Origin: Tepidisphaeraceae bacterium
GTDB lineage: Bacteria > Planctomycetota > Phycisphaerae > Tepidisphaerales > Tepidisphaeraceae
NCBI GenBank assembly: GCA_047600945.1
Contig: JASGKC010000001.1
Span: forward strand, 5,337,209-5,401,208
Length of the DNA: 64,000 nt
Reading direction: 5' to 3'
Shown here: one piece after another, positions 1 to 64,000 of the stretch
Position numbering within the stretch: the first letter of the stretch is position 1
Layout: every line of letters begins with the position of its first letter
The notes under the pieces: generated by a model
What the model saw: the letters and a program-made list of their open reading frames with translations, nothing else
The model's database searches: none
Told to the model about the DNA's origin: nothing
Position numbers and translations under genes: made by a program

Positions 1-2791
1 GTCCGACACGACCGAACGGCACGAATCCGAAGCCGCCCTGCGCAACAGCGAGGAGCGTCTGCGTTTGGCGCTCGACGCCACCGACGATGGCATATGGGAT
101 TGGGACACGACCACCGGCCAAGTCACGGTCAGCGAGCACTGGCATACGATGTTGGGTCTGCCGTCCGCGACGAGGACCACTTTCACCTTCGTGCGGGCCC
201 TGATTCATCCGGAAGACCTGCCGATCATCGACTCCGCCGTGTCGGACCACCTCAATGGCCTGACGCCGATGATTCAGGCCGAAGTCCGCTTGCGTCATGC
301 CAAGGGGCATTGGATCAACGTCCTGACACGAGGTCGCATCGTCCGGTGGAGCGACTTGGGCCATCCGTTGCGCGTCGTCGGTACGCACGTCGACCTGACG
401 CGCGAAGTCGAAGCTCGCCAGTTGCTCGACGAGGAACGCCAACGCCTCCAGATCGCACTGGAAGGCGCGAACATCGGGATGTGGGACTGGGACATCGGGA
501 CGGGTAAGGCATTCTTCACCGACATCTGGTTCCGCATGCTCGGCTACGAGCCCAGCGACCTGCCCATGACGGTTCAGACCTGGGAACGCCTCGCCCACCC
601 GGATGATCTGCTAGCCGCACGAGCCGCGTTGGAGCAGCACTTCCGCGGCGAGACAGCGACCTTCCGCCTGGAAATGCGGCTGAAAAACAAGGCCGGCGAC
701 TGGCAGTGGATCCTTGATGCCGGCAAAGTCGTGGAATGGACCGAAGATGGCCAGCCGCGACGAATGATCGGCGTCCATCAGGACATCGACTCGATGAAGC
801 GGGTTCAGGATCAGCTGGCCAGCAAGAAACAATTACTTAAGACATTCATCGAGCGAACGCCTGCCGCCGTCGCGATGTTTGATCGGGAGATGCGCTACAT
901 CGCCACCAGCCGGCGCTGGCTGGCTGATTTCAAGCTGAGCGAGCGTGACCTTGTCGGCCAGTCGCACTACGAGGTCTTCCCCGACATCCCCGAGCGCTGG
1001 AAGCAGATCCACAAGCGCTGTCTGAATGGCGCCGTCGAGGCATGCGACCACGATCCCTTCCCCCGCGCCGACGGCACCACCGACTACGTCCGCTGGGAAG
1101 TCGCGCCGTGGCGAGACGCGGACGGCATGATCGGCGGCATGATCATCTTCACACAGGTGGTCACCGCCGAAGTGCTCGCCGCCTCGGAACTTCAGGCCGC
1201 CCGTGACCGCGCCGAACGCACGGCGGCCGTGCTCGAGGCGCAGCAGAACAGTTCGCTCGACGGCATCATTATCGTCGATGAGCAGCAGCACGTCGTCGCA
1301 TACAACAAGCAGTTCCTCGATCTCTGGCAAATCGATGGATCTCCCTCCGATCTGGGCGGCACCGACCACTTCCTGACCCGTGTCGTCAACGAGCGCGTGG
1401 CCGACCCCGCAGGTTTCCTGGCACGGGTCGTGGAACTGTACGGGAGGCCCGATGCCACCGCGCGAGACGAGATCCAACTGAACGACGGTCGCACCTTCGA
1501 CCGATACACGGCCCCCGTTCGCCTGCCCGACAACACGTACATGGGCCGATTCTGGAGCTTCCGCGATCTGACCGAGCGGAAGCAGGTCGAACGTCAGCTC
1601 GCCGCCGCGCGCGACGCCGCCGATGCCGCCAACCGAGCCAAGAGCGAGTTCCTGGCCAACATGAGCCACGAACTGCGCACGCCGTTGACGGCCATCCTCG
1701 GCTTCGCCGATCTGCTGACCGATGGCGCCCCCACGCCCGAGCAACTCACCGAATTCCTTCAGACCATCCGCCGCAACGGCGAGCATCTGCTGGGCATCAT
1801 CAACGACGTGCTCGATCTCTCGAAGATCGAGGCACAACGGCTCACGCTCGAATCGCTCGACGCATCGCCGCGCCAGATGCTGAACGACGTGGCCGAACTG
1901 TTCCGTGGTCGCGCTGGCGAGAAGAAGATCGACATTCGTGCCGTCATCGACCCGGCCGTGCCGGCGACGATCCGCACGGACCCGCTACGTCTGCGTCAGG
2001 TGCTGATGAACCTCGCCAGCAACGCCGTGAAATTCACCGATCACGGCACGGTCACGTTGTGTGCCGACATCGGACGAAAGTCTTCGGGCAAGCCTGTACT
2101 GCGGCTCAGCGTCAGTGACACAGGCATTGGTATCGCGGCCAGCAAGCTCGATCGGCTCTTCCAGCCGTTCGAACAGGCCGACAGCTCGACGACGCGCCGG
2201 TTTGGCGGCACCGGACTGGGCCTGTCCATCTGCGAACGGCTCATACGGCTGATGGGCGGCGAATTGACCGTCGTCAGCAAGCCGCGCCGGGGCAGCACCT
2301 TCACCTGCACGCTGCCGCTACCCGCAACGCTCCCGAATGAGGCCGCGACCTTGCCGAGCAAGCCAGTGGACCACGAACCACAGGTCCCACGGATGCCGAT
2401 CAACGGTCGACTGACCGGCCGGCGCGGGTTGGTGGCCGAGGATGGCCCGGACAACCAGCGTCTGATCGCCTTCCTCATGCGCCGCGCCGGCGCCGAGGTG
2501 GAAGTCGTTGCCGACGGGCAGGCCGCGCTGGATCGCGCCAGTGCGAGTCACTTCGACTTCGTCCTTATGGACATGCAGATGCCGATCATGGACGGCTACA
2601 CCGCCGTCACGCAGTTGCGTACCCGTGGCAATCGCACGCCCATCATCGCCCTCACCGCCCACGCCATGGACGGCGACCGCGAGCACTGCCTCCGCACAGG
2701 CTGCGATGGCTATTGCAGCAAGCCACTCGATCCTCAAAAGCTGGTCTACACCATCGAGCGACTGTTGGCCTCGAAGACGCTGGCCGCCTGA
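1..2791 (+). CDS. Hybrid sensor histidine kinase / response regulator with multiple PAS domains (5' end outside window)
   Basis: Frame open from nt 2 with no upstream stop; repeated PAS-like segments; HisKA H-box SHELRTPL; HATPase region ([12 protein letters not shown]); C-terminal receiver domain with [14 protein letters not shown]. Confidence 0.85.
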
Positions 2792-2823
2792 CTCGGGCAT
2801 CATCTACGCCTGGTTCGCCAAAC

Positions 2824-2860
2824 AAAGATCGACGCCCGTGAAGGCGTCGATCTGTTCTTT
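2824..2860. terminator. Hairpin (AAGATCGACGCC..GGCGTCGATCT) followed by T-rich tract between convergent genes
   Basis: Perfect 11-bp stem with 6-nt loop followed by GTTCTTTCG; lies between stop of the histidine kinase (+) and stop of the metalloprotease (-). Confidence 0.4.
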
Positions 2861-2881
2861 CGTCAGGTTGCGCCAGCATCC

Positions 2882-5713
2882 TTAGCGGACGCCGTCCTGG
2901 TACATCATTGCGCCGCGACCGGTCAGGGCGTCGAGCGAGAGCTCCGGCGCATCCAGCACGCGATCGATCCGGCTCTTGGTTTCGACCAGGTGCGACCGCG
3001 TCGCGAAGTCGAGCGCGGCCGGCTGCTTCAGGATCTCGGCGATCTGGGCCGCGGTGTCGCGCAGGTTGCCGCGGACCATGCTCTGAAGGTCGGCGTTCAT
3101 GACCGAGCCCGAGGGCAGCTTCGCCATCGCGATCTGCAAGTCGAGCCACTGCTTCTGCAAGTTACGCCGCGTGCTGCTGATCATCGGTTGCGCGTCGGTG
3201 AACTTCTTGCCGGCCGCCAGCGGTTCGAGCTTGCCCCATACGAGTTCCTTCGTCTTTGTGAGCAGTTCCGCCGCTGTGAACTTGTTGGTGGCGTCGGACT
3301 TCAACTCGGCGTCGTAGACGCGCTGCAAGACGACCGGGTTGTTGATCATCAGCAGCACCGAGCTTTGCATGCTGAGCTGAAGCTGGTGGGCCGGGAAGTC
3401 GATCCGCGACGCCGGCCAGTCCTCGCCGTTGCTGAGGCGCGTAGCGACCAGTCGATTGAACATCTCAGGACTGACCTTGAGGAAGTCGTCGCTCAGCACG
3501 GTCTTGCCGAGCAGTTCGAGCGCGGCCCGCTGCTGATCGGGTGGGACGATCGTCAGCGGAGCGGTCGCGTCCTTGTCGGCAGCGCGGTTGCGGTTGAAGT
3601 ACTGCCCGCCCACGATGCGGGCCGCGTATTGCAGGCCCTGCAACTTGTTGTACGCCAGGCCGAGGAACGCCGAGCGCAGAAAGTGCTGCGGCTCGTCGCT
3701 GCGGACGGCCCACTTGTCGAAGTCGGTCAGTAACTCGTCGGCGAACATCGTGCCGTTGTTGGCCCAGCCGACGATGTCGCTGCTCATGTCCCAGCGGTTG
3801 CTGAGCGGGTCGGGGCTGCTCAGGCCCGCGACGTCTTCATCCGTCGCGAAGGCCAAACCCGGCTCGTTGCAGCGCGACGCGATTTCCGCCAGACCCTTCT
3901 TCGCCTCGGCGGCACCGTCGAACTGCTTGTAGCCGTACTGAATCGCCCAGAAGTCATACGGCCCGATGACCGGCGACGTGATCTGCTTCACGTTCTCGAT
4001 CCGATCGCCCGGGAAGAGCAGCGGCGCGTTGTAGTCCATCACGCTGGCGAAGGTCGGCTCGTTGCCGGTGTCGCGACGCTTCTTGATCTCGTCAGGGCTC
4101 AGCCACGCCGACGCCTTGAAGTTGTGCCGCAAGCCCAGCGTATGGCCGAGCTCGTGCGTGGTGATCATCTTGATCATCTGGCCCAGCAGGCGCTCGGGCA
4201 CCTTGCGATCGCCCGCCTTGGCCTGCATGAGACTGATGAGGTTCATCTGCTGCCGCACGCCCTGGGCGTAATCACAGGCGGCCGGGTGCGAGAGCGGGCG
4301 GCGCGCCTTGGCATCGACCATGAGCTGGCTGTCGTTGACGATCAGTTCCAGATGCCCGCGGCCCAGCTCGGCGTGCTCGCGCATTGCGCTCGCGGTCTGC
4401 TTCACGTCATCCAGCGACATGCCCATCGGGATGAAGTCCGGGTGCTGTTCGAGGAAGCCGACGACTTCCGGGCCCATCTGCGTGGCCAGCGCTTGCGGGC
4501 CGAACGTCAGGGCGAAATCCTGCTCGAAGCCGCGGACCATCGAGTCGTCGAAGATGATGTCGGCGTCGAGGATCTCGCCCGTGCGCGGGTCGGCCCGGCT
4601 CGGCCCCATCGCGAAGCCGCGGCCGGTCACGATCCAGCGGAAGAAGTTGTAGCGGGCATCTTCCGGATCGACATTCGCGAACTCGTTGTCGTCGGTCTGC
4701 TGCTGCACGACGATCGCGCCGGTGATGCCCACCTGCTCGAACGCCTTGTTCCATTCAAGGATGCCGTCAGCCACGTAGCGGCGCCATTGGAGCGGCACGG
4801 TCTTTTCGATCACGAAGGTGATCGGCTTCTCGGGGGGGCTCACCTCAAGCTGCGGGTCCTTCTTCTTCAAGTTCCAGCGATTGGCATAACGGATGAGCGT
4901 TTCGCGTTCGCTGTAGGGCGTGTTCCAGTCTTCGCGCACGGTGTCGAAGTAGCCGACACGTTCATCGAGCGCGCGGGGCGTGAAATCGCTCTGACGCAGA
5001 TCGGGCAGCAGACGCAGCGAGTAGCCGACACCCATCGTCGTACCCACGCCGCCGCGGCCGGCCATCGCGACGTCGACGTCGACGAGCACGTTTTCCGGGA
5101 AGACCTTGGCCTTGCTGTAGGTGGTGAGGTCGGGACGGGGCAGCATGCCCGGCGTCGCCATTTCACCGGCGGCGGCGTCGAGCAGCGCGTCGCCGAGGTC
5201 GACGACCGGGTCGTTGCCGGCCTTGCACAAAATCGGCAGCACCGCGATGAAACTACCCGTGTAGGTCGATTCGACCGCACCGGTGACGGCCTTGCCGGGC
5301 GTCTGCTTCTGACGCACGTCGGGCACGCTGATGAGCAGCGTGTTTCCGACCTGCTGGAAGCGCACGAGCGCCGTGCCGGCCGGGTAACCCATGTTCGGGC
5401 CGCGCGAGACGCTCATGGCCAGCAGCAGGTCGCGGCCGATGAGGCCCTTCGGAATGACGGCGAGCAACCGGTTGGCGTTCTTCTCGTCAGGCTTGCCGAC
5501 GTAGAGCGTGAGCATCGAATCGCCGTCGGTGCTGGTCACCTTGCGCAGGCCTTTGACAAGGTCCTCCAGTTTCGGCCCGGTTTCTTTCTGTTCGGCGGCG
5601 GCTTCCTCCGCGCGTGCCACGCTCGGCACACCGAACGACCCGGCCAGCAGGCCACACGCCACCAACGTCGCGCCCGTGGCGCACCAGAGCTTCTTCGACC
5701 ATCGCGTTGCCAT
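2882..5713 (-). CDS. Secreted zinc-dependent metalloprotease (HEXXH family, DUF4953-like)
   Basis: HELGHTLGLRHNF zinc-binding motif; N-terminal signal peptide MATRWSKKLWCATGATLVACGLLAGSFGVPSVARA; start moved to ATG at 5713 because upstream ORF extension is compositional junk. Confidence 0.7.
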   Translation of the reverse strand: MATRWSKKLWCATGATLVACGLLAGSFGVPSVARAEEAAAEQKETGPKLEDLVKGLRKVTSTDGDSMLTLYVGKPDEKNANRLLAVIPKGLIGRDLLLAMSVSRGPNMGYPAGTALVRFQQVGNTLLISVPDVRQKQTPGKAVTGAVESTYTGSFIAVLPILCKAGNDPVVDLGDALLDAAAGEMATPGMLPRPDLTTYSKAKVFPENVLVDVDVAMAGRGGVGTTMGVGYSLRLLPDLRQSDFTPRALDERVGYFDTVREDWNTPYSERETLIRYANRWNLKKKDPQLEVSPPEKPITFVIEKTVPLQWRRYVADGILEWNKAFEQVGITGAIVVQQQTDDNEFANVDPEDARYNFFRWIVTGRGFAMGPSRADPRTGEILDADIIFDDSMVRGFEQDFALTFGPQALATQMGPEVVGFLEQHPDFIPMGMSLDDVKQTASAMREHAELGRGHLELIVNDSQLMVDAKARRPLSHPAACDYAQGVRQQMNLISLMQAKAGDRKVPERLLGQMIKMITTHELGHTLGLRHNFKASAWLSPDEIKKRRDTGNEPTFASVMDYNAPLLFPGDRIENVKQITSPVIGPYDFWAIQYGYKQFDGAAEAKKGLAEIASRCNEPGLAFATDEDVAGLSSPDPLSNRWDMSSDIVGWANNGTMFADELLTDFDKWAVRSDEPQHFLRSAFLGLAYNKLQGLQYAARIVGGQYFNRNRAADKDATAPLTIVPPDQQRAALELLGKTVLSDDFLKVSPEMFNRLVATRLSNGEDWPASRIDFPAHQLQLSMQSSVLLMINNPVVLQRVYDAELKSDATNKFTAAELLTKTKELVWGKLEPLAAGKKFTDAQPMISSTRRNLQKQWLDLQIAMAKLPSGSVMNADLQSMVRGNLRDTAAQIAEILKQPAALDFATRSHLVETKSRIDRVLDAPELSLDALTGRGAMMYQDGVR

Positions 5714-5894
5714 GTGCAATTTCCTCTTCACGAATGAGATGGGTCCGCACCCCGGACCACGCCGGAATCGTCGACGATTCATCGGGCAGACCGCGATTCT
5801 GACGCGACCGCTTCTGTGAATCACGCGCAAACCCGATAAAAGGCGCAGGCGAAATGCTGATGGCTCGAGTGAAAATGACGAACAAACGGCGAAC

Positions 5895-6899
5895 CTAGAC
5901 GTCCAGATACCAACGGCCAGCCCATATCCATAGAGGGATCGTCGCCATACCAATGATTGCGGTGCCCGCGACGACCCGGACGGCCGTCTCGGTGTCCTGC
6001 TTGTAGAGGCGCGTGACTACCACCGGGAACATCGCCGCGGGCATGGCGGCTTGCAGCATAATCACGCGTTTCAGCTCGACGCTCACGGGCATGTATCGCG
6101 CCAGTAGCAGGAACAGAACCGGCAGGATGCCCATGCGCAGCACACTGGCCGTGAACAGCGTGTTCAGGCCGTGATGCCATTTCATTGACCGCAACAGATC
6201 GAGCATCACCGCGCCGGTCACGAGCAGACCGACCGGAATCGCGCATCGGCCCAGGTCGGTCGTTGCCTTCGTGACGACATACGGCACGTACGCGTCGGCG
6301 CCCAGCATGTTGATCGCGACGGCGCACGCGATCGCGACGGCCGGCGGGTTGAACAGGTGCACCCACCACCCTTTCGCCAGCCCGCCCGAGATGATCACGA
6401 TGCCGACGGTCCACAGCGCGAACTCGACGCCGACGTTGTGCACCATCATCGTCGGCACCGTGCTGTCACGATTGCCTTGCGTCGTTGCAACCGTCGCCAG
6501 CAGCGTGGCGGCCGGGTAAAGCGCATCCGCCAGCGGCAACGGCAGGTAGCCGTAGTTGTACATGCCCGTGCAGAGCGTGAACGCGCTGCGGTGCTCGGGC
6601 GTGGGCAGCGCCACCGCACGCCGCAGCCCATACGCCACCACGCCTGCAAGGACGAAGCCGAGCACGGTCGTGCCGAAGCCGACCGAGACCGGTGCGACCA
6701 CATCGACGAAGTGCGTGTACTTCGGATCGCCGACGACTTTCGAGAAGAACAGACACGGGATGAGCAGGAACGCCACGAACTTCATGACCGACGCATCGGC
6801 CTCGGGCTTGAGCCAGCCGACCACGCGGAGCACCGCCCCCGCCGCCACGATCAGGTAAACGGCCAGCACTTCCTTCGCGACGATGACGAACTCAGACAT
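5895..6899 (-). CDS. AEC (auxin efflux carrier) family membrane transporter
   Basis: ~10 predicted TM segments; N-terminus MSEFVIVAKEVLAVYLIVAAGAVLR typical of the AEC/malonate transporter family. Confidence 0.65.
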   Translation of the reverse strand: MSEFVIVAKEVLAVYLIVAAGAVLRVVGWLKPEADASVMKFVAFLLIPCLFFSKVVGDPKYTHFVDVVAPVSVGFGTTVLGFVLAGVVAYGLRRAVALPTPEHRSAFTLCTGMYNYGYLPLPLADALYPAATLLATVATTQGNRDSTVPTMMVHNVGVEFALWTVGIVIISGGLAKGWWVHLFNPPAVAIACAVAINMLGADAYVPYVVTKATTDLGRCAIPVGLLVTGAVMLDLLRSMKWHHGLNTLFTASVLRMGILPVLFLLLARYMPVSVELKRVIMLQAAMPAAMFPVVVTRLYKQDTETAVRVVAGTAIIGMATIPLWIWAGRWYLDV

Positions 6900-6944
6900 G
6901 CGGGGCTATTCGTAGCATGAGCGTCGACTAGATGCACTCGCCGC

Positions 6945-7035
6945 AGGATCAGCACAGAGATCACAGAGGAAGAAGAGCACACTGGGCCAATTCTTTAAAG
7001 CGTCTTCCCCGTGCCCTCTGTGTCTCGGTGTTCTC
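6945..7035. repeat. MITE-like inverted-repeat element, copy 1 (CACAGAG arms)
   Basis: Left arm GATCAGCACAGAGATCACAGAGGAAGAAGAGCAC and right arm GTGCCCTCTGTGTCTCGGTGTTCTCGTG are reverse-complement related, with an AT-richer core; same arm family at 13147-13300 and 26995-27235. Confidence 0.45.
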
Positions 7036-7860
7036 GTGTTTGTTTTGGAGGCGCAGCGGGACCGCGACGGCATTCACTCAGACGTGTATGCTCCCCTCGT
7101 GGCGAAAACGTTCTGGAGCATGTACGCACTCGGCGAGGCCGGCCTGCCGACGTCGATCGAATCGGGCGGTCAGACCTGGGCGCTCGAAACCACCGTCAAG
7201 CACGACTTCTGGGCCGCCACCGGGTTCTACCGCTCGGCCTCGGGCGAGCGCGCGGTGGTGAAGATCAACCGCCAGAAAATGTTCGTCATCCTCCCGCTCC
7301 GCTGGATCGGCCGATGGCTCGGCAATCGCGAGATGCGGGCCTACCGCAAGCTCCAAGACCTGCCGAACATCCCGCGTCTGATCGGCCCCGCCACCGACAC
7401 CGGCTTCGCCCACAGCTTCATCGAGGGCGGCCCGCTCACCCGCGACAAAAAGCCGCCCGACGGTTTCTTCGACGAACTCCAGGCGCTCACCGACGAACTC
7501 AAGCGTCGCGGCATCGCGTACGTCGACTCAAACAAGCCGCAGAACATCCTCCTCGGCGACGACGGCAGGCCTTACCTGATCGACTTTCAGGTGAGTTGTG
7601 ACGCCTCGCAGTGGTGGCCGCCGGCACTGGGGCGATGGGTGCTGAACCTGATGTATCGAGGGGATGTCTACCACGTCGCCAAGAACAAACGCCGCTTCAG
7701 GCCCGATCTGCTGACGGACGCCGACAAAGCCATTCTTGCCCGCAAAGGCTTTCTGCACCGCCTGCACGGCATCGTGAGCTGGCCCTACCACGCGATCCGC
7801 AAGCCGACGATGAAATGGCTGGAGCGCAGCGGGCGGGTGATGCCGGAGAAGAGCAAGTGA
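7036..7860 (+). CDS. Protein kinase-like fold protein (RIO / lipopolysaccharide-kinase-like)
   Basis: VVKINRQK (Lys region), DSNKPQNILL catalytic-loop-like and YLIDFQVS (DFG-like) motifs; GTG start. Confidence 0.45.
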   Translation: MFVLEAQRDRDGIHSDVYAPLVAKTFWSMYALGEAGLPTSIESGGQTWALETTVKHDFWAATGFYRSASGERAVVKINRQKMFVILPLRWIGRWLGNREMRAYRKLQDLPNIPRLIGPATDTGFAHSFIEGGPLTRDKKPPDGFFDELQALTDELKRRGIAYVDSNKPQNILLGDDGRPYLIDFQVSCDASQWWPPALGRWVLNLMYRGDVYHVAKNKRRFRPDLLTDADKAILARKGFLHRLHGIVSWPYHAIRKPTMKWLERSGRVMPEKSK

Positions 7861-7994
7861 TGAAGGTTCGGTGGTTGAGTGGTGAAGTGGTTCTGTGGGT
7901 GGCTCCCTTGTCGTACCACTGAACTACCGAACCACTCGACCACACAACTGCTCCCGATTGCATTTCCACTCATCTTCCGTACACATCAACCATC

Positions 7995-8999
7995 ATGAAC
8001 ATCCTCGTCGCCGGCGGCGCTGGTTACATCGGCTCGCACACCGTTCGTCAGCTCAAGCAGGCCGGGCACAATCCGATCGTGTTCGACAACTGCTCGCGCG
8101 GGCACGCGGTGATCACCGACATCCTCGATGTCGAATTCGTCCGCGGCGAACTCGACGACAAGGCCCTGCTCGTTGAAACCCTTCAGCAGCACCGCATCGA
8201 CGTCGTCATGCACTTCGCCGCGTACGCCTACGTGGGCGAGAGCGTCGAGAAGCCGCTGATGTACTACCACAACAACGTGGCCACCACGATCAACGTGCTG
8301 GAGGCGATGTCCGACGCGGGCGTGTCGCGGTTCGTGTTCTCCTCGACGTGCGCCACCTACGGCGACCCGGACGTCGTGCCGATCACCGAAAACGAGAAGA
8401 AGGCCCCGGTCAGCCCGTACGGCCGAAGCAAGTGGATGGTCGAGCAGATTCTCGATGACCACTGCAAGGCCAACAAGGACTTCTGCTACGCGGCCCTGCG
8501 CTACTTCAACGCCAGCGGATGTGCGGCCGACGGTCGGATCGGCGAAGACCACGACCCCGAATCGCATCTGATCCCGAACGTGCTGCTCGCGATCCTCGGG
8601 AAGAAGCCGGGCCTGACCGTCTTCGGCACCGACTACCCCACGCCCGACGGCACGAACGTCCGCGACTACATCCATGTGGAGGACCTCGCCGACGCGCACA
8701 TCAAGGCGGCCGAGAAGCTCGGCACGGGCTCGGGCCAGATGAAGCAGATCCTCGCGAACCTTGGCACGGGCATCGGCTTCAGCGTGAAGCAGATCATCGC
8801 GGCGGCGGAGAAGGTCACGGGCAAGAAAGTCCCCGTCACCTACGGCCCGCGCCGCGCGGGCGACGCGATCGCCCTCTACGCCAACCCGAAGTACGCCAAA
8901 GACGTGCTCGGCTGGGAAGCGAAGTACAAAGACCCCGAATCGATCATCCGCACCGCGTGGAGCTGGTTCCAGGCGCATCCGGACGGGTACAACGACTGA
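7995..8999 (+). CDS. galE: UDP-glucose 4-epimerase
   Basis: N-terminal Rossmann motif VAGGAGYIGSH, YxxxK active site region, length 334 aa typical of GalE. Confidence 0.9.
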   Translation: MNILVAGGAGYIGSHTVRQLKQAGHNPIVFDNCSRGHAVITDILDVEFVRGELDDKALLVETLQQHRIDVVMHFAAYAYVGESVEKPLMYYHNNVATTINVLEAMSDAGVSRFVFSSTCATYGDPDVVPITENEKKAPVSPYGRSKWMVEQILDDHCKANKDFCYAALRYFNASGCAADGRIGEDHDPESHLIPNVLLAILGKKPGLTVFGTDYPTPDGTNVRDYIHVEDLADAHIKAAEKLGTGSGQMKQILANLGTGIGFSVKQIIAAAEKVTGKKVPVTYGPRRAGDAIALYANPKYAKDVLGWEAKYKDPESIIRTAWSWFQAHPDGYND

Positions 9000-9026
9000 G
9001 CACCACGACAACCTAAAACTCGATCA

Positions 9027-9055
9027 AGCCCACCCCGCCGGGGTGGGCCTTTGTT
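9027..9055 (+). terminator. Rho-independent terminator after galE
   Basis: GCCCACCCCGCCGGGGTGGGC hairpin followed by CTTTGTT. Confidence 0.5.
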
Positions 9056-9079
9056 CATGCGGACCGAGATGCGAACGCG

Positions 9080-9508
9080 ATGTGTCGACGCGAGACGTTC
9101 GCGCAGCTCGATGATCGCAGCGCGGGTCTGTTGTCGCGTGTACAATCCTCCACGATGCCGCGTTGGGACGACCGTCAACCCTTGAACTACTTTCGACCGC
9201 TGAGCGTCGAAGAGCGCCAACCCTCGACGGCCGGCGTGGAGTTCGCTTGCGTGGTGCTGTCGATCGTGACGCTGCTGGTGACGCCGGGCGTTTGCCTGAT
9301 CGGGCAGATTCTGCCGTGGTGGTCGGTGATGCCGGTGCAGTGGGCGATCGCGGCCGCGACGATCGCCTGCGGCTGGGCCGCGCGACGCGGAGGCGACAAG
9401 CGTGAACCGCCCGCCCGCGCGTCCGATGTCGCGCTCGCCGTCGGCACGGTCGGCCTGGCCGTCCCGACGGCCGTGCTCCTGCTGTCGATCATGGCTCACG
9501 CGAGGTGA
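9080..9508 (+). CDS. Small hypothetical membrane protein
   Basis: Three hydrophobic helices (ACVVLSIVTLLVTPGVCLIGQIL, WAIAAATIACGWAA, LAVGTVGLAVPTAVLLLSIMA); no recognisable family. Confidence 0.3.
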   Translation: MCRRETFAQLDDRSAGLLSRVQSSTMPRWDDRQPLNYFRPLSVEERQPSTAGVEFACVVLSIVTLLVTPGVCLIGQILPWWSVMPVQWAIAAATIACGWAARRGGDKREPPARASDVALAVGTVGLAVPTAVLLLSIMAHAR

Positions 9509-9647
9509 GTTTCGAGATTCGGGACGCCATCGGCGTGATCGCCGCGTGTCTCCAATATCGGCATTACTCTGGCGCTCAAACGCAAGTTGCGAGCCGAACC
9601 GTCGGTCCGTCTCGCAACTTGAATCTCGAAACTTGAACCTCAAGCCC

Positions 9648-11231
9648 TCACGGCGTCGTCTGCGTCTCGCCCGCGGCGTTGGCGGCGAGGCTGGGCGGCG
9701 AGAAGTCGCCGAACACCTTCACGTTGACCTGCGTCGTGTCCACCACCGTGAAATTCTCGGGCTCGATGTACGTGATCCGGCGGGCTTCGTCCTTGACGAC
9801 TTTGCCCTTCACGCCGACGAACTTGCCGAGCATGTCGCCTGCCGACGTGTCGGCCGTGCGGACGTAGACCACGATCCGGCCCGTGCCCGGGTCGGTCAGG
9901 CGATAGAGCGTTCCGGGGCCGAACTGGAGGCTCGAGTTCGACAGCTTGCCCAGCGCCTTGTAGCGCGTGACGGCCGACTCCGCGAATTGCTGCTGAAGTT
10001 CCTGCTCCTCGGCTTTGAGTTCACGCGCCTTCGCGTCGCTCTCTTCTTTCGCCTTGCGCGTCGCGACGAAGTCGTCACGAATTTCCTTGCGCGTCTGTAG
10101 CGTGGCCAGACGGTTCGTGCCGATCTCGCGCCACACCGGGGCCAGGTTCTGCTCTTCGAGGACCGCCTGGTAGCTGGCGATCAGTTCTTCGATCGGCTGG
10201 GCCGTGATCTCCTGCTGGCCAGCGGCCTCGTATTGCTTTTCGAGGGCCTGCATCTTCAGGCTCAGGGCGGCCGCGTTCGCGCCGGTGCCGGTCTTCGCGA
10301 CCTGGGCCGGCTTCGTGCTCGGGACGGGCGTGTCGTTGATCGGCTTGAGCGTCGTCGGCTCGACACCGGTCGGCTTGCCCGTGTCGGTGACGATCACCGG
10401 CGGCGTGTTCGTCGTGCCAGCGCCGGTCGTCGTTCCCGTCTCGGGCGTCGTCGTCCCGGTCGTGCCCGGCGTGCCACCCGGAGAGGGTGTGCTCGTGCCG
10501 TCGCTCGACACGGTGAATCGACCGCCGTCGGGCGCCGGGGTCGTGCCCGTCGTGTCGGTCGGCGTGCCCCCGGTCGCGACCGGTTCCGGCGTGGGCGCGG
10601 GAGTTGGTGTCACCGGGTCAGGCGTCTTTGGCGTGACAGGTTCCGGAGCGGTCGGCGTCGGGTTGCTCGCGATCGGCGTCGCGCTCACCGGGTCGACGAA
10701 ACGCTTGTCGACATACAGGAACACGCCCGCGGGCGGTGCGATTTTGTAGAACTCATCGACCTCGCCGAGGATCTGCACGTCCGCGCCGACATCGAGCTTC
10801 ATCGGCACCTTGTGCTTGTTCGGCGTCAGCTCCGAGCCGACGCGCACGGTGGCGGCGTTGTGCGTCACGCGGCCGACGGTGCCGTCGCCACGCTTCTCAA
10901 CCAGCGCCTGCGGCACGAGGCAGAACGAGCCTTCCGGCGGAAGCACCTTGAGCCATTCGAACCGCATGCCGACGACGGTGAGCTTGTCGCCCTTGGTGAG
11001 CCGGCGGGTGGCGTAGTCGTTTTCGCTGGGACCGGAGCGGAGCAGCGCGCCGTCGGTGTTCACCGCGCCGGCGAAGCTGTTGCTGCCGGTTTCGATGGCC
11101 GGGGTGTCGTTTTCGCCCGGCGTCGCCTGGGCAAAGCTGAGGGTGGGCGCGAACGCCCAAATGGCAACCGCGGCCGCAACGACCGAAGCGCGACGGGCAA
11201 AACGGACCGGTGGAATCGAGGACGTGGTCAT
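9648..11231 (-). CDS. Secreted protein with two SH3-like domains, Pro/Thr-rich linker and C-terminal coiled coil
   Basis: Signal peptide MTTSSIPPVRFARRASVVAAAVAIWAFAPTLSFAQA; SH3b-like GDKLTVVGMRFEWLKV and VQILGEVDEFYKIAPPAGVFLYV; low-complexity PTPAPTPEP...TGTTTP region. Confidence 0.55.
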   Translation of the reverse strand: MTTSSIPPVRFARRASVVAAAVAIWAFAPTLSFAQATPGENDTPAIETGSNSFAGAVNTDGALLRSGPSENDYATRRLTKGDKLTVVGMRFEWLKVLPPEGSFCLVPQALVEKRGDGTVGRVTHNAATVRVGSELTPNKHKVPMKLDVGADVQILGEVDEFYKIAPPAGVFLYVDKRFVDPVSATPIASNPTPTAPEPVTPKTPDPVTPTPAPTPEPVATGGTPTDTTGTTPAPDGGRFTVSSDGTSTPSPGGTPGTTGTTTPETGTTTGAGTTNTPPVIVTDTGKPTGVEPTTLKPINDTPVPSTKPAQVAKTGTGANAAALSLKMQALEKQYEAAGQQEITAQPIEELIASYQAVLEEQNLAPVWREIGTNRLATLQTRKEIRDDFVATRKAKEESDAKARELKAEEQELQQQFAESAVTRYKALGKLSNSSLQFGPGTLYRLTDPGTGRIVVYVRTADTSAGDMLGKFVGVKGKVVKDEARRITYIEPENFTVVDTTQVNVKVFGDFSPPSLAANAAGETQTTP

Positions 11232-11689
11232 GGGCGGCACCTCCATGTGCACTGCGTGACAGTCGAATTCGACCGTCGTCAGAAGCCGGCTCGGACATCC
11301 GCCGGGCACAGGATCGGGAAAACCCGACCCCTCATCAGGGCCTCTGCGGCTCGTGTTTTACGAGGTTTGGTGAAAATGTAAAGCAGAAAGCATGCGGCCG
11401 AAGCGTCGAATGAAGTCCACTTTCCTTCTGAAAGAACACCGGTTCGCGGCTTCCGCTTCCACCTGCGGTTCGGCACCTCTTTGCTCAAGTCATTGTTCGA
11501 ACAGACTTACTGGCTTGGGTGGCCACGTCGGCACGTCTGCCAGCCTTGTGCTGAGATTTCTGTTGGGCGCAGGTCCGAGTGCGTCCCTGTGCCACCTTGC
11601 CCCTGATGATGGACAGATGGGACTGGAAGCCCACGGTTAATCCCGTCCGATGTCCCACGATTCCAGCCACCGCCCCCGTGGCCGGCTCA

Positions 11690-11905
11690 CTCCTCCCGGC
11701 CCAACTCCCGGCCCGGCCGACCTCTGCCGGCCGAACGGAGTGCTGACGTGTCATTTTTCATTCGGGGACATTTTGGGACATTTGGACCGCTCCACTTCGC
11801 CGTCCCATCGGACTCCTTTCAAATTGCCAAAGAGCAACGTCAACCCAGCAGTATGACAAGCGGGTCCGGTAGGCCGTCAAGAGAATTCCTTGTGGCGGTG
11901 GGCCA
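11690..11905 (+). other. Conserved intergenic element, copy 1 (paralog of 60280-60465)
   Basis: Shares blocks CGGCCGAACGGAGTGCTGACGTG (23/23), CGGGGACATTTTGGGACATT (20/20), TTGCCAAAGAGCA (13/13) and ATGACAAGYGGGTSCGG..GGCCGTCAAG with the second copy, in the same order and orientation. Confidence 0.4.
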
Positions 11906-12010
11906 GCTGCCGAATGAACTCGCCGCGCAGTGTGACATGAGCGCCCGGCCGTTGAATACTTGTGCCCCGACAACGGCTGCCGCCTTGACCCCCGCCGACT
12001 CCGACCGACG

Positions 12011-13111
12011 ATGCCGATCATGTCGCCCGATCTCCGCCTGCTGCTCGAACTTACCGCCGTCCCGACCGCACCGTTTCATGAACACCGCGTGATGGCGTTC
12101 ATCGACGCCTTTGCACGAGTCCGACGCTCGCTGTCCATCTCCCGGGATCGCTTCGGGAACACGCTGCTCGTCCGAAAAGGCTCGGCCGGCGAGAAACGCC
12201 CGCGGCTGGTCTATGTGGCTCACCTCGACCACCCCGGCTTCATCGTCGCGGAACAACTCGACACGAAGACCATCCGTTGCGACTTCCACGGCGGTGTGCT
12301 CGCGAAGCTGATGCTCGGCGCGAAGGTGCGATTCTTCGATGGAGCGAACGAAGTCACCGGCAAAGTGATCGATGCGAAAGACGACGCCGGTCGGGCTTCG
12401 TCGGCGACCGTGCGCGTGAGCAAGCCTGTGAAACCGGGCGCGTTCGGCATGTTCGACCTGACACCCGGCAAAATCGTCGGCCAGCGGTTCCACGCCCGCG
12501 TGTGCGACGACCTGGCCGGCGCGGCGTCGGCGCTGGCGACGCTAGACGCGCTAGCGAAGTCGCCCGCCAAATGCGACGTGGCCACCCTGCTCACGCGCGG
12601 CGAGGAACAAGGCTTCATCGGCGCGATCGCCAGCGTGAACGCGAGGCCGTCGCTGCTCCGCAAGACCGATCGGCTCATCAGCATCGAGTGCAGCGCCGAG
12701 CAACCCGTCGCGAAACAGGGCGAAGGCGTCGTCCTCCGCGTGGGCGACCGCACCAGCACGTTCAACAGCGCCTTCACCCGCTTCATCGGCGACGTCGGGA
12801 CCGACCTGGCGCAGAAGGACAAGCGGTTCAAATTCCAACGCGCCCTCATGCCCGGCGGCACCTGCGAGGCAACCGTCTTCGACGCCTGGGGCTACACGAC
12901 GGCGGCTGCGTGCGTGCCGTTGGGCAACTATCACAACATGAACAAGGTGCGCGGGCGCATCGAGGCGGAGAACGTGCACCTGGGCGACTGGCAGAACATG
13001 GTAAAGCTGTTCTTGGGATTGGCCCGACGCATCCACGAATTCGACGGCTCGCACGCGGCGCTGCGCGATCGGCTGACGAAACGGTTCAAGTCGTTCGAGC
13101 AGCTGCTGTGA
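12011..13111 (+). CDS. M42 family metallopeptidase (glutamyl aminopeptidase / FrvX-like)
   Basis: FHEHRVMAFIDAF and VYVAHLDHPGFIV motifs typical of the M42/M20 aminopeptidase fold; start chosen at ATG 12011. Confidence 0.65.
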   Translation: MPIMSPDLRLLLELTAVPTAPFHEHRVMAFIDAFARVRRSLSISRDRFGNTLLVRKGSAGEKRPRLVYVAHLDHPGFIVAEQLDTKTIRCDFHGGVLAKLMLGAKVRFFDGANEVTGKVIDAKDDAGRASSATVRVSKPVKPGAFGMFDLTPGKIVGQRFHARVCDDLAGAASALATLDALAKSPAKCDVATLLTRGEEQGFIGAIASVNARPSLLRKTDRLISIECSAEQPVAKQGEGVVLRVGDRTSTFNSAFTRFIGDVGTDLAQKDKRFKFQRALMPGGTCEATVFDAWGYTTAAACVPLGNYHNMNKVRGRIEAENVHLGDWQNMVKLFLGLARRIHEFDGSHAALRDRLTKRFKSFEQLL

Positions 13112-13146
13112 TGAATGCGTTGTCAGGGCGGCTCCGAAAACAAGCA

Positions 13147-13300
13147 CGGAGCACACAGAGAGCACAGAGGTCCCAGAGAAGGGCAACAAAAAGAAGATCG
13201 GAACAGTCGAGACGCCTTCGAGTATTTTGGCTTAACGCTATCGTCTTCCCTCTTCCGTCTATTCCTCTGTGCTCTCCGTGCTCTCGGTGTCCTCTGTGAT
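13147..13300. repeat. MITE-like inverted-repeat element, copy 2 (CACAGAG arms)
   Basis: CACGGAGCACACAGAGAGCACAGAGGTCCCAGAGAAGGG ... CCCTCTTCCGTCTATTCCTCTGTGCTCTCCGTGCTCTCGGTGTCCTCTGTG; between convergent gene ends. Confidence 0.45.
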
Positions 13301-13408
13301 CATCTTCGCATCACAGCACCAGCGACTTCGTCGCAGCGTGGCGACTCACCAGTGATGCGTCTGCTTCGTCTTCAATCGCAAATCGCAAATTGAAAATCGC
13401 AAATCCGC

Positions 13409-13627
13409 TCACGCCGGGTCGTACCCTTTCCCCCCGAACGGATGACACCGCGCGATGCGTTTGATTGCTTTCCACGCGCCGACGAATGGCCCGTACTTCT
13501 TCACCGCGTCGATCGCGTACTGCGAGCAGGTCGGCTGGAAGCGGCAATGCCCGACGTACAGCCGGCCGAGCGTGGCGCGGTAGGCGAGGACTCCGAAGAT
13601 CAGCAATCGCGAGAGCAAGGCGGGCAT
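13409..13627 (-). CDS. yidD: Membrane protein insertion efficiency factor YidD
   Basis: CRFQPTCSQYAIDAVKKYG and CHPFGGKGYDP signature of YidD; ~72 aa. Confidence 0.85.
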   Translation of the reverse strand: MPALLSRLLIFGVLAYRATLGRLYVGHCRFQPTCSQYAIDAVKKYGPFVGAWKAIKRIARCHPFGGKGYDPA

Positions 13628-13643
13628 CTTACACTCTGCCGCC

Positions 13644-15005
13644 ATGGCATCCGCACCGCTGCGTGGCGTTCACTTCGATCTCAAGGGAATGCCGCCGACG
13701 TTCGAACGATTGCTCGGCTGGATCGACCTGTGTGCCAGCCTCGGCTTTCAGTTCGTGCTGATGGAGTGGGAAGACGCGTTCCCGTGGACGCTCGACGCGG
13801 GCCTGCGGTGTGAAACCGCGTACTCTGCCGATCAGGTGCAGGCGATTCACGAACATTGCCGCGAGCGTGGCCTGCAAGTGATCCCGCTCGTGCAGAGCCT
13901 GGGGCATATGGAAACGCCGCTTTCACTCGATCGCTTCGCAAGCCTGCGCGAAATCCCGTATCGCTCCAGCGGCCTGAATCCGCTCGCGCCGGGCGCACGC
14001 GACCTCGTGCTGGCAATGGTCGACGAAGTGCTCGCAGCTTCGCCCGGCGTCACCCACTTTCACCTCGGCGGCGACGAGGCCTGGACGCTCGGCCAGCACC
14101 CTGACACGGCCGCTTTCGTGAAAACGCACGGCAAGGCGCAGCTTTACTGGCAGCACGTCGAACCGCTGCTGGACCACCTGCTCGCCCGCGGCGTGCGCCC
14201 GATCCTGTGGCACGACATGATGAGTTCGTGGGAGCCGGATTTGCTCGCGAAGCTCGCCGCGAAGGCGGACCTGATGTTCTGGGTGTACGAGCGCGACCCG
14301 CTGGGATCAACGGACGATCACTTCGGCAAGCCCGCGCTCGATCGCTTCCAGCAGGCGGACGTCACACTGTGGGGCGCGGGCTGCTTCCGCGGTGCGGGCG
14401 GGTCGGATCGCGACCTGCCGAATGGCGACGTGCTCGCGTCCAACGCGCTCGCGTGGACGCGCGTGGCGTCGCAGTACGACCTGCACGGCATCGTCGCGAC
14501 CGGCTGGGCCCGCTACGCGACGCATCAGTTGCAGTGTGAGCCGTTCGATGGGGCGATGGACTCGCTGGCGCGGGTTGCATCGATCCTGCGCGACAGCGTC
14601 GATTCGGGCGTCGATCGATCCATCGAACGGCTTTCCGAATTGGGCGAGCGCGAGCGGTTCATCGCCTGTCGGGACGCGCTACGCGAACTGAGCGTCGCTC
14701 GTGACGCCGGCTGGCGCTGGTTGCGGTCGTTGCATCAGTTGCTGGTAACGATGGCCGACGACCCACGGCGACGATCCGGCTGCGTGGAGATCGAGTACGC
14801 GAAGCTGACCCGGCAGGCGATCGCCCGCTGCGAGCGGGCCGGTGAGGCGATGGCCAAGGCGTTCGACGGTATGACCGATCCGATCTGGGTGAAGCGGTAT
14901 CTACACGAACGGATCGCACCGTTGAAAGAACAATTGGCGACGCTTCAGGAACGCGGTCGATCCATCAATCCGGATGCGTGGGACGACTTCGCGCGGACCG
15001 CATGA
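13644..15005 (+). CDS. Glycoside hydrolase family 20-like protein (beta-N-acetylhexosaminidase catalytic domain)
   Basis: TIM-barrel GH20-like motifs FHLGGDEAW and ILWHDM; N-terminal region with conserved R and W residues. Confidence 0.55.
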   Translation: MASAPLRGVHFDLKGMPPTFERLLGWIDLCASLGFQFVLMEWEDAFPWTLDAGLRCETAYSADQVQAIHEHCRERGLQVIPLVQSLGHMETPLSLDRFASLREIPYRSSGLNPLAPGARDLVLAMVDEVLAASPGVTHFHLGGDEAWTLGQHPDTAAFVKTHGKAQLYWQHVEPLLDHLLARGVRPILWHDMMSSWEPDLLAKLAAKADLMFWVYERDPLGSTDDHFGKPALDRFQQADVTLWGAGCFRGAGGSDRDLPNGDVLASNALAWTRVASQYDLHGIVATGWARYATHQLQCEPFDGAMDSLARVASILRDSVDSGVDRSIERLSELGERERFIACRDALRELSVARDAGWRWLRSLHQLLVTMADDPRRRSGCVEIEYAKLTRQAIARCERAGEAMAKAFDGMTDPIWVKRYLHERIAPLKEQLATLQERGRSINPDAWDDFARTA

Positions 15006-15084
15006 CGATTCCATCGGCAGAACCGGCGAGAAACGACGCTTCGGGCTTGCTCGAGGGGCGTTCCCGGCCTATCACAGCAGGACT

Positions 15085-16146
15085 ATGAACATCGCCGTTA
15101 TGCCGGGAGATTTCGTTGGCAAGGAAGTCGTCGCCGAGGGTCTGAAGGTCCTCGAACTGTGCGCCAGCAAGTTCGGCTTCAAGTACACCACCCAGCACTA
15201 CCCCCACGGGGCCGAGCATTACCTGGCCACGAAGGAAACCCTGCCCGACGGCGCGCTGCGCGAACTGGGCAAGGCCGACGCGATCCTGTTCGGAGCCGTC
15301 GGCGCCGACCCCCGCGGCAACGCCCTCATCCCGCAGGGCCTGATTGAAACCGACATCCTCCTGAAGATGCGGTTCGAGTTCGATCAGTACATCAACCTGC
15401 GTCCGACCAAGCTCATGCCCGGCGTGCCCAGCCCCATCCACGCGACCGACATCGACATGGTGATCGTCCGCGAGAACACCGAGGGCCTGTACTGCCAGCA
15501 AGGCGGGTTTCTGTACAAGAACACGCCGCACGAGGTGGCCAACCAGATCGAAGTCTGCACCCGGCACGGCGTCGAACGCGCCATCCGCTACGCCTTCGAA
15601 TACGCCAAGGCGTTCAACCGCAAGAAGGTCACGCTGGTGGCCAAGACCAACGTGCTGCGCTACGCCCACAACCTGTGGATGCGCGCGTTCGAGGAAGTGA
15701 AGAAGGAATACCCGAGCCTCGCGACCGACTACCACCACGTCGACGCCTGCACGATGTACATGGTGACCAAGCCCAGCGTGTACGACGTGATCGTGACGAC
15801 CAACATGTTCGGCGACATCATCACCGACATCGGCGCAGCCATCCAGGGCGGCATGGGCATGGCGGCGTCGGGCAACCTGAACCCGACGAAGAAGTACGCC
15901 AGCATGTTCGAGCCCGTGCACGGCAGCGCGCCGGACATCGCCGGCAAGGGCGTGGCCAACCCGATCGCGACCTTCCTGAGCGTGGCCATGATGCTCGACT
16001 TCCTCGGCCAACCCCAGGCGGCAGTGGCTGTGAAAGACGCATGCACGGCCGTCGTGAAAGACCGCGCCAACCACACGCCGGACCTCCGCGGAAACGCGAA
16101 GACGGCGCAGGTGACGGACGCGGTGATGAAGCTGATCAAGGCGTGA
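15085..16146 (+). CDS. Isocitrate/isopropylmalate dehydrogenase family protein (LeuB/tartrate dehydrogenase-like)
   Basis: MNIAVMPGD.GKEV N-terminus, IVRENTEGLY metal/substrate motif, C-terminal NPIATFLSVAMML motif of beta-decarboxylating dehydrogenases. Confidence 0.8.
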   Translation: MNIAVMPGDFVGKEVVAEGLKVLELCASKFGFKYTTQHYPHGAEHYLATKETLPDGALRELGKADAILFGAVGADPRGNALIPQGLIETDILLKMRFEFDQYINLRPTKLMPGVPSPIHATDIDMVIVRENTEGLYCQQGGFLYKNTPHEVANQIEVCTRHGVERAIRYAFEYAKAFNRKKVTLVAKTNVLRYAHNLWMRAFEEVKKEYPSLATDYHHVDACTMYMVTKPSVYDVIVTTNMFGDIITDIGAAIQGGMGMAASGNLNPTKKYASMFEPVHGSAPDIAGKGVANPIATFLSVAMMLDFLGQPQAAVAVKDACTAVVKDRANHTPDLRGNAKTAQVTDAVMKLIKA

Positions 16147-16500
16147 ATGACGACGATCCATCCCGACGCCCAGTTTCCCTGGAATACGCGGGCCCCGGAT
16201 TAGCCGCAGGTCGTTCCGTGCGGTTTTGGCTAGCCTACGCGGTGGGCGTCTTGCTTGGGTTCCCTACAAGCTGGCTGGTCGAACTGATCGTCTGGGGGCA
16301 AACGCTTGGCCGCTGGATCGATTGCATCAAGTTGATGAGTACCGCACTCGCGGTCGGCGTATTGGTCCTCTTCCAGTCGATCGATCGGCAGCCACTGCGC
16401 CGAACCAGCCTTGCTGGCTTCTCATTCGGCCTTCTCGTTGGCGGCGTCGGAATCGATATCGTCATGAAGCTTCGCGAATACCTGCACTTCTAGATCTGTC

Positions 16501-16977
16501 ATGCCCATCCCTCCCTACATCCTCGCCCTGCGTGCCAAGGTCGGGAACGATCTGCTCTTCATGCCCGGCGTGCGGGCGATCGTGGTCAATGACCGCGGGC
16601 AGGTGCTGCTGAACCGCCGATCCGACAACGGCGAATGGTCGGCCATCGAAGGCGTGCTCGAACCGGGCGAGGAGCCGGGACAGGCGATCGTGCGCGAAGT
16701 GAAGGAAGAGACCGGCGTCGATGTCGTCGTCGAACGCCTCGTCGGCGTCACGCTGACGCCCATCGTCGAATACGCCAACGGCGACCGCACGCAGTACCTG
16801 TCGATCTGCTTTCGCTGCCGCCCGGTCGGCAACGCGACGCCCCGCGTGAACGATGATGAATCGTTCGAGGTGGCGTACATGAACCCCGACCAACTTCCGC
16901 CCGTGCGCCCGGACGTGCTGCGGAGCATTCGTTATGCACTCAGCGGACGTGTCGAAGCGGATTTCGTGATGGAGTGA
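16501..16977 (+). CDS. NUDIX hydrolase
   Basis: Nudix box GVLEPGEEPGQAIVREVKEETGV. Confidence 0.85.
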   Translation: MPIPPYILALRAKVGNDLLFMPGVRAIVVNDRGQVLLNRRSDNGEWSAIEGVLEPGEEPGQAIVREVKEETGVDVVVERLVGVTLTPIVEYANGDRTQYLSICFRCRPVGNATPRVNDDESFEVAYMNPDQLPPVRPDVLRSIRYALSGRVEADFVME

Positions 16978-17163
16978 CGTCGCGGCGCGCGTGCGAGACG
17001 GTTCGTGGGTGCTTCGCGGGATGACGCACGCACTTCCCAAAGGACGGGTGCGCTGCGCGGGGTGATTGGGGTGGCGACTTAAGTCGCCACCCGGAGAAAC
17101 GAAACACCACGCGTCCGCAAGGACTGCGTGCAGGCTTGCACCCCACCGCGTCGCACCGCGTCG

Positions 17164-17484
17164 TCAGACTTTCACGGCCACGCGTGCTGCGGGCTTGGTC
17201 TCGACGACTTTCGGGTACCGCGCATTTTCGCGGAATTGTGCCAGCGCCCAGACGGCGGCTTCCTGGTCGGTCTGACCGACCGAGGTGTGTTCGCCCCAAC
17301 TGGCGTGCACGCAGTGGAACAGCTGATTCTGCTTCAGCGTCAGTTCGAGGCCCGCGCGGGTGAAGGCGCGTTTGACGGCGTTCACGCTGGGCAGCGGCGT
17401 GCCGTCGGGGAGGAAGTCGATCTCGTTGTCATCGGGATGCCAGCCGGTCTGATACAGTCGTTCCACCGCGTACGCGATCGACAT
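17164..17484 (-). CDS. Hypothetical protein
   Basis: ORF with protein-like composition (MSIAYAVERLYQTGWHPDD...); start trimmed to ATG 17484; no family recognised. Confidence 0.3.
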   Translation of the reverse strand: MSIAYAVERLYQTGWHPDDNEIDFLPDGTPLPSVNAVKRAFTRAGLELTLKQNQLFHCVHASWGEHTSVGQTDQEAAVWALAQFRENARYPKVVETKPAARVAVKV

Positions 17485-17693
17485 AAAGAACTCCTCGTTT
17501 CTCGCTGAAAAAGCGCCAATCGGGGCTATGATTGTGCGATTGAGTTCGAGCCGTCGCAAGCGATGGGGTGTCGCAGTTAGCCACTTCCGGTTTGCGGTTT
17601 CAGCCGATAACCTAGGCCGGTTCGTCCGCCCGTCAGCAGCCGCGTGGCTTGTGCAGACCGGCTGACACCTTCACCCGGGGCCGACCGCGAACG

Positions 17694-18989
17694 ATGCCTT
17701 CACCTTCCGGCAACTTCCATCCCGCCAAGCACTTCCGCCAACGTCACCGCCAGGCGCAGCACGCGTCCGCGCATGCCGACGAGACCGCCTCGTCGCCCGT
17801 GCCGAATCTTGCCGGCATCCCGCAGGGCAAGGCCGAACTCGTCACCGACGATGCGCAGCTGACGGCGCTTGTGTCGCAGCTGGTTCAGCAAAAAAGCTTC
17901 GCCTACGACACCGAGTTCATCGGCGAGATGACCTACCGCCCGCAGCTGTGCCTGATCCAGGTGGGCACGGTCGACCGCGTCGCGCTGATCGATCCACTGG
18001 CCGGCGTTGATCTGGCGCCGTTCTGGGAACTGCTGTGCGACGCGTCGATCCGCAAGCTGGTTCACGCGGGCGACCAGGACCTGGAGCACGTCTGGCGCGC
18101 CACCGGCCGAGCGCCCGCGAACGTCCTCGACACGCAGGTCGCCGGCGGTTTCGTCGCGCTCAGCTACCCGGCCGCGCTCACAAAACTCGTCCAGGAATTC
18201 ACCGGCACGAAGCTGCACAAGGCCTTCACGTTCACCGACTGGAGCCACCGCCCGCTGAGTTCGTCGCAGCTCCGCTACGCCGCCGACGACGTGCGCTACC
18301 TGCCGCTGCTGGCGGGCAAGCTGGAAGCGATGTTGCGCGAGCGAGGCCGATACGACTGGGCGATGGCCGAGTGCGACGCGCGCTGTTTGCTCAGCAAGCC
18401 GAGCACCGACCCGCGCGAGGCGTGGCAGCGTGTGCGTGGCAACGCCTCGCTCGACGCGCGTGGCCTGCGCATCCTCCAGGAACTGGCCGCTTGGCGCGAG
18501 GACGCCGCCAAGAACGCCGATGTGCCGTCGCGCACGTTTGTCAAGGACGAAGTGCTGGTCGACCTGTCGCGGCACCCGCCGAAATCGATCGACCGAATCG
18601 CCAACATCAAGCACATGCCCCGGCCTGTCGTCGAGCATCACGGGCAGACCATTCTCGACACGATCGCCCGCGCGATCGAAGCGAAATCCGGTCCGACGCC
18701 GGCCGATTCGCAATCCGAACCACTGCTCAGCGACAAGTTCCGTCACGATTCGCTCTGGGCCGCCGCCCAGTCGATCGCGGCCGGTCAGGGGTTGGACGCG
18801 TCACTCGTCACCAGCCGGCAGGAGATCGTCGACCTCGACCGCGCGATCCAGTCGAAGCAGTCGTTCGACGACCTGCGCCTGATGAGCACCTGGCGACGGG
18901 CGGCCGTCGGGGAGAAGCTGCTGAAACTCATCGCCGGGGCGCGCGTCACGCTGAGCTGGTCGGACGATTCGCTGTCACTCGACGCCTGA
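17694..18989 (+). CDS. rnd: Ribonuclease D (3'-5' exonuclease + HRDC domain)
   Basis: DEDDy exonuclease motifs (FAYDTEF, LVHAGDQDL, YAADDV) and C-terminal HRDC-like region; start uncertain (17694 or downstream). Confidence 0.75.
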   Translation: MPSPSGNFHPAKHFRQRHRQAQHASAHADETASSPVPNLAGIPQGKAELVTDDAQLTALVSQLVQQKSFAYDTEFIGEMTYRPQLCLIQVGTVDRVALIDPLAGVDLAPFWELLCDASIRKLVHAGDQDLEHVWRATGRAPANVLDTQVAGGFVALSYPAALTKLVQEFTGTKLHKAFTFTDWSHRPLSSSQLRYAADDVRYLPLLAGKLEAMLRERGRYDWAMAECDARCLLSKPSTDPREAWQRVRGNASLDARGLRILQELAAWREDAAKNADVPSRTFVKDEVLVDLSRHPPKSIDRIANIKHMPRPVVEHHGQTILDTIARAIEAKSGPTPADSQSEPLLSDKFRHDSLWAAAQSIAAGQGLDASLVTSRQEIVDLDRAIQSKQSFDDLRLMSTWRRAAVGEKLLKLIAGARVTLSWSDDSLSLDA

Positions 18990-19013
18990 GTTGATCCCAC
19001 GCGAGACACTGCC

Positions 19014-19247
19014 ATGCCGATGTACGAATATGAGTGTGAGTCGTGCAAGAAGGGTTTCGAGAAGCTTGTCCGCGCGATGAGTTCGATGAAGGACGACAAG
19101 TCGAAGGTCGCGTGCCCGGAATGCGGTTCGACCAGGACGCATCGCAAGCACAGCATCATCGCGGCCGTCCACAGCGGCGGGAAGCCCGAACCGGCCCCCG
19201 GCGGCTGCGGCCGATGCGGCGGACCGGGGCCGTGCGCGTTCGACTGA
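19014..19247 (+). CDS. FmdB family zinc-ribbon protein
   Basis: MPMYEYECESC ... CPECGS zinc-ribbon pairs characteristic of the FmdB/CxxC_CxxC_SSSS family. Confidence 0.75.
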   Translation: MPMYEYECESCKKGFEKLVRAMSSMKDDKSKVACPECGSTRTHRKHSIIAAVHSGGKPEPAPGGCGRCGGPGPCAFD

Positions 19248-19260
19248 CCTACAGTCCGGC

Positions 19261-19674
19261 ATGCCTTCCATCACCGGCCTGATTGAAACAGCGTTGTACG
19301 TCACCGACATGCCGCACGCCGTGGATTTCTACCAGCGGGTGCTCGGATTCGAGACGCTCCGCGGTGACGAACGATTCCACGCCTTCAGCGTGGCGAGTCG
19401 TCACGTGCTGCTGCTGTTCCTCAAGGGTGGATCGCTGACCACACAGGTCCTCCCGGGTGGCACCATCCCGCCGCATGATGGCAGCGGACCCGTCCACATC
19501 GGATTCACCATCGACGCTTCCGCGCTCGCAGAGTGGGAACAGCGACTGGCGAACCACGGTGTAACCATCGAAGGTCGAACGACATGGGATCGCGGCGGCA
19601 CGAGCATCTATTTCCGCGATCCGGATGGGCACCTGCTCGAACTGCTCACGCCGGGCGTATGGACGATCTATTGA
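19261..19674 (+). CDS. VOC family protein (glyoxalase/bleomycin-resistance fold)
   Basis: ALYVTDMPHAVDFYQRVLGFE N-terminus and HIGF / DPDGHLLEL motifs. Confidence 0.75.
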   Translation: MPSITGLIETALYVTDMPHAVDFYQRVLGFETLRGDERFHAFSVASRHVLLLFLKGGSLTTQVLPGGTIPPHDGSGPVHIGFTIDASALAEWEQRLANHGVTIEGRTTWDRGGTSIYFRDPDGHLLELLTPGVWTIY

Positions 19675-19687
19675 TCGCGGTCCGCGT

Positions 19688-20425
19688 TCAACTTTTGACC
19701 GCTCCGAACGCCGCGAAGCACGACACCTTGTGCAACACGTCCACCTGCGCGAAGCCGACCGACCGCAGCAGTTCGAGTTGGTACACCAGCGGTTTAGGCG
19801 TGTCTTCCTCTTCGATGTACGCGAACACGTGGTCGCGGTACGCCTCGCCTTTGAACGCGACGAGGTAGTCGCTGTGCTGCTGCCGGCCGATCGCCTGGGC
19901 GGCCGGGATGGTGTGGTCGATGAGGTCGAAGATCCACACGCCCCCGCCGGGCCGAAGGGCGCGGTGGAACTTCGCGAAGACGATCCGCCATTCGTCGTCG
20001 GTCCGCAAATGATGCAGCACGGCCGCCGCGAGGATGATGTCGACCGACTCGCCCGCCAGCTCGATTTCACGGATGTCGCCTTGCAGTGCGGTTACCTTGC
20101 CCGCGGTCGCGGCGCTGACGCGCTGCACGGCGCGATCCAGCATCGGCCGGCTGAGGTCGACCAGCGTCGCGTCCAGGTTCGGCTTGTGCTGCATCAGCTT
20201 CAGCGTGTAGTTGCCGGCGCCGCAGCCGACGTCGAGCACGTGCGTCGCGTTCGGCGTCGCCAGCGCGGCCGCCCGGGCGACGAGGTCCATCGCCAGCGGC
20301 GCGTCCATCGTCGCGGATTGACCGGTCTCAAGGTTGGAGAACCGTTCGACGTCGGCGTCGAACCTCCTTCGGATGTCGTCGGGCGTGGACTTGGGCATCC
20401 ACTCGTCATAGAGCCGGACGAACAT
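19688..20425 (-). CDS. Class I SAM-dependent methyltransferase
   Basis: Motif I VLDVGCGAGNYTL; Rossmann-fold MTase layout. Confidence 0.8.
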   Translation of the reverse strand: MFVRLYDEWMPKSTPDDIRRRFDADVERFSNLETGQSATMDAPLAMDLVARAAALATPNATHVLDVGCGAGNYTLKLMQHKPNLDATLVDLSRPMLDRAVQRVSAATAGKVTALQGDIREIELAGESVDIILAAAVLHHLRTDDEWRIVFAKFHRALRPGGGVWIFDLIDHTIPAAQAIGRQQHSDYLVAFKGEAYRDHVFAYIEEEDTPKPLVYQLELLRSVGFAQVDVLHKVSCFAAFGAVKS

Positions 20426-20509
20426 CGACTCAACGGAAATCGTGAGTCAGCAAAAAAGAACCGGCGAGATGCTCGCCGGCTACACGGGGCTTGGATTGAA
20501 GAATCGGGC

Positions 20510-23419
20510 TTACTTCGTCTGAACGGCGCCGGCGCTCCAACTGCTCGCCGGGCGATAGTTGCCGTAGTAGTCAACGAACACGCCACCCACGGGCGTGGCG
20601 ATGTTGCTCGCCACTTCGCCGGCCAGCGGCGCCTTCAGCGACGTCAGCACGGTGTCGTCGAAGTAGTCGGTGCCGACGGGCGACAGCGCGTTCCACTCGC
20701 TGGGCGTGAGGTAGACCGACGAATCGTTCACACCCGGGGCACCGACGTAGTTGATGCCGCCCTGCGCCCAGGCCAGGATCGTCGGGTTCTCCCACACGTT
20801 GCTGTCGATCGCAGTGAAGCTCGAGAGGCTCGAGCTCATCACCTGAACCGGCGACGTCGCGTAAGAGCCCGTCACCAGTTTCGGCGCGACGTACAGGTTG
20901 TTCAGCAGCTTGATGCCGTCCACCGCACCTTGGACCAGCAGGAAGTGGCCCTGCGTGCCGTTGTTGAAGCCGGTGTTGTTGACGATCGTCAGGTCAGTGA
21001 CAACGCGGTTGTACTGCGAGTTGTAGGCCTCGACGACGATGTCGGCCTCGTTGTCCATGCTCAGCAGGTTGTTCCGAATGACGACCTTCTGAGCGCCGTG
21101 GGCAACCGTGACCTTGCCGCCGTCGACCTCGTTGTTTTCGAGGACGGCGAACAGCGTGCGGGCGTCGGGCTCGCCCAGGCCGGTCGGGCCGCCGAGCGGA
21201 CCGATGTTCACCGGGCCGTGCAGTTCGTTGCCTGAGACGTACGCGTACGTGCTGCGCTGCACGTTGAGCGCAGCCTTGGCGTCGTCCTTCGGATCGACGC
21301 TGCGCCGATCGAGGTTTGTGAGGTCGTTGCCCGTGAAGAGCAGCCGATCGGCGCCGAACACGCGAATGGTGTGTTCGCGCGTCACGTTCGCGACCTTGTT
21401 GCCCAGCACCACGATATTCGAGCCCTGGATCCACATGAAGTAATTGCGGATGCCAGTGATCAGCGGCGCGGTGCAGTCCTGCACGAGCACGCCGTTGGGC
21501 ATGCTGTTGAGGTTCAGGCCGTTCGCGAGGTTCAGGAAGGTGCAGTTGCGGACGGTGATGTTCTGACCGTACGGCGTGATGCCGTTGGGGATGTTGGTCG
21601 GGTCGCCGTCGGTGGCGTTGTAGATCGAATCGAGCGTGACGTTTTCGATGGTCGAGTTCGAGCTGCCCGGCGTGGTGAAGATGATCGAGCGGGCGCGGTC
21701 GCGCGGGCCCGAGTACCGCAGGACCGGGGCGTTGCCCGTGCCGTATGCGCCGATGTACGAGCCGTCGCCGGTGAGTTCGAGGTCGTCGGTGCCGGTGTCG
21801 AAGGTGTCGCCGCGACGGAAGTAAATCGCGACATCGCCGCCCAGCGCGAGGACGGCCGCGCGGGAGAAGGTGCGAATGGGCCGATCGACCGTGCCGGCGG
21901 CGGTGTCGTCGCCGTTGGAGGCGACGTAGATCGCCCGGCGTGTCGCCGCGCGGACGTTCACCGTCTGCGTCACGGTGTTGTACTTGCCCGCTTCATTGAA
22001 GACGCGGAGCGTGATCGTGTACGTGCCGGGAGCCGAGTAGACGTGGGCGGCGTTGTAGCCGACCAGCTTGTTGAAGCGGGAATTCGTTTCGCCGAAATCC
22101 CACTCGTAGCGGGCCGTCGTGGCGTTGCCGGCGTTGAGCGTGCTGGAGAGGCCGTCGACATGAATGGCGACGCCGTTTTCGACCGTGAATCCCGTCAGGC
22201 TGCTGATGCGTGCGACCGGCGCCGACGCGTTGCCGATCACCGGGGGCAAACTTGCACCCGTGGTCGTCCCGCCGGTCGAACCGCCTGTCGACCCACCCGT
22301 GGACCCGCCGGTGCTGCCACCAGTCGAGCCTCCGGTCGAACCGCCCGTGCTGCCTCCGGTCGAGCCGCCGGTGGTTCCGCCGGTCGTCCAGTTGCGGATC
22401 GACTCGACGCTGTAGTTGGTTTCGACGTTCATCGAAACGTCGCTGCCGCCGTTCGCGGCCACCCAGTCGTTGCCCGCGCCGCCGTCGATGGAGTCGGCGC
22501 CGTTGCCGGTGACGATGGCGTCGTTGCCGTCGCCGGCGTAGACGATCACGCTGCTGTTGCCGGCGACGTTGATGCCGTCATTGCCCGCGCCGGCCGTGAC
22601 GCTGACCGGCAGGCCGACCCGTGCCGAAACGCTGAAGTAGTCGTTCCCGCTGCCGCCGCGCAGGTCGATCGACGATACCGACGCCTTCGGGAAACTGGCC
22701 ACGCTGTTCGAGAAGCGCACGAGCACCTTCGACGCAGAACTGTCGAGGTCGACCAGGATGCTGCCCGGCGCGCTGGCCGGCGTGCTGAGGCGGAGGATGC
22801 CCGACGACGTCAATTCGGCGATGTCGCCCGTCGAGGCGGCGAGATTTGAAGAGACGATTCGTTCGACCATCTCGAAGCTGTCGGCGTTCATCGCGACGTC
22901 GGCGCCGCCGTTGCCAATGACCGTGTCGGCACCGGCCCCGCCGTCGAGCGAGTCGTTGCCCGCGCCGCCTTCAATGCGGTCGTTGCCAAGGCCGCCCGAC
23001 GCGAGAATCGGGAAAGCAATGGCTTGGTTGACGACGATGGTGTCGTTGCGGGCGCCGCCGGTGATCTTGGCGACTGTGATCGTGCTGCTGGGATAGGTGT
23101 ACGCCTGCCCGTTCACGCGGACCACGGCGATCAAGCCGAGCGGTGCGACAGTGATGGTGTTGGCGGAGTAAAGATCGCCCTGGATGGTGAGCACGCCGCC
23201 GGCGACGGCGCTGGAGGCGAGCAACTGGCGATGTTCGAGAGAGTCGAGGACAGGCTGGGCAGCCCGGCCGAGCAGGGCCGAGGCGGGATGCGGAGTTTCG
23301 ACGACAGCGTTGCCGACGAGTGAAGGGACAAAAGGCACAAGCCCAAGACGGGCGGCCGGAGTTGCGGTGGTGCCGGTGGGCCGGCGTCGGCGCGAAGTCG
23401 TTCGAAGGGGCATCTTCAT
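20510..23419 (-). CDS. Large secreted right-handed beta-helix protein with PKD-like domain and hemolysin-type Ca-binding (GGxGxD) repeats
   Basis: RTX-like nonapeptides (GGAGNDSLDGGAGADTVIGNGGADV; GDGNDAIVTGNGADSIDGGAGNDWVAANGGSDV), pectate-lyase-like NxxxG repeats, (GGST)n linker, N-terminal signal/anchor region. Confidence 0.7.
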   Translation of the reverse strand: MKMPLRTTSRRRRPTGTTATPAARLGLVPFVPSLVGNAVVETPHPASALLGRAAQPVLDSLEHRQLLASSAVAGGVLTIQGDLYSANTITVAPLGLIAVVRVNGQAYTYPSSTITVAKITGGARNDTIVVNQAIAFPILASGGLGNDRIEGGAGNDSLDGGAGADTVIGNGGADVAMNADSFEMVERIVSSNLAASTGDIAELTSSGILRLSTPASAPGSILVDLDSSASKVLVRFSNSVASFPKASVSSIDLRGGSGNDYFSVSARVGLPVSVTAGAGNDGINVAGNSSVIVYAGDGNDAIVTGNGADSIDGGAGNDWVAANGGSDVSMNVETNYSVESIRNWTTGGTTGGSTGGSTGGSTGGSTGGSTGGSTGGSTGGSTGGTTTGASLPPVIGNASAPVARISSLTGFTVENGVAIHVDGLSSTLNAGNATTARYEWDFGETNSRFNKLVGYNAAHVYSAPGTYTITLRVFNEAGKYNTVTQTVNVRAATRRAIYVASNGDDTAAGTVDRPIRTFSRAAVLALGGDVAIYFRRGDTFDTGTDDLELTGDGSYIGAYGTGNAPVLRYSGPRDRARSIIFTTPGSSNSTIENVTLDSIYNATDGDPTNIPNGITPYGQNITVRNCTFLNLANGLNLNSMPNGVLVQDCTAPLITGIRNYFMWIQGSNIVVLGNKVANVTREHTIRVFGADRLLFTGNDLTNLDRRSVDPKDDAKAALNVQRSTYAYVSGNELHGPVNIGPLGGPTGLGEPDARTLFAVLENNEVDGGKVTVAHGAQKVVIRNNLLSMDNEADIVVEAYNSQYNRVVTDLTIVNNTGFNNGTQGHFLLVQGAVDGIKLLNNLYVAPKLVTGSYATSPVQVMSSSLSSFTAIDSNVWENPTILAWAQGGINYVGAPGVNDSSVYLTPSEWNALSPVGTDYFDDTVLTSLKAPLAGEVASNIATPVGGVFVDYYGNYRPASSWSAGAVQTK
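22255..22395. repeat. In-frame 12-bp tandem repeat encoding (GGST)n inside the 969-aa gene
   Basis: ~11 consecutive units of GGTSGASCCRCC-like 12-mers on the coding strand; translates to GGSTGGSTGGST... Confidence 0.6.
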
Positions 23420-24266
23420 CCCTTGGCTAGGGGACCAGCGGGCGGCCTGTTACGAGCCACCGCGCATTACAAAACCGTTCCTTTCTCGCCTGATACACCG
23501 GCGACGCACCGGGTTTTCGAAGGTTGCTCCTTCGTTGTGCAGAGGCCTACCCTCTGCTGCATCAGGTTTTCACTGAAGACAGTTGAGCGTGTGGTTATGG
23601 GACTTGCCGCGGAAATTGCAATCAAGAACTTCCCGGAAAATCACTTTTCCCGTCATCCCTAAGTTGCCGCTAAAAATAGCGTTAGGTGATGAGTCAGGGC
23701 GGCATAAAACCGCACCGCGACCGGATCGCCTTCGGATCCTGCGCGACGCAACACTTCGCTGCTGCCGTCGTTACGAGAAGCTGACTTTCTGTCCGCTTTC
23801 GCATTCCGCCGTCGTCAACCGATTCCGATGGATCGGAACGGCCTCGGGCGAACAACTTTCGTATCGGCCCCGAAGGACCGCACCTGCAAAGCTGGCGAAG
23901 ATATTCCGGTGAATCCGAACAAAGCGCAAGCACCGGCAATCCCGGCACTCGGCGTCGGCTCGGCATTCGCCCGGCGCACTCACTCCCGTGACGGCGCTGC
24001 GCGACCGTGCGCACACCTGAAACAAGTTTTTTTGTCGGACCTTGAGAACCCGATGCCCAAGCACGAAGTCCGAATGTCGAAATGCTTCAGCGATCTGCGG
24101 CATTCGACCTGCGCCCTTCGAACTTGACTCCCACCCTCCCCGCGCCGTTGACGCCCAACCCGCTCACGCTTATTCTTCCCCGCTCGACTTTCCGAGACAC
24201 CCCTCTCGGACTAGTCGGAAACAAATGTGAAAACCGTGAAGGCCACCCCTTCGCGGTGCATCGGTC

Positions 24267-24339
24267 GGCCCCATCGTCTAGAGGCCTAGGACACGCCCCT
24301 TTCACGGGCGCGACGCGGGTTCAAATCCCGCTGGGGTCA
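24267..24339 (+). tRNA. tRNA-Glu (anticodon UUC)
   Basis: Cloverleaf: acceptor GGCCCCA/TGGGGTC, D-arm GTCT-AGAGGCCTA-GGAC, anticodon stem CGCCC/GGGCG with loop CTTTCAC (anticodon TTC), T-arm GCGGG-TTCAAAT-CCCGC; close match to canonical bacterial tRNA-Glu. Confidence 0.85.
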
Positions 24340-24467
24340 GTCCACTCAAAGCACCCGGTCAATAGTTGACCGGGTGTTTTCGTTTTGCTCGGTGATTTGG
24401 TTCTGTTGCACGACGGTTACAGTTTCCACTGAACTACTTCACCACATCACTACATAACCACTGAACC

Positions 24468-25424
24468 ATGGCCAAAGCACCCGCGCCGCTCTTCGTCGAC
24501 CCGATCTACAACGGCGCCGCCGACCCCGTGCCGATCTGGAATCGCGACGAGCAGGTCTGGTGGCTGCTCTACACGAATCGCAGGGCGACGGTCGAGGTGC
24601 CGGGCTACTCGTGGGTGCATGGCACCGACATCGGCATCGCCGCGACGCTCGATCGCGGCGCGTCGTGGACGTATCGCGGCACGTGCGAGTTCGAGCCGAT
24701 CGAGCCCGGCCACAACACGTTCTGGGCACCGGAAATCCTCTTCTTCGACGGCCTGTACCACGCGTACGTCAGCTACGTGCCCGGCGTGCCCGGCGACTGG
24801 AACGCCACCCGCGCCATCCTCCACTACACCAGCGACAACCTCTGGCGCTGGAATTACCGATCGACGCTGCCCCTCAGCAGCGACCGCGTGATCGATGCGT
24901 GCGTCTTCCGCATGTCCAACGGCGTCTGGCGGCTCTGGTACAAGGACGAGGTCAATCACAGCCACACGTGGGTGGCCGAGAGCGCCGACCTCTTCCAGTG
25001 GCGCGTGATCGGGCCGTGCATCACCGACGTGAACCACGAAGGCCCGAACGTCTTCGCGTGGCGCGGGCACTACTGGATGATCACCGACCCCTGGGCCGGA
25101 CTGGGCGTGTACCGCTCGCCCGATTTGCGCGACTGGACGCGCCAGCCCGGCAACCTGCTCGACAGGCCCGGCAAGCGGCGCGACGACGGCTTCCGCGGCT
25201 CGCACGCCGACGTGCTCGTGCAGGGCGACGACGCGTACCTTTTCTACTTCGTCCACCCCGGCGGCGGGAACCCCAACGGCAAGCTCGACCGTAACGACAT
25301 CCTACCCTACGAGTATCGCCGCACGTCGCTCCAAGTGGCGAAGCTCGGCCTCGTCGACGGCAATATCGTCTGCGACCGCGATGCCGATTTCGATTTCGAA
25401 CTGAAGGATGAAGCCGATGCCTGA
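24468..25424 (+). CDS. Beta-propeller glycoside hydrolase (GH43/GH32 clan-like), cytoplasmic
   Basis: Repeated WxxD / W-rich blade motifs (WAPEILFFDGLYH, WMITDPW), no signal peptide. Confidence 0.5.
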   Translation: MAKAPAPLFVDPIYNGAADPVPIWNRDEQVWWLLYTNRRATVEVPGYSWVHGTDIGIAATLDRGASWTYRGTCEFEPIEPGHNTFWAPEILFFDGLYHAYVSYVPGVPGDWNATRAILHYTSDNLWRWNYRSTLPLSSDRVIDACVFRMSNGVWRLWYKDEVNHSHTWVAESADLFQWRVIGPCITDVNHEGPNVFAWRGHYWMITDPWAGLGVYRSPDLRDWTRQPGNLLDRPGKRRDDGFRGSHADVLVQGDDAYLFYFVHPGGGNPNGKLDRNDILPYEYRRTSLQVAKLGLVDGNIVCDRDADFDFELKDEADA

Positions 25425-26406
25425 TTTGTCGCGTCGAACGCTGTGCCTGACGCTGATCTCGGCTCTCGTCGCGACGCAACTGCGCGCCGAGCCGACCACT
25501 GCGCCGACTGCCGCACCATCAACGCGACCTGCCGAAGCGATGCTCTTCAGCTACTTCACCGGCAACGGCGAGCGCGGCCTGCGCTTCGCCACCAGCGACG
25601 ATGGCTTGGTCTTCAGGCCCCTCCGCAACGGACGATCGTTCCTCGCGCCCAACGTGGGCGAAGAAAAGATCATGCGCGACCCGTTCCTCATCCAGGACCC
25701 GCGCGACGGCACGTTCCACCTGCTCTGGACCACCGCATGGAAAGGCAAAACCATCGGCCACGCCTCGAGCAAAGACCTTCTTCACTGGACCGACCAGCAG
25801 GCCATCGAAGTGATGAAAGGCCACGACGGCACGCGGAATTGCTGGGCTCCCGAAGCGATCTACGACGACCGCGACGGCGGGCGGTTCGTGATCTTCTGGT
25901 CCAGCACTGTCGACGGCCGGTTCAATGAGACGCAGCGTTCCGGCGACGAAAGCTACAACCACCGCATCTACTCGACAACGACGCGCGACTTCCAGACGTT
26001 CACGGAAGCCAAGCTCTTCTACGATCCCGGCTTCAACGTGATCGACGCGACGTTTCTGCACGATGCGTCGGGCAAGCTGAAACTGATCGTGAAGAACGAA
26101 ACCCGCAACCCGGCCGCGAAGTGGCTGCAAATCGCCGACGCCGAGTCGCCCACCGGCCCGTTCGGCCCGGCCGGCAAGCCGTTCACGCCCCCGTGGGTGG
26201 AAGGCCCGACCGCCATCGCGATCGGCGACTGGAACTACGCCTACTACGACGCCTACACGGCCGGCCACTTCGGCGCGATGCGGTCGAAGGACTGCGTCAC
26301 GTGGGAAGACATCACCGGCCAGATCAAGTTCCCCCGAGGCGCGCGGCACGGAACGGTCCTTCGCGTCGATCGCAAACTGATCGAGTCGCTCGAAGCGGCA
26401 CAGTGA
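25408..26406 (+). CDS. Secreted glycoside hydrolase family 43-like protein
   Basis: Signal peptide MKPMPDLSRRTLCLTLISALVATQLRA; DPFLIQDP, WAPEAIYD, GPFG motifs of GH43 five-bladed propeller; overlaps upstream gene by 17 nt. Confidence 0.55.
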   Translation: MKPMPDLSRRTLCLTLISALVATQLRAEPTTAPTAAPSTRPAEAMLFSYFTGNGERGLRFATSDDGLVFRPLRNGRSFLAPNVGEEKIMRDPFLIQDPRDGTFHLLWTTAWKGKTIGHASSKDLLHWTDQQAIEVMKGHDGTRNCWAPEAIYDDRDGGRFVIFWSSTVDGRFNETQRSGDESYNHRIYSTTTRDFQTFTEAKLFYDPGFNVIDATFLHDASGKLKLIVKNETRNPAAKWLQIADAESPTGPFGPAGKPFTPPWVEGPTAIAIGDWNYAYYDAYTAGHFGAMRSKDCVTWEDITGQIKFPRGARHGTVLRVDRKLIESLEAAQ

Positions 26407-26568
26407 AATCGACGGCGTGTCCGACCTCGTAGCACGAGCGTCCCGATCATGCCTCTGTTTCTGTTCATCGCGGCGGCGAACTTCGTGGCACGGCCGTCCC
26501 GGCCGTGAAGATCACGAGCGAGACGCCCATGCCACGCCGCTTGATCGCACCTGAGTTGCTGAATCCAC

Positions 26569-26964
26569 TCACGCCCCCAACCGCAGCAGTCGCAGACTGA
26601 GCAGCGCCAACGCCACACACCCGACATTGCTCGCTAGGACATAACTCGCCGCGGCCAGCAACCGTTTCTCTTCGATCAGGTTCGAAGTCTCCAGCGCGAA
26701 CGACGAGAACGTCGTGAAGCCGCCGAGCACGCCGACGATCAGCAGCGGCCGCAGCGTGCTCGCATGGCCGGGCCAGCGTTCGATGACCGCCGCCGTCAGC
26801 ACGCCGATCATCAGGCAGCCGACGAGGTTCACGACCAGCGTCGCCCACGGAAATGTGGTGTTCGGACCGAGCGTGCGCGCGAACAGCAGGTTCACCGCAA
26901 ACCGCAGCGAAGCCCCGAACGCGCCGCCAAAGGCAACGAGCAGAAACTGGTAGAGCGTGGTCAT
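26569..26964 (-). CDS. crcB: Fluoride ion channel CrcB/FluC
   Basis: ~130 aa, four TM helices, GGFGASLRF and GVLGGFTTFSSF signature motifs. Confidence 0.85.
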   Translation of the reverse strand: MTTLYQFLLVAFGGAFGASLRFAVNLLFARTLGPNTTFPWATLVVNLVGCLMIGVLTAAVIERWPGHASTLRPLLIVGVLGGFTTFSSFALETSNLIEEKRLLAAASYVLASNVGCVALALLSLRLLRLGA

Positions 26965-26994
26965 AGGATTGCGCAATCGGCCTGCATCTGATTC

Positions 26995-27235
26995 GAACCA
27001 CAAAGATCACGGAGCGCACAGAGTGCACAGAGAAGTCGACCCGGAATTTTTTTGAGTTCGGATTGAGCACCGAGTGCAGCCGGGTGCCACGGCATCGGTA
27101 CTCCGTTGCTGTGGGACGCTTGGTAGAGCAGAGCGTCCTGTTTTCCGCAAGCGTACCACGGCTAGCGAGTACGCAAGCCGTGGCACCCGAGCCTCCCTTC
27201 TTTCCTCTGTGTTCTCTGTGGCTCTGCGGTGACGA
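26995..27235. repeat. MITE-like inverted-repeat element, copy 3, with nested palindromic GGGTGCCACGG element (27100-27200)
   Basis: Outer arms GATCACGGAGCGCACAGAGTGCACAGAGAAG / CTTCTTTCCTCTGTGTTCTCTGTGGCTCTGCGGTG; inner element with termini GGTGCCACGG...CCGTGGCACCC. Confidence 0.45.
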
Positions 27236-27240
27236 GAGCC

Positions 27241-28412
27241 TCACTGCCGGAGGTGGTAGCTCTTGATCATCGTCTGCTGGAAGTCCGGGTAGGCGTTGAT
27301 GTCGTGACGGGACAGATCGAGGCCCTCGTATTCATCGTCTTCGTCTTCGCGGAGCTTATTGATTGATTTGAGCGCCAGGCAGATCGCCACGACGCCGACT
27401 GTCATCACGACGGCCGTGCCGAGCATCAGGCCGATGATCTTGCCGGCCAGCAATGCGTTCTCGCCGCGCGTGATCGACACGAACATCAGGATGAGGATCG
27501 CCACGAACGCCATGCCCAGTGGCGACACCAGACCGCCGGGGTCGTCGATGCGGTAGCGCAGGTCGATCTGCACGCTGAACCATGGTGTCAGAACGCCGAG
27601 CACGGCGCCGACGACGATCGCCAGCCACGGCGCGAACGACCCGCCCGCCACCGCGCCCGCCAGCGCACCGGCCAGCGCGGCCGCGCTGCACAGCAGCACG
27701 TCGACCTTGCCGAAGCGAAGCCCCGTCCACACCGCCGCCGCGCAGATAGCGGCCGACGATCCGAGCAGCACGCCGGCGATCGGCTTATCGCCCGACATGC
27801 CCATCGCCGCCGGAAGCAGCAGCGCCAGCACCAGCGTGCCGAGCAATTGGAGTGTCAGGTTGTGGCCTGGCAGGATGTTGGCCGAGCCGTCGCGGTTGTA
27901 CTTGCCCTGCCGCGCGCCCAACACAAGGGCCGCCCCCGCGCCGGCGAGCGACGACGCCAGCACCGGCGCCATCGCCAGGCCGACGAAGTGCGCCTCGATC
28001 GAAAACGCCATCCGCTGCCCCGCCGCCGCGATGATGCCGACGAAGCCGGCGATGACCATCTGCGCACGAGCTTCGCCCGCTCGTACATCGCGCCGGTAAC
28101 GACGATCACCGACGTCCACGCGATGACCAGCAGCGACGGCAGCAGGAACGCGACGTCGATCTTCATGCTCTGGCCGAGCTCGTTGGAAGCGCCCAGCCAC
28201 ACCACGTGGGCTGCACCGTACGCCGTCAGTGCTGCAACAGCCGATTCGATGATCGACCGCCCCACCGTGGTGGCGGCCGACCGGGCGCGGACCGAACCGG
28301 CGCTGTGCAACAGCAAACCCGCGCGAAGCAGAATGAGCACGAGCAAACTGACGATCGTCGACATGACGGGCATTATCGGCGTCGCGACCGACTTTTCGAG
28401 CCGCCGCGTCAC
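27241..28412 (-). CDS. amt: Ammonium transporter (Amt family), reading frame interrupted by an apparent -1 shift near 28070-28095
   Basis: N-terminal frame (ORF 27855-28412) ends ...TGAMYERAKL at the GAxAER motif; C-terminal frame continues MVIAGFVGII... to RIDDPGG and EGLDLSRHDINAY (Amt C-terminal signatures). Confidence 0.7.
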
Positions 28413-28507
28413 AGCATTCCGGGCGATCGGTCGATACCATCGGACGCCGATCAGACGCCCGTGGTACGGCGTCGCGCAGTTGGGCTTCGGTATCGGAAAC
28501 AGCAGGC

Positions 28508-29353
28508 ATGATTCGGCGGCTTCAGGGTGGTCAGTTCTGGCTCTTCACGCAGGCCGAGCAAGCGCGCGTGGCGGCCGAACTCGCGCGACATCTGGACACG
28601 GCGTCTGCTCGTCTGGTCGGGCCGTCGCGGAAAGATGCGTTGGTCGCCGCGCTGGCCGTACACGAGGCCGGTTGGACGCCGATCGACGCGAATCCGCCGC
28701 TGAGTCCGCAGCGCTATCCGCTCGACGCGCTCGAAGCGCACTGGTCGCTCACGTTCAACGCGTGGGGCACGACGACCGACGAGGCGCTGAAGCTGAACGA
28801 CGACTACGTCGCCCTGCTCGTCAGCGTACACGGGTTGCAATTGTCGTACGACGCCGGCCGACCCACCGAGCGGGCCAGCCGGTTCGATCCGCACGAGATG
28901 CGAAAGCATTTCATGGCCAACAAGTTTCAGCACCGACAGATCGAGATTCAGGAAGAGCTGCGGCCGCGGCTGGGCATGGCAATCGACGAGCCGCGCCGGC
29001 TGGGCATCGCGGTCGATCTGATCAACGACGGGAAGGAACGCACATTCAGCAACGACTACCGCTGGATGCAGGCGCTCGATCTGATGAGCCTAAGCTTGCT
29101 GGCGACCGACGTGGTGGCCGCCCCGCTGGGGCCGATTTACTCGCTCGAAGGGCAACTCGAGACGCTCCGCGTGTCGCGTGTGGACGCCAGCACGATGACG
29201 GTGTCTCCCTGGCCGTTCGCGGGCAAGTCGATCCGGATCGCCACCGAATACCGCGAATACCCGGCCGCTCCAACGCGCAGTCAGCCGGAGTTCCAGCACG
29301 CGTACGCCGGGCTCGATCCGCGTAAACTCGAACTGCTCGTGCGGCCGCTATAG
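28508..29353 (+). CDS. Hypothetical protein (possibly DUF3891-like)
   Basis: Protein-like 281-aa ORF beginning MIRRLQGGQFWLF..; no confident family assignment. Confidence 0.45.
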   Translation: MIRRLQGGQFWLFTQAEQARVAAELARHLDTASARLVGPSRKDALVAALAVHEAGWTPIDANPPLSPQRYPLDALEAHWSLTFNAWGTTTDEALKLNDDYVALLVSVHGLQLSYDAGRPTERASRFDPHEMRKHFMANKFQHRQIEIQEELRPRLGMAIDEPRRLGIAVDLINDGKERTFSNDYRWMQALDLMSLSLLATDVVAAPLGPIYSLEGQLETLRVSRVDASTMTVSPWPFAGKSIRIATEYREYPAAPTRSQPEFQHAYAGLDPRKLELLVRPL

Positions 29354-29362
29354 ACTTCCGCC

Positions 29363-29803
29363 ATGAACCGTCTTTTCGCGCTGGCGTTGTGTGGATCGGC
29401 CTTCGTGGCCGTCGGGTGCAGTTCGTACGAGAAGCGCAGCTACGACGTCACCGTCCGCAACGACAACGACCGACCGGTCACGGTGTGGCTGACGAAGGAC
29501 GGCACCCCGAGCGAGGCCAACTGGCTGGCGCCTGAAGAGATCGCCGCCGGCGCGAAGGCGGATGCGGGCATTGCCGGCGCAGTAGTCGAGCCGGGCAAGA
29601 AACTCGGGACCGCCGCCTCGGGCCGCTTCGCGCCCGACACCCGCGCCATCCTCCGCGTCTACGACGGCCAACTGAAGTTCAGCGAGATTCTCGCGACGAG
29701 CAACAAGTCGGGCCTGCTGCGCGTCGATGTGCCGCTGCACCCGGGCGCGAACGTGGTCGTGGTTCGCAAGTCGGGCAAGCTGACAGTGGAAGCGGAGAAG
29801 TGA
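29363..29803 (+). CDS. Putative lipoprotein
   Basis: Lipobox-containing signal peptide MNRLFALALCGSAFVAVGC; 146 aa. Confidence 0.5.
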   Translation: MNRLFALALCGSAFVAVGCSSYEKRSYDVTVRNDNDRPVTVWLTKDGTPSEANWLAPEEIAAGAKADAGIAGAVVEPGKKLGTAASGRFAPDTRAILRVYDGQLKFSEILATSNKSGLLRVDVPLHPGANVVVVRKSGKLTVEAEK

Positions 29804-29893
29804 GAGGCGAGTGTTGAATGTCGAGTGTCGACATCCGACGCCGCATCGAAAGCTTTTCCACGATCGACGATCCACACTCCACACTCGAAGGCC

Positions 29894-30421
29894 ATGAGCT
29901 ACCAGCAGCACCAATCCGAAGCGAAGCGGACGGTCGAAACCGTTGGCTGCGCCGTCGTCACGTTGTCCGACACACGCACGCTTGAGACGGATGCCAGCGG
30001 CTCACTCATCGCCAAGCTGCTGACCGGACAAAACCACACCATCGCGCAGCGCGACCTCATTCGCGATGATCCGACGCAGCTTCAAACGCTGCTCGACGGT
30101 CTGCTTGTCAATCCGAGCGTGCAAGCGATCCTCACCACCGGCGGCACGGGCATCGCACGACGCGATAACACGATCGGCGTGGTCGAGCGGATGCTGACGA
30201 CGCCGATCCCTGGGTTTGGCGAACTTTTTCGCTCGATCAGCTACACGCAGATCGGCAGCGGCGCGATGCTCAGCCGAGCCGTCGCGGGCATCGTGAACAC
30301 TTCTGACGATCGCCGCGTGCTGATCTTCTGTATGCCCGGAAGCGCCCACGCCGTCGAACTGGCGATGACAAAGCTGATCCTGCCGGAGCTGAAGCACCTG
30401 GTGTGGGAGCTTCAGCGCTGA
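29894..30421 (+). CDS. moaB: Molybdenum cofactor biosynthesis protein B (MoaB/MogA family)
   Basis: MoCF_biosynth domain motifs GCAVVTLSD, TTGGTGIARRD, GAMLSRAVAG. Confidence 0.8.
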   Translation: MSYQQHQSEAKRTVETVGCAVVTLSDTRTLETDASGSLIAKLLTGQNHTIAQRDLIRDDPTQLQTLLDGLLVNPSVQAILTTGGTGIARRDNTIGVVERMLTTPIPGFGELFRSISYTQIGSGAMLSRAVAGIVNTSDDRRVLIFCMPGSAHAVELAMTKLILPELKHLVWELQR

Positions 30422-30439
30422 CCCCGCGTCGGCGACTTG

Positions 30440-30570
30440 CAACGAATCTGGGTGCCACGGCTTGCGTACTCGCTAGCCGTGGAACGCTTGGCTACGCCAT
30501 CCGGCACTCATCTCTTGCTCGCACACCACAGCAACGGCGTACCGATGCCGTGGCACCCAGACTTGTTGCT
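30440..30570. repeat. Palindromic GGGTGCCACGG element, copy B (inverse orientation relative to 27100-27200)
   Basis: GGTGCCACGGCTTGCGTACTCGCTAGCCGTGG...GTACCGATGCCGTGGCACCC; each half is the reverse complement of the opposite half of the 27100-27200 copy. Confidence 0.45.
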
Positions 30571-30986
30571 CAATCGCCCTTCGACGCCACCTCCAACTTG
30601 CTGACGAGCGTTCGCAGCATGTCGGCGATGCTGAAGCTCCCCGCTCCTTCGCCAACGCCGTCGAGCGTGCGTGTCGCCAAGGCGGGACCGTAGGTGTGGA
30701 TCACCGTTGCCAGCAGTTTTCCGGCGGGCGTAACGGGGTGCATGTCGCCGTAACCGACATTAAGCGATGTCGCGCAGTACAGCAGGCAGTCCGGCAACGT
30801 AGCCATCTTCGGGTTGTGGTGCTTCTCGAAGTGGTGCATGAGCATGGCCCCGGCAATGACGACGGTCGCCGCACTGGTGGCCGGCCGCTGCGCGAGGCCG
30901 TGGAGCGCCGCGTCGAGATCGAATCGCTCGGGAATCTGAATCCCGAACGCCGCCAGGCCGTAGTTGAGGTCGGAGCGGGTGAGCAT
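30570..30986 (-). CDS. Ion-channel pore-domain protein (potassium channel-like)
   Basis: Selectivity-filter-like TSLNVGYGD flanked by hydrophobic helices. Confidence 0.5.
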   Translation of the reverse strand: MLTRSDLNYGLAAFGIQIPERFDLDAALHGLAQRPATSAATVVIAGAMLMHHFEKHHNPKMATLPDCLLYCATSLNVGYGDMHPVTPAGKLLATVIHTYGPALATRTLDGVGEGAGSFSIADMLRTLVSKLEVASKGD

Positions 30987-31096
30987 GTGAAATCTCTCCA
31001 GAGCTATCCACGAAGGTCACGAAGGGACACGAAAAAAGTCCAATTCACTCCGTGGCCTTCGTGCCCTTCGTGGACAACCATCAGCGGCTAGCGCAA

Positions 31097-32905
31097 TCAG
31101 TTCCCATTCGTTCCGTCGCCTTTGCCGGCCAGATTTTCCAGCACGCGGCCGGCGGCGAGTTTCACGTCGTCGGGCATCGTGCGAGAGAGTCCGTCCATGG
31201 CCGTGCCGAGGCTGGCGGCGCGCATGAACTGTTCGCTCATCTTCGCCATCGTGGTCGGGTCGCCGAAGATCTGCATCTGCACCTTGCTCATCATGCTGGC
31301 CATCGCTTCGGCGCTCTTGATGCGGAACTCCTTCTCGGCCTCGATGCGCAGCTTCTCGAGTTCGAACTTGAGCGCGGCCTCCTCGAACTCGCTCTTGTTC
31401 GCGAGGCTCTGACGCTCGACCTCGACGCGAGCCTGCTCGACCTTCACGCGTTCTCGCTCGACGTCGACGTCGACCGTCTTGAGCGCCTTGTCACCTTCGG
31501 CCTTGCGGGCAGCTGAAGCGGCTTCGGCCTCGGCCAGACGCAGCTTCGCCTGGTAGAGCAGCTCGGCCGCCTGCTTTTCGGCCTCGGCTTTCTTCACGGC
31601 CATGAACGCCGCGACTTCCGCTTCGGTCTGGTCGCGCAGCTTCTTTTCGTTGATCGCCTGTTGGGCGGCGATCAGCTTCTTCGACGCCTCACGAGCGGCC
31701 TCGGCCTCGATCTGAACCGTGGTCACGCTCTGCTTGGCCTTTTCGCGGTCGGCTTCGGCGCCGAGCACGAGTGCCTGCGCTGCCGCACGTTCCTGCTCTT
31801 TCTCGGCGATCGCGATTTCCTTGAGCCGGTTCGCGACTTCGACCGCCCGCAACTTGTCGATGTTCGCGGTTTCCTGTTCCTTGTGCTTGGCCACGAGCGC
31901 AACCTGCTTGGCTACGCCGGCTGCTTCGACGGCGAGCTGACGCTCGACCTCGGCCGTCTCGACCGCCTTGTTCTTTTCGATGTCACGGCGCGCCACCGCT
32001 TCGTCCTGCGCGAGCTTGAACTCGGCCACCTCGCGCTGACGCTGCGCCTGCACCGTCGCCACCTTCGCGCGCTGCTCGGCCTCGAACTCGGCTTGCGCTC
32101 GCTCCATGTCGAGCACTTTCTTCTTCGTCTCGACGTTCTTCGCGACGATCTGCTCCATCGAAAGCTGCTCGATGTGGTTGCGCTCGACCTTCGCCTTTTG
32201 CGTGATCTCGGCGATCTTGCGGAGGCCCTGCGCATCGAAGACGTTGCGCTCCTGAAGCTGCGCGGGGTCGGTCTGGTCGAGGGCGCTGATGGTGACGCTT
32301 TCCAGCGTCAGGCCGTTGTGCTTGAGGTCGTGGATCACGATCTCCTGCACGCTGCTGGCAAATTCGTCTCGCTTGGAGTGCAGCTCGACCAGGTCCTTCG
32401 TCGCGGCCACGGTGCGCAGGCGCATGACGAGCTTTTCCTGGACGAGTTCGCTGACGCCCTCGGCGTCCGAGTTCTTCGAGCCGAGCGAACGGGCAGCCTG
32501 GATGATGTCTTCATCGTTGGCCTGCACCTTGATGTAGAATTCGGCGCTGAGGTCGACGCGCAGGTTGTCCTTCGTGATGAGTGCGTGAGGCCCACGACGC
32601 TCGACGTTCAGACGCATGGTTTCCAGCGACACTGGGATGAGCTGGTGCACGACCGGAATGACCATCATGCCCTTGTCGAGGATGACACGCGCGCCGCCCT
32701 GGCCCGTGCGGACGTAGGCCATGTTCGCGGCGGACTTGCGGTAGAGCTTCATGTACGCGGTGAGGGCGGCGGTCACCAGCACCACGAACGCGCCGACCAC
32801 GGCCACCGTCAGGCCGGCGATCGGATCGAGCAGGTGGTGCTGCGGGTAACTCAGCCCGAAGCCGCACATGGCCACGCCGACGAGAATGAGAATGAAGGGA
32901 ATCAT
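31097..32905 (-). CDS. Flotillin family protein (SPFH/band-7 domain + long coiled coil)
   Basis: N-terminal TM, SPFH domain, then ~300 aa of EA-rich heptad repeats (AEQRAKVATVQAQRQREVAEF...) as in YqiK/FloT. Confidence 0.8.
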   Translation of the reverse strand: MIPFILILVGVAMCGFGLSYPQHHLLDPIAGLTVAVVGAFVVLVTAALTAYMKLYRKSAANMAYVRTGQGGARVILDKGMMVIPVVHQLIPVSLETMRLNVERRGPHALITKDNLRVDLSAEFYIKVQANDEDIIQAARSLGSKNSDAEGVSELVQEKLVMRLRTVAATKDLVELHSKRDEFASSVQEIVIHDLKHNGLTLESVTISALDQTDPAQLQERNVFDAQGLRKIAEITQKAKVERNHIEQLSMEQIVAKNVETKKKVLDMERAQAEFEAEQRAKVATVQAQRQREVAEFKLAQDEAVARRDIEKNKAVETAEVERQLAVEAAGVAKQVALVAKHKEQETANIDKLRAVEVANRLKEIAIAEKEQERAAAQALVLGAEADREKAKQSVTTVQIEAEAAREASKKLIAAQQAINEKKLRDQTEAEVAAFMAVKKAEAEKQAAELLYQAKLRLAEAEAASAARKAEGDKALKTVDVDVERERVKVEQARVEVERQSLANKSEFEEAALKFELEKLRIEAEKEFRIKSAEAMASMMSKVQMQIFGDPTTMAKMSEQFMRAASLGTAMDGLSRTMPDDVKLAAGRVLENLAGKGDGTNGN

Positions 32906-33100
32906 AGTTCTGTTTGATGGGGCCTTTCGTCCCCGGGTTGTTTCGTTTCAAAGCCGTCCACGAAGGAACACGAAGCCGATGCATCGAGTCGCTGCTATCG
33001 TCTGCATTCCGTCATGCGAGCGAAGCGAGGCATCTGGCGCCTTTCGATCGTCGCGCAACTTCGCCTGGCGCCAGATCCTTCGCTGCGCTCAGGATGACGT

Positions 33101-34030
33101 TCACTCAAGGCGTTCCTCCCTACATGACCTCTTCGTGCCCCTTCGTGTCCTTCGTAGACACCTCACGGCGGCGCAGACCTTCCCGACCTGCGCCGCGTGT
33201 TTCGCGGCCTGTTTCGCGTCGCCGCCACGCTGCGCCAGACGCCCGGGCGTGGTGACGAAGAAGTGGTTGTCGCGTCGGTCGTATCGCATCAGCTTCACGG
33301 TTTCGTTCGACGCGATCGGGTCTTCGCCGGGCGACGTGCGTACCGGCACCTGGATCGCGATGTGCGTCTGCGGATCGGTCACACGGGCGAGGCCAAATCG
33401 GTCGTTCACCGGCAGGATCGCGACGGCGTCCATGCCCACGTACTGCCACATCCGCTTGGCGCTGCTGCCCGAGCCTTTCGGGATTAGTCTTGACGCAACC
33501 GCGCCGAGCAGCGACGTCACCATCAGCGCGCTCACGCCCGCGATCGGCGCAGACCATTTCACCGCGCTCATGCCCACGCGCGGCGATGCGGTTTCCGCCA
33601 TCCACTGATTCGCGAAGAACCCGGCCAGGCCCCACGTGAGCAGCAGGCCGCCAACGAACACCGTCATTGGCAGCCGGCCGAAGCCGAGCAGACTCAGCAG
33701 CGAGAAACCGTGGCCGACGGACGCCTCGCCGTGGGCCGTGTCATGGTCGTGGTCGACCGCGTGGTCACCGTCGATGTGGTGATCGACCTCGTGATCGGTG
33801 TCCAGGTCATGATCCGCGTCGACATCGTGATCCACGTCGTGGTCGGCCTCCACGGACGGAGCGAGATCGGCTTCCGTCTCCACATCCGAGTCGACGTCGT
33901 GATCTGCGTCGGCGTCGGCATCCGCGTCGGAGCCGAAGTCGATGCCCGTGGCGACGTACAACGTCAGGTACAACAGCGCCAGCCCGAGCGGCAGAAGATA
34001 GATGAGGTTCCACCAGGCGAGCCAAGTCAT
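33101..34030 (-). CDS. NfeD/YqiJ-like membrane protein with Asp/His-rich acidic repeat
   Basis: Upstream partner of flotillin (same strand); N-terminal TMs, DADADADADHDVDSDV...HDVDHDVDADHDLDTDHEVDHHIDGDHAVDHDHD low-complexity insert, C-terminal NfeD-like beta region. Confidence 0.5.
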   Translation of the reverse strand: MTWLAWWNLIYLLPLGLALLYLTLYVATGIDFGSDADADADADHDVDSDVETEADLAPSVEADHDVDHDVDADHDLDTDHEVDHHIDGDHAVDHDHDTAHGEASVGHGFSLLSLLGFGRLPMTVFVGGLLLTWGLAGFFANQWMAETASPRVGMSAVKWSAPIAGVSALMVTSLLGAVASRLIPKGSGSSAKRMWQYVGMDAVAILPVNDRFGLARVTDPQTHIAIQVPVRTSPGEDPIASNETVKLMRYDRRDNHFFVTTPGRLAQRGGDAKQAAKHAAQVGKVCAAVRCLRRTRRGTKRSCREERLE

Positions 34031-34378
34031 GGCTTCATCCCATTCCCCGCAGACCGGGTGCTCCGGCCTGACGCGGATATTTTAAACACTCGCAGGCCTC
34101 GCACGAGTAGACGCAACGGCCATCGTTTGGAATCGAGAGCGATTTGGGGCAGGGCCGCTTCGGAAAGCGCTGGACTTCAGCGAAGCCGACGCGGAATCAT
34201 CAGAATCGTGCGGACGGGCCGCGTCAACGAATCGGGCCGGTTTTTGGCGGGCTCGGGTTCGGCATGCAGGGGTTGCGCGGTCGGCTCGGCATTTCTGTGA
34301 GGCGGGCGACGGCGCCTGCCGGTATTCTTCCGCTCGCCGGGCTGGTCACGTCACACGATTCATCTGAACGGAGGCTCC

Positions 34379-35554
34379 ATGCGTTTCTGCCATTCCCTGT
34401 CTTGTTCCGTCGCGATGGCGGGTGTGGCCGCCCTGTTGATGTCGAGACCGGCCTCCGCTCAGTTGACGGCTGGCCAGCCGATTGCGAACGAGCCGGCCGT
34501 TGCTGCCGCCGACGCGCTCTACGTCCCCGACTGGTGCAAGCCCGGCGCGACGATCGTCTACTACGGCGGCCAGTTCTCCGAAACCGACGACGACAAGAAG
34601 CAGCGCCTCGCCGGCCTGGGCTGGACGCGTTACGACGTCGCGGCCGTCACGCCCACCAAGGTCTTCCTCGCCCGATCGACCTACCTCGACAACCAGCCCA
34701 ACCCGACAACGTACCACTCGCAACCGCCGCTGGCGCTGAGCGCGGCCGACATCAACTCCAGCACGGCGCTCTGGGCATCGCCCGAGGCGCTGAAACTGCT
34801 CGCCGCCGGCAACGGGCCGACGAAGGTGACGACGTCCACGCTCAAGCTCGCCGACGGCGACCATGACGTCACCGTCGTCGAATACATCAAGGACGACCGC
34901 GCCGACCGCAAGCACTACGACAACAAGACCGGCCTGCTCCTGCAATCGATGACTGGCACGGGTCGCCTGCTCGACGGCGAAGACGGCCGAAACCCATTCC
35001 GCCGAAAGCAGTCGTCCAACGACGAGTTCCGGGCGCTCCGCCAGCGCGAGTTGCCCTGGCTGAACGCGCCGGCGCCGGCGTGGGCGGGCGTGTTCAAGCA
35101 GCTCACCTTCCGCGGCCAGCGCACGCAGACGATGCAGGGGATGCCGCCTTTTGTGCTAAGCGTCGAACAGACCTTTCGCGTGGTGGAACGCGGCGCGGAT
35201 TGGTGCCTGGGCGAGTTGACGACGCAGATGGTCCCGATGATGGCCGGCGGCATGCCGGGCCAGCCGCTCCCGGACGAAAAATCGCTGCTCGTGCACGGCC
35301 CGGGCAGTCCGACCGTCTGGATCGCGCCGGCCGTCCTTCAGAACATGAAGGAAGGTGTCATCGATCGCGATCCGACGCTGGGCGTCGAGATCCGCTTCCG
35401 CCGCAGCGGCGACGCGGCGTTCCTCGTCGAAACCGGGGCGAACAACAGCTACGAGTCCACCCGCGTCTTCGACGCGCGGGACGGCGTGCTGCGGCAGTAC
35501 ATGCTCGTCAAGGGAGATGTCACCTTCGTGTTGGAACTGGTCGACCGGCAATGA
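34379..35554 (+). CDS. Secreted hypothetical protein
   Basis: Signal peptide MRFCHSLSCSVAMAGVAALLMSRPASA; protein-like composition; no family recognised. Confidence 0.45.
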   Translation: MRFCHSLSCSVAMAGVAALLMSRPASAQLTAGQPIANEPAVAAADALYVPDWCKPGATIVYYGGQFSETDDDKKQRLAGLGWTRYDVAAVTPTKVFLARSTYLDNQPNPTTYHSQPPLALSAADINSSTALWASPEALKLLAAGNGPTKVTTSTLKLADGDHDVTVVEYIKDDRADRKHYDNKTGLLLQSMTGTGRLLDGEDGRNPFRRKQSSNDEFRALRQRELPWLNAPAPAWAGVFKQLTFRGQRTQTMQGMPPFVLSVEQTFRVVERGADWCLGELTTQMVPMMAGGMPGQPLPDEKSLLVHGPGSPTVWIAPAVLQNMKEGVIDRDPTLGVEIRFRRSGDAAFLVETGANNSYESTRVFDARDGVLRQYMLVKGDVTFVLELVDRQ

Positions 35555-35923
35555 CCGGACCAGACGCCTGATGGCGACCTGTCGCCGTTCTGCGAACGAG
35601 TCAATCTGTTGGACAAACGGTTCGAACGGGCGGATCGACCGGCGCAATTCGCCCAAAACCGTGGCGAGATGTCGCATTTCAGGTTTGGCGCAAGCCCGTG
35701 CCAAATTGACGCTTTGAGCGCTGGTCCATATAGTCCGCCAGCTCGATCCCCTCGCCGCAATTCGGCCTGCGCGCGTGGCTCGTGATCCGGAGTGGAGTGG
35801 AATCCTGCCACGGGATTTCAGAAGACTCTGGACCACGAGGTTGATGTGTTGGCGGACGGGCATAGCGGCGGCCGGTCCTGAAATCACACTAGTCCCTCTT
35901 GTGCGTCGCGTGAGGCTCGCGTC

Positions 35924-37051
35924 ATGACTCAGCCCCTTAAGCCCTCCGGTCTCGAAGGCGTTGTCGCCACCCAATCGGCCATCTGTTTCATTGATGGCGA
36001 TGCGGGCCGGCTCGTCTTCCGCGGTTACGAGATCGGCGATCTCGTCGAACACGCCACATTTGAAGAGACCGCCTACCTGCTCTGGAAGGGCGACCTTCCG
36101 AACAAGCAGCAGCTCGCCGACCTCAAGAAGCAGTTCGGTGAGGCCGCCAAGCTTCCGCCGCATGTGATGGCGATCCTCAAGGCGCTGCCGAAGGAATCCG
36201 TCCCGATGGACGCCTTCCGCACCGCGGCCAGCGCGTTGTCGTCGACCGACCCCGACCTGCTTGCCAACACGCCCGAGGCGAATCTCCGCAAGGCGATTCG
36301 CATGACGGCGCAGTTCCCGACGATCGTCGCCGCCTTCCACCGCCTGCGCAACGGCCAGACGCCGGTCGAGCCCGATCCGTCGCTCTCGATCGCGGCAAAC
36401 TTCCTCTACATGCTCACGGGCAAGAAGGCGCACGAGACCCACGTCCGCGCGATGGACGCCGCCCTCGTCGTCCACGCCGAGCACGGCCTGAACGCCAGCA
36501 CCTTCGCCTGCCGCGTGACGGCGGCGACGCTCTCCGACATCCACGCGGCCGTCACCGCGGCGATCGCGGCCCTGAAGGGCCCGCTCCACGGCGGTGCCAA
36601 CCAGGACGTGATGGAACTGCTTCTCGAGGCGGGTGACCAGGACACGCTCGCCCAGATGGCCAAAGACGCTCTTGCCAAGGGCGGCAAGATCCCTGGCTTT
36701 GGCCACCGCGTCTACAAGGTCTTCGACCCTCGCGCGACCTTCCTCAGCAAGATCAGCAAGCAGCTCGGCGAGGCCGCCGGCAATCTCAAGTGGTACGAGA
36801 TGCAGCAGGTCCTCATCCCGATCGTCAAGAACACCAAGAACAAAGACCCGAACGTCGATTTCTTCTCGGCCAGCGCGTACTACACGATGGGCATCCCGCT
36901 TGACCTGTTCACGTGCATCTTCGGCATCGCCCGCGTGGCCGGCTGGACGGCGCACGCGATGGAACAGCACAGCAACAACCGCATCATCCGTCCGCTGGAC
37001 GAGTACGTCGGTCCGTTCGACCGCAAGGTCGTCCCGCTCGAGAAACGGTGA
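35924..37051 (+). CDS. gltA: Citrate synthase (short, ~375-aa type; citrate/2-methylcitrate synthase)
   Basis: Citrate synthase signatures GYEIxDL, HAEHGLNAST, GFGHRVYK, and catalytic His/Asp region. Confidence 0.9.
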   Translation: MTQPLKPSGLEGVVATQSAICFIDGDAGRLVFRGYEIGDLVEHATFEETAYLLWKGDLPNKQQLADLKKQFGEAAKLPPHVMAILKALPKESVPMDAFRTAASALSSTDPDLLANTPEANLRKAIRMTAQFPTIVAAFHRLRNGQTPVEPDPSLSIAANFLYMLTGKKAHETHVRAMDAALVVHAEHGLNASTFACRVTAATLSDIHAAVTAAIAALKGPLHGGANQDVMELLLEAGDQDTLAQMAKDALAKGGKIPGFGHRVYKVFDPRATFLSKISKQLGEAAGNLKWYEMQQVLIPIVKNTKNKDPNVDFFSASAYYTMGIPLDLFTCIFGIARVAGWTAHAMEQHSNNRIIRPLDEYVGPFDRKVVPLEKR

Positions 37052-37076
37052 TACGAAACGCTCGAATGAAATCACG

Positions 37077-37106
37077 AAAGCCCACGGCACTGCCGTGGGC
37101 TTTTTT
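37077..37106 (+). terminator. Rho-independent terminator after citrate synthase
   Basis: AAAGCCCACGGCACTGCCGTGGGCTTTTTT. Confidence 0.6.
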
Positions 37107-37133
37107 ATGTGCAGACGAATGCGTGTGTGACGC

Positions 37134-37940
37134 CTACGAGCTCAACGACCGGATCTCTTCAACGCGATTCGGATCGATCACGCGGATCACGGTTTCGATG
37201 GATGCCTTGCCTGACAGTGCCTGAGCTGCCCGCATGTATGTCCGCGCCGACTCACGAAGTTCGTCCGCTTCGTTCAGAATCAGCGACGAATGTTGCTTCC
37301 AGGCATCTGCCACCGCTTGGGCGATGCGGTCCTCGTCGGACACGTCAGGCGATTCGGTTTCCGGCAGGAACAGGAACCGCACATCCGTCCGCCGCAGGAA
37401 TGTCGCGACGGACGTCCCCACCGGCAGCGACTCGCGCAGCTGTACCAGTGTTCCATCAAACGCGTTCGAGAACCCTTCGTAATCGGGCAGCGCATCGGCC
37501 AACGAACCCAGGACGGCCGCCGCCTCGACAAACGCCGTCGGTACGCGGAAACCGTGGAGCTTGGTCCATTCGATCGCCCCGCTGGCCAATTCGCGGGCTT
37601 CTTTGAGCGTGAGGCGCTGGACGGCGTAGCGTTCCCGCATGTCGGGCAGGAAGTTGTTGTGGAAGCCGGCCGAGTCGGCGTCTTTGACCAGATCGGCCTC
37701 GCCGCACGCGCAAGCCGAGTCGTTGATGCCGATCACACCGAGCACGTGCCGCCCGCTCGCGAGCCGGCGCAGCACGTTCAGGTCGTACCAGCCTTCGGCC
37801 TCCCACGCATCGATCAGCCAGCACTCGATGTCGCGTTCGTTCACGTCGGCCGTGATGCGGTCCGCTTCGCGCGCCTTTTTGGCCAGCGCCTTGCGCTTCT
37901 CCTCGCGCTTCTTCTCCCGGCGATGCTTGTCGTTCGACAT
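37134..37940 (-). CDS. Hypothetical protein with Lys/Glu-rich N-terminus
   Basis: 268-aa ORF MSNDKHRREKKREEKRKALAKKAREADR...; no family recognised. Confidence 0.4.
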   Translation of the reverse strand: MSNDKHRREKKREEKRKALAKKAREADRITADVNERDIECWLIDAWEAEGWYDLNVLRRLASGRHVLGVIGINDSACACGEADLVKDADSAGFHNNFLPDMRERYAVQRLTLKEARELASGAIEWTKLHGFRVPTAFVEAAAVLGSLADALPDYEGFSNAFDGTLVQLRESLPVGTSVATFLRRTDVRFLFLPETESPDVSDEDRIAQAVADAWKQHSSLILNEADELRESARTYMRAAQALSGKASIETVIRVIDPNRVEEIRSLSS

Positions 37941-37954
37941 GAGTTACCTTGGAA

Positions 37955-38023
37955 GGCCGAAGTGCAAAGTCCAAATGCCGAAGTTGCTTCGCTCACTTCG
38001 GCATTCGGACTTCGCACTTCGGC
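37955..38023. terminator. Long near-perfect inverted repeat (29-nt arms, 27/29 complementary) downstream of murQ
   Basis: GCCGAAGTGCAAAGTCCAAATGCCGAAGT - loop TGCTTCGCTC - ACTTCGGCATTCGGACTTCGCACTTCGGC. Confidence 0.45.
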
Positions 38024-38030
38024 ATTGCAT

Positions 38031-38948
38031 TCACTGACCCAGCGCCACCCGCAACCGACCGCCCGCTGCTTCCAGCTTGGCCTTGGCCGTCGGCAGGTCG
38101 ACGCCGAGCTTCTGCATGACGATGGCCGGCTTCACGTGGTTGTCGGCCCGCGTGAGGAAGTCATGGGCGGTCGCGTAATCGACGCCGGTGATCATGCGGA
38201 TGATCCGGATGCTGCGATCGACCAGCTTCGAGTTGCTGGCCTTCAGGTCGACCATCAGGTTCTCGTAGCATTTGCCGAGTTGAACCATCGTGATCGTGGT
38301 GATCTGGTTGAGCACGAGCTTTGTCGCGGTGCCGGCCTTCAGGCGGGTCGAGCCGGTCAACACTTCGGGACCGGTCAGCGGGCGAATGACGCAATCGACC
38401 GCCGGCTCGTTCGGCACGGGCTGCACGCAGCTGAAGAAGATCGTTTTCGCGCCCAGCTGGGCCGCCCGGCGCAGCGCACCGTGGACGTAAGGCGTCGTGC
38501 CGCCGGTGGCGATGCCCATGACGACGTCGTTCTTGCCGATCGACAGCGCCTCGACGTCTTTCGCACCCCCTTCGATGCTGTCCTCGGCCCCTTCCTTGGC
38601 ACGGAACATCGCGTCGTTCCCGCCCGCGATGACGCCCCGAATCTGATTCGGGTCGGCCCGGAAGGTGGGCGGGCATTCCGACGCGTCCAGCACGCCCAAC
38701 CGGCCCGACGTGCCGGCGCCGAAGTAGACCAGTCGCCCGCCCGCTTTCAGCGCGGCTGCCACCAGTTGCACCGCCTGCACGACCGCCGGCCGGACTTTCT
38801 CGACGGCCTCCACCGCGACGCGGTCCTGCGCGTTCATCACGGCGATCGCTTGGTCGATCGACATCGCGTCGAGCGTCATCGAGTCGGCCAGTCGCTGCTC
38901 GGTGAGCAGGTGGCCGCGGTCACTGCTGGGCTGGAGGGGAGCGGGCAT
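38031..38948 (-). CDS. murQ: N-acetylmuramic acid 6-phosphate etherase
   Basis: SIS-domain motifs LTEQRLADS..LD, VYFGAGTSGRLG, and the conserved C-terminal region of MurQ. Confidence 0.85.
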   Translation of the reverse strand: MPAPLQPSSDRGHLLTEQRLADSMTLDAMSIDQAIAVMNAQDRVAVEAVEKVRPAVVQAVQLVAAALKAGGRLVYFGAGTSGRLGVLDASECPPTFRADPNQIRGVIAGGNDAMFRAKEGAEDSIEGGAKDVEALSIGKNDVVMGIATGGTTPYVHGALRRAAQLGAKTIFFSCVQPVPNEPAVDCVIRPLTGPEVLTGSTRLKAGTATKLVLNQITTITMVQLGKCYENLMVDLKASNSKLVDRSIRIIRMITGVDYATAHDFLTRADNHVKPAIVMQKLGVDLPTAKAKLEAAGGRLRVALGQ

Positions 38949-39099
38949 GGCCGAGGTTGTACTCGCAGACGACTCCCGCAGAAACCCGCTCGACATTCGC
39001 CCGAATCGGCCATTCCCCGCTTGTCCGGCGCGGGGGCCGCGGAATAATCAGAGGTTTGCTGGCTGTTCCGATCATGTCCCCCGAGCGAGGAAATTGACC

Positions 39100-39972
39100 A
39101 TGAGATGGGAAGGCGAACGCGAAAGTGCCAACGTCGAAGACCGTCGCGGCATGAGCCCGGGCATGATGGTCGGCGGCGGCGGGATCGTTACCGTGGTGAT
39201 CGTCCTGATTGCCATGTTCCTCGGGGCCGACCCGCAGCAGGTCCTGCAAAACATGCCTCAGCAGCCGGGCGGCGGGCAGGGCTCGAGCCAAGTCGATCCG
39301 AACTTCAAGCTGTCGCCCGAGCAGGAGAAGCTGGGCAAGTTCGTCTCGGTCGTGCTGGCCGACACGGAAGACGTCTGGACGCAGCTCTTCCGCCAGCAAG
39401 GCATGCAATACGAAGAGCCGAAAATGGTCCTCTTCACCGGCCAAGTGAACACCGCCTGCGGCGGCGCGACGGCGGCGGTCGGGCCGTTCTACTGCCCGGG
39501 CGACCGCAAGGTTTACATCGATCTGGACTTCTACGACCAGCTCAAGCGCCAACTCCACTCGCCCGGCGACTTCGCACAGGCGTACGTCATCGCCCATGAG
39601 GTGGGCCATCACGTGCAGAACCTGCTGGGCACCAGCGGCAAGGTGGACCGTGCCCGCACGCGCGCCAGCGAGGTCGAAGCGAATGAACTGTCCGTCCGGC
39701 TCGAACTCCAGGCCGACTTCTACGCAGGCGTATGGGCGCATCACGCGCAGCGGACCAAGAACATCCTCGAGCCGGGCGACATCGAAGAGGCGTTGAACGC
39801 CGCCCACAACATCGGCGACGACGCGCTCCAGCGGCAGGTCCAGGGCACGGTCGTCCCCGATAGCTTCACGCACGGAACCAGCGCCCAGCGCATGAAATGG
39901 TTCAAGCTCGGCTACGACACGGGCGACATGACAAAGGGCGACACGTTCAGCATCCCCTACAACCGGCTCTGA
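39100..39972 (+). CDS. Neutral zinc metallopeptidase, YpfJ family
   Basis: N-terminal TM, FYCPGDRKVYIDLDFY and HEVGHHVQ (HExxH) motifs characteristic of COG2321/YpfJ. Confidence 0.8.
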   Translation: MRWEGERESANVEDRRGMSPGMMVGGGGIVTVVIVLIAMFLGADPQQVLQNMPQQPGGGQGSSQVDPNFKLSPEQEKLGKFVSVVLADTEDVWTQLFRQQGMQYEEPKMVLFTGQVNTACGGATAAVGPFYCPGDRKVYIDLDFYDQLKRQLHSPGDFAQAYVIAHEVGHHVQNLLGTSGKVDRARTRASEVEANELSVRLELQADFYAGVWAHHAQRTKNILEPGDIEEALNAAHNIGDDALQRQVQGTVVPDSFTHGTSAQRMKWFKLGYDTGDMTKGDTFSIPYNRL

Positions 39973-41030
39973 TCAGCCTTCGACGATGATCCGCGAATGC
40001 TGGTCGACCGACAGGCGCAGCAACGGGCCTTGCTCGATTGAAGCGGTGTATCCGTCGGATGTCGCCTTCAGGTGGATGTCACGGTCGTCGAGTCCGAGCG
40101 AAGCCAGCTCGGTTGCATATCGGCCGAGTTGCTCGCGGTAATGACGCTGGCGGTAGTAGACGTCCATGAGCCGATCGCGCGTGCCGGCCGTCGGGTCGGG
40201 GCGAAACACCGTCGTCGCCGGGCTGGCCGAGAACTGCACGTACCCCCACCGCTCGGGCCGGTGCATGTCGATCACGCCTTGCGGGCTCCAGACCCAGTTG
40301 TCCTCATCGCGCGTCGACTTCGGCACTTTGCGGTACTGCCCGTCGACGATGTCGGCCAGCCACTGCACGCGCGAGAAGTTGATTCGCCACTGATCGCCAT
40401 CGCGCGGCGGCAGTGAGCGTCCGCCCGCAAACGGCGCGAAGCCCGGCCACGGGATGGCGACTTCGACGCGCCAGCCGCGATCGGTGTCACGCGGGTCGTT
40501 CAGCGTGCCGTCGACCCACACCGCCGACCGCAGGCCCGGCCGGTTGTCCGGATCGATCGGCACGCCGCCGTCGCGGTAGGGTCGGGGCAAACTCAGCTCC
40601 CAGGCCGTGTTGTGCGCGTTGACCTCGAACTCGTAGTACCGGTGGTGGTCGCCATCGGGGTCGAGGAAAATCTCGAAATCGTTGTCGTGAAAGATGACCT
40701 GGTTGCGGGTGGTGATGCTGGCCCAGACATGCGGCTCTTCAAGGTCGGCCAGCACGTGGAAATGGGTGGCGGTCCAGAGCATCTTGGCCCGCGTGCGGAA
40801 CCGCGGGGCGGGACGCCGGTCGCCTTCGATGTCGACAAAGTCGTCGGTCCACGGCGCGCCCTCCCAGGCGGGGTCGTCGCCTCGACCGGTCAGCGCGACG
40901 GGCCCGTTGATGAACGGGCAGACGTAGTTTCGGGGAACGATGGGCCGCATGACGGACCAATCGCCGGCGGTGATCGGTTGAGGGGCGAAATCAGGCATGG
41001 GGAGCCCGTGCAGGGTAGCAGCGCGACTGG
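39973..41030 (-). CDS. Carbohydrate-binding family 9-like protein
   Basis: CBM9-like fold signatures (aromatic-rich beta-sandwich, WEGAPWTDDFVDIEG, WRVEVAIPW); only the C-terminal 352 aa of the long ORF is coding, the rest is antisense to serA. Confidence 0.5.
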
Positions 41031-41091
41031 CGTCGTCCATTCGTTTGTCTTGCTTGCCGCGCGGGCCGGGATGCGTAGCATTTCGTGCCCT

Positions 41092-42741
41092 ATGCCACAC
41101 CGTGTGTTGATCGCCGACAAGGTCGCGACTGAAGGTCTCGACCTGTTCAAAGCCCGCGGAATCGAATTCGACGAGAAGTTCGGCCTGAAGGAGGCCGACC
41201 TGGTCGCTGTCGCCGGCGATTACGACGCGATCGTCTGTCGCTCGGGTATCAAGGTGACCAAGCCGGTCCTCGAAGCGGCCGGCAAGGCGGGCAAGCTGAA
41301 GGCGATCGCCCGCGCGGGCGTCGGCGTCGACAACATCGACCTTGAAGCCGCCACCTCGAACGGCGTCCTCGTCCTCAACACGGCCGAGGCCTCCACGCTC
41401 AGCACGGCCGAGCACGCGCTCGCGCTGATGATGGCGCTGGCCCGCAAGATTCCGGCCGCCGACGCCCACGTCCGCAGCGGCCAGTGGAAGCGCAACAACT
41501 ATCAAGGCACGCAGTTGGCCGGCAAGACGCTGGGCGTCGTCGGCCTCGGCCGCATCGGCCGTACCGTCGCGACCCGCGCGCTCGCCATGGAAATGAACGT
41601 CATCGGCTTCGACCCGTTCTTCCCGAACCCGACCGCGCTCGATGGAAAAGTCACGCTCGTCCGCGACTTCGACGAGTTCCTCTCCAAGATCGACGTCATC
41701 ACCTTCCACGTGCCCGGCGGCGCCGACACGAAGCACCTGCTGAACCGCGAACGCCTGTTCAACAAGTGCAAGCCGAACCTGCTGGTGGTGAACGACGCCC
41801 GCGGCGAAGTGCTGGACGAGATCGCGCTGGCCGAGGCGTTGAAGGCCAAGAAGATCGCCGGCGCCGCGGTGGACGTGTACGCGACCGAGCCGCCACAGAA
41901 GGATCACCCGCTGTTCGGCTGCGAGAACGCCGTGCTCACGCCGCACCTGGGCGCCAGCACGGATGAAGCCCAGCAGGCCGTCGCGGTGGCGGCGTGCGAG
42001 GCGATCGCGCTGTTCCTCAGCAAGGGCGAGATCCGCGGCGCCGTCAACGCGGGTGGGCTCAAGCTCGACCTGCCTGACGACGAAGCGTGTCTCGCGACGC
42101 TGGCCCAGCGCATCGGCGCGCTGCTGGCCGGCTATCACGGCGACGAGAGCTTCAAGACCATCACCGTCCGCATGTCCGGTCCGAAGGCCAAGAAGCTGCT
42201 GCCCACGCTCGTGAAACTGGCGGCGGTCGAGTTGCTGTCGCCGCGCATGACTAAGGGATCGGTCAACCTGATCAACGTCGAGACGATCGCCAAGCAGCGC
42301 GGCATCGATCTGTTACAGATCGAAGAACCGACCCCGCCGCAAGGCATGGTCGGCGACATCGTCGGCGTCCGCGTCGCCAGCGCCGACAACGGCGACAAGC
42401 CCGGCGAAACCCATCGCATCCTCGGCACCTGTTACGCCGACCGCGTGCCGCGCGTGCTGCGCATCGATAACTATGCGATGGACATGATCCCCGAAGGCAC
42501 GATGGTGCTGGTCGAGAACAAAGACCGCCCCGGCGTGATCGGCTACCTCGGCAACACGTTCGGCGACGCCGGCGTGAACATCGCCGACATGGTCATCACC
42601 CGCCAGAAGCAGGACGATGGCAAGTTCCACGCCCTGATGGTGGTGAAGACCGACGACGAACCCGCGGCGGAGGTGCTTGAGAAGCTGCGTGCCCGCGACA
42701 ACATCCTCCGCGTGCGCGTGGTGAAGCTGCCGGCGCGATGA
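41092..42741 (+). CDS. serA: D-3-phosphoglycerate dehydrogenase with C-terminal ACT domain
   Basis: NAD-binding GLGRIGR motif, catalytic RG..D and H residues, ASB and ACT domains; 549 aa. Confidence 0.9.
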   Translation: MPHRVLIADKVATEGLDLFKARGIEFDEKFGLKEADLVAVAGDYDAIVCRSGIKVTKPVLEAAGKAGKLKAIARAGVGVDNIDLEAATSNGVLVLNTAEASTLSTAEHALALMMALARKIPAADAHVRSGQWKRNNYQGTQLAGKTLGVVGLGRIGRTVATRALAMEMNVIGFDPFFPNPTALDGKVTLVRDFDEFLSKIDVITFHVPGGADTKHLLNRERLFNKCKPNLLVVNDARGEVLDEIALAEALKAKKIAGAAVDVYATEPPQKDHPLFGCENAVLTPHLGASTDEAQQAVAVAACEAIALFLSKGEIRGAVNAGGLKLDLPDDEACLATLAQRIGALLAGYHGDESFKTITVRMSGPKAKKLLPTLVKLAAVELLSPRMTKGSVNLINVETIAKQRGIDLLQIEEPTPPQGMVGDIVGVRVASADNGDKPGETHRILGTCYADRVPRVLRIDNYAMDMIPEGTMVLVENKDRPGVIGYLGNTFGDAGVNIADMVITRQKQDDGKFHALMVVKTDDEPAAEVLEKLRARDNILRVRVVKLPAR

Positions 42742-42764
42742 CGCAGTCGACCGCGAAATAATCA

Positions 42765-42797
42765 GCGCCCACGGACAGCCGTCCGTGGGCGTTTTTG
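42765..42797 (+). terminator. Rho-independent terminator after serA
   Basis: GCGCCCACGGACAGCCGTCCGTGGGCGTTTTTGTT. Confidence 0.55.
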
Positions 42798-42810
42798 TTG
42801 CCGCGATGGG

Positions 42811-44360
42811 TCACGCCGCGGCGCGGGAGGCCGACCCGGGCGAGTTCGGGAAGGTGCCCTGCTGCTCGATACGTGAAAGCTGGTTGGACACGCGTCCGAC
42901 CGCCAGGCGGATCGTCGAGCCGTCGGCGTTGAGGCGAATGGTGGTGGCCGCCTGCCGGGCGAACTCGGCCAGTTCCTCCAAGCCGTATGCGGTCGCCCGT
43001 TGGACGACTTCTTCCAGCGCGCGCCGATGAGCGTCGGCGAGTTCCGGCGAAAGCGGCGCGTCATGCGCCACCGCGGCGCCGACACGCTCGAGAATCGGCG
43101 ACAATTCAAACGCGAGGCGTGACATCGCGGCGGGATTCAATGACGGAGTGCTCTGCTCGCTCGCCAACGGCGACACGTACGCCGACTTGCCGCGCTGTAG
43201 GGCGTTGGCCACCACCGTCGCCAGGTGTTTTCGGTCGACGGGCTTGGGCAGATAGTCGTTGCAGCCGGATTCCATGCACTTCTCGCGATCGCCCGGCCGC
43301 GTGTTGGCGGTGAGGGCGATGATCGGCTTCTGGAAGCCGCGTCGCCGCATTGCGATCGAGGCCTGGTAGCCGTCCATCTGCGGCATCTGCATGTCCATCA
43401 GCACGAGGTCGACATGGTCGGCCAACTCGTCGTAGCGCGACAGTGCGGAGACGCCGTTGTCCGCCAGTTCGACCGCCAAGCCCATCTTGTGCAGCAGGAA
43501 GCCGAGCAGGCGTTGGTTGTCTTTCGAGTCCTCGACAACCAGCACGCACCCCGTGAGGGCGGGCGGTGCATCGGTCGCCACCGATGCCGGCGGCGTCTGA
43601 ACGGAAGGTGGCGCAGGCTCGGGCGGCTTGTTGGCAATCGGGCCGGCCGTGACCGACGCACTCTGACGCGCTTCCAGCGTCTGCGGGTGCACCCAGTCGA
43701 TCATCGCCTGTGCACTGGTGCGGATGGTGTCCATGGCTTCAGCGCGAGCGCCAATGGTGACGGCGGGATCGACGAGCACTTCGGCGAATCCCGTGATCGA
43801 AGTGACCGCCGTGCGCAGGCGATGCTCCATGGCACTCATCGCTTCGGCCGCGGCACGGGCGGAGATGTCGCGGCTGGTCTGTTCGGCGTGATAGAGCCGC
43901 TGTTGGAGCGTCAGCAGTTCCATCTGCCGTTTGCGCAAGGCCGACGCGTCGGCGAACTCGGCGATCAGCCGACGTTCACCGGCCACATCGCTGAGCCGCG
44001 CGAAGATCGCCTCGACCCAGACAGTTTCGACCGGCGTATCGCCGGCCGACGCGTCGGGGGTCTCCGTGAACGGCTTGAACTGGATCAATTGTGGCGTGGA
44101 GATGCCCGCCTGCATCGCGCAGACGCGCCGCGCCGATAATGTGCGATGTCCTCGTCTGCGACCCGCTGAATGAGGTTCGTACCCAGCAGATTCGCTTCGG
44201 ACGAGAGGCCGAGAATCTTGAGCAACATTCGGCTTGCGTAGGCCACCTTGCCGTCGGCGTCGATCACAGCGATCGCGCGAGGGAATCGCTCAAACGCCGC
44301 CAGCAAATCCGGCGAAAGGGTTTCGGGTGATCGCTCGACTGTCTGGCGTTCCATTCCCAA
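42811..44360 (-). CDS. PAS domain + receiver domain signalling protein; frame interrupted by an apparent -1 shift near 44100-44140
   Basis: N-terminal PAS (ORF 44085-44360: PRAIAVIDADGKVAYASRML...) continues in the other frame (VETVWVEAIF...); receiver domain VLVVEDSKDNQ...[15 protein letters not shown]...ALTA. Confidence 0.6.
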
Positions 44361-44575
44361 CTCTCTCCACTCTGAACCTGCGGGGCTCCAGAGCTAGTTT
44401 CGGTACTTTCCCTGATCGACTCTATCGAGACTGCACAAGCCTTGTGAAGATCGCGGATTTTGGGGCATTCATGGGCGTCGCGCATGGAGTTTTGCCAACA
44501 TTCGATAATGAACGTGCAAATACGTCGCACGTCCTGAGAGTCCGGACGAAATGCGTCGATATGGGGTGCATGGAA

Positions 44576-44944
44576 ATGACGCAGCCGTCGCCATTCAATC
44601 TTGCGGAACTCTGTGAACGGTGCCTCGGCGACTGCGACTTCGCGAAGGAACTCCTGTCGGTGTTCGAATCGCAGGTGCCCGACCGCCTGACGCGCCTAAG
44701 GGCCGCGATGGACGGCAGCATGTTCGGCCACGCGGCCGGCGAGGCGCACGCGCTGAAGGGCTCGGCCGGCAACCTCGCGGCGAAGGACATGCAAACCGCG
44801 ATGGCCGCCCTCGAACGGGCGCTGCGCGACAACGAGATCGAACACGCCCTGGCGCTGCTCGCCCCCGCCCTCGCGACCGCCGAGATCGCACTCGACGCAG
44901 TCCCTGACGTTGTGCGTCAGTTGACCGCCCGCAAGGCCGCCTGA
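44576..44944 (+). CDS. Hpt (histidine phosphotransfer) domain protein
   Basis: HALKGSAGNLAA phosphorylatable-His motif in a four-helix-bundle-like 122-aa protein. Confidence 0.7.
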   Translation: MTQPSPFNLAELCERCLGDCDFAKELLSVFESQVPDRLTRLRAAMDGSMFGHAAGEAHALKGSAGNLAAKDMQTAMAALERALRDNEIEHALALLAPALATAEIALDAVPDVVRQLTARKAA

Positions 44945-44946
44945 AC

Positions 44947-45357
44947 TCACGCCGTCCACTCGAACGACAAGTCACACGCCACGTCCGGATGCAGGCTGTG
45001 GTGCACCGGGCACGCCCGTGCCGCCTGCTCCAGTCGCGTCCGCATGTCAGCCGGAATCTTCGCCGGCAGACGCAGCGTCACGCCCAGCCTCCCGATCCTT
45101 CGCACGGGCTGCTGCACCATTTCCTTCGTCACGCTGACGGTCGAGCCTGACAAATCGACCTGATGCCGCTCGGCCACGATCCCTATCACCGTCATCATGC
45201 ACGCGCCCAACGCCGTGGCGACCAGATCGGTGGGCGAGAATGACCGGCCTTGGCCGTGGTTATCGACCGGTGCATCGGTAATCAGTGTCGCATTGCTCGG
45301 CCCGTGCGTCGCGCTGCAACGCAGGCCGCCTTGATAGGCGAGTTCGATGTGGACCAT
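44947..45357 (-). CDS. OsmC/Ohr family peroxiredoxin-like protein
   Basis: OsmC signatures ALGACMMT and ACPVHHSL with two conserved Cys. Confidence 0.85.
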   Translation of the reverse strand: MVHIELAYQGGLRCSATHGPSNATLITDAPVDNHGQGRSFSPTDLVATALGACMMTVIGIVAERHQVDLSGSTVSVTKEMVQQPVRRIGRLGVTLRLPAKIPADMRTRLEQAARACPVHHSLHPDVACDLSFEWTA

Positions 45358-45455
45358 GCTGGAAGTGTATTCGCTCGCGCCAACAGGCAAAGCACCGGGT
45401 CTTCCCCGCCGATTCACCTGTCCGATTCCCCCGTGCGTGGTACACTCTCCCGCGC

Positions 45456-47513
45456 ATGACTGACCCAGCGGCTGAGGTGTTCGCTCGGGCCATCGGGCTT
45501 CCGGCTGGTGAGCGAGAACAGTTCGTGACCGACTCCGCCCGCGGCGACGACGCCGTGGCCTCTCGCGTGCGCGCCATGCTCGCCGCGTTCGAAGCCGGTC
45601 GATCGAACGGCGATGGTCGCGGCGTCTCTTCAGCATCGATCGATCCGATCGCGACACTCTCCAAGCCGTCGCAGCTCATCGGCGAGACGATCGCGCCCAC
45701 CGGAATGGTGATCGAGGAAGGCACACAGCCGCCCCGCTTCGATGCACCGGGCATGGACCCCATCGTCGGCACCACCATCGGCCCGTACAAGATCCTCCAG
45801 GAGATCGGCGAAGGCGGCTTCGGCTTCGTCTACATGGCGCAGCAGACCGCGCCGATCAAACGAAAAGTTGCCATCAAGCTCGTGAAGCCGGGCATGGACA
45901 CCCGCCAGGTGATCGGCCGATTCGAGGCCGAGCGGCAGGCGCTGGCGATGATGGACCACCCGAACATCGCCAAGGTGCTCGACGCCGGCGCCACCCCCAC
46001 GGGCCGGCCCTACTTCGTGATGGAGCTCGTCAAGGGCGTGCCCATCACCGAGTACTGCGACGCCAACAACCTCACCACCACGCAGCGGATCGAGCTGTTC
46101 ATGTCGGTCTGCCACGCGGTGCTGCACGCGCATCAGAAGGGCATCATCCACCGCGATCTCAAGCCGTCGAACGTGCTCGTCACGCTCCACGATGGCGAAC
46201 CCGTGCCGAAGGTGATCGATTTCGGCATCGCCAAGGCCACCGGCGGGCAGGACCTGACCGACAAGACCGTCTTCACCGAATACCGGCACTTCATCGGCAC
46301 ACCCGAGTACATGAGCCCCGAGCAGGCGGCCATGAGCGGGCTGGACGTGGATACGCGTTCCGATCTCTACAGCCTCGGTGTGGTGCTGTACGAATTGCTG
46401 ACCGGCACGACGCCGCTGAGCGCCAGCCGGCTGCGCTCGGCCAGCCACGCCGAGATTCAGCGCATCATCGCCGAGGACGAACCGCCAAGGCCGAGCACGC
46501 GCGTGAGCGAGACGGCGTCGAAGAAGACGGTTGCCACCGACGGCACCGGCAAGGAATGGACCGCCGAGCAGGTGGCGAAGAAGCGCCGGACCGATTCGTC
46601 ATCGCTGCGCAAGGCGCTCAGCGGCGACCTCGACTGGGTCGTCATGAAGGCGATCGAGAAAGATCGCACGCGCCGGTATGCGACGTGCGGAGCGCTCGTA
46701 GAAGACCTGCGGCGATTCCTGGCGAGCGAGCCGATCATGGCACGGCCGCCCAGCACGGCGTACAAGCTGCGGAAGTTCGCCCGCCGCAACCGCGCAATGC
46801 TCGCGACCGGCGGCGCGGTGCTGTCGGCCCTCGTGTTGACGCTGGCGGCGCTGGCCTACAGCTTCGTGCAGGTGAGCCACGAGCGCGACCTGACTGCCGA
46901 GCGCGAAACCGTTGCCCGCGCGGAGATGCTGCTGAGCACGATGAACTCCGTCCGCAAGTACACGGCCGACAACGTGCGCCCCGCACTTGAGAAGGCCGCC
47001 GGCGATACGAAGGAGTTCGTCCGCGAGAGCGTGCCGGGCTTCTCGGCCCGATCGGTCTTCGAGAACTTCCGCGCCGACCCGCGCTACGCCACGTTCAGCT
47101 ACAAGGAAGCCTCGCTCAATCCGACCAACGCGAAGAACCTCGCGGACGACTTCGAGACGCCGATCCTGAACCGCTACCGCAGCGGCACGATCACGGGCGA
47201 CCTGCAAGGCGTAAAGGACACGCCTGGCGGCAAAGTTTTTTATATCGCGAGGCCGATGCAGATTAAGTCGCAGGCATGCCTCGACTGCCATACCACGCCC
47301 GACACCGCGCCGCCCCGCCAGGTCGAACTTTACGGCCGCGACGGCGGGTACGGCTGGAAGATGCACGAGATCATCGCCGCGCAGATGGTGTACGTGCCCG
47401 TAAGCGACGCCTTCCGCGCCGACCCGACGCGCACCTACTGGGTCATCGGCTCACTCGTCGGCCTGTTCGTACTGGCGACATCCGGCCTGGCGATCGTGCT
47501 GCGGCGGGCGTGA
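45456..47513 (+). CDS. Serine/threonine protein kinase with TM segment and extracytoplasmic CxxCH-containing (DUF3365-like) domain
   Basis: Hanks kinase motifs GEGGFGFVY, VAIK, HRDLKPSNVL, DFGIAK, SPE; TM AMLATGGAVLSALVLTLAALAY; C-terminal domain with QACLDCH and second TM. Confidence 0.85.
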   Translation: MTDPAAEVFARAIGLPAGEREQFVTDSARGDDAVASRVRAMLAAFEAGRSNGDGRGVSSASIDPIATLSKPSQLIGETIAPTGMVIEEGTQPPRFDAPGMDPIVGTTIGPYKILQEIGEGGFGFVYMAQQTAPIKRKVAIKLVKPGMDTRQVIGRFEAERQALAMMDHPNIAKVLDAGATPTGRPYFVMELVKGVPITEYCDANNLTTTQRIELFMSVCHAVLHAHQKGIIHRDLKPSNVLVTLHDGEPVPKVIDFGIAKATGGQDLTDKTVFTEYRHFIGTPEYMSPEQAAMSGLDVDTRSDLYSLGVVLYELLTGTTPLSASRLRSASHAEIQRIIAEDEPPRPSTRVSETASKKTVATDGTGKEWTAEQVAKKRRTDSSSLRKALSGDLDWVVMKAIEKDRTRRYATCGALVEDLRRFLASEPIMARPPSTAYKLRKFARRNRAMLATGGAVLSALVLTLAALAYSFVQVSHERDLTAERETVARAEMLLSTMNSVRKYTADNVRPALEKAAGDTKEFVRESVPGFSARSVFENFRADPRYATFSYKEASLNPTNAKNLADDFETPILNRYRSGTITGDLQGVKDTPGGKVFYIARPMQIKSQACLDCHTTPDTAPPRQVELYGRDGGYGWKMHEIIAAQMVYVPVSDAFRADPTRTYWVIGSLVGLFVLATSGLAIVLRRA

Positions 47514-47727
47514 TTCCGACTTGACTACTCTTAGAACCCCACGTCCCGCGGCTTCTCGCCCGGTTTCGGCGGGTTCGCGTCCATCCATTTCGGGGCCAGC
47601 GTCAGCAGTTGGATCGCGACGATCACGCCGACCAGCAGCAGGCACGCCAGCACGTACAGAATGGTTCGCAGTCGTGGCACGCAGCGAATCATGAACGCTC
47701 GATCGGGCGAAGTAAACCGGGCGTCGT

Positions 47728-48264
47728 TCACAGCGTGTCGACGCGGACGTTCGTGTTCGCGTAGACGCACGCCTGGCCGGCCAACTTGACGCTTTCCACG
47801 GCGATCTCTCGCGCACCCATCTGCGTGTGGGCCAGCAGCGCCCGCGCCGCGGTTGCGGCCATGGCGCCCGCCGTGCCGATGCCGGCGATGCCGTCTTCCG
47901 GATCGATCACGTCGCCGCTGGGCGCGAGGATCAGCGTCGAGCTGTAGTCGGCCACCAGCAGCGTCGGCTCGAGGCCGCGCAGCACCGGGTCGGTGCGCCA
48001 CTCCTTCGCCAGTTCTGCCGCCGCCTTGCGGAGGTTGCCGTTGGCGCCGACCAGCTTGTTGTCCAGCCGATCCAGCAGCACAGCCACCTCGCCGGTGCTG
48101 CCCGTGACGCCAAGCAGGATCTTCCCGCCCGCGAGTTTGCGCAGCTTCAGCGCGTCGTTCTTCACGACGACATCGTTCATCGTCACCTGCCCGTCGCAGG
48201 CCATCGCGACTTCCATGTTCCGCCGGACACACAGCACCGTCGTCGATCGAACCACCATTGCCAT
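47728..48264 (-). CDS. hslV: ATP-dependent protease subunit HslV
   Basis: Strong similarity to HslV throughout (TTVLCVRRN, GDGQVT, AGFAG-like GVTGSTGE, ELAKEWRTD, GSGG-like GIGTAGAMA). Confidence 0.9.
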   Translation of the reverse strand: MAMVVRSTTVLCVRRNMEVAMACDGQVTMNDVVVKNDALKLRKLAGGKILLGVTGSTGEVAVLLDRLDNKLVGANGNLRKAAAELAKEWRTDPVLRGLEPTLLVADYSSTLILAPSGDVIDPEDGIAGIGTAGAMAATAARALLAHTQMGAREIAVESVKLAGQACVYANTNVRVDTL

Positions 48265-48324
48265 TCCGCCTCCCGTTCTGCGAGAACTCCCCCTTCACCG
48301 CCGCGCAGCTTATTCTCAGGCCGC

Positions 48325-50475
48325 ATGTCCGTCGAATCGCCAGTCCTCGCCGGCTTGGCCGTCCTCGTGGGCGGCGTTCTGGTGTGGCTGGCCGTCTGCG
48401 GGGGCCGTCGCGCGTGGAGATTCCTCCTGGCCGTCGGGGCGACGCTCCTGCTGCTCGCCGGCGCCGGTGTGCACGCGATGTGGCGCACGCCGGCAACGAT
48501 CGTGGCGCTGGTCGATGTCTCGCCGAGCACCCGCGGGGCGTCGTATCGATCGATCGATGCCCTACGCGAACGACTTCGCACGCTCGCCGGATCGACCAAC
48601 ATCCGTGTCATTCGTTTCGCGAGCGGCCTACTCGAAGGAAACGACGACGCCCTACAAGACGTGCCGACCGATCGTACCTCCGTCATCCTGCCCGATGCCG
48701 ACGCCGTGCTGCTGTTCAGCGACGGCCGCGCGGACATCACGCGGTCGCGAGCGCACGTGTTTCCCGTGATCGATCCAGAACTGGAGAAAGCCGGCGACGG
48801 CCGGGTGACGGCGATCGAGCGTGTCGGCGATCGCGTGATCGCGACGGTGCATGCGGCCACGACACGGCAACTGTCCGAGCCATCGCGGACAATCGACGCG
48901 GGCGACGCGGTGGTGGAGTTCGTCACGCCGGCCGACCAAGCGGCGCGCGTCGCGCTCGCGCGAGGGGATCGCTGGCCGGAGAACGACACGCTTACGCTCG
49001 GCCCGATGGTCGGCCGCGCCACGCAGCGCTGGTGGCTCGGCGCGAACGCGCCGGCCGGTTGGCAGGCTCGTGCTTCGCCCCCGGTTGATCGGTCGGAGTG
49101 GCTCGGCGTGTCCGTCGTCGTGCTGAACGACGTTTCGACCGCCTCACTCGACCTGCCGACGCAGCAAGCACTCGCGACCTACGTCCGGGACCTCGGCGGC
49201 GGGCTGGTGATCGTCGGCGGCCCGCATACGTTGTCAGCCGGCGGGTATGCGGGCACGCCGCTGGACGCGCTGTCGCCGCTGTCGAGCACGCCGCCGATGC
49301 CGCAGCGGCGGTGGATCATCCTCGTCGATGCCAGCGGTTCGATGGCCGAAGCCACGGATGGTCGTTCGCGACTGTCGACCGCGCTCGATGCCGCCCTCGC
49401 GGCCGGTCGTTCAGTGCCGCGCGCGGACCGCATCGACCTCGCGACCTTCGCGCGCGACATGCATTGGCTGACGCGAAGCGCATCGCCCGACGCACTGACT
49501 GTCCCGACCGACATGCCTGCTTCGGGGCCGACGAACCTCCGCGCAGCACTCGAATCGATCCTGTCGGAACCACAAGGCGAGGTGCCAACCGAACTGATCC
49601 TGCTCACCGACGGCAACGCCGAACTGGGCGACGTGGCGGCACTGCGACGTCAGCTAGATAACCGGCACATCAACGTCCGCCTGCTTGCCCTCGCACCGAT
49701 CGCAGACGATTCGACGATTCGGCAAGTCGCATCGTCGGTCGAGACTTCGACCGAACCGTCGCTTTGGTCCGCCGATGCGGTGCGGCTTACCTCGACGTCG
49801 GCATTGCAGCCGATGATCGAAGGAAAAGCCTGGCTCCCATCACTCGGCGTGACGATTCGCGGCTGGAACCGCGTCTGGCTACGCACGGACGCGACCGAAC
49901 TGGCCCGGTCGCGCGACGACGTGCTCGCGGCGACGTGGCGCGTCGGAACGGGCCGGGTGACGACGCTGGCGTTCGAAGCGTCGAGCGGCTTGGTCGAGAA
50001 GCAGGCCGATGACGTGCGGGCCACACCGACCGACCCGACGCTGAGCGTGCGATGGTCGGCCGATACGGTGGTGGTTCACGCGACCGATACGGCCGGCAAA
50101 CCGCAAAACGGGCTGACCCTGTCGGCCCACGTCGACGATCGTGTGATCGAGCTCATGCAGACGGCACCGGGCGAGTATCGTGGCACGTTCCCGCGAGCCC
50201 CGGCTCCGCGCATCGGCCGATTGCTGAGGACCGACGCGCTCGTCGACGTCGGCACGATTGAAGCCCGGTACGCCGAGGAGTTCGACGCCATCGGCATCGA
50301 TCGATCGACGTTGACCGCACTCGCCCGCGACACGGGCGGCGAGGTCGTCGAGCCGAATCGGTCGACGCCGCTCTCGATCGTCAGGCCGACGCGGTCCGTC
50401 GACGCATCGCTTACGCTGGGCGTTTCAGGTCTCGCGCTGCTCGGCGCCGGCCTCGTCGCGTGGCGGCTGCGGTAA
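48325..50475 (+). CDS. Membrane protein with von Willebrand factor A domain (BatA/BatB-like)
   Basis: Two N-terminal TMs; MIDAS motif ILVDASGSM; glutamine-amidotransferase-like fold segment GGGLVIVGG; C-terminal TM. Confidence 0.55.
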   Translation: MSVESPVLAGLAVLVGGVLVWLAVCGGRRAWRFLLAVGATLLLLAGAGVHAMWRTPATIVALVDVSPSTRGASYRSIDALRERLRTLAGSTNIRVIRFASGLLEGNDDALQDVPTDRTSVILPDADAVLLFSDGRADITRSRAHVFPVIDPELEKAGDGRVTAIERVGDRVIATVHAATTRQLSEPSRTIDAGDAVVEFVTPADQAARVALARGDRWPENDTLTLGPMVGRATQRWWLGANAPAGWQARASPPVDRSEWLGVSVVVLNDVSTASLDLPTQQALATYVRDLGGGLVIVGGPHTLSAGGYAGTPLDALSPLSSTPPMPQRRWIILVDASGSMAEATDGRSRLSTALDAALAAGRSVPRADRIDLATFARDMHWLTRSASPDALTVPTDMPASGPTNLRAALESILSEPQGEVPTELILLTDGNAELGDVAALRRQLDNRHINVRLLALAPIADDSTIRQVASSVETSTEPSLWSADAVRLTSTSALQPMIEGKAWLPSLGVTIRGWNRVWLRTDATELARSRDDVLAATWRVGTGRVTTLAFEASSGLVEKQADDVRATPTDPTLSVRWSADTVVVHATDTAGKPQNGLTLSAHVDDRVIELMQTAPGEYRGTFPRAPAPRIGRLLRTDALVDVGTIEARYAEEFDAIGIDRSTLTALARDTGGEVVEPNRSTPLSIVRPTRSVDASLTLGVSGLALLGAGLVAWRLR

Positions 50476-50477
50476 CG

Positions 50478-51047
50478 TCACAGCAGCTTGATCGTCCACT
50501 CGACGCCGTTACCAACGGCCACCTCGGCGCTGCTGGCGTCCTTTCGGTCGCGCAAATACGCAACGTACTCGGCCAGTTCCGCTCGGTGCGTGCTGGCGTT
50601 GTCGGTCAGGATGCTGCCGCCCGTGCGCAGCTTGGGCCAGACCAGATCGAAGTAGGCACGGCAGCGGTCCTTGTCGGCGTCGATGAAGACCAGGTCGAAC
50701 GGCCCCTCAAGCGACGCGAGCACGTCGGCGGCGTCGCCCTGGTGGTTGGTGATGATCGTGTCGAGGTGTGCCTTGCGGAACGTCTCGCGCGACATCTGCA
50801 CCTTGCGCGGGTCCTTGTCGATCGTGTGCACGTGCCCATTCGCGACACGCATGGCCGCGCCCCAGAACAGGCCGCTGAAGCCGTAGCTCGTGCCGATCTC
50901 CACGATCGTCTTCGCGCCGGTGGAGAGTGCGGTCTGGTGGAGCATCTCGCCCTCCTCGCGCGAGATTTGCCACGCGTCGTTGCGGGTCTTGGCGAGCGCG
51001 TCGAGTTCGCGAATCTGGGTCAGGATGTCGTCGGGGATTTGCGCCAT
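50478..51047 (-). CDS. Class I SAM-dependent O-methyltransferase (family 3, CCoAOMT-like)
   Basis: VEIGTSYGFSGL (motif I), FDLVFIDADK, and C-terminal Rossmann region. Confidence 0.8.
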   Translation of the reverse strand: MAQIPDDILTQIRELDALAKTRNDAWQISREEGEMLHQTALSTGAKTIVEIGTSYGFSGLFWGAAMRVANGHVHTIDKDPRKVQMSRETFRKAHLDTIITNHQGDAADVLASLEGPFDLVFIDADKDRCRAYFDLVWPKLRTGGSILTDNASTHRAELAEYVAYLRDRKDASSAEVAVGNGVEWTIKLL

Positions 51048-51181
51048 GGGGCCGATGAGTTTACGAAGCGCGATGCGATTGGGAAATCTCCGGCAAGACG
51101 GCTGCGAAGCGGAATCCTGCGTCCCTTGCGCGGTCGAACGCCACATGGGGCCGCGATTTCGCGTATGGTTCCGGCATCGGG

Positions 51182-52162
51182 ATGGAGCCCATCGCCGCGC
51201 AAACTCTCCTGCCGACCCCTGTCGAGGCGCGACGCCGAGCGCGTCGTGCCGAGTGGATGCTGCTGATCGCGACGGCCGTATGGGGACTGAGCTTCGCGCT
51301 GGCCAAGAACCTCGGCAACACGTTCAACTCCGCTGGTGGCCTGCCAGCGCAGCACGCGTTCGGGCAGCTCGCGCTGACGTTTGTGCGGTTCGCGATCGCG
51401 TCGATCATGTGGTTCGCCGTGTTAAAGTGGGCTCGAACGAACTGGACGTTCGACCTCGCCCGTCGCGGCGCGGTCATCGGCGTGCTGCTCGCGGTCGGCG
51501 TGATGCTCCAGCACGCGGGCCTGGCACATGTGAGCGAAGCGACGACCGCGTTCCTGACCAGCCTGTCGATCCTCTTCGTGGCGGGCGTGATGTGGGTCTT
51601 CTTCCACAAGCGTCCGACGCCGGCGCTGGCGCTCGCGATCACGATGGCGATTCCCGGCGTGTGGCTGATGAACGGCGGCGTGGTCGCGCGGGCGTGGGAG
51701 CCGGGCTCCTTGCTGGTGCTGGGCTCGTCGTTCGTGTTTGCGTGGCACCTGATTTCAATCAACGCGCTGGGAACGAACCGCAACCCGTGGAAGCTGGCCG
51801 GGGCGCAGTTCGTGTGCGTCGCAATCGGGGCCGGCATTGCAACGGGCGTCGCATGGCCGGCGCAATTCGACTGGTCGGTGCTGGCGAAACTCGGCGTCTG
51901 GACGCAGTTCGCGCTGTTGATCGCCGGGCCGACGTTCTTCAGCTTCGGCGTGATGACGAGCTACCAGCCGGCCGTCTCACCGACGCGGGCGGCGCTGATC
52001 TACCTGCTGGAACCGGTGTTCGCGGCGATCTTCGCATGGGGCATTAACGGCGCACCGATCACGCTCTGGATGCTGAGCGGCGGCGTGCTGATCCTGACCG
52101 CCAACGCGATGGTCGAGTTGTGGCCGAAGCACGCCGTCAGGCCCGGCGACGGCGCAGCGTGA
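51182..52162 (+). CDS. DMT superfamily transporter (two EamA domains)
   Basis: 10 TM helices in two EamA-like halves. Confidence 0.75.
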   Translation: MEPIAAQTLLPTPVEARRRARRAEWMLLIATAVWGLSFALAKNLGNTFNSAGGLPAQHAFGQLALTFVRFAIASIMWFAVLKWARTNWTFDLARRGAVIGVLLAVGVMLQHAGLAHVSEATTAFLTSLSILFVAGVMWVFFHKRPTPALALAITMAIPGVWLMNGGVVARAWEPGSLLVLGSSFVFAWHLISINALGTNRNPWKLAGAQFVCVAIGAGIATGVAWPAQFDWSVLAKLGVWTQFALLIAGPTFFSFGVMTSYQPAVSPTRAALIYLLEPVFAAIFAWGINGAPITLWMLSGGVLILTANAMVELWPKHAVRPGDGAA

Positions 52163-52958
52163 TCGCCGTGCCTGCCGCGAGCGAAGCCAGCGTCGTGGGT
52201 TCGGGCACGCCGAGCGGCTCGCCGTAGATGAAGTCGTCCATGAAGACGAGGTCTTGGTTGTTGGTCAGCACCTCATTCGCGCCTAGCACAGCGGTGCCGG
52301 ATTGGATGACGATTCGGCTGTAGCGGTTGGCCGGGTCGGTCAGGCCCAGGAACGACAGGCCGCCGCTCGGACCCGTCGGCACGGCGAATTGCCCGCCGTT
52401 GACACCGTTGGCGTAGAACACCGTGAACTTGGTCAGGCCGGCGAGTTCGACGTCGGTGAAAACGGCACCGAACCCCAACACGCTCGTTGGCGTGTTCGTT
52501 CCGGGCACGAAGAAATCGACCTGGACAGTATTGTTGCCCAGGGCCGTGAAAAGGCGTTCGGCGGAGAACGTCTGAGTATCGGCCGGATAGGCGGCGTTGA
52601 GGTCGCCAAATCGAACCGGCGTGGACGTGGGATTCGACGAATCCGCGCTGACGGCAAGGCCCGTTCCGGGGGTAGAGAAGACCACGCCGCGTGGGGAGTT
52701 GGAGTTGAAGAAGTTCGCCGGCAGCAGGTTGGGCGAGGCGAAGTTGTCGGGGACGCCGTCCCAGTTGATCTCGCGTCGGCCGGTAGGGAAACTGCCGCCG
52801 ACGCCGTTGTTCGCGCCAGGGCGGCGCGGAAGTTGTCGACGGCCGTCTGAATGTCCGCCGGCGCCGGGCCGGATGCCGAGAAGACCGTCGCACGCCCGTC
52901 ACTCGCCCACGGCACCACAACGAGACCGGCCAGCGAAACGGCGCGCAACGAGAGCTTC
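52137..52958 (-). CDS. PEP-CTERM sorting domain protein; frame interrupted by an apparent -1 shift near 52800
   Basis: Signal peptide MSFAKLSLRAVSLAGLVVVPWA in one frame; remainder incl. C-terminal VPEPTTLASLAAGTAITLRRRRA in the other. Confidence 0.6.
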
Positions 52959-53144
52959 GCGAATGACATGACTGCCTCCACCGCAAGAACACACGGGATG
53001 TGATAAGCGCTTGTGACCGGCCCCAGACCGGCCACGTTTGATAGCAGAAGAATATCGCGCACGATCTTGTCGCGCCAAGGCGATTTTTCGTCTTTCTCCA
53101 GTACGAATTCGTGAATCGTGCCGAAGGCCAGCAACCGCCGCCGA

Positions 53145-53714
53145 TTACTTCTTCAGGAAGTTCGCCAGCAGCTTCTCGCCCTGCTCGGTGAGGAAGCTTT
53201 CGGGGTGGTACTGCACGCCCTCAAGCGGCCAGGTCTTGTGGCGGACGCCCATGATCTCGTCGTCCCTAGTCTTTGCGACGACTTCAAACTCCGCGGGCAA
53301 GCTGCCGTTGCGGATGATGAGGCTGTGATACCGCGTGGCCGTGAACGGATTGGGCATGCCGACGTAGACGCCCTTGCCGTCGTGGAGGATTTGATCGGTC
53401 TTGCCATGCATGAGCTTGGCCGCCCGTTCGACAATGCCGCCGAACGTGTGGCCGATGCACTGGTGGCCCAGACAGACGCCGAGGATCGGCAGTTTCGGCG
53501 CAAATGCTTTGAGGACATCATTGCTGATGCCCGCCTCGCGTGGCGAGCACGGACCGGGACTGATGACGATGTGCGTAGGCTTCATGGCGTCGATCTGCTC
53601 GATCGTCACCTTGTCGTTTCGCAACACCTCGATGCGCAGGCCCGGCCTCACTTCGCCGAGCTTCTGCACGAGGTTGAACGTAAAGCTGTCGTAGTTGTCG
53701 ATCAGGACCAGCAT
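53145..53714 (-). CDS. trpG: Anthranilate/aminodeoxychorismate synthase component II (glutamine amidotransferase)
   Basis: MLVLIDNYDSFT, GVCLGHQ (catalytic Cys), and C-terminal HPES motif. Confidence 0.85.
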   Translation of the reverse strand: MLVLIDNYDSFTFNLVQKLGEVRPGLRIEVLRNDKVTIEQIDAMKPTHIVISPGPCSPREAGISNDVLKAFAPKLPILGVCLGHQCIGHTFGGIVERAAKLMHGKTDQILHDGKGVYVGMPNPFTATRYHSLIIRNGSLPAEFEVVAKTRDDEIMGVRHKTWPLEGVQYHPESFLTEQGEKLLANFLKK

Positions 53715-53944
53715 GGGAAGACCGCAAGGGTAGAGGGTCGGGGCACGGTCTTCAATCGATGAATGCGGAATGCCCGCCGGCTGCCTAAGGATGCGGATTT
53801 CGCAGGCTTCTGCACCGATGCCGCGTCTTCCGAAAACGATGCTGAGTCACAAGTCCTTTCTACTTCCGCCTCACGCTCGGGGTGGCTATCATTTGGTGCG
53901 TCGGATGGAGATTGCGGTCAACGGGGATCGAAGGGACCGAATTC

Positions 53945-54199
53945 ATGGGCGATGTCGCCAAAGATCATCTGGTCGTGCTCCAGATCGAAGGCATGCACTG
54001 CCACCGCTGCGAACGCGCGATCCAACAGGCATTGGGCGGCTTCCCCGGCGTACGCGAAGTCGAAGTCGACTTCCTGTCGGGCCAAGCCTCCGTCCTCCAC
54101 GAACCGGGCAGCCCCACCGTCCAAGAGATGATGGACGCCGTCAACGACGCCGGCTACAAGGCGACGGGGTATGTGGAGAAGCAACTCGATGTCGCCTGA
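53945..54199 (+). CDS. Heavy-metal-associated (HMA) domain protein
   Basis: Ferredoxin-like beta-alpha-beta-beta-alpha-beta pattern with GMHCHRCE metal-binding loop variant. Confidence 0.6.
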   Translation: MGDVAKDHLVVLQIEGMHCHRCERAIQQALGGFPGVREVEVDFLSGQASVLHEPGSPTVQEMMDAVNDAGYKATGYVEKQLDVA

Positions 54200-54300
54200 T
54201 CGCTTGATTTCGAATTGCGACATGCGAATTTCGAATTGAGTTCGCAGACGCATCGCTCGTTCCTCAATTCGCAATTCGAAATCCGCAATTCGCAATGCCC
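54190..54300. repeat. AT-rich tandem/inverted repeat island (TTCGAATT / AATTCGCAAT units); probable terminator
   Basis: CGAATTTCGAATTGAG...CTCAATTCGCAATTCGAAATCCGCAATTCGCAAT; related AATCGCAAAT units at 13355-13400. Confidence 0.4.
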
Positions 54301-54801
54301 CGTCGTTCACTCCCTGTCGTCCCCTGGTATAGCGAAGGCCTCTCCTTCACTTGCACCCAGTGCGGCAACTGCTGCACGGGCGGGCCGGGGTATGTGTGGA
54401 TGAGCGATGACGAAGTTCGCATCCTCGCCGACCACCTGAAGCTCAGCGTCGAAGAGACCGTGAAAAAGCATTGCCGGCTCATCAACGGCCGGCTCAGCCT
54501 GAAGGAACGCAAGACGCCCAAGGGCCTGTACGACTGCGTCTTCCTGATCGACCTGCCGACCACCGACGGCTCCGTGAAACGCGGCTGCGGCATCTACCCG
54601 GTGCGACCGCTCCAGTGCCGGACTTGGCCCTTCTGGGATGGGAACCTCGAAACCCGCGAGAGCTGGCAACGCGCCAAGCGCACCTGTCCCGGCCTCGACA
54701 AGGGCAAGCCGTTCACGGTCGAGCAGATCATCGCCCTGCGCGATGCCGAGGTCTGGCCCGGCACCGAGCAGACGCCCACGTCGGCGAAAACGAAAGCATG
54801 A
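54295..54801 (+). CDS. YkgJ family cysteine-cluster protein (UPF0153)
   Basis: CTQCGNCCTGGPG and CPGL Cys cluster typical of the YkgJ/FliB-like family. Confidence 0.75.
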   Translation: MPRRSLPVVPWYSEGLSFTCTQCGNCCTGGPGYVWMSDDEVRILADHLKLSVEETVKKHCRLINGRLSLKERKTPKGLYDCVFLIDLPTTDGSVKRGCGIYPVRPLQCRTWPFWDGNLETRESWQRAKRTCPGLDKGKPFTVEQIIALRDAEVWPGTEQTPTSAKTKA

Positions 54802-54967
54802 TTCGACGTGACTCGGCGCGTTCGGCATAATCGCGTGACATGCCCGGGGAACGTCCAGTGTCGCCGCTCGTGCTGGCCGAGTTGTATGACTCCGCCGATG
54901 CGTCGTTCCTGACGCGACTCCTCACGCCTCGACTCGATTTGCGTCCGATGGTCGGCCTGATCGAGCG

Positions 54968-56523
54968 ATGGAAGAAAGACAACAGCGCCTGGCGCGCCAG
55001 CTCAAGCTGTCGTACGCAACACGACCGCCTGCCGCGCAGCGCGAGCCGCTGATCTTCAAGCGGCTCTTCAAGCACGCCGACGCCACCGGCGATCACGAGT
55101 TGATGGCCGCGTTCCTTGTCGCGACGGATCGGCTGATCCGCCGCAAGCGTCGTAAACGCGTCCGCTGGGCGCAGGGAACGCTCGAAACGAGCGAAGTCCT
55201 CCGCGTCGCTTCGAACTACAACGGCCTGTTCCGATCGAACGCGACGAATCACTATGTCCGCCGTCGCGCGTGGCGGCACTTCCGTCGGCTGGGCTTTCGC
55301 GACCCGGCCACCTATCGCACGCACGTCGCCGCGGCTCTGGCACGCTACGACGATGCCGACGTCCGCGCCGGCGAGAACCTGCTCGACTGCTGGGGCCTGA
55401 TGCACGCCTGCTTCGGCAAGAGCAAGGAGATCGCCTTCGACGCCCGGCACACGAACATCGCGCCCAGTGGCGTCTTCGCGAACCTGTCGGCCGCACCGAT
55501 GTTCGAGCGGCACTGGGCCGACGCGGCCGGGCTGCCTGTACTGCTCGACCTGCTCCTGGCCGCACGATGCAGGCCCGTGCGCGTGTGGGCCATCCAACTG
55601 CTGAAGCGTCTGCACAAGCCGGCGCTGTGCGCGTCGATGCGACCCTGATCGTGAAACTGATCGACCACGAAGACGCCGATGTCGCTGCGTTCGCGGCCGA
55701 GTTGTTGGCGGACGCCGATGCGGTGTCGTCGTTCCCGATCCCGACGTGGCTCGCCCTGCTCGCCACCCGCAACCCGGCCGTCACGGCGACGGTCGCTGAC
55801 GCCTTCCGCAAGCACGTCGATTTCGCCCGCGTGACCGCGACGCAGGCCATCGAACTGGCGCTGCGTGCACCGGTGCCGGTCGCGGCGCTCGGGCTCGACA
55901 TCCTGTTGACGCGCGAGTTTCGCACACCGGCCGATCGTGCGTTGCTTGCGCGGTTGAGCGCAGCCGAGTGTGCCGCACTCGCCGATGCCATCGCCCGCTT
56001 CGCCCTGCCCAAGCTGAACCGTCCGGGCGGATACGACATCGACGACCTCACAGGCTTCTTCGACAGCCGATTCCGGACGATGCGCAGCGGCGCCTTCGCT
56101 GCACTCACCCCACAATCGCCGGCCGACACCGATCCGGCCTTCTGGTCTCGGCTTTTCGAATCGCCTTACGACGACGTGCGCACTGAGCTCGTCGCGCGGT
56201 TGAAGACGCGATCGAACTTGCCAGGCGCGTCGAGCGATTCACTCGCGTCGCTCTGGACCAACGTGCTGCTGAGCATCCACCGAGGTGGCCGGGCGAAGCT
56301 GTCGGCGCTACGCCAGATCAGCGATCACATCCGCGCGAACCCGTCGACCACACGCATCCTTCTGCCGGTGCTGGCGATCGCGATCCGCTCGGTGCGCGCC
56401 CCCGAAGCCCGGCACGGCCTGGCCGCGATCGTGGCCGCGACGCAGCGCGAGCCGTCGCTGCTGACCCGCGTGGCCGAGGCGTTTCCCGACCTGCAACTCG
56501 ACGCCACCGTGGGGGTGCCATGA
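54968..56523 (+). CDS. Hypothetical alpha-helical (HEAT-like repeat) protein; frame interrupted by an apparent -1 shift near 55620-55650
   Basis: Two consecutive sense-looking frames (54968-55648 and 55650-56523); downstream half has HEAT-like helical repeats; stop overlaps next start (ATGA at 56520). Confidence 0.45.
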
Positions 56524-58226
56524 TCGAGACGTTCGTTTATGCCGGATCGAGCGGCGTGGTCGATCGCCCCGAGGGCCGATCGATCCGGCTGGCGCCAAAC
56601 CTCGTGCGCGAGCCGGTCGCGTTCGACGCGGAGTTGCGCCATCCGCTTCGTTTTCGCGAAGCGATTAGCGCGTTGCACGACGTTGTGGTGAGCGATCTCC
56701 GCTTCAAGAAGAAGGACAAGACGGCATACAAGGCGTGGCTGAAGGAGCAGGCGAATCGTGACGCCGCCGTCCGACGCGACGCCTGGCGGGCGGCCAACGA
56801 ACAACTGCAAGCCGCCCACGCAACGCCGTTGCCGCCGGAGTTCGAGGCCGACTACACCGCCGCCCGCAAGCTGTACTGGTCGGCCCGCGACCAGTACAGC
56901 GATTACCTCCGCAAGCACGACCCCGCGCTCTGGCGCACGCTGATGCCGAGCGACCCAGTCATTACCGTCGCGAATGACGTCGTGTTCTTCGAGTGCTTCT
57001 CGAAGGACGAATCCGCCTACGGCTGCCTCTACACGCGCCGCGCCGACGCGTTCGGCCCCAGCAGCACGTTGCAGGTCGGCACCACGAACGTCGACTATTC
57101 CGAAGCGCTGTACGAGCAGTTCCAGACGCTGCGGACGTATCGCCCGACGAAGTTCAGCCTCGACCCGGAAGGTTTTTCGGTTCAGCGTGCAGCGCAGGAA
57201 ACGCCGGCGCATCGCGAAGAAAAGATCGACTTGCCCAACACGTGGCTGAGCGGCTTCATGAAGCTGCAAGCCGCCATGACGATGCCGACGACGCGCGTGC
57301 CGCTGTCGCGCGAGTGCGTCTATTCGCTGCTGGCGTTTTTGAAGCGGAATATCGCCAAGCGCAGCCCGCGGGCGCTTCGGTTCGAACTCGATCCGGGCAA
57401 GCCGGCCCGACTGGTGCTGGAGCCGTGGGAGAAGGCATTCCAAGTCGTCGGCCCCGCGTACGCCGGCCCGCGCACGCCGGCGATTCGCGTGTGGGGCACG
57501 CGCCGGCTGCTCGTGCTGGCGCGGCTGCTGCCGCTGGCGGAATCGATCGAAGTGCACTTGCTCGCGACGGGCCTGCCCAGCTTCTGGGTGGTTCGCATGG
57601 GTGAGATGACGTTCGTGCTGGGCCTGTCGGGCTGGACGACGAACGACTGGTCGCGTGGCTCGGCGCTCGACCTGCTTGAACCGCCCCGCGCGATCAGCCG
57701 GGAACTCGTCGGGGCGACCGTGCGGTCGCTGAAGACACGTCGCTCGGCCACGCTCGCCGAGGTACAGGCCGACATGGGCGAGGGCGATCCGTTCCTCGTC
57801 GGCCAGGCGCTGCGTCACCTGGCCGAGATGGGACAGGTCGTGTTCGACCTGACGACCGGCGTCTATCGCTACCGGCAGATTCTCACCGTGCCCGAGGCCG
57901 AGACGCTGCTGGCGCACGAGAGCGAGGAAGTCGCCGCGGCGCGGAAGCTGGTCGCGGAGCGGCGGTTTGAGCTGGTCGATCGCCAGGACGGGCCGAGCCT
58001 GTCGCGGGTAATCATCGGAAAGGTCGAAAGCACGCCGGTGGAGATCCTGGTCGATCCGGACGACCGCATCCGGCGCGGCAAGTGCCTGTGCAGTTATTTC
58101 AAGCAGTACGGTTTGAGGAACGGCCCGTGTCGTCACATGATCGCCCTGCGTTGGGGCCTGAGCGTGACGGGCTTGGCGGCATTGCAGCAAAGCGAAGCGT
58201 TCAATCGAATGCTGGGTCGAAGTTGA
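56520..58226 (+). CDS. SWIM zinc-finger domain protein
   Basis: C-terminal CxC...CxH SWIM motif RGKCLCSYFKQYGLRNGPCRHMIALRWGL; 568 aa. Confidence 0.7.
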   Translation: MIETFVYAGSSGVVDRPEGRSIRLAPNLVREPVAFDAELRHPLRFREAISALHDVVVSDLRFKKKDKTAYKAWLKEQANRDAAVRRDAWRAANEQLQAAHATPLPPEFEADYTAARKLYWSARDQYSDYLRKHDPALWRTLMPSDPVITVANDVVFFECFSKDESAYGCLYTRRADAFGPSSTLQVGTTNVDYSEALYEQFQTLRTYRPTKFSLDPEGFSVQRAAQETPAHREEKIDLPNTWLSGFMKLQAAMTMPTTRVPLSRECVYSLLAFLKRNIAKRSPRALRFELDPGKPARLVLEPWEKAFQVVGPAYAGPRTPAIRVWGTRRLLVLARLLPLAESIEVHLLATGLPSFWVVRMGEMTFVLGLSGWTTNDWSRGSALDLLEPPRAISRELVGATVRSLKTRRSATLAEVQADMGEGDPFLVGQALRHLAEMGQVVFDLTTGVYRYRQILTVPEAETLLAHESEEVAAARKLVAERRFELVDRQDGPSLSRVIIGKVESTPVEILVDPDDRIRRGKCLCSYFKQYGLRNGPCRHMIALRWGLSVTGLAALQQSEAFNRMLGRS

Positions 58227-58234
58227 GAAGGAAA

Positions 58235-58535
58235 GGAGCCTCGAATCCGCCGACGGTCGGCATGCTGAAGCGGGGTGGTGCGAGCGTAAGCCCGCACGCG
58301 TCCTGAGACTCTCTCCGCGATGTTCCGTCGCGGGTGCAGCTTGCCTCCCCATTGCGTCCCCAAGGCCGTTGTTCGTTCGGGCACCGTGCGAGCTATCGCA
58401 GGTGCCCATGAACAACCCAAGGGTTGCCCCTGCGATAGCTCGCACGGTGCCCATGGTGAACGACCTTGGTCCGAAGGTTGAAGTCAGGATGGCCGCGTGG
58501 ATGCGGGCCGATCCGTCGGTGGATTCGATGTTCCT
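58235..58535 (+). ncRNA. Candidate retron-type non-coding RNA (msr/msd-like): a1/a2 inverted repeats flanking a long hairpin
   Basis: a1 AGGAGCCTCGAATCCGCCGACGG (58235-58257) vs a2 CCGTCGGTGGATTCGATGTTCCT (58513-58535): 20/23 complementary, 2 of 3 mismatches G-U compatible; internal perfect 24-bp stem GGGCACCGTGCGAGCTATCGCAGG (58379-58402) / CCTGCGATAGCTCGCACGGTGCCC (58429-58452). Confidence 0.45.
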
Positions 58536-58544
58536 TTAAGGCCC

Positions 58545-60226
58545 GTGCCGAACGATGACTTCAACAACCTCGTCGCCCTGGTGTCGGCCGTGTTCGGGGT
58601 CGGCGCCGTCATTCTCATTGCAACCGCGTTCCGCAAGCGCCAGCAGCCGCCGAAGCCGCAGCACCCCATCGGAGGCGATCAGTCGGGGCGTCAACTCCGG
58701 TCGATAGCGCCGCCCGCGGGTCGACCCGTCGTCGTCGTTCCGCCGCGCCGGCCAATCCAGCGCATCGAGAAGACGCTCGACCTCACCGCCGCGCAGTTCG
58801 CGCCACTAACCGACGCGCAGGTCCGCGAGCGGGCGAGCACCACGCCGTTCACCGGCTTTTTCACGTTCGGCCGGCGCGATCGCATTCCGTCGCCGGCCGA
58901 CCCGCGCACGAAGCTGATCGACCAGGCAATGGTCGGCCACGGCCTCGTGACGGCCGACGAACTCGTCCGCATCCACGAGATCGGCCAGAAGTACGACGAA
59001 CTCCGGCCCGACTACTCGACCGTACATGCAGTCGCGCAGCAAGCCGTTGAAGCAGATCGCGAGGCCCGCGCGAGATCTGCGCCGAGAAGAAGCTCGCCGC
59101 CGAGCAGCGCAAGCGCGAGCATGCCGAGCGCGTCGCCCGGAATCGCGCAACCGACATCATCCACCTCGGTCGAGGCGTGTCGGCCGGCCTTGCCGACCGC
59201 ACGAGCGACTTCGATAAGCTGCGTGCCGCCGGCCTGCCCGAACTGTCGACGCCCGCCGACCTCGCCGCCGCGTTCGGCCTCCCGATCCCGCGTCTGCGCT
59301 TCCTCGCCTACCACGCCGAGGCCAGCACCGTCAGCCACTACGTGCAGTTCATGGTGCCTAAGAAAAGCGGCGGCGAGCGCCTGCTCAGCGCGCCGCACAA
59401 GCACTTGGCCACGGCGCAGCAGTGGGTGCTTGATGCAATCCTCCGCAAGCTGCCCGTCCACGACGCCGCGCACGGCTTTGTCAACGGTCGATCGATCCTC
59501 ACGAACGCCAAGCCGCACGTCGGCCGCGCGGTCGTCGTCAACTGCGACCTCACCGACTTCTTCCCGTCGATCACCGTGCATCGCGTGATCGGCTTCTTCC
59601 GCCACCTCGGCTACTCGCCGGCCGTCGCGACGGTCTTGGCGCTGCTCGTCACCGAGTGCCCGCGCCGCAAAGCGCGCTTCGCGGGCAAGACCTGGCACAT
59701 CGCGGTCGGCCCGCGCGGGCTGCCGCAAGGCGCGTGCACCAGCCCGGCACTGTCGAACCTGATCGCACGCCGGCTCGACTCGCGCCTCAGCGGCATCACG
59801 CGCAAGCTCGGCTGGACCTACACGCGCTACGCCGACGACCTGACGTTCTCCTGCAACACAGCCACGCCCTCGGTCGGCTACCTGCTGGCGCGCGTCCGGC
59901 ACATCACCGGCGACGAAGGCTTTGCGATCAATGAGAAGAAGACGCGTGTCCTCAAGCGATCGGCGCGACAGGCGGTCACGGGCATCGTCGTGAACGTCGA
60001 GCCGAGCGTGCCGCGGAAGACGCGGCGCCGGCTCCGGGCGATCCTGCATCACGCGAAACACGAAGGCCTTGCCACCCAGCAGCGACCGGGTCGTGCGAAC
60101 ATCACCGGCTGGGCGAACGGCATGACCGGCTTCATCGCGATGGTGAATCCACGGCACGCGCTACCGTTACGCATGGCGCTCGATGCGGTGAAGTCGGATG
60201 ACCGATCCGACGGCCATGTCCCATAG
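58545..60226 (+). CDS. Retron-type reverse transcriptase with ~175-aa N-terminal extension containing a TM helix; frame interrupted by an apparent -1 shift near 59050-59085
   Basis: RT motifs: FMVPKKSGGERLL (motif 1), NCDLTDFFPSIT (2), LPQGACTSPALSNL (4), YTRYADDLTF (YxDD, 5), QAVTGIVVN (VTG region typical of retron RTs). The upstream frame encodes NLVALVSAVFGVGAVILIATAF TM plus a ~150-aa unknown domain that joins the RT frame as ...EADREARA|REICAEKKLAAEQRK... Confidence 0.7.
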
Positions 60227-60279
60227 CCCCGGCGGAATGCACGTCGAATCGGCCAACAGGGATCGGCCGAATTCCCGGC

Positions 60280-60465
60280 CGGGCCGCGAGTTGTCGGCCG
60301 AACGGAGTGCTGACGTGCGATTTTGAAATCGGGGACATTTTGGGACATTCGGGCCACCCCATTCGGCCGGGGCCGGAGGACGCGCATTCAGGTTGCCAAA
60401 GAGCAGACTGCGACCTCGCATCATGACAAGTGGGTGCGGGTGGCCGTCAAGGAAAATCCGTGGTG
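60280..60465 (+). other. Conserved intergenic element, copy 2 (paralog of 11690-11905), immediately downstream of the RT gene
   Basis: Same ordered blocks as copy 1 (CGGCCGAACGGAGTGCTGACGTG; CGGGGACATTTTGGGACATT; TTGCCAAAGAGCA; ATGACAAGTGGGTGCGGGTGGCCGTCAAGG). Confidence 0.4.
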
Positions 60466-60813
60466 TGAGCATCTGCTCGAGGACTTCCGTAAGTCTGTGG
60501 CATGGGCGTCTCGCCCATGGACTCGCGCAGCGAGCACGCGGCGTGAGCCGCGTTCAGCAGAAGGAGAGCATCAAGGTGCTCGCGATTGCCGGTCGCTGGA
60601 TGGTTGTCTTTTGTTGAATCGAGCTGCGCTCGATGCCGGCTGCGCCGGTCCACGGGCGGGGACGCCCGTGCCACGACACACGTGTGGGGCCCCCGTTGGA
60701 TCGATGTGCAACCCAAACAAGATCAGGCGAGTCCCGTACCCAGGGGACTCGCCTGATGAGAAACCTTCCTCCGCATCGTTCGACGTGAACGAATAGGCTG
60801 TGGGGAACGAAGA

Positions 60814-61503
60814 TTACTTGCGGGCCATCTTGCGGCGGGCGCGGTAGGCGACCACCAGGGCGGCCGGGGCGGCGAACACGGCCGCGGGCAGCGGGACGAC
60901 CGCCGTTTCCACGCCGACGTTCGCGACCTTCGCGTCGATCAGGGCCGTCGATTCCGTGCTGTCGGTGTACGCGCTGACCAGCCCGTCGACTTCGACCTTC
61001 ACATTCTTCCAACCGGCCGGCAGGTTGATCGCGGTGCCGCCGTCCCACTTGCCTTCGAGCGAGCTGTGGGTCGCGGCCGGCAGGCCGTTGTAGGTGAAGT
61101 TCGAGCTGAGGACCTGCATCGTGTCGAGGTTCGTGACACGCAGCTGACCCGAGCTGTCGACCTCACCGCGGCCGAGGATGCTGTAGTCGCCCAGCAGGCT
61201 CGACGTGATGCTCTTGATCACGTGGTTCGGCTTGGCGTTGAGGATGACCGAGAGCGTATCGCCGACCTGCTGGCTGAGCGTCTGGCCCTGCGGGGCGACG
61301 GCGCTGAAGTTCGAGGGGAACAGCGCGAAGCCGTTCGGCAGGCCGATGCCGTCGCTGAACTTGCCAGTCTGGCTCTGGCCTTGCTGATAGTCGAACGTCG
61401 GCTGCGAGCCGCTGGGCGAGGCCCAGTCGACCGGGGCGGCAAAGGCCGAGGTCGAAGCACCGATCACGGCGACGGCGGCAAGAAGCGTGCTGCGGAAACT
61501 CAT
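60814..61503 (-). CDS. PEP-CTERM sorting domain protein
   Basis: Signal peptide MSFRSTLLAAVAVIGASTSAFA; C-terminal VPLPAAVFAAPAALVVAYRARRK PEP-CTERM-like anchor; N-terminus resembles the PEP-CTERM protein at 52137-52958. Confidence 0.65.
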   Translation of the reverse strand: MSFRSTLLAAVAVIGASTSAFAAPVDWASPSGSQPTFDYQQGQSQTGKFSDGIGLPNGFALFPSNFSAVAPQGQTLSQQVGDTLSVILNAKPNHVIKSITSSLLGDYSILGRGEVDSSGQLRVTNLDTMQVLSSNFTYNGLPAATHSSLEGKWDGGTAINLPAGWKNVKVEVDGLVSAYTDSTESTALIDAKVANVGVETAVVPLPAAVFAAPAALVVAYRARRKMARK

Positions 61504-61872
61504 TGCGGTTTCTCCGAAAATCCTGCGAGACAGTGGGTACTGGCCTTCGAACGATTCGGACCCGTGTCCGGTCGTCATTGGCGTGGAGTAACCATGCCAC
61601 GCACTGATGCCCCGTGACGGCGGTTCAAGCTGATTTCAGGCGGGAAACGCGCGACTTCACACGTCCGAATTGCCGTGCGCGCCGGCGCGCAGCGCGTGCG
61701 GTTTATGCAGGGGGCGATAACCAAGTGCGTGGCAAACTGGCGCAACCGATTCGACGGCGCCGTCCATGTCGCGCGATCGGGTCCGCCCTGATGGGTCAAG
61801 CGATCGGACGTGCGAAGAATCCGGCGCGCCGCCAGTCGATCGACCACCACCCTGCTCGAACCCATCCTCCCC

Positions 61873-63135
61873 ATGCAGCCGCAGCCGCCCACCATTCTCG
61901 ACGCTCCGCAGCGCAGCACCTTCCGCTCGAACGGGCCCTACTCGCCCGGGCGTTTCATGTTCGCGGTGGGCATCGAGTGCTCGAACCCGCTCATCAACGG
62001 CAACTACCGCGTCGACCAACTCGAACTGACCGGCCACTACAACCTGTGGAAGCGCGACTTGCAGCTTGTGCGGTCACTGGGCGTGCATCACCTGCGGTAC
62101 GGGCCGCCAATCCACCGGTGCTTTCTCGCGCCGAACGTGTACGACTGGGAATTCATGGACCGCGTGATGGCCGAGATGCAGCGGCTGCACATCACGCCGG
62201 TGATCGACCTCGTCCACTTCGGCCTGCCCGACTTCCTGGGCGATTTCCAGAACCCGGACTGGCCCGCGCGGGTGGCCGACTACGCGCACGCGTTCGCGCG
62301 GCGTTATCCGCACGTCAGCTTCTACACGCCGGTGAACGAGATTTACGTGACCGCCCTGTTCAGCACGCTGTTCGGCTGGTGGAACGAGCGGCTGATGTCC
62401 GACGCGGCATTCGTCACCGCGATCAAGCACTGCGTGAAGGCGTCGCAGCTCATCATGCGCGCGATCCTGAACGTCAAGCCCGACGCCACGTTCATCTTCA
62501 GCGAAAGCACTGAGTACGTGCATCCCGGCAGCCCGAACATGGTCAGCCGGGCGTCGTTCATGAACGAACGGCGCTTCCTGTCGCTCGACCTGCTCTTTGG
62601 CCACCAGGTCACGGCGCCGATGTACCGCTACCTGCTGTCGGGCGGCATGAAAGAAGAAGAGTACGACGTCCTGACCAGCCAGCAGGACCTGCGCAGCCAC
62701 TGCATCATGGGGACGGACTACTACATCACCAATGAACACATTGTGAAAGACGACGGCCACACCATGGCCGCGGGCGACGTGTACGGCTACTACGTCATCA
62801 CCCGGCAGTACTACGACCGCTATCGCCTGCCGGTGATGCACACGGAAACCAACCGCACCGCGAAGCTGGCCGTCGAATGGATGTGGAAGGAGTGGATGAA
62901 CCTGCTGCGCCTGCGCGAAGACGGCGTGCCGATCATCGGCTTCACGTGGTATGGCCTGGTCGACATGCTCGACTGGGACAGCGCCCTCACCAAGATGCGA
63001 GGCCACGTGAACAACGTCGGGCTGTTCAACCTGGACCGCCGACCCAGAAAGGTTGCCCGCGAGTTCAAGCGGCTGGTCGAGAGCTACCAGACGCTGCCGA
63101 TCAGCAGCAGTAAGTTCCCGATCCTGACGGCATGA
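61873..63135 (+). CDS. Glycoside hydrolase family 1-like protein
   Basis: (beta/alpha)8 GH1-like motifs incl. LRYGPPIHR, TPVNEI (acid/base NE) and HTETNRT-like nucleophile region; start chosen at ATG 61873. Confidence 0.6.
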   Translation: MQPQPPTILDAPQRSTFRSNGPYSPGRFMFAVGIECSNPLINGNYRVDQLELTGHYNLWKRDLQLVRSLGVHHLRYGPPIHRCFLAPNVYDWEFMDRVMAEMQRLHITPVIDLVHFGLPDFLGDFQNPDWPARVADYAHAFARRYPHVSFYTPVNEIYVTALFSTLFGWWNERLMSDAAFVTAIKHCVKASQLIMRAILNVKPDATFIFSESTEYVHPGSPNMVSRASFMNERRFLSLDLLFGHQVTAPMYRYLLSGGMKEEEYDVLTSQQDLRSHCIMGTDYYITNEHIVKDDGHTMAAGDVYGYYVITRQYYDRYRLPVMHTETNRTAKLAVEWMWKEWMNLLRLREDGVPIIGFTWYGLVDMLDWDSALTKMRGHVNNVGLFNLDRRPRKVAREFKRLVESYQTLPISSSKFPILTA

Positions 63136-63196
63136 AATATGACCACTCGTCACGCCGCGTACTGCCGCCGAACGTCGCTTGCGCCTTCGTGGTGTG

Positions 63197-64000
63197 TTAC
63201 CGCAGCACTTCGATCGCCTCGCGGACGAGGGCCTCCGGCACGTCGTCGCGAATGACCACATGCCCGATTCGGTCAGGCAGGATGAAGCGAAGTTTGCCTT
63301 CGCGGACTTTCTTGTCGGAGAACATCGTGCTGAAGATTTCATCCGCGGAGAACGTCAATCCGCGCACGGGCAGGCCGGCGCGGTCGATCAAGGTCTTCAC
63401 GCGCTGCGCCGAGCTTTCCGGGAACATGCCGAGCCGCACCGCGACATGGTTGGCCGCCACCATGCCGAGCGCGACGCATTCGCCGTGCAGGATGGTGTAG
63501 TTCGACGCCTTCTCGATGCCGTGGCCGAAGGTGTGGCCGAAGTTCAGGTGGGCGCGGATGCCGTGTTCGTACGGGTCCTGCTCGACGACGCGGGCCTTGA
63601 TCATCACGTTGTGGGCGACAAGTTGCTGGAGGGCTTCGCTCTCAAGCGCGAGCACGCGGTCGAGCGTTTTTTCCAGCCGGTTGAAGCCGTCGCCGTCGGC
63701 GATCACCTCGTGCTTGATGCACTCGGCCAGGCCCGAGCGGAATTCGCGTTGCGGCAGCGTCTTGAGCGAATCGGTGTCGGCCAGAACCGCGATCGGCTGG
63801 TGAAACGCGCCGATCAGATTCTTGCCTGCGGCGTGGTTCACGCCGGTCTTGCCGCCCACGGAGGCGTCGACCATCGACAGCAGCGTCGTGGGCATCTGGA
63901 TGAATGGCACGCCACGCAAAATGCTGGCCGCCGCGAAGCCGGTCATGTCGCCGATGACGCCGCCGCCCAGGGCAACGATCGGCGTCGTCCGCTCGACCTT
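63197..64000 (-). CDS. aroB: 3-dehydroquinate synthase (N-terminus outside window)
   Basis: DHQS motifs GGKTGVN, FGHTFGHGIE, HGECVALGM; ORF continues past position 64000. Confidence 0.9.
   Translation of the reverse strand, partial: KVERTTPIVALGGGVIGDMTGFAAASILRGVPFIQMPTTLLSMVDASVGGKTGVNHAAGKNLIGAFHQPIAVLADTDSLKTLPQREFRSGLAECIKHEVIADGDGFNRLEKTLDRVLALESEALQQLVAHNVMIKARVVEQDPYEHGIRAHLNFGHTFGHGIEKASNYTILHGECVALGMVAANHVAVRLGMFPESSAQRVKTLIDRAGLPVRGLTFSADEIFSTMFSDKKVREGKLRFILPDRIGHVVIRDDVPEALVREAIEVLR

Follow-up and report, generated by a model that had tools for sequence, protein, structure and literature searches.

Several intergenic inverted repeats with arms built on the heptamer CACAGAG occur in the 64,000-nucleotide stretch of Tepidisphaeraceae DNA analysed here as a whole (the window; G+C 65%), which raises the question of what kind of element they are. 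An initial annotation had described three of them as MITE-like, and all three were recovered where it had placed them, so that the observation itself is confirmed. Our data suggest that they are probably gene-less miniature members of a widespread foldback family, the full-length form of which carries a GxxExxY gene between its arms.

The heptamer CACAGAG occurs 12 times in the window, compared to a mean of 6.8 after shuffling, and 12 was reached in 2 of 100 shuffles. The raw count alone is therefore insufficient, and it is the clustering of the matches that carries the argument. Eleven of the twelve lie inside the three elements, which occupy about 470 of the 64,000 bases, and they fall without exception on the plus strand in the left arm and on the minus strand in the right arm; by a binomial estimate this confinement cannot be chance. 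The twelfth (44609) is a lone match within coding sequence. The arms had been called rich in CACAGAG, and while the motif stands they are in fact tandem arrays with a 9-bp period, which Tandem Repeats Finder reported at 13143-13169, 13265-13289 and 27008-27032. A looser unit, C-R-C-N-R-A-G, taken from the variation in foreign loci and used to rescan the window, revealed two further elements with CACGAAG units that had been overlooked, giving a total of five in 64 kb. The features, none of which is assigned to a strand, are as follows:

Copy 1 (6945..7040, no strand): degenerate element of the CACAGAG type, with a 47-bp core and a purine-rich tract.
Copy 1, left array (6953-6968): two units, starting at 6953 and 6962.
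Copy 1, right array (7016-7039): CTCTGTG, CTCGGTG and a degenerate CTCGTGT, starting at 7016, 7024 and 7033.
Copy 2 (13135..13308, no strand): CACAGAG type, with an 86-bp core and arms of four units each, the period being exactly 9 bp.
Copy 2, left array (13145-13178): CACGGAG, CACAGAG, CACAGAG and CCCAGAG, starting at 13145, 13154, 13163 and 13172.
Copy 2, right array (13265-13298): CTCTGTG, CTCCGTG, CTCGGTG and CTCTGTG, starting at 13265, 13274, 13283 and 13292.
Copy 3 (26995..27232, no strand): CACAGAG type, with a 172-bp core.
Copy 3, left array (26999-27032): CACAAAG, CACGGAG, CACAGAG and CACAGAG, starting at 26999, 27008, 27017 and 27026.
Copy 3, right array (27205-27228): CTCTGTG, CTCTGTG and CTCTGCG, starting at 27205, 27214 and 27222.
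Nested element in the core of copy 3 (27060..27190, no strand): belongs to another palindromic repeat that is unrelated to the heptamer arrays (GGGTGCCACGGC ... GCCGTGGCACCC).
Element 4 (31006..31076, no strand): sister CACGAAG type, with a left array (31009-31034), a 13-nt loop and a right array (31048-31072).
Element 5 (32955..33160, no strand): sister CACGAAG type, with a left array (32959-32975) and a right array (33131-33156).

All five consist of two inverted arrays, each of at least two C-R-C-N-R-A-G units at a period of 8-10 bp. Copy 1 lies, as had been described, between divergent genes (a Mem_trans gene at 5895-6899 on the minus strand and an ORF at 7036-7860 on the plus strand). The arms of copy 2 are 44 nt long and 75% complementary in a repeat search, and this copy begins 24 bp past the stop of an M42 peptidase gene (11960-13111, plus strand); it had been placed between convergent gene ends, but the next gene, a GH20 gene (13644-15005), is on the plus strand as well. 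Copy 3 takes up the gap that separates an Amt-like gene (27241-28509, minus strand) from crcB (26569-26967, minus strand). Its position upstream of crcB, in what had been termed the crcB leader, thus holds, but a riboswitch link does not: no match to the fluoride riboswitch RF01734 was found at 26900-27300 at the gathering score or at E<=10, and the only Rfam matches to the crcB spacer at E<=10 were sub-threshold generic hairpins (miRNA precursors). The nested palindrome that had been noticed in copy 3 is real (42 nt, 27081-27189 in the repeat search), and the repeat to which it belongs is also found free-standing at 30430-30575. Element 4 is located between the stop of a flotillin gene (31097) and the next minus-strand gene, and element 5 between a YqiJ-like gene and flotillin, so that flotillin has an element on both sides. 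The core of element 5 contains another nested palindrome (33011-33098), and the YqiJ-like ORF, which is approximately 21 codons longer than that of its closest homolog, terminates inside this element. No GxxExxY gene or remnant was detected in the 64-kb window, either by tblastn or by hmmsearch of the six-frame cores.

Further copies with the arm motif, for which a search had been suggested, are present in at least nine phyla, and the arms are conserved across these phyla, so that the condition named for refuting the observation, a lack of both, clearly fails. A family scan with one genome per species, in which three spaced units were required, returned at least 120 loci; the matches listed come from Acidobacteriota, Planctomycetota, beta-, gamma- and delta-Proteobacteria, SAR324, Chloroflexota, Bacteroidota, Gemmatimonadota, Spirochaetota and Negativicutes, at a GC content of 0.37-0.74. 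The carriers include the isolates Iodobacter arcticus and Shewanella metallivivens, cultured Bacteroides, and complete chromosomes. Among the matches listed, 49 clean elements show plus-strand units followed by minus-strand units, with the reverse order in 2 loci, and units are spaced by 9 bp in 182 of about 217 intervals. The fourth position of the unit is A in 65-76% and G in 17-30% of these matches, the spacers are purine-rich on the heptamer strand, the outer consensus reads A-rich...TT[A/C][A/G]C-CACAGAG, and the flanking sequence is A-rich on the left side and T-rich on the right. The family form can thus be given as 2-4 heptamers per array with the consensus CACAGAG, an 8-9 bp period and outer caps resembling TTCAC...GTGAA. 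In miniature elements the arrays stand 9 to ~300 bp apart and the cores are mutually unrelated. The array layout of the window elements fits that of the 165 non-redundant elements collected from other genomes. The inner tracts of copies 1-3 are purine-rich, and the outer caps agree only in part with the family consensus (ATCAG-C in copy 1, ACAAG-C in copy 2 and GAAC-C in copy 3). Some beta-proteobacterial members are flanked by an A-run and a T-run.

Intergenic placement, as initially proposed, is the rule across the family, and most elements closely follow a gene. On the basis of crude ORF calls, the gene context among the matches listed was co-directional for 28, convergent for 12 and divergent for 5, and elements often begin 3-35 bp past a stop codon. 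Two near-identical copies occur on one contig (L004), clusters of alternating orientation were seen at three loci (L127, L144 and L198) and in Shewanella (L105), and tandem clusters of up to five or more hairpins lie beside GxxExxY genes and in Shewanella. Conservation of a 7-nt unit over at least nine phyla is unusual, as REP and MITE families are normally lineage-specific. Mimicry of the Shine-Dalgarno or anti-Shine-Dalgarno sequence was considered as the cause of this conservation (CACGGAGGA contains GGAGG) but is not supported as a general explanation, the commonest base at position 4 being A. At the gathering score, an Rfam search of the window and six foreign loci returned only tRNAs. 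A full-text literature search found no account of the repeat or of its link to GxxExxY; the sole match to a sequence string was a Bacteroides fragilis primer that ends in CTCTGTGTTCTCTGTGGTG by coincidence.

The gene-carrying form of the family came to light in a locus (L119) whose core is a broken GxxExxY gene (TIGR04256, E 1e-8; PF13366, E 5e-8). Used as a protein query, this fragment recovered only short remnants (26-78 aa), and in three further loci (L123, L124 and L125) the remnant ORF lies exactly between the left CACAGAG and the right CTCTGTG arrays. A full-length GxxExxY gene starts right behind an array in another (L058). We then turned to metagenomes for a sample of 80 GxxExxY genes of full length; 73 of them have one or more arrays next to them, and 43 have the canonical pair, with one array upstream and an inverted array downstream. 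The 80 loci contain 234 arrays, compared to none after shuffling. A count made without any pattern, within 80 nt of the gene ends, placed CACGGAG, CGCAGAG and CACAGAG among the top 7-mers together with TCACCAC, the first three each in 14-20 of 79 loci over a background of 0.5-0.9 per 10 kb. The association of GxxExxY with the arrays is thus well supported. In the full-length form the core gene has about 125 codons and encodes a GxxExxY protein (Pfam PDDEXK_3), the cores measure 374-430 bp and each arm has three 9-bp units. In Bacteroides finegoldii, radA, an array, GxxExxY, a second array and the next gene follow one another on one strand, and the layout in the cultured Bernardetia is similar. 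In a close relative of the window organism (L206), a complete cassette separates nuoD from nuoE (8331-8821). The unit variants (CACAGAG/CACGGAG, CGCAGAG, CACGAAG and CGCGAAG) group with clades of the protein, so that the arm type follows the protein and gene and arms are therefore inherited together. Counting against the GxxExxY reading, heptamer arrays at one locus (L118) flank a different ORF of 411 aa.

The cassettes are also placed in a consistent way relative to their neighbours. The upstream gene is co-oriented with GxxExxY in 58 of 65 cassettes (p 4e-11), with a median gap of 60 bp, and the downstream gene in 36 of 47. Co-orientation together with the short gap indicates that cassettes sit inside host transcription units, where hardly any space is left for a separate promoter. 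Such placement agrees with a selfish gene expressed by read-through from the host gene; an RNA-level role for the arms is possible as well.

The miniature forms are best read as non-autonomous relatives of these cassettes. Gene-carrying relatives and internally deleted intermediates both exist, and the relation of the gene-carrying to the gene-less form would then resemble that of a parent element to its MITE. A link between the two forms is supported by the deleted-intermediate lineage, which recurs in different genomes, by one MAG in which two copies of the same shortened element lie on different contigs, and by the hairpin clusters beside GxxExxY genes together with the tandem array of elements in Shewanella. 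Counting against an origin by deletion, a GxxExxY remnant was detectable in only 4 of 122 miniature elements, the other 118 being gene-less. Most miniature elements could for this reason be an independent hairpin module that was invaded by the gene rather than deletion products.

Related genomes also differ in whether an intergenic site is occupied. Empty sites had been proposed as something to look for in related strains, and they were found in relatives that are more distant than strains (75-86% protein identity). The spacer between YqiJ and flotillin, which in the window contains the 205-bp element 5, has no element in three relatives (L206, L207/L208 and L209), where it measures 86, 57 and 27 bp and flotillin is 86%, 78% and 75% identical, respectively. 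The spacer between flotillin and the Ion_trans gene, occupied in the window by element 4, has no element in L206 and L207, and contains a different element of the CACGAAG type in L209. These empty sites may reflect loss by deletion in the relatives rather than insertion in the window.

The GxxExxY proteins match Pfam PF13366 (PDDEXK_3), a member of the PD-(D/E)XK nuclease superfamily, and residues D67, E77 and K79 of the D...ExK catalytic motif, as well as E27, are invariant in 14 diverse sequences. A 2012 survey of PD-(D/E)XK proteins gave the function of PDDEXK_3 as unknown and noted 'multiple transfers'. GxxExxY proteins are very numerous: they form 34,444 clusters at 50% identity, and a single query recovers over 7,900 of the 90%-identity clusters at E<=1e-10. 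An AlphaFold model of moderate confidence (pLDDT 74) gave no significant match to the PDB by Foldseek (best E 0.09), and no solved structure was matched by a sequence profile. Searches against PADLOC gave only weak Cas4-like matches and those against PHROGs none.

Whether the arms are conserved as a paired stem or as a repeated motif can be judged from how they vary. In 52 cassettes the arms match at 82% of aligned positions, and the differences comprise 154 transversions and wobble-type mismatches that number 64 on the sense and 57 on the antisense strand (p 0.59). There was hence no excess of G·U on the cassette sense strand, and no sign of strand-specific RNA pairing. Over 135 arm pairs, spacer complementarity was 0.36-0.42 compared to 0.35 expected from composition, while the fourth position of the unit matched between arms at 0.57 compared to 0.45 expected. 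As the spacers do not compensate and no strand bias in G·U is seen, recognition of the heptamers is favoured over selection for a continuous stem. This points to each heptamer, rather than a continuous helix, as the conserved entity, and to a protein that recognizes the repeat.

We infer that the GxxExxY protein, a putative nuclease, recognizes the arrays and drives their spread. In such a mechanism the nuclease, or a partner, would use the heptamer arrays as cis sites, and the protein would initiate recombination by which the unit is copied or relocated. The five elements of the window would then be non-autonomous relatives or decayed remnants, in the way that REPINs relate to RAYTs or MITEs to insertion sequences, and in host transcripts they would form interrupted hairpins acting at most as generic 3'-end or processing structures. 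That arrays and GxxExxY together constitute a new class of selfish element, REPIN-RAYT-like and spread over many phyla, with a minimal PD-(D/E)XK nuclease that recognizes tandem heptamers, is a broader proposal that we put forward tentatively and with somewhat less than even confidence.

The strongest competing explanation is that the elements are RNA hairpins of use to the host (3'-end stabilizers, RNase III sites or bidirectional terminators) with GxxExxY as a passenger, which we consider unlikely although deserving of attention. The placement just after genes, the A-rich left and T-rich right flanks, the co-orientation of cassettes with the upstream gene and the scarcity of gene remnants in miniature elements are all in its favour, as is the intervening sequence of Coxiella 23S rRNA, which has a similar 28-bp stem and is cut by RNase III (PMC4990558). 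Four of the five window elements (copies 2 and 3, elements 4 and 5) also fold much better than shuffled sequence, the z-score being -3.5 for copy 2, -5.4 and -6.4 for element 4, and within this range (-3.5 to -6.4) for copy 3. However, the predicted fold of copy 1 is no better than that of shuffles (z -0.8 and -1.75), and none of the five window elements fits the pattern of an intrinsic terminator (a G+C-rich stem, a 3-8-nt loop and a T-run). The chance-level spacer complementarity and the lack of G·U bias described above mean that a continuous stem is not conserved, a generic need for hairpins leaves an identical heptamer in at least nine phyla unexplained, and the arm type tracks the protein clade of the enclosed gene.

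The arrays might otherwise be sites for a conserved host DNA-binding protein, regulatory or nucleoid-associated, with the palindrome arising from cooperative binding and not from mobility. Conserved heptamers among freely varying spacers and cores would be expected of such sites, and copy 1 lies between divergent gene starts, but we regard this explanation as improbable. The neighbouring genes have no common function, sites between divergent genes are under-represented (5 of 45 among the matches listed), the distance between arrays varies from 9 to ~300 bp, and hairpins occur in the tandem clusters already described. Relatives also differ, as described above, in whether an element is present at the same intergenic site.

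That the elements are classical MITEs, i.e., deletion derivatives of insertion sequences mobilized in trans by a transposase of the DDE or IS200/IS605 type, is more improbable still. The likeness on which the initial annotation rested is genuine to the extent that the elements are short, dispersed, gene-less and intergenic, have inverted ends and vary in presence between relatives, with several copies per 64 kb and two near-identical copies on the L004 contig. The partners and the target sites that had been suggested are a different matter. Across the 165 elements, no consistent target-site duplication, TA or TTAA was found when compared to shuffled pairings of left and right flanks; a slight excess of 5-10 bp direct repeats was present at the flanks, and several of these stem from tandem copies. 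Many copies may be too old to have kept a duplication. No transposase or other gene family recurred within 3 kb of 55 elements, and the gene found between the arms is GxxExxY and not a known transposase, be it IS200/IS605 TnpA or IS630/Tc1. With neither a target-site duplication nor a transposase, the insertion-sequence partners proposed are unsupported. The cores, moreover, are wholly different between copies, unlike those of a typical MITE family.

Finally, a chance low-complexity similarity or an assembly or adapter artefact has next to no probability, for although the CACAGAG total is only modestly above that of shuffles, and copy 1 contains GAAGAGCACAC and copy 2 AGATCGGAA, which occur in Illumina adapter sequences, both adapter contamination and chance are refuted by the packing of 11 of 12 matches into about 470 bp with strict strand order and 9-bp phasing, by the absence of arrays in shuffled loci and by the same layout in genomes of isolates and in complete chromosomes that many laboratories have sequenced.

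The proposed class of selfish element, if real, would account both for an intergenic repeat that crosses phyla and for the function of one of the largest uncharacterized families of bacterial proteins. Tying GxxExxY to a specific DNA motif that brackets it makes ideas on that function testable. The elements also matter for annotation: they lengthen or shorten ORFs, as with the YqiJ-like gene here, they lie within operons, as shown by the cassettes that part nuoD from nuoE in L206 and follow radA in Bacteroides, and they are open to confusion with riboswitch leaders or terminators.

When compared with known systems, the heptamer-array elements corresponded to no Rfam family in the searches described, and those of the window fall outside the definitions of terminators and, for copy 3, of the fluoride riboswitch. 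Integron cassettes with attC sites are similar in having promoter-less ORFs co-oriented with upstream transcription, and in being bounded by imperfect palindromes with conserved ends and a variable centre, but here there is no integrase and no R/L box consensus, the units are dispersed, and the palindrome encloses the gene instead of following it. Free-standing homing endonuclease genes of the PD-(D/E)XK type (I-Ssp6803I) share with GxxExxY a tiny selfish nuclease gene, the same fold superfamily and spread between genomes, but an intron or intein context is absent here and repeat arrays flank the gene. The foldback (FB) transposons of eukaryotes have long inverted arms of tandem short repeats, a variable middle and coding capacity only in some copies; they are of kilobase scale, and their proteins differ from GxxExxY. 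Resemblance to MITEs lies in the gene-less structure, inverted ends, small size and insertion near gene ends, and in the internally deleted intermediates (L119, L123 and L124) that lead to a gene-carrying form. The window elements accordingly have the inverted ends, small size and non-coding nature of MITEs, but neither a fixed target-site duplication nor ends shared with an insertion sequence were detected; the family differs further in having no associated DDE transposase, in its unrelated cores and in ends made of repeat arrays.

REP/REPIN-RAYT systems similarly consist of short intergenic palindromes, located mostly in co-directional or convergent gene gaps and often clustered in alternating orientation, with a small cognate gene that is flanked by its own repeats and vastly outnumbered by them. 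GxxExxY genes are usually multi-copy per genome, whereas RAYTs are single-copy. The gene here belongs to PF13366 with a PD-(D/E)XK fold, whereas RAYT is an HUH Y1 transposase. A REP is a single palindrome of 20-40 bp with an unpaired GTAG or CGTC tag (PMC3733652), whereas the arms here are tandem heptamer arrays and their consensus contains neither tag; the window elements thus have neither a tagged palindrome nor an HUH Y1 gene. The heptamer is also conserved across phyla, in contrast to the lineage-specific REPs. The intervening sequences of 23S rRNA that carry an S23p (four-helix-bundle) ORF, in Coxiella and Leptospira, likewise have a stem-enclosed ORF, a similar size and a sporadic distribution suggesting horizontal transfer; that of Coxiella measures 428-444 nt, with a 28-bp terminal inverted-repeat stem around an ORF of unknown function (PMC4990558). 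They differ in lying inside rRNA helices, in being excised by RNase III and in an ORF of family PF05635 instead of PF13366. No PF05635 gene was found by tblastn in 1.4 Mb of loci with an approximate consensus query, and the likeness therefore remains an analogy. Taken as analogies, REP/REPIN-RAYT would be the closest system in function and the ORF-carrying 23S rRNA intervening sequence the closest in architecture.

The initial annotation counted three foldback elements in the 64 kb, a figure which stands for those built of CACAGAG units but leaves out two elements of a sister type, built of CACGAAG units, that lie around the flotillin gene:

31006-31076, element 4, foldback with CACGAAG units, on one side of the flotillin gene
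32955-33160, element 5, foldback with CACGAAG units, on the other side of the flotillin gene

Upstream of crcB, repeat elements take up the entire 273-bp spacer (26968-27240), and crcB is therefore probably either co-transcribed with the Amt-like gene or served by a promoter located within the repeats. No fluoride riboswitch was detectable for crcB in the same interval. The palindrome that had been described as nested in the third CACAGAG element (copy 3) was borne out; it belongs to a second palindromic repeat of ~130 bp, GATTGAGCA...GGGTGCCACGGC...GCCGTGGCACCC, which is unrelated to the heptamer foldbacks and occurs twice in the window:

27060-27190, second palindromic repeat, nested inside the core of copy 3
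30430-30575, second palindromic repeat, free-standing

Because of this nesting, copy 3 is a composite of two repeat families. The second repeat had no copies among the 209 foreign loci searched.

The right arm of element 5 contains the end of the YqiJ-like reading frame, which runs for ~38 codons beyond the last residue alignable to its closest homolog (33101-33217), where the homolog has 17. Since the frame terminates within this arm, element 5 appears to supply a C-terminus and a stop codon in place of the gene's original ones. The core of element 5 also holds a palindrome, and two further repeats were found elsewhere in the window:

33011-33098, palindrome nested within the element 5 core, GTCATGCGAGCGAAGCGAGGCATCTGGCGCC ... 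GGCGCCAGATCCTTCGCTGCGCTCAGGATGAC
54205-54297, small foldback immediately 3' of a stop codon, with arms of GCGAATT / AATTCGC heptamers, TTTCGAATTGCGACATGCGAATTTCGAATTGA ... TCAATTCGCAATTCGAAATCCGCAATTCGCAAT
13374-13405, solo tandem array of the unit AATCGCA (x 4.6), lying ~65 bp downstream of copy 2, the second CACAGAG element

The palindrome in element 5 is similar to a 'GTCATCCTGAGCGAAGCGAAGGATC' palindrome, common in soil bacteria and a source of spurious '...SLRMT' ORFs; an exact search of the foreign loci with one version of it gave no match. The foldback at 54205-54297 shares the style of architecture of the CACAGAG elements, with a different unit.

In the foreign loci, which carry their own numbering, the repeats also form clusters. 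One intergenic region of Shewanella metallivivens (L105, 4990-6120) is filled by about nine tandem copies of a ~145-150 bp unit, each containing one complete CACAGAG-type foldback, and comparable runs of 3-5 miniature hairpins flank the GxxExxY genes (the usual core of full-length elements) in L127, L144 and L198. Two copies of a truncated GxxExxY element in one MAG (JAJFFH01; L119, 4305-4640, and L123, 1450-1830) share homology beyond the arrays for ~25 nt leftward and ~50-90 nt rightward, and the repeated unit in this lineage is larger than the hairpin. In a Pirellulales MAG (L118, 80-1580) the same heptamer arrays bracket a 411-aa ORF that replaces GxxExxY, so cargo other than GxxExxY is possible; this ORF has no Pfam match, and its start codon follows the last unit by 11 nt, an arrangement shared with the GxxExxY cassettes. 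Among the matches listed, many GxxExxY relatives with top scores measure 240-295 aa and match in two stretches; each is either a tandem double-domain protein or a fusion of neighboring cassettes by read-through.

The published promoter primers for Bacteroides fragilis BF2782 terminate in AACTCTGTGTTCTCTGTGGTG (PMC3090145), which is the right arm of a member of the heptamer-array foldback family just upstream of BF2782. The element passed without comment in that study (PMC3090145), and the heptamer-array foldback occurs in a well-studied gut species.

What the first reader, a model, noticed from the sequence alone, without database searches (positions are those of the whole stretch)
11690..11905. 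Conserved ~190-bp intergenic element present in two copies (here and 60280-60465) with GGGACATT direct repeats at 10-bp phase
Seen: two same-orientation copies share four perfectly or near-perfectly conserved blocks in the same order: CGGCCGAACGGAGTGCTGACGTG (23/23), CGGGGACATTTTGGGACATT (20/20), TTGCCAAAGAGCA (13/13) and ATGACAAGYGGGTSCGGKRGGCCGTCAAG. These are separated by variable spacers of similar length. The second block is a direct repeat GGGACATT-TT-GGGACATT with 10-bp periodicity, the geometry typical of winged-helix response-regulator (OmpR/PhoB-type) binding sites. Copy 1 sits in a 780-bp divergent intergenic region upstream of the M42 peptidase. Copy 2 is directly downstream of the retron-like RT. 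Inference: block conservation with spacer divergence suggests either a shared cis-regulatory module (regulator binding site plus promoter, with conserved start ATGACAAG... of a leader) or a small structured RNA family.
Basis: seen in the sequence. Interest (0 to 1): 0.6.

Follow-up and report, generated by a model that had tools for sequence, protein, structure and literature searches.

The report
Two-copy intergenic GGGACAT-box repeat element
Two diverged copies of a ~240-bp non-coding element carrying phased GGGACAT boxes are really there; they belong to a family of box-bearing intergenic modules typical of Tepidisphaeraceae (Planctomycetota), are not part of the neighbouring retron, and most likely act as protein-binding regulatory DNA, though their function is unproven.

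Summary
The window holds two same-orientation copies, at 11649-11885 and 60215-60455. They are 69% identical overall but share perfect blocks of 23, 21, 13, 10 and 8 nt, which column shuffles rarely reproduce (p about 1e-4). A third, inverted box (ATGTCCCA) lies about 116 nt upstream of the direct GGGACATT pair in both copies.

The source is a Tepidisphaeraceae MAG. Copy 2 abuts a type XIII retron RT but is not part of the retron. The retron's own msr-msd ncRNA lies upstream of the RT, and three RT loci with 72-73% identical RTs lack the element. The copies are not att sites, DGR repeats, small genes or any Rfam family.

The exact 17-mer GGGACATTTTGGGACAT is concentrated in Planctomycetota, especially Tepidisphaeraceae, usually as one inverted box plus 2-4 direct boxes at 10-bp phase. 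The neighbouring genes are functionally unrelated. One related MAG carries at least 10 copies of a ~330-bp element that shares both ends with the window element. Its far end scans as a reverse-strand sigma-70-like promoter, and 10 of 11 copies face a gene on that strand.

Best reading (confidence about 0.4): a dispersed promoter/operator-type cassette bound by an unidentified protein. OmpR/PhoB assignment and a structured-RNA reading are untested or weak. Interest is moderate to low.

The parts
11649..11885 (+). Copy 1 of the element, written in the orientation in which the boxes read GGGACAT. It lies in the divergent gap between the SH3-domain gene (minus strand) and the M42 peptidase gene (plus strand).
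   Evidence: Alignment of the two copies; profile search.
60215..60455 (+). Copy 2 of the element. It overlaps the last codons and the stop of the retron RT ORF and lies in a convergent gap.
11649..11656 (-). Inverted box ATGTCCCA of copy 1 (reverse complement of TGGGACAT).
   Evidence: It closes the predicted 133-nt hairpin domain.
60215..60222 (-). Inverted box ATGTCCCA of copy 2. It contains the last codons of the RT ORF, just before the TAG stop.
11728..11750 (+). Block C, CGGCCGAACGGAGTGCTGACGTG, 23/23 identical. GAACGGAGTG also precedes the box array in a related MAG locus (L008).
60295..60317 (+). Block C of copy 2.
11762..11782 (+). Block D: two direct GGGACATT boxes at 10-bp phase, preceded by an A/T-rich stretch.
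60329..60349 (+). Block D of copy 2. It is preceded by GATTTTGAAAT, the same flank as in Tepidisphaeraceae arrays.
11824..11836 (+). Block E, TTGCCAAAGAGCA, 13/13 identical. Role unknown.
60393..60405 (+). Block E of copy 2.
11853..11890 (-). Block F read on the minus strand: GAATTCTC-TTGACG (11880-11875), 16-nt spacer, TGTCAT (11858-11853). Candidate leftward sigma-70-like promoter.
   Evidence: Conservation pattern. It aligns with the TTGACT-16-TAACAT site of the related element. The scan tool did not call it in the window because its -10 hexamer lacks A at position 2.
60423..60460 (-). Block F of copy 2 on the minus strand: ATTTTCC-TTGACG (60450-60445), 16-nt spacer, TGTCAT (60428-60423).
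   Evidence: not called by the scan tool.

Best explanation
The two copies are members of a lineage-specific family of non-coding intergenic modules of Tepidisphaeraceae.

**Core.** The core is a set of GGGACAT(T) boxes: two direct boxes one helical turn apart and one inverted box about 116 bp upstream. I infer that these boxes are recognition sites for an unidentified sequence-specific, probably oligomeric, DNA-binding protein.

**Far end.** Block F most likely carries a weak sigma-70-type promoter on the minus strand (TTGACG-N16-TGTCAT). Transcription would then run leftwards across blocks E, D and C, with the boxes acting as an operator or leader downstream of the promoter. Copy 1 could in this way influence the SH3-domain gene on the left, or act from a distance on the M42 gene on the right. 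Copy 2 has no gene to serve. It is either an orphan duplicate or gives antisense transcription into the frameshifted retron RT.

**Shown:** the copies; the non-random block conservation; the absence of coding potential; independence from the retron; the recurrence of the box architecture in the family; shared ends with a multi-copy element that faces genes.

**Inferred:** protein binding, promoter activity and the direction of action.
For: - **Constraint on blocks.** Blocks are perfect against a 69% background.
- **Non-coding.** No reading frame is conserved between the copies.
- **Taxonomic concentration.** By my count, 50 of the first 80 listed genome loci holding the exact 17-mer GGGACATTTTGGGACAT are Planctomycetota, 31 of them Tepidisphaer-named. 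One MAG contributes at least 13 loci.
- **Recurrent architecture.** One inverted AATGTCCCA, a spacer of 13-110 nt, then 2-4 direct boxes at 9-10 bp, with unrelated flanks.
- **Shared ends.** The ~330-bp element of MAG CTOTU41298 (at least 10 copies) shares the 5' flank GATTTTGAAAT plus boxes. It also shares the 3' end: GAATTCTCTTGAC matches copy 1 and ATTTTCCTTGAC matches copy 2.
- **Promoter-like end.** That end scans as a minus-strand promoter, TTGACT-16-TAACAT.
- **Gene-facing orientation.** 10 of 11 of those copies have a high-GC3 gene starting 52-554 nt beyond the boxes on that strand, against 3 of 11 on the other side.
Against: - Only two copies of the full element could be found. The source genome outside the window could not be searched.
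- Copy 2 lies in a convergent gap. Copy 1's boxes are about 520 nt from the SH3 start and 238 nt from the M42 start, farther than in the related families.
- The window's -10 candidate TGTCAT lacks the key A at position 2, and the scan tool did not call it.
- In the related element TTGACA-like words also occur in arrays, so they could be binding words rather than a -35 hexamer.
- Distances between the inverted and direct boxes (23 to 116 bp) are not helically phased across loci. This fits a hairpin as well as it fits DNA looping.
- No candidate binding protein was identified.
- Orientation relative to the nearest gene differs between box families.
Confidence: 0.4

Rival explanations
1. Selfish or relic small dispersed repeat (MITE-like, comparable to the BOX, Correia or ERIC classes). 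Its conserved blocks would reflect the needs of mobilisation or recent gene conversion, with no host function. Copy 2 would simply be an insertion at the 3' end of the RT gene.
For: - A related MAG holds at least 10 dispersed copies of an element that shares both ends.
- Copy 2 sits where no annotated gene can be served, and it supplies the last roughly 8 codons and the stop of the RT ORF, which are absent from homologues.
- Genes next to arrays are functionally heterogeneous.
- The source genome is rich in other short word arrays and palindromes in intergenic DNA.
Against: - No terminal inverted repeats span the whole element, and no target-site duplication is visible.
- No transposase or integrase is encoded in the window.
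- 69% identity with perfect blocks argues for long-term constraint rather than recent spread.
- The related element is strongly oriented towards genes.
Confidence: 0.22
2. A structured non-coding RNA or RNA leader. The inverted box pairs with one of the direct boxes and closes a roughly 133-nt hairpin domain. The tandem boxes would offer alternative pairing registers.
For: - Both copies fold with the box-box stem closing the domain.
- The 141-nt domains are more stable than shuffles on both strands, with z from -2.5 to -3.2 and 1-3 of 200 shuffles folding as well.
- The diverged left arm pairs with different parts of the invariant right arm in the two copies.
- The variable, unphased distance between the inverted and direct boxes in relatives suits a hairpin.
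- The profile matches its own reverse complement with E = 4.6e-4.
Against: - No Rfam family matches, even at E up to 10.
- The full 291-nt stretches have z of only -1.7 and -1.8.
- Inner helices are not conserved in register, and two sequences give no covariation test.
- No terminator-like end follows on either strand.
- Dyad symmetry is equally expected for DNA-binding sites.
Confidence: 0.17
3. One reading: an OmpR/PhoB-type response regulator binds the direct repeat and activates a plus-strand promoter for the M42 peptidase gene or for a leader starting at ATGACAAG.
For: - Two 7-8-bp direct repeats sit 10 bp centre to centre with an A/T spacer. This geometry is used by winged-helix response regulators (general knowledge).
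- A plus-strand promoter-like site, GTGACA-17-AATACT, lies at 11932-11960, ahead of the M42 ATG.
Against: - The boxes lie about 150-190 bp upstream of that promoter-like site, and copy 2 has no counterpart promoter or gene.
- No Trans_reg_C regulator is encoded by any window ORF scanned.
- Genes facing arrays in relatives show no two-component enrichment and no common theme.
- M42 orthologues in relatives carry other word arrays (GGGCATT, CTTCATC) or none, not GGGACAT.
- The same geometry fits MraZ/AbrB-type and other oligomeric binders (PMC12957436).
Confidence: 0.08
4. A component of the retron (a second ncRNA or regulatory site), or the att or origin site of a mobile island bounded by the two copies.
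For: - Copy 2 directly follows the type XIII retron RT.
- In viral contigs, GGGACA arrays lie next to primase-helicase genes in two independent contig groups and next to an integrase gene in another contig.
Against: - The retron's own ncRNA is upstream of the RT. Its a1 and a2 arms are at 58232-58256 and 58513-58537, and the msd hairpin is at 58379-58452. It is conserved in a homologous locus.
- Three RT loci with 72-73% identical RTs have 10-125-bp unrelated DNA after the RT and no boxes.
- Copy 1 has no retron.
- The 48 kb between the copies is ordinary housekeeping DNA (citrate synthase, RNase D and others) without integrase or replication genes.
- Mismatches between the copies are of all types, not adenine-specific, so this is not a DGR template/variable-region pair.
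Confidence: 0.03

Closest known systems
Small dispersed intergenic repeats with modular blocks and regulatory side effects (pneumococcal BOX elements, Neisseria Correia elements, enterobacterial ERIC/IRU). Comparison from general knowledge.
   Same: Non-coding and 100-350 bp long. Confined to intergenic DNA and lineage-restricted. Built of conserved blocks with variable spacers. Prone to hairpin formation. Can carry promoter-like hexamers. Multi-copy in a related genome.
   Different: No whole-element terminal inverted repeats or target duplications are seen. The defining feature here is a phased array of 7-8-bp boxes plus one inverted box. Copy number in the source genome is unknown; two copies lie in 64 kb.
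Operator arrays of phased direct repeats for oligomeric regulators: MraZ boxes (GTG(G/T) plus 6-nt spacer, 3-4 boxes, 10-bp period; PMC12957436, bioRxiv 10.1101/2022.02.09.479790) and OmpR/PhoB-type direct repeats.
   Same: Direct repeats exactly one helical turn apart with an A/T-rich spacer, 2-4 units, near promoters in relatives. The first box in many relatives reads GTGGGA.
   Different: MraZ triple repeats are reported only upstream of mraZ in B. subtilis (same preprint). Here the boxes are found at many loci, with no mraZ-like ORF nearby. The window boxes read CGGGGA and TTGGGA, not GTGG. An extra inverted box is part of the unit.
Iterons and arm-type sites of mobile elements (P4- or SaPI-type origins next to primase-helicase genes; integrase arm sites). 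Comparison from general knowledge.
   Same: Short words repeated in direct and inverted orientation at roughly 10-bp spacing. GGGACA arrays occur next to primase-helicase and integrase genes in viral contigs.
   Different: No replication or integration gene lies near either window copy. Control words give up to 24 viral hits against 28 for GGGACAT, so the viral arrays may be unrelated instances of a generic design.

Membership tests
Retron msr-msd ncRNA (type XIII) | Lies next to the RT on the same strand, normally upstream, flanked by inverted repeats a1/a2 and containing a long msd hairpin. | tested here: not met
   The a1/a2 arms (25 nt, 88% complementary) and a 27-bp msd hairpin lie at 58232-58537, upstream of the RT. 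The element lies downstream and has no such arms.
Retron msr-msd ncRNA (type XIII) | Conserved together with the RT in homologous retron loci. | tested here: not met
   Loci L110-L112 (RT 72-73% identical) lack the element and any GGGACAT pair. The upstream ncRNA region is conserved.
OmpR/PhoB-type response-regulator site | Two or more direct repeats of a 6-8-bp half-site, 10-11 bp centre to centre. | tested here: met
   GGGACATT-TT-GGGACATT, period 10, in both copies.
OmpR/PhoB-type response-regulator site | Positioned at or just upstream of the -35 region of a regulated promoter. | tested here: inconclusive
   The nearest plus-strand promoter-like site is about 150 bp downstream in copy 1 and absent in copy 2. 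The candidate minus-strand promoter is upstream of the boxes.
OmpR/PhoB-type response-regulator site | A cognate winged-helix (Trans_reg_C) regulator and a coherent regulon. | tested here: not met
   No Trans_reg_C domain was found in any window ORF scanned. The 41 array-facing genes in relatives are heterogeneous. The rest of the genome could not be searched.
MraZ box array | Three or four GTG(G/T) boxes with 6-nt spacers upstream of mraZ and the dcw cluster. | tested here: not met
   Period and repeat number are similar, but the window boxes lack GTG. No MraZ-like ORF was found in the window or in any fetched locus by a DxxxR-motif scan. Consensus taken from PMC12957436.
MITE / small dispersed repeat | Many dispersed copies in one genome. 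| not testable with these tools
   Two copies lie in 64 kb. A related MAG has at least 10 copies of a related element.
MITE / small dispersed repeat | Terminal inverted repeats and target-site duplication. | tested here: not met
   Only the internal 8-bp box pair is inverted. The ends of homology are not inverted copies of each other, and no flanking duplication is seen.
Known structured RNA family (Rfam) | Match to a covariance model. | tested here: not met
   No match at the gathering score. With E up to 10 there are only chance-level hits.
DGR template/variable repeat pair | Differences between the copies restricted to adenines of one copy; one copy inside a target gene's 3' end. | tested here: not met
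   The 74 differing columns are of all types (11 with A in copy 1, 15 with A in copy 2). The RT is retron type XIII.

The most novel reading that the evidence does not exclude
The GGGACAT-box modules are portable promoter-operator cassettes specific to Tepidisphaeraceae. They are read by a still unknown abundant DNA-binding protein that recognises phased boxes plus an inverted box. Their spread rewires expression of unrelated genes. In this window one copy has landed at the 3' end of a decaying type XIII retron and drives antisense transcription into its RT.
Probability: 0.12. Interest if true: 0.55.

Novelty: new member of a known kind. Interest (0 to 1): 0.3.

Why it matters
If the boxes are bound by a dedicated protein, this would give a first handle on cis-regulatory logic in Tepidisphaeraceae, an uncultured-rich planctomycete family with almost no promoter or regulator data. 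It would also be an example of regulatory cassettes that spread between unrelated genes. On the practical side, it warns annotators that the conserved DNA after this retron RT is not retron ncRNA. As it stands it is an uncharacterised lineage-specific intergenic repeat. That is useful for annotation but does not bear on a long-standing question.

Tried and rejected
1. **Retron ncRNA.** Rejected: the true a1/a2/msd lies upstream, and homologous loci lack the element.
2. **DGR template/variable pair.** Rejected on the mismatch spectrum.
3. **attL/attR of an island.** Rejected: the 48 kb between the copies holds housekeeping genes and no integrase.
4. **Small protein gene.** No frame is open or conserved in both copies. 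A six-frame synthetic query against 5.8 billion proteins found nothing.
5. **Rfam.** No match.
6. **More copies of the full element.**
   - The metagenome scan with GGAGTGCTGACGTG-N(8-20)-GGGGACAT gave one chance hit inside a cupin gene.
   - blastn and nhmmer against all fetched loci matched only the box region.
   - The source contig could not be fetched.
7. **Conserved neighbouring protein.** All-against-all clustering of ORFs around 110 arrays gave only spurious ORFs across the repeat DNA.
8. **Orthologous-context test.** The nearest M42 orthologues are only about 65% identical and synteny is not kept. Their upstream regions carry other words (GGGCATT, CTTCATC) or none.
9. **MraZ idea.** The geometry is similar, but there is no GTG core and no mraZ nearby.
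10. **Sigma-54, sigma-32, ECF, CIRCE and DnaA-box readings.** Checked by eye against recalled consensus sequences; none fits. This is inspection only.
11. **Cross-phylum significance of the GGGACAT word.** Control words of the same composition gave 1, 6 and 24 viral hits against 28. The viral arrays are therefore not evidence of a universal factor.
12. **Literature.** One search was wasted on a bad 'anywhere' term. No paper mentioning this motif in a relevant sense was found.

Full report
**1. What is in the sequence**

In register they run from an inverted box ATGTCCCA (11649-11656; 60215-60222) to GGCCGTCAAG (11872-11881; 60442-60451). That is about 240 bp, longer than the 190 bp reported.

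Over 236 aligned columns identity is only 69%, yet the matches are concentrated in runs of 23, 21, 13, 10, 8, 8 and 8 nt. In 20,000 column shuffles, the two longest runs are reached in 0.015% and the four longest in 0.005%. The blocks are therefore constrained; this is not uniform decay after a duplication.

The 18-mer GGGACATTTTGGGACATT is expected 0.02 times in the window and occurs twice. A profile built from the two copies finds no third copy in the 64 kb.

**2. Context**

The exact proteins of the window belong to an NCBI MAG labelled Tepidisphaeraceae bacterium, on a 5.53-Mb contig.

- **Copy 1** lies between an SH3-domain secreted-protein gene on the minus strand and the M42 peptidase gene (ATG at 12020). 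The SH3 gene's listed ORF starts at GTG 11309; an in-frame ATG at 11246 followed by a signal-peptide-like stretch looks the more likely start, by inspection. Downstream of M42 come yidD and a GH20 gene.
- **Copy 2** starts within the last codons of a reverse-transcriptase ORF. It is followed, after about 270 bp of other non-coding DNA, by a minus-strand terminator-like hairpin and a convergent gene.

The 48 kb between the copies encodes ordinary chromosomal functions. Examples are isocitrate/isopropylmalate dehydrogenase, RNase D, citrate synthase, CrcB, a Ser/Thr kinase and hybrid histidine kinases. There is no integrase, transposase or winged-helix response regulator.

**3. Not part of the retron**

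The RT scores 1.6e-147 against the PADLOC type XIII retron RT profile. A SWIM-finger protein is encoded just upstream, as described for type XIII retrons (PMC7736814).

The retron's own ncRNA is plainly visible upstream of the RT. It has 25-nt a1/a2 inverted repeats at 58232-58256 and 58513-58537, enclosing a 27-bp hairpin at 58379-58452. The same region is conserved in a homologous locus.

In three loci whose RTs are 72-73% identical, the RT is followed by 10-125 bp of unrelated DNA and there is no GGGACAT pair. The window RT carries about 8 extra C-terminal residues that homologues lack, and these are encoded by the start of the element. Copy 2 is thus an addition at the 3' end of the RT gene, not a retron component.

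**4. Other readings excluded**

- No reading frame is open and conserved in both copies.
- Differences between the copies are of all base types, so they are not a DGR repeat pair.
- No Rfam family matches, even at E = 10.

**5. Relatives**

By my count, 50 of the 80 listed with titles are Planctomycetota, and 31 are Tepidisphaerales or Tepidisphaeraceae, with several loci per MAG.

None of these loci carries blocks C, E and F together. The full element therefore seems restricted to the source lineage. Its nearest relatives in the databases are distant: the best M42 orthologue is about 65% identical.

What is shared is an architecture: one inverted AATGTCCCA, a spacer of 13-110 nt, then 2-4 direct GGGACATT boxes at 9-10-bp spacing. 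The boxes are often preceded by GTGA(A/T)(A/T)(A/T)TGAAATGT, and the flanks are otherwise unrelated. Copy 2 has the same GATTTTGAAAT flank, and locus L008 also shares GAACGGAGTG.

Genes facing such arrays in 41 loci have no common function. They include glycogen synthase, fumarase, DprA, a ROK kinase, thymidylate kinase, T6SS VipA and two ECF sigma factors. This argues against a dedicated regulon.

**6. A multi-copy cousin**

In MAG CTOTU41298 the boxes form the start of a ~330-bp element present in at least 10 loci at 72-87% identity.

Its other end matches the end of the window element closely. On the reverse strand, GAATTCTCTTGAC is shared with copy 1 and ATTTTCCTTGAC with copy 2. There the scan tool calls a reverse-strand promoter-like site, TTGACT-16-TAACAT.

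In 10 of 11 loci a high-GC3 gene starts 52-554 nt beyond the boxes on that strand, several with a Shine-Dalgarno sequence. Only 3 of 11 have a gene on the other side.

By homology, block F of the window element reads TTGACG-N16-TGTCAT on the minus strand. This is an inference. The window site is weaker, because its -10 hexamer lacks A at position 2, and the scan tool did not call it.

**7. DNA site or RNA hairpin?**

The stretch from the inverted box to the direct boxes folds into a closed domain in both copies. It is moderately more stable than shuffles on either strand, with z from -2.5 to -3.2. The longer 291-nt stretches are not notable, at z -1.7 and -1.8.

The diverged left arm pairs with different parts of the invariant right arm in the two copies. 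The spacing between inverted and direct boxes in relatives is not helically phased. These points keep an RNA or hairpin reading alive, but two sequences allow no covariation test. On the other side, the strict 10-bp phasing of the direct boxes, their A/T spacers and their position near gene starts in relatives are what one expects of protein-binding DNA.

**8. Comparison with known systems**

- **Direct-repeat geometry.** It matches OmpR/PhoB-type sites and MraZ boxes (GTG(G/T) plus 6-nt spacer, three or four boxes). The MraZ core sequence and the mraZ context are absent, and no winged-helix regulator is nearby.
- **Viral arrays.** GGGACA arrays occur in viral contigs next to primase-helicase and integrase genes, like iterons or arm sites. 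Control words of equal composition give up to 24 hits against 28, so this is a generic design rather than shared ancestry.
- **Overall kind.** The closest known kind is the small, modular, lineage-specific intergenic repeat with regulatory side effects (BOX, Correia, ERIC). The element differs from these in having no whole-element terminal repeats and in its phased boxes.

**9. Verdict**

Best explanation, confidence about 0.4: a Tepidisphaeraceae box-bearing promoter/operator-type cassette, probably acting on the minus strand, with copy 2 an orphan or antisense copy. Rivals are a selfish or relic repeat (0.22), a structured RNA (0.17), the specific OmpR/M42 model (0.08), and a retron, att or origin role (0.03).

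Novelty: a new member of a known kind. Interest about 0.3.

Noticed in passing
window 54840-60226: A complete type XIII retron locus with the same gene order as its homologues: HEAT/ARM-like gene, SWIM-finger gene (56520-58226), msr-msd ncRNA (a1 58232-58256, msd hairpin 58379-58452, a2 58513-58537) and RT. The HEAT-like gene is split over three frames (breaks near 54992 and 55628). The RT is frameshifted near 59063-59069, so its N-terminal ~190 residues lie in another frame. Homologues are 520-580 aa against a 349-aa ORF here. This is either a decaying retron or long-read indel errors clustered in one locus.
   Followed up: partly
window 13143-13405; 54207-54296; 7865-7898; 37995-38022: Intergenic DNA of this genome is full of short tandem word arrays with 7-9-bp units, often as inverted sets. 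Examples are GCACAGAG words facing CTCTGTGC words, AATCGCA x4.6, and TTCGAATTGCGA facing TCGCAATTCGAA. Relatives show the same habit with other words (GGGCATT, CTTCATC) upstream of M42 orthologues (L113, L115).
   Followed up: partly
window 27082-27188 and 30450-30558: REP-like palindromic repeats, GGGTGCCACGGC...GCCGTGGCACCC, in at least four copies in two intergenic regions. A related GTGGCACGGGC hairpin lies at 60639-60670, next to copy 2.
   Followed up: no
loci L015, L018, L046, L104, L010 (genome-contig hits): Next to GGGACAT arrays the same loci carry parallel triple arrays with other words of the form GNNNCAT(T) (GTCGCAT, GTTGCAT, GCGACA, GGCGACA), each preceded by a similar A/T-rich flank. 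This looks like a family of sites with diversified specificity.
   Followed up: no
loci L033, L061, L071, L075 (Deinococcales MAGs): GGGACATTTTGGGACAT plus a third TTGGGACA lies between a NarL-type sensor kinase gene and genes for a 691-aa secreted protein or a 1054-aa AAA/BTAD-like regulator. This looks like a lineage-specific two-component regulon site.
   Followed up: no
window 22251-22394 (inside the 980-aa RTX/PKD protein gene, 20510-23449, minus strand): A 12-nt periodic coding repeat (about 10 units) and 27-nt repeats, consistent with the gene's Pfam hit to RTX calcium-binding nonapeptide repeats.
   Followed up: no
window 60814-61578 (minus strand): The 254-aa protein convergent on copy 2 has no Pfam hit. 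Its C-terminus, VPLPAAVFAAPAALVVAYRARRKMARK, resembles a PEP-CTERM-type sorting signal (by eye).
   Followed up: no
locus L021 3500-3850: An IS1595-like transposase gene with lower GC content, identified by eye from its N-terminal zinc-ribbon motif, sits directly after one copy of the related CTOTU41298 element.
   Followed up: no

What the first reader, a model, noticed from the sequence alone, without database searches (positions are those of the whole stretch)
58235..60226. Candidate retron-like module: a1/a2 inverted repeats plus long perfect hairpin directly upstream of a retron-type RT with an unusual N-terminal transmembrane extension
Seen in sequence: (i) a 23-nt inverted repeat pair (58235-57 AGGAGCCTCGAATCCGCCGACGG; 58513-35 CCGTCGGTGGATTCGATGTTCCT; 20/23 complementary, two mismatches G-U compatible) brackets ~255 nt. 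(ii) Inside it, 58379-58402 and 58429-58452 are exact reverse complements (24-bp stem, 26-nt loop, stem extendable with a bulge). (iii) 10 nt after a2, an ORF opens (GTG 58545) encoding a TM helix (NLVALVSAVFGVGAVILIATAF) and ~150 aa of unknown domain; it continues, after a -1 frame change near 59050-59085, into a reverse transcriptase with PKKSGGERLL, DLTDFFPSI, QGACTSPALSNL, YADD and VTG motifs. Established knowledge: retrons are organised as a1-msr-msd-a2 followed by the RT; the msd forms a long stable stem; the VTG motif distinguishes retron RTs from group II intron and DGR RTs; retron RT effector fusions are normally C-terminal or separate genes. Inference: an RT with an N-terminally fused membrane-anchored domain would be an atypical, possibly undescribed retron architecture and a candidate anti-phage or abortive-infection module.
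Basis: partly seen in the sequence, partly recalled or inferred. Interest (0 to 1): 0.85.

Follow-up and report, generated by a model that had tools for sequence, protein, structure and literature searches.

The report
Type XIII retron with frameshifted genes
This is a genuine retron of an already classified kind, type XIII, the family of the classic Myxococcus Mx162 retron; two of its genes carry single-base frameshifts in this assembly, and the one less ordinary feature is a membrane-anchor helix at the start of its reverse transcriptase.

Summary
The "undescribed architecture" reading is mostly not supported. PADLOC profiles identify three consecutive + strand genes as the type XIII retron set of Mestre et al. 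2020: HEAT/ARM protein (54968-56523), WH-SWIM protein (56520-58226) and RT_XIII (58545-60226). The msr-msd non-coding RNA lies between SWIM and RT.

The same gene order occurs in at least 60 loci from Planctomycetota and Verrucomicrobiota, and the ncRNA core is found in 75 of 80 loci. Covariation supports the structure:
- 91% of cells are paired, against 32-50% when the partners are slid.
- All 18 pairs of the msd stem show changes on both sides.
- a1/a2 complementarity is locus-specific.
- Two opposing G residues (58307 and 58483) are invariant.

Homologous RTs are single ORFs of 520-590 aa, so the N-terminal extension belongs to the RT. A long N-terminus is already known for Mx162-type RTs. 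In this window the RT (about 59070-59073) and the HEAT/ARM gene (about 55627-55633) each carry a 1-nt deletion, which may be an assembly error or a recent inactivation. The N-terminal transmembrane helix is real and recurs in relatives, alternating with an amphipathic MGLFDWL-type start. I found no description of this in the papers searched. Function is inferred, not shown.

The parts
54803..54831 (+). Weak sigma-70-like promoter match just upstream of the HEAT/ARM gene; a possible operon start
   Evidence: TCGACG-17-CATAAT, 9 of 12 positions. It is the only match in 54600-60900 (0.3 expected). This is a consensus match only, and the promoters of this organism may differ.
54968..56523 (+). HEAT/ARM-repeat accessory gene of the type XIII retron, split by a 1-nt deletion at about 55627-55633 (frame 2 up to about 55630, frame 1 after it)
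   Evidence: PADLOC HEAT-ARM_XIII: the frame-2 part matches profile positions 49-270 (1.1e-59) and the frame-1 part matches 270-558 (1.7e-82). In nearly all related loci that hold the gene (about 60), tblastn gives one continuous match across the junction. Close homologues switch frame at 55627-55633.
56520..58226 (+). Winged-helix/SWIM zinc-finger protein with a DEDE-like acidic motif; the signature associated protein of type XIII and the putative effector. It is intact.
   Evidence: PADLOC SWIM_XIII, 1.5e-176. CxCx12CxH at residues 522-539. D145, D153, E158, D192 and E233 are conserved in 98-100% of 60 homologues. 127 of 131 columns that are at least 95% conserved are kept.
58232..58306 (+). 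a1, the 5' arm of the terminal duplex of the ncRNA.
   Evidence: In all 43 loci the duplex starts exactly at the conserved junction. Cognate a1/a2 duplexes average -47.8 kcal/mol and non-cognate ones -25.8. The inner 7 pairs covary (helix 1).
58307..58307 (+). Predicted branching (priming) G, in the context CTGA|G|AC
   Evidence: Invariant in 43 of 43 sequences and immediately 3' of the a1/a2 stem. The context xAG[A/C]C resembles GAGC of Mx65 and CAGC of Mx162 (PMC6868368). This is a prediction from position and conservation; the 2'-5' branch was not shown.
58314..58334 (+). Conserved msr hairpin (9 bp, loop TTC)
   Evidence: helix 2: 98.2% of cells paired, and 5 of 9 pairs have changes on both sides.
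58360..58469 (+). msd stem-loop: lower stem CCAA/TTGG and CGTT/AACG, then the perfect 24-bp upper stem 58379-58402 with 58429-58452 and loop 58403-58428
   Evidence: exact complement; all 18 upper-stem pairs in the consensus have changes on both sides, and the lower stems are 95-100% paired. As DNA, the predicted msDNA strand folds at -47.2 kcal/mol, z = -8.5.
58483..58483 (+). Opposing invariant G, the last base before a2; predicted first template position, so that msDNA would begin 5'-CTTC
   Evidence: Invariant in 43 of 43. 'Two opposing G residues' are a stated feature of retron ncRNA (PMC7736814). Its role as template start is inferred.
58545..60226 (+). Type XIII retron reverse transcriptase, about 560 aa if repaired. 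As sequenced it runs in frame 0 for 58545-59072 and in frame 2 from 59072 to the stop at 60224-60226, with a 1-nt deletion at about 59070-59073 (AGA|ATC).
   Evidence: The repaired protein scores 1.5e-156 on RT_XIII over residues 153-553. Homologues of 520-590 aa are single ORFs reading REARKRIKAEKK where the window has REARAR (frame 0) and ICAEKK (frame 2). AlphaFold gives mean pLDDT 87.1, with one long helix (157-203) running across the junction. 151 of 155 conserved columns are kept.
58569..58631 (+). N-terminal transmembrane helix of the RT (residues about 9-29), followed by RKRQQ and a Pro-rich disordered linker
   Evidence: Kyte-Doolittle 19-residue mean 2.58. AlphaFold helix 4-30, then pLDDT below 55 up to about residue 80. 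About 50 of 120 close homologues have an equivalent helix.
58770..59003 (+). Conserved helical N-terminal domain of the RT (residues about 76-153; LxLDAxQFxPL ... FGRRDRIP ... DPRTxLIDxAMVGxGLxxPEELxxIH); no family match
   Evidence: Invariant residues in alignments A1 and A3. No Pfam match at E up to 10 apart from a chance-level HHH_2 match further downstream. Only the closest ~15 of 150 clusters at 50% identity align this far N-terminal.
59354..59962 (+). RT catalytic core (Pfam RVT_1), with NAKPH 59504-59518 and YADD 59828-59839; the VTG triplet follows at 59975-59983
   Evidence: RVT_1, 3.6e-20. N321, A322, H325, Y429, A430, D431, D432 and G480 are invariant and V478 and T479 at least 90% conserved in 68 sequences.

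Best explanation
Window 54968-60226 (+ strand) is one type XIII retron, the family of Myxococcus Mx162/Mx65. It is arranged as HEAT/ARM gene, WH-SWIM gene, msr-msd ncRNA, RT gene.

Shown here: the family assignment of all three proteins, the conserved gene order, and a conserved, covarying ncRNA. The ncRNA has a long terminal a1/a2 duplex, two opposing invariant G residues, one msr hairpin and a long msd hairpin.

Inferred from how studied retrons work:
- The transcript folds so that a1 pairs with a2.
- The RT uses the 2'-OH of G58307 as primer and copies the RNA from G58483 back through the msd hairpin.
- This yields a branched msDNA of roughly 120-135 nt that stays bound to the RT.
- The RT-msDNA complex holds the SWIM/DEDE protein (a transposase-derived, probably DNA-binding or nuclease protein) and the HEAT/ARM scaffold in check until phage infection disturbs the msDNA.
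- The effector then stops the infected cell.

The RT's N-terminal extension is part of the RT, not a fused effector. Its first ~30 residues form a single-pass membrane anchor. By the positive-inside rule the short N-terminus lies outside and the RT in the cytoplasm, so the complex would sit at the inner membrane.

As sequenced, this copy cannot make full-length RT or HEAT/ARM protein, because each gene has a 1-nt deletion. Everything else is intact, so the lesions are either assembly errors or very recent.
For: - Family: RT_XIII 520 bits, with the next profile at 345; SWIM_XIII 1.5e-176 and HEAT-ARM_XIII 1.7e-82 and 1.1e-59; SWIM motif CxCx12CxH and conserved D/D/E/D/E residues; the NAxxH, YADD and VTG positions are invariant or at least 90% conserved.
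- Structure: the nearest solved structures are retron RTs Ec86, Eco2, Eco7 and Ec78.
- Synteny: ARM-SWIM-ncRNA-RT in at least 60 of 80 loci from Planctomycetota and Verrucomicrobiota, while the flanking genes are not shared.
- ncRNA: the core 58291-58496 is found in 75 of 80 loci. 91.0% of cells are paired against 31.7-50.4% when slid, the covariation score is 0.556 against at most 0.171, and 0 of 500 shuffles reach it. All 18 msd pairs change on both sides.
- a1/a2: cognate duplexes -47.8 against non-cognate -25.8 kcal/mol, always starting at the conserved junction. G58307 and G58483 are invariant.
- One RT protein: homologues are single ORFs across the frameshift, and AlphaFold gives pLDDT 87 with a continuous helix over the junction.
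- Membrane anchor: Kyte-Doolittle 2.58, with recurrence in homologues.
- No decay beyond the frameshifts: 151 of 155 and 127 of 131 conserved columns are kept.
Against: - No experiment: msDNA, the branch point, the length of the msDNA and any defence phenotype are all untested. As far as the searchable papers show, no type XIII retron has a demonstrated function, and Mestre et al. note partly vertical inheritance, which could mean a role other than defence.
- The effector role of the SWIM protein rests on motif resemblance only, and no solved relative exists.
- Two of the three genes are interrupted here, so the element may be dead in this organism.
- I could not align this ncRNA to the published type XIII covariance model or to Mx162/Mx65 themselves. 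Rfam has no matching family.
- Membrane insertion is predicted from hydropathy and an AlphaFold helix only.
Confidence: 0.88

Rival explanations
1. The two frameshifts are assembly or base-calling errors. In the organism the retron is intact and the RT is a single membrane-anchored protein of about 560 aa.
For: The window's RT and SWIM proteins keep 151 of 155 and 127 of 131 highly conserved columns, with only conservative changes, and the ncRNA keeps every invariant base and a perfect 24-bp stem. The source is a MAG contig of 5.5 Mb, which suggests long-read assembly. Other related loci whose record names suggest long-read assemblies (one is labelled 'ont') show SWIM genes broken into several frames (L023, L047, L052, L064).
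Against: None of the other neighbouring or overlapping ORF pairs I tested in the 64-kb window proved to be a split gene. Both lesions would therefore have fallen by chance into a 5.3-kb operon, about 0.7% for two random errors. That test was not exhaustive. Neither site is a homopolymer.
Confidence: 0.45
2. The frameshifts are real. This is a recently inactivated type XIII retron, a pseudogenised element that no longer makes RT or HEAT/ARM protein.
For: Two independent 1-nt deletions lie in one operon, while the other genes I tested in the window look intact. NCBI annotates only the 349-aa C-terminal ORF (P0001). Loss of such accessory elements is common (general knowledge).
Against: There is no other sign of relaxed selection. 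There are no stops or deletions in SWIM or in the ncRNA.
Confidence: 0.45
3. The frame change in the RT is a programmed -1 ribosomal frameshift that regulates how much full-length RT is made.
For: The shift is -1 and lies between two conserved parts of one protein.
Against: Read directly, 59050-59075 has no X XXY YYZ slippery heptamer. All homologues examined encode the protein in one frame. An unrelated gene of the same operon carries the same kind of lesion. The only Rfam frameshift-element match, at 58844-58923, is at chance level (E 8.7).
Confidence: 0.03
4. The upstream ORF (58545-59588) is a separate small membrane protein, an effector, and the RT starts independently at GTG 59177.
For: That is how the sequence reads and how it is annotated. 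Some retron types do have separate membrane effectors (PMC7736814).
Against: The frame-0 reading after about 59072 is low-complexity and matches nothing. The RT_XIII profile match extends 58 residues upstream of 59177, across the junction. More than 100 homologues are single ORFs with conserved sequence on both sides.
Confidence: 0.03
5. The RT belongs to a non-retron class (group II intron, DGR, Abi or DRT/UG) and the hairpins are unrelated.
For: All these classes share the RVT_1 fold.
Against: The best PADLOC profile is a retron type by 175 bits. The retron-specific NAxxH and VTG motifs are conserved. The PDB ranking puts retron RTs first. A covarying msr-msd RNA lies next to the gene in 75 of 80 loci.
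Confidence: 0.01

Closest known systems
Type XIII retrons of Mestre et al. 2020 (RT clade 10): Retron-Mxa1 (Mx162), Retron-Mxa2 (Mx65), Retron-Sau1 (Sa163), Retron-Nex2 (Ne144)
   Same: RT with an extended N-terminus, the NAxxH, YADD and VTG motifs, and a best hit to the RT_XIII profile. Associated WH-SWIM protein with CxCx12CxH and a DEDE-like acidic motif, preceded by a HEAT/ARM-repeat gene. ncRNA upstream of the RT with a long a1/a2, a priming G in an xAGC-like context and a long msd hairpin.
   Different: The host is a Tepidisphaeraceae (Planctomycetota) MAG rather than a myxobacterium. The RT starts with a transmembrane helix and carries a conserved ~75-aa helical domain that only the closest sequence clusters share. 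The acidic-motif spacing is Dx7Dx4Ex33Dx40E, against the published Dx7[D]x4Ex30-32Dx37E. Two genes are frameshifted. I could not compare directly with the Mx162 sequences.
Retron Ec86 (Eco1, type II-A) and other structurally solved retrons (Eco2/Ec67, Eco7/Ec78, Ec83, Eco8)
   Same: Nearest solved RT structures (E 5.5e-24 by Foldseek, 8e-40 by sequence). The ncRNA logic is the same: a1/a2, branching G, msd hairpin. They are the basis for the inferred model in which msDNA holds an effector in check.
   Different: Different accessory proteins (nucleoside deoxyribosyltransferase-like, Toprim, PtuAB, ATPase and others). Apart from Eco2, which is 596 aa with extensions at both ends, these RTs are about 310-380 aa, and none has the N-terminal domain and long helix seen here. 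Sequence identity is only 24-32% over the core for all but Eco8 (15-17%).
Retron types with separate membrane accessory proteins (2-TM proteins linked to clade 3 RTs; bitopic NDT proteins of type II) in Mestre et al. 2020
   Same: A link between a retron and the membrane is not unprecedented.
   Different: There the membrane segment is on the accessory protein. Here it is on the RT itself, at its N-terminus.

Membership tests
Retron (any type) | RT of the retron lineage with the NAxxH motif, the YADD catalytic site and the VTG triplet | tested here: met
   NAKPH, YADD and VTG are present. The residues are invariant, or at least 90% conserved for V and T, in 68 homologues. The top PADLOC and PDB hits are retron RTs.
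Retron (any type) | Adjacent ncRNA with terminal inverted repeats a1/a2, a conserved priming G at the inner end of a1 opposite a second G, msr hairpin(s) and a long msd stem-loop | tested here: met
   covariation in all helices, G58307 and G58483 invariant, locus-specific a1/a2 complementarity.
Retron (any type) | Production of branched msDNA (2'-5' RNA-DNA linkage) | not testable with these tools
   This needs msDNA extraction or RT-DNA sequencing from the organism or from heterologous expression.
Type XIII retron (Mestre 2020) | RT belongs to clade 10 | tested here: met
   RT_XIII profile, 520 bits and E 1.5e-156, which is 175 bits above the next profile. No tree was built with the reference set.
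Type XIII retron (Mestre 2020) | Linked cluster-114 protein: winged helix plus C-terminal SWIM Zn finger CxCx12CxH | tested here: met
   SWIM_XIII, 1.5e-176. CLCSYFKQYGLRNGPCRH at residues 522-539. The winged-helix part was not tested separately.
Type XIII retron (Mestre 2020) | Central DEDE motif Dx7[D]x4Ex30-32Dx37E in the SWIM protein | tested here: inconclusive
   D145, D153, E158, D192 and E233 are 98-100% conserved in 60 homologues, but the spacing is x7, x4, x33, x40. Equivalence to the published residues was not checked by alignment to the reference proteins.
Type XIII retron (Mestre 2020) | Preceding HEAT/ARM-repeat (often WGR-like) accessory gene; present in many but not all members | tested here: met
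   HEAT-ARM_XIII profile positions 49-558 are covered by two frames. The gene is interrupted here.
Type XIII retron (Mestre 2020) | Type XIII-specific consensus ncRNA structure | not tested
Only general retron features and the priming-G context could be compared.
Anti-phage defence system | Protection against phage on expression | not testable with these tools
   The papers searched report no functional test of any type XIII retron.

The most novel reading that the evidence does not exclude
In the type XIII retrons of Planctomycetota and Verrucomicrobiota the reverse transcriptase itself is targeted to the membrane. The targeting is either by an N-terminal single-pass helix, as here, or by an interchangeable N-terminal amphipathic helix (MGLFDWLxxLFG; from memory it resembles the membrane-binding first helix of PspA/Vipp1). 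msDNA synthesis and sensing would then take place at the inner membrane, for example where phage DNA enters. This would be a feature of retron biology not described so far and a clue to the unknown function of type XIII. The alternation of the two N-terminal types within one bacterial family is what suggests selection for membrane association rather than chance hydrophobicity.
Probability: 0.4. Interest if true: 0.5.

Novelty: new member of a known kind. Interest (0 to 1): 0.3.

Why it matters
The practical result is a correct annotation. A region that GenBank labels only as a 349-aa 'reverse transcriptase family protein' is a complete four-part type XIII retron with two broken genes.

Beyond that, the comparative set assembled here gives a well-supported structure for the ncRNA of this clade: 80 loci, and a 43-sequence structural alignment with a predicted priming G and template start. 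It also identifies intact copies in culturable strains (Singulisphaera acidiphila DSM 18658, Chthoniobacter flavus Ellin428, and Anatilimnocola, Novipirellula and Bremerella isolates) where the function of type XIII retrons could be tested. The papers I searched report no demonstrated function, even though Mx162 was the first retron discovered.

The recurrent membrane-targeting N-terminus on the RT is a small, testable lead.

Tried and rejected
- Rfam scan of 57800-60800 at E up to 10 gave only chance microRNA-type matches on the hairpin and one chance frameshift-element match.
- Pfam on the N-terminal 259 aa at E up to 10 gave nothing usable.
- A PDB sequence search with the SWIM protein gave no hit.
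- The look-up of encoding contigs for the annotated 349-aa RT found it not on record, so I could not learn the source record or the sequencing technology.
- Foldseek against the AlphaFold database was unavailable, so I could not check structurally whether the Mx162 RT shares the N-terminal domain.
- I looked for further frameshifts by GC3-filtered stop-to-stop ORFs and by Pfam scans of 20 neighbouring or overlapping ORFs. All were separate genes with no sign of a domain broken at an ORF boundary, though six had no Pfam match at all. This screen is not exhaustive.
- I tested whether the flanking genes (CxxCxxCC protein 54295-54801, the PEP-CTERM-like protein, the glycosidase) travel with the retron. 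They do not.
- The single-sequence minimum-energy fold pairs the msr region differently from the comparative structure. I rely on the comparative one.
Full report
**1. The observation**

The sequence features are present as described.
- The quoted a1 string sits at 58234-58256, one base earlier than stated. a2 is at 58513-58535. The pairing is 20 Watson-Crick, 2 G-U and 1 mismatch, and it extends to 25 nt (58232-58256 with 58513-58537).
- 58379-58402 and 58429-58452 are exact reverse complements.
- As RNA, 58228-58541 folds at -184.4 kcal/mol, against -126.8 +/- 5.3 for dinucleotide shuffles (z = -10.8).
- A frame-0 ORF opens at GTG 58545. The RT motifs are in frame 2, which is open from 59051.

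**2. What the proteins are**

The 349-aa RT ORF matches Pfam RVT_1 and PADLOC RT_XIII at 1.6e-147. That match starts only at profile position 92 of 469, so part of the protein was missing.

The two genes upstream on the same strand match SWIM_XIII (56520-58226, 1.5e-176) and HEAT-ARM_XIII. Together these are the signature proteins of the type XIII retron of Mestre et al. 2020 (PMC7736814). That type is RT clade 10 and includes the classic myxobacterial retrons Mx162, Mx65, Sa163 and Ne144.

Joining frame 0 (58545-59072) to frame 2 (59072-60223) gives a 560-aa protein. Its RT_XIII match rises to 520 bits (E 1.5e-156) and extends to residue 153, across the junction. The next profiles score 345 bits or less.

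The SWIM protein carries CxCx12CxH at residues 522-539. It also has five acidic residues (D145, D153, E158, D192, E233) that are 98-100% conserved in 60 homologues. Their spacing is close to, but not identical with, the published DEDE motif.

The closest solved structures, by sequence and by fold, are retron RTs (Ec86, Eco2, Eco7/Ec78, Ec83, Eco8). They rank ahead of group II intron, DRT, Abi and DGR RTs. No type XIII component has a solved structure.

**3. One RT protein, broken here**

A database search with the joined protein returned the window's own 349-aa ORF, annotated 'MAG: reverse transcriptase family protein [Tepidisphaeraceae bacterium]' on a 5.5-Mb contig. It also returned more than 100 homologues of 520-590 aa, at 55-72% identity, covering 84-99% of the query.

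In the alignment these homologues read straight through the junction as REARKRIKAEKK. The window has REARAR in frame 0 and ICAEKK in frame 2. That places a 1-nt deletion at about 59070-59073.

AlphaFold on a 68-sequence alignment gives mean pLDDT 87.1. One long helix (residues 157-203) runs over the junction. There is no slippery heptamer at the site.

The HEAT/ARM gene is broken in the same way. Frame 2 (54968 to about 55630) covers profile positions 49-270 and frame 1 covers 270-558. Homologues are continuous there, and the switch lies at 55627-55633.

I screened the rest of the window for split genes. I looked at GC3-rich stop-to-stop ORFs and ran Pfam scans of 20 adjoining ORFs. None proved to be a split gene. 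The RT and SWIM proteins keep 151 of 155 and 127 of 131 of the columns that are at least 95% conserved in relatives. The lesions are therefore either assembly errors or very recent mutations, and I cannot decide between these without reads.

**4. The non-coding RNA**

A scan of species-representative genomes gave 80 loci, almost all from Planctomycetota and Verrucomicrobiota. They include cultured strains such as Singulisphaera acidiphila DSM 18658 and Chthoniobacter flavus Ellin428.
- The order HEAT/ARM, SWIM, RT is kept in at least 60 of them. The genes flanking the window's retron are not shared.
- The stretch between SWIM and RT is conserved at nucleotide level. A single-sequence nhmmer search found it in about 70 loci, and a profile found it in 75 of 80. 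The window's core is 58291-58496.
- A 43-sequence alignment (A2) shows invariant blocks separated by a stem whose two arms differ in every locus yet stay complementary.

RNAalifold predicts 42 pairs, 31 of them with compensatory changes. Counting on that structure gives these figures:

| Measure | Structure as given | Controls |
|---|---|---|
| Cells paired | 91.0% | 31.7-50.4% with partners slid 1-3 columns |
| Covariation score | 0.556 | at most 0.171 when slid |
| Shuffles reaching the observed score | 0 of 500 | n/a |
| msd-stem pairs changed on both sides | 18 of 18 | n/a |

The controls carry the usual caveat for related sequences. The slid-partner control, which keeps relatedness, is nevertheless decisive here.

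The terminal duplex does not align column by column because its sequence is free. Taking 40 nt on each side of the conserved junction, cognate a1/a2 pairs give a mean duplex energy of -47.8 kcal/mol. Non-cognate pairs give -25.8 (5th percentile -37.6). In every locus the duplex begins exactly at the junction.

The junction is CTGA|G...G|TCAG, with both G residues (58307 and 58483) invariant. This is the 'two opposing G' arrangement of retron ncRNAs. The context xAG[A/C]C resembles GAGC of Mx65 and CAGC of Mx162.

Most relatives have a 215-245-nt element. The window and a few relatives (the Tepidisphaeraceae L007 and L014, and L057 from a Planctomycetaceae MAG) have 270-306 nt.

The predicted msDNA strand folds as DNA at -47.2 kcal/mol (z = -8.5). 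Rfam has no matching family.

**5. The N-terminal extension**

The model has four parts:
- a helix at residues 4-30 (Kyte-Doolittle 19-residue mean 2.58 for 9-27), followed by RKRQQ;
- a disordered Pro-rich linker to about residue 80;
- a small helical domain (82-153) with invariant residues, which Pfam does not recognise;
- the long helix 157-203.

Myxococcal type XIII RTs are known to have an extended N-terminus of unknown function (PMC6868368). The extension itself is therefore not new.

In a search of 1.8 billion cluster representatives, most relatives align from about residue 137-190, that is, from the long helix. Only the closest ~15 clusters align from residues 50-113.

The extreme N-terminus comes in two forms:
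- a hydrophobic transmembrane helix, in about 50 of 120 close homologues, 9 of 80 species loci and 7 of 150 distant representatives;
- an amphipathic M(G/S)LFDWLxxLFG start, in about 25 of 120, at least 27 of 80 and 12 of 150.

Both forms occur within Tepidisphaeraceae. I found no mention of this in Mestre et al. 2020, in the 2019 review, or in the 2026 SPIRE survey. That survey already counts 26 type XIII retrons in Planctomycetota. Membrane association is a prediction.

**6. Mechanism**

Shown: the family, the parts, and conservation and covariation of the RNA.

Inferred by analogy with studied retrons: the a1/a2 duplex presents G58307 as primer, the RT copies from G58483 through the msd hairpin, and the msDNA-RT complex restrains the SWIM/DEDE protein and the HEAT/ARM partner until infection.

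The papers searched report no functional test of any type XIII retron. Mestre et al. note that this type tracks host phylogeny more than other types do. A non-defence role cannot be excluded.

**7. Verdict**

The element is a new member of a known, catalogued type that standard tools would annotate. The 'novel architecture' claim shrinks to a membrane-targeting N-terminus on the RT that recurs in this clade and seems undescribed. This copy carries two frameshifts. Interest is modest.

Noticed in passing
L002:5201-5409 and 5480-5684; L027:5080-5293 and 5391-5600: Two tandem copies of the msr-msd ncRNA lie upstream of a single RT gene in these related loci. The window has only one copy.
   Followed up: partly
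L047:3443-3641, L076:3712-3896, L070:3560-3774, L072:3837-4023: In some relatives an ncRNA copy lies between the HEAT/ARM and SWIM genes. In L047 and L076 it is in addition to the copy before the RT. In L070 and L072 it appears to replace that copy. The position of the ncRNA within the operon is therefore not fixed.
   Followed up: partly
P0084 (640 aa homologue), N-terminal ~90 residues: The database protein starts too far upstream and is translated through the ncRNA: 'FVNDLGPRVEV' corresponds to window 58446-58480. This is a mis-called start codon, and it incidentally shows nucleotide conservation of the msd/a2 side.
   Followed up: yes
L023, L047, L052, L064 (SWIM gene): In these MAG loci, whose record names suggest long-read assemblies (one is labelled 'ont'), the SWIM gene is broken into two to three frames. 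Frameshifted retron genes therefore recur in assemblies of this kind, which bears on whether the window's frameshifts are artefacts.
   Followed up: partly
window 60501-60519, 60653-60672 and 26513-26531: Short G+C-rich palindromes of one type (CATGGGCG-TCT-CGCCCATG and variants). Two lie in the 590-nt gene-free stretch downstream of the RT and one lies elsewhere. There are 3 matches against 0.04 expected. They may be REP-like elements or terminators.
   Followed up: partly
window 60814-61578 (- strand): The ORF downstream of the retron ends in ...VPLPAAVFAAPAALVVAYRARRKMARK, which looks like a PEP-CTERM sorting signal. A strong terminator-like hairpin follows at 60757-60722.
   Followed up: no
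window 54295-54801 (+ strand): A CxxCxxCC (PF03692) zinc/iron-chelating domain protein lies immediately upstream of the retron. It is not found next to the retron in any of the 80 related loci, so it is not part of the system.
   Followed up: yes
window 58228-58238 and 58534-58544: a1 begins 5 nt after the SWIM stop codon with AAGGAAAGGAG. The a2 end (TTCCTTTAAGG) lies 7 nt before the RT start GTG. Formation of the a1/a2 duplex would therefore bury the purine-rich stretch just upstream of the RT start, a possible link between RNA folding and RT translation.
   Followed up: no
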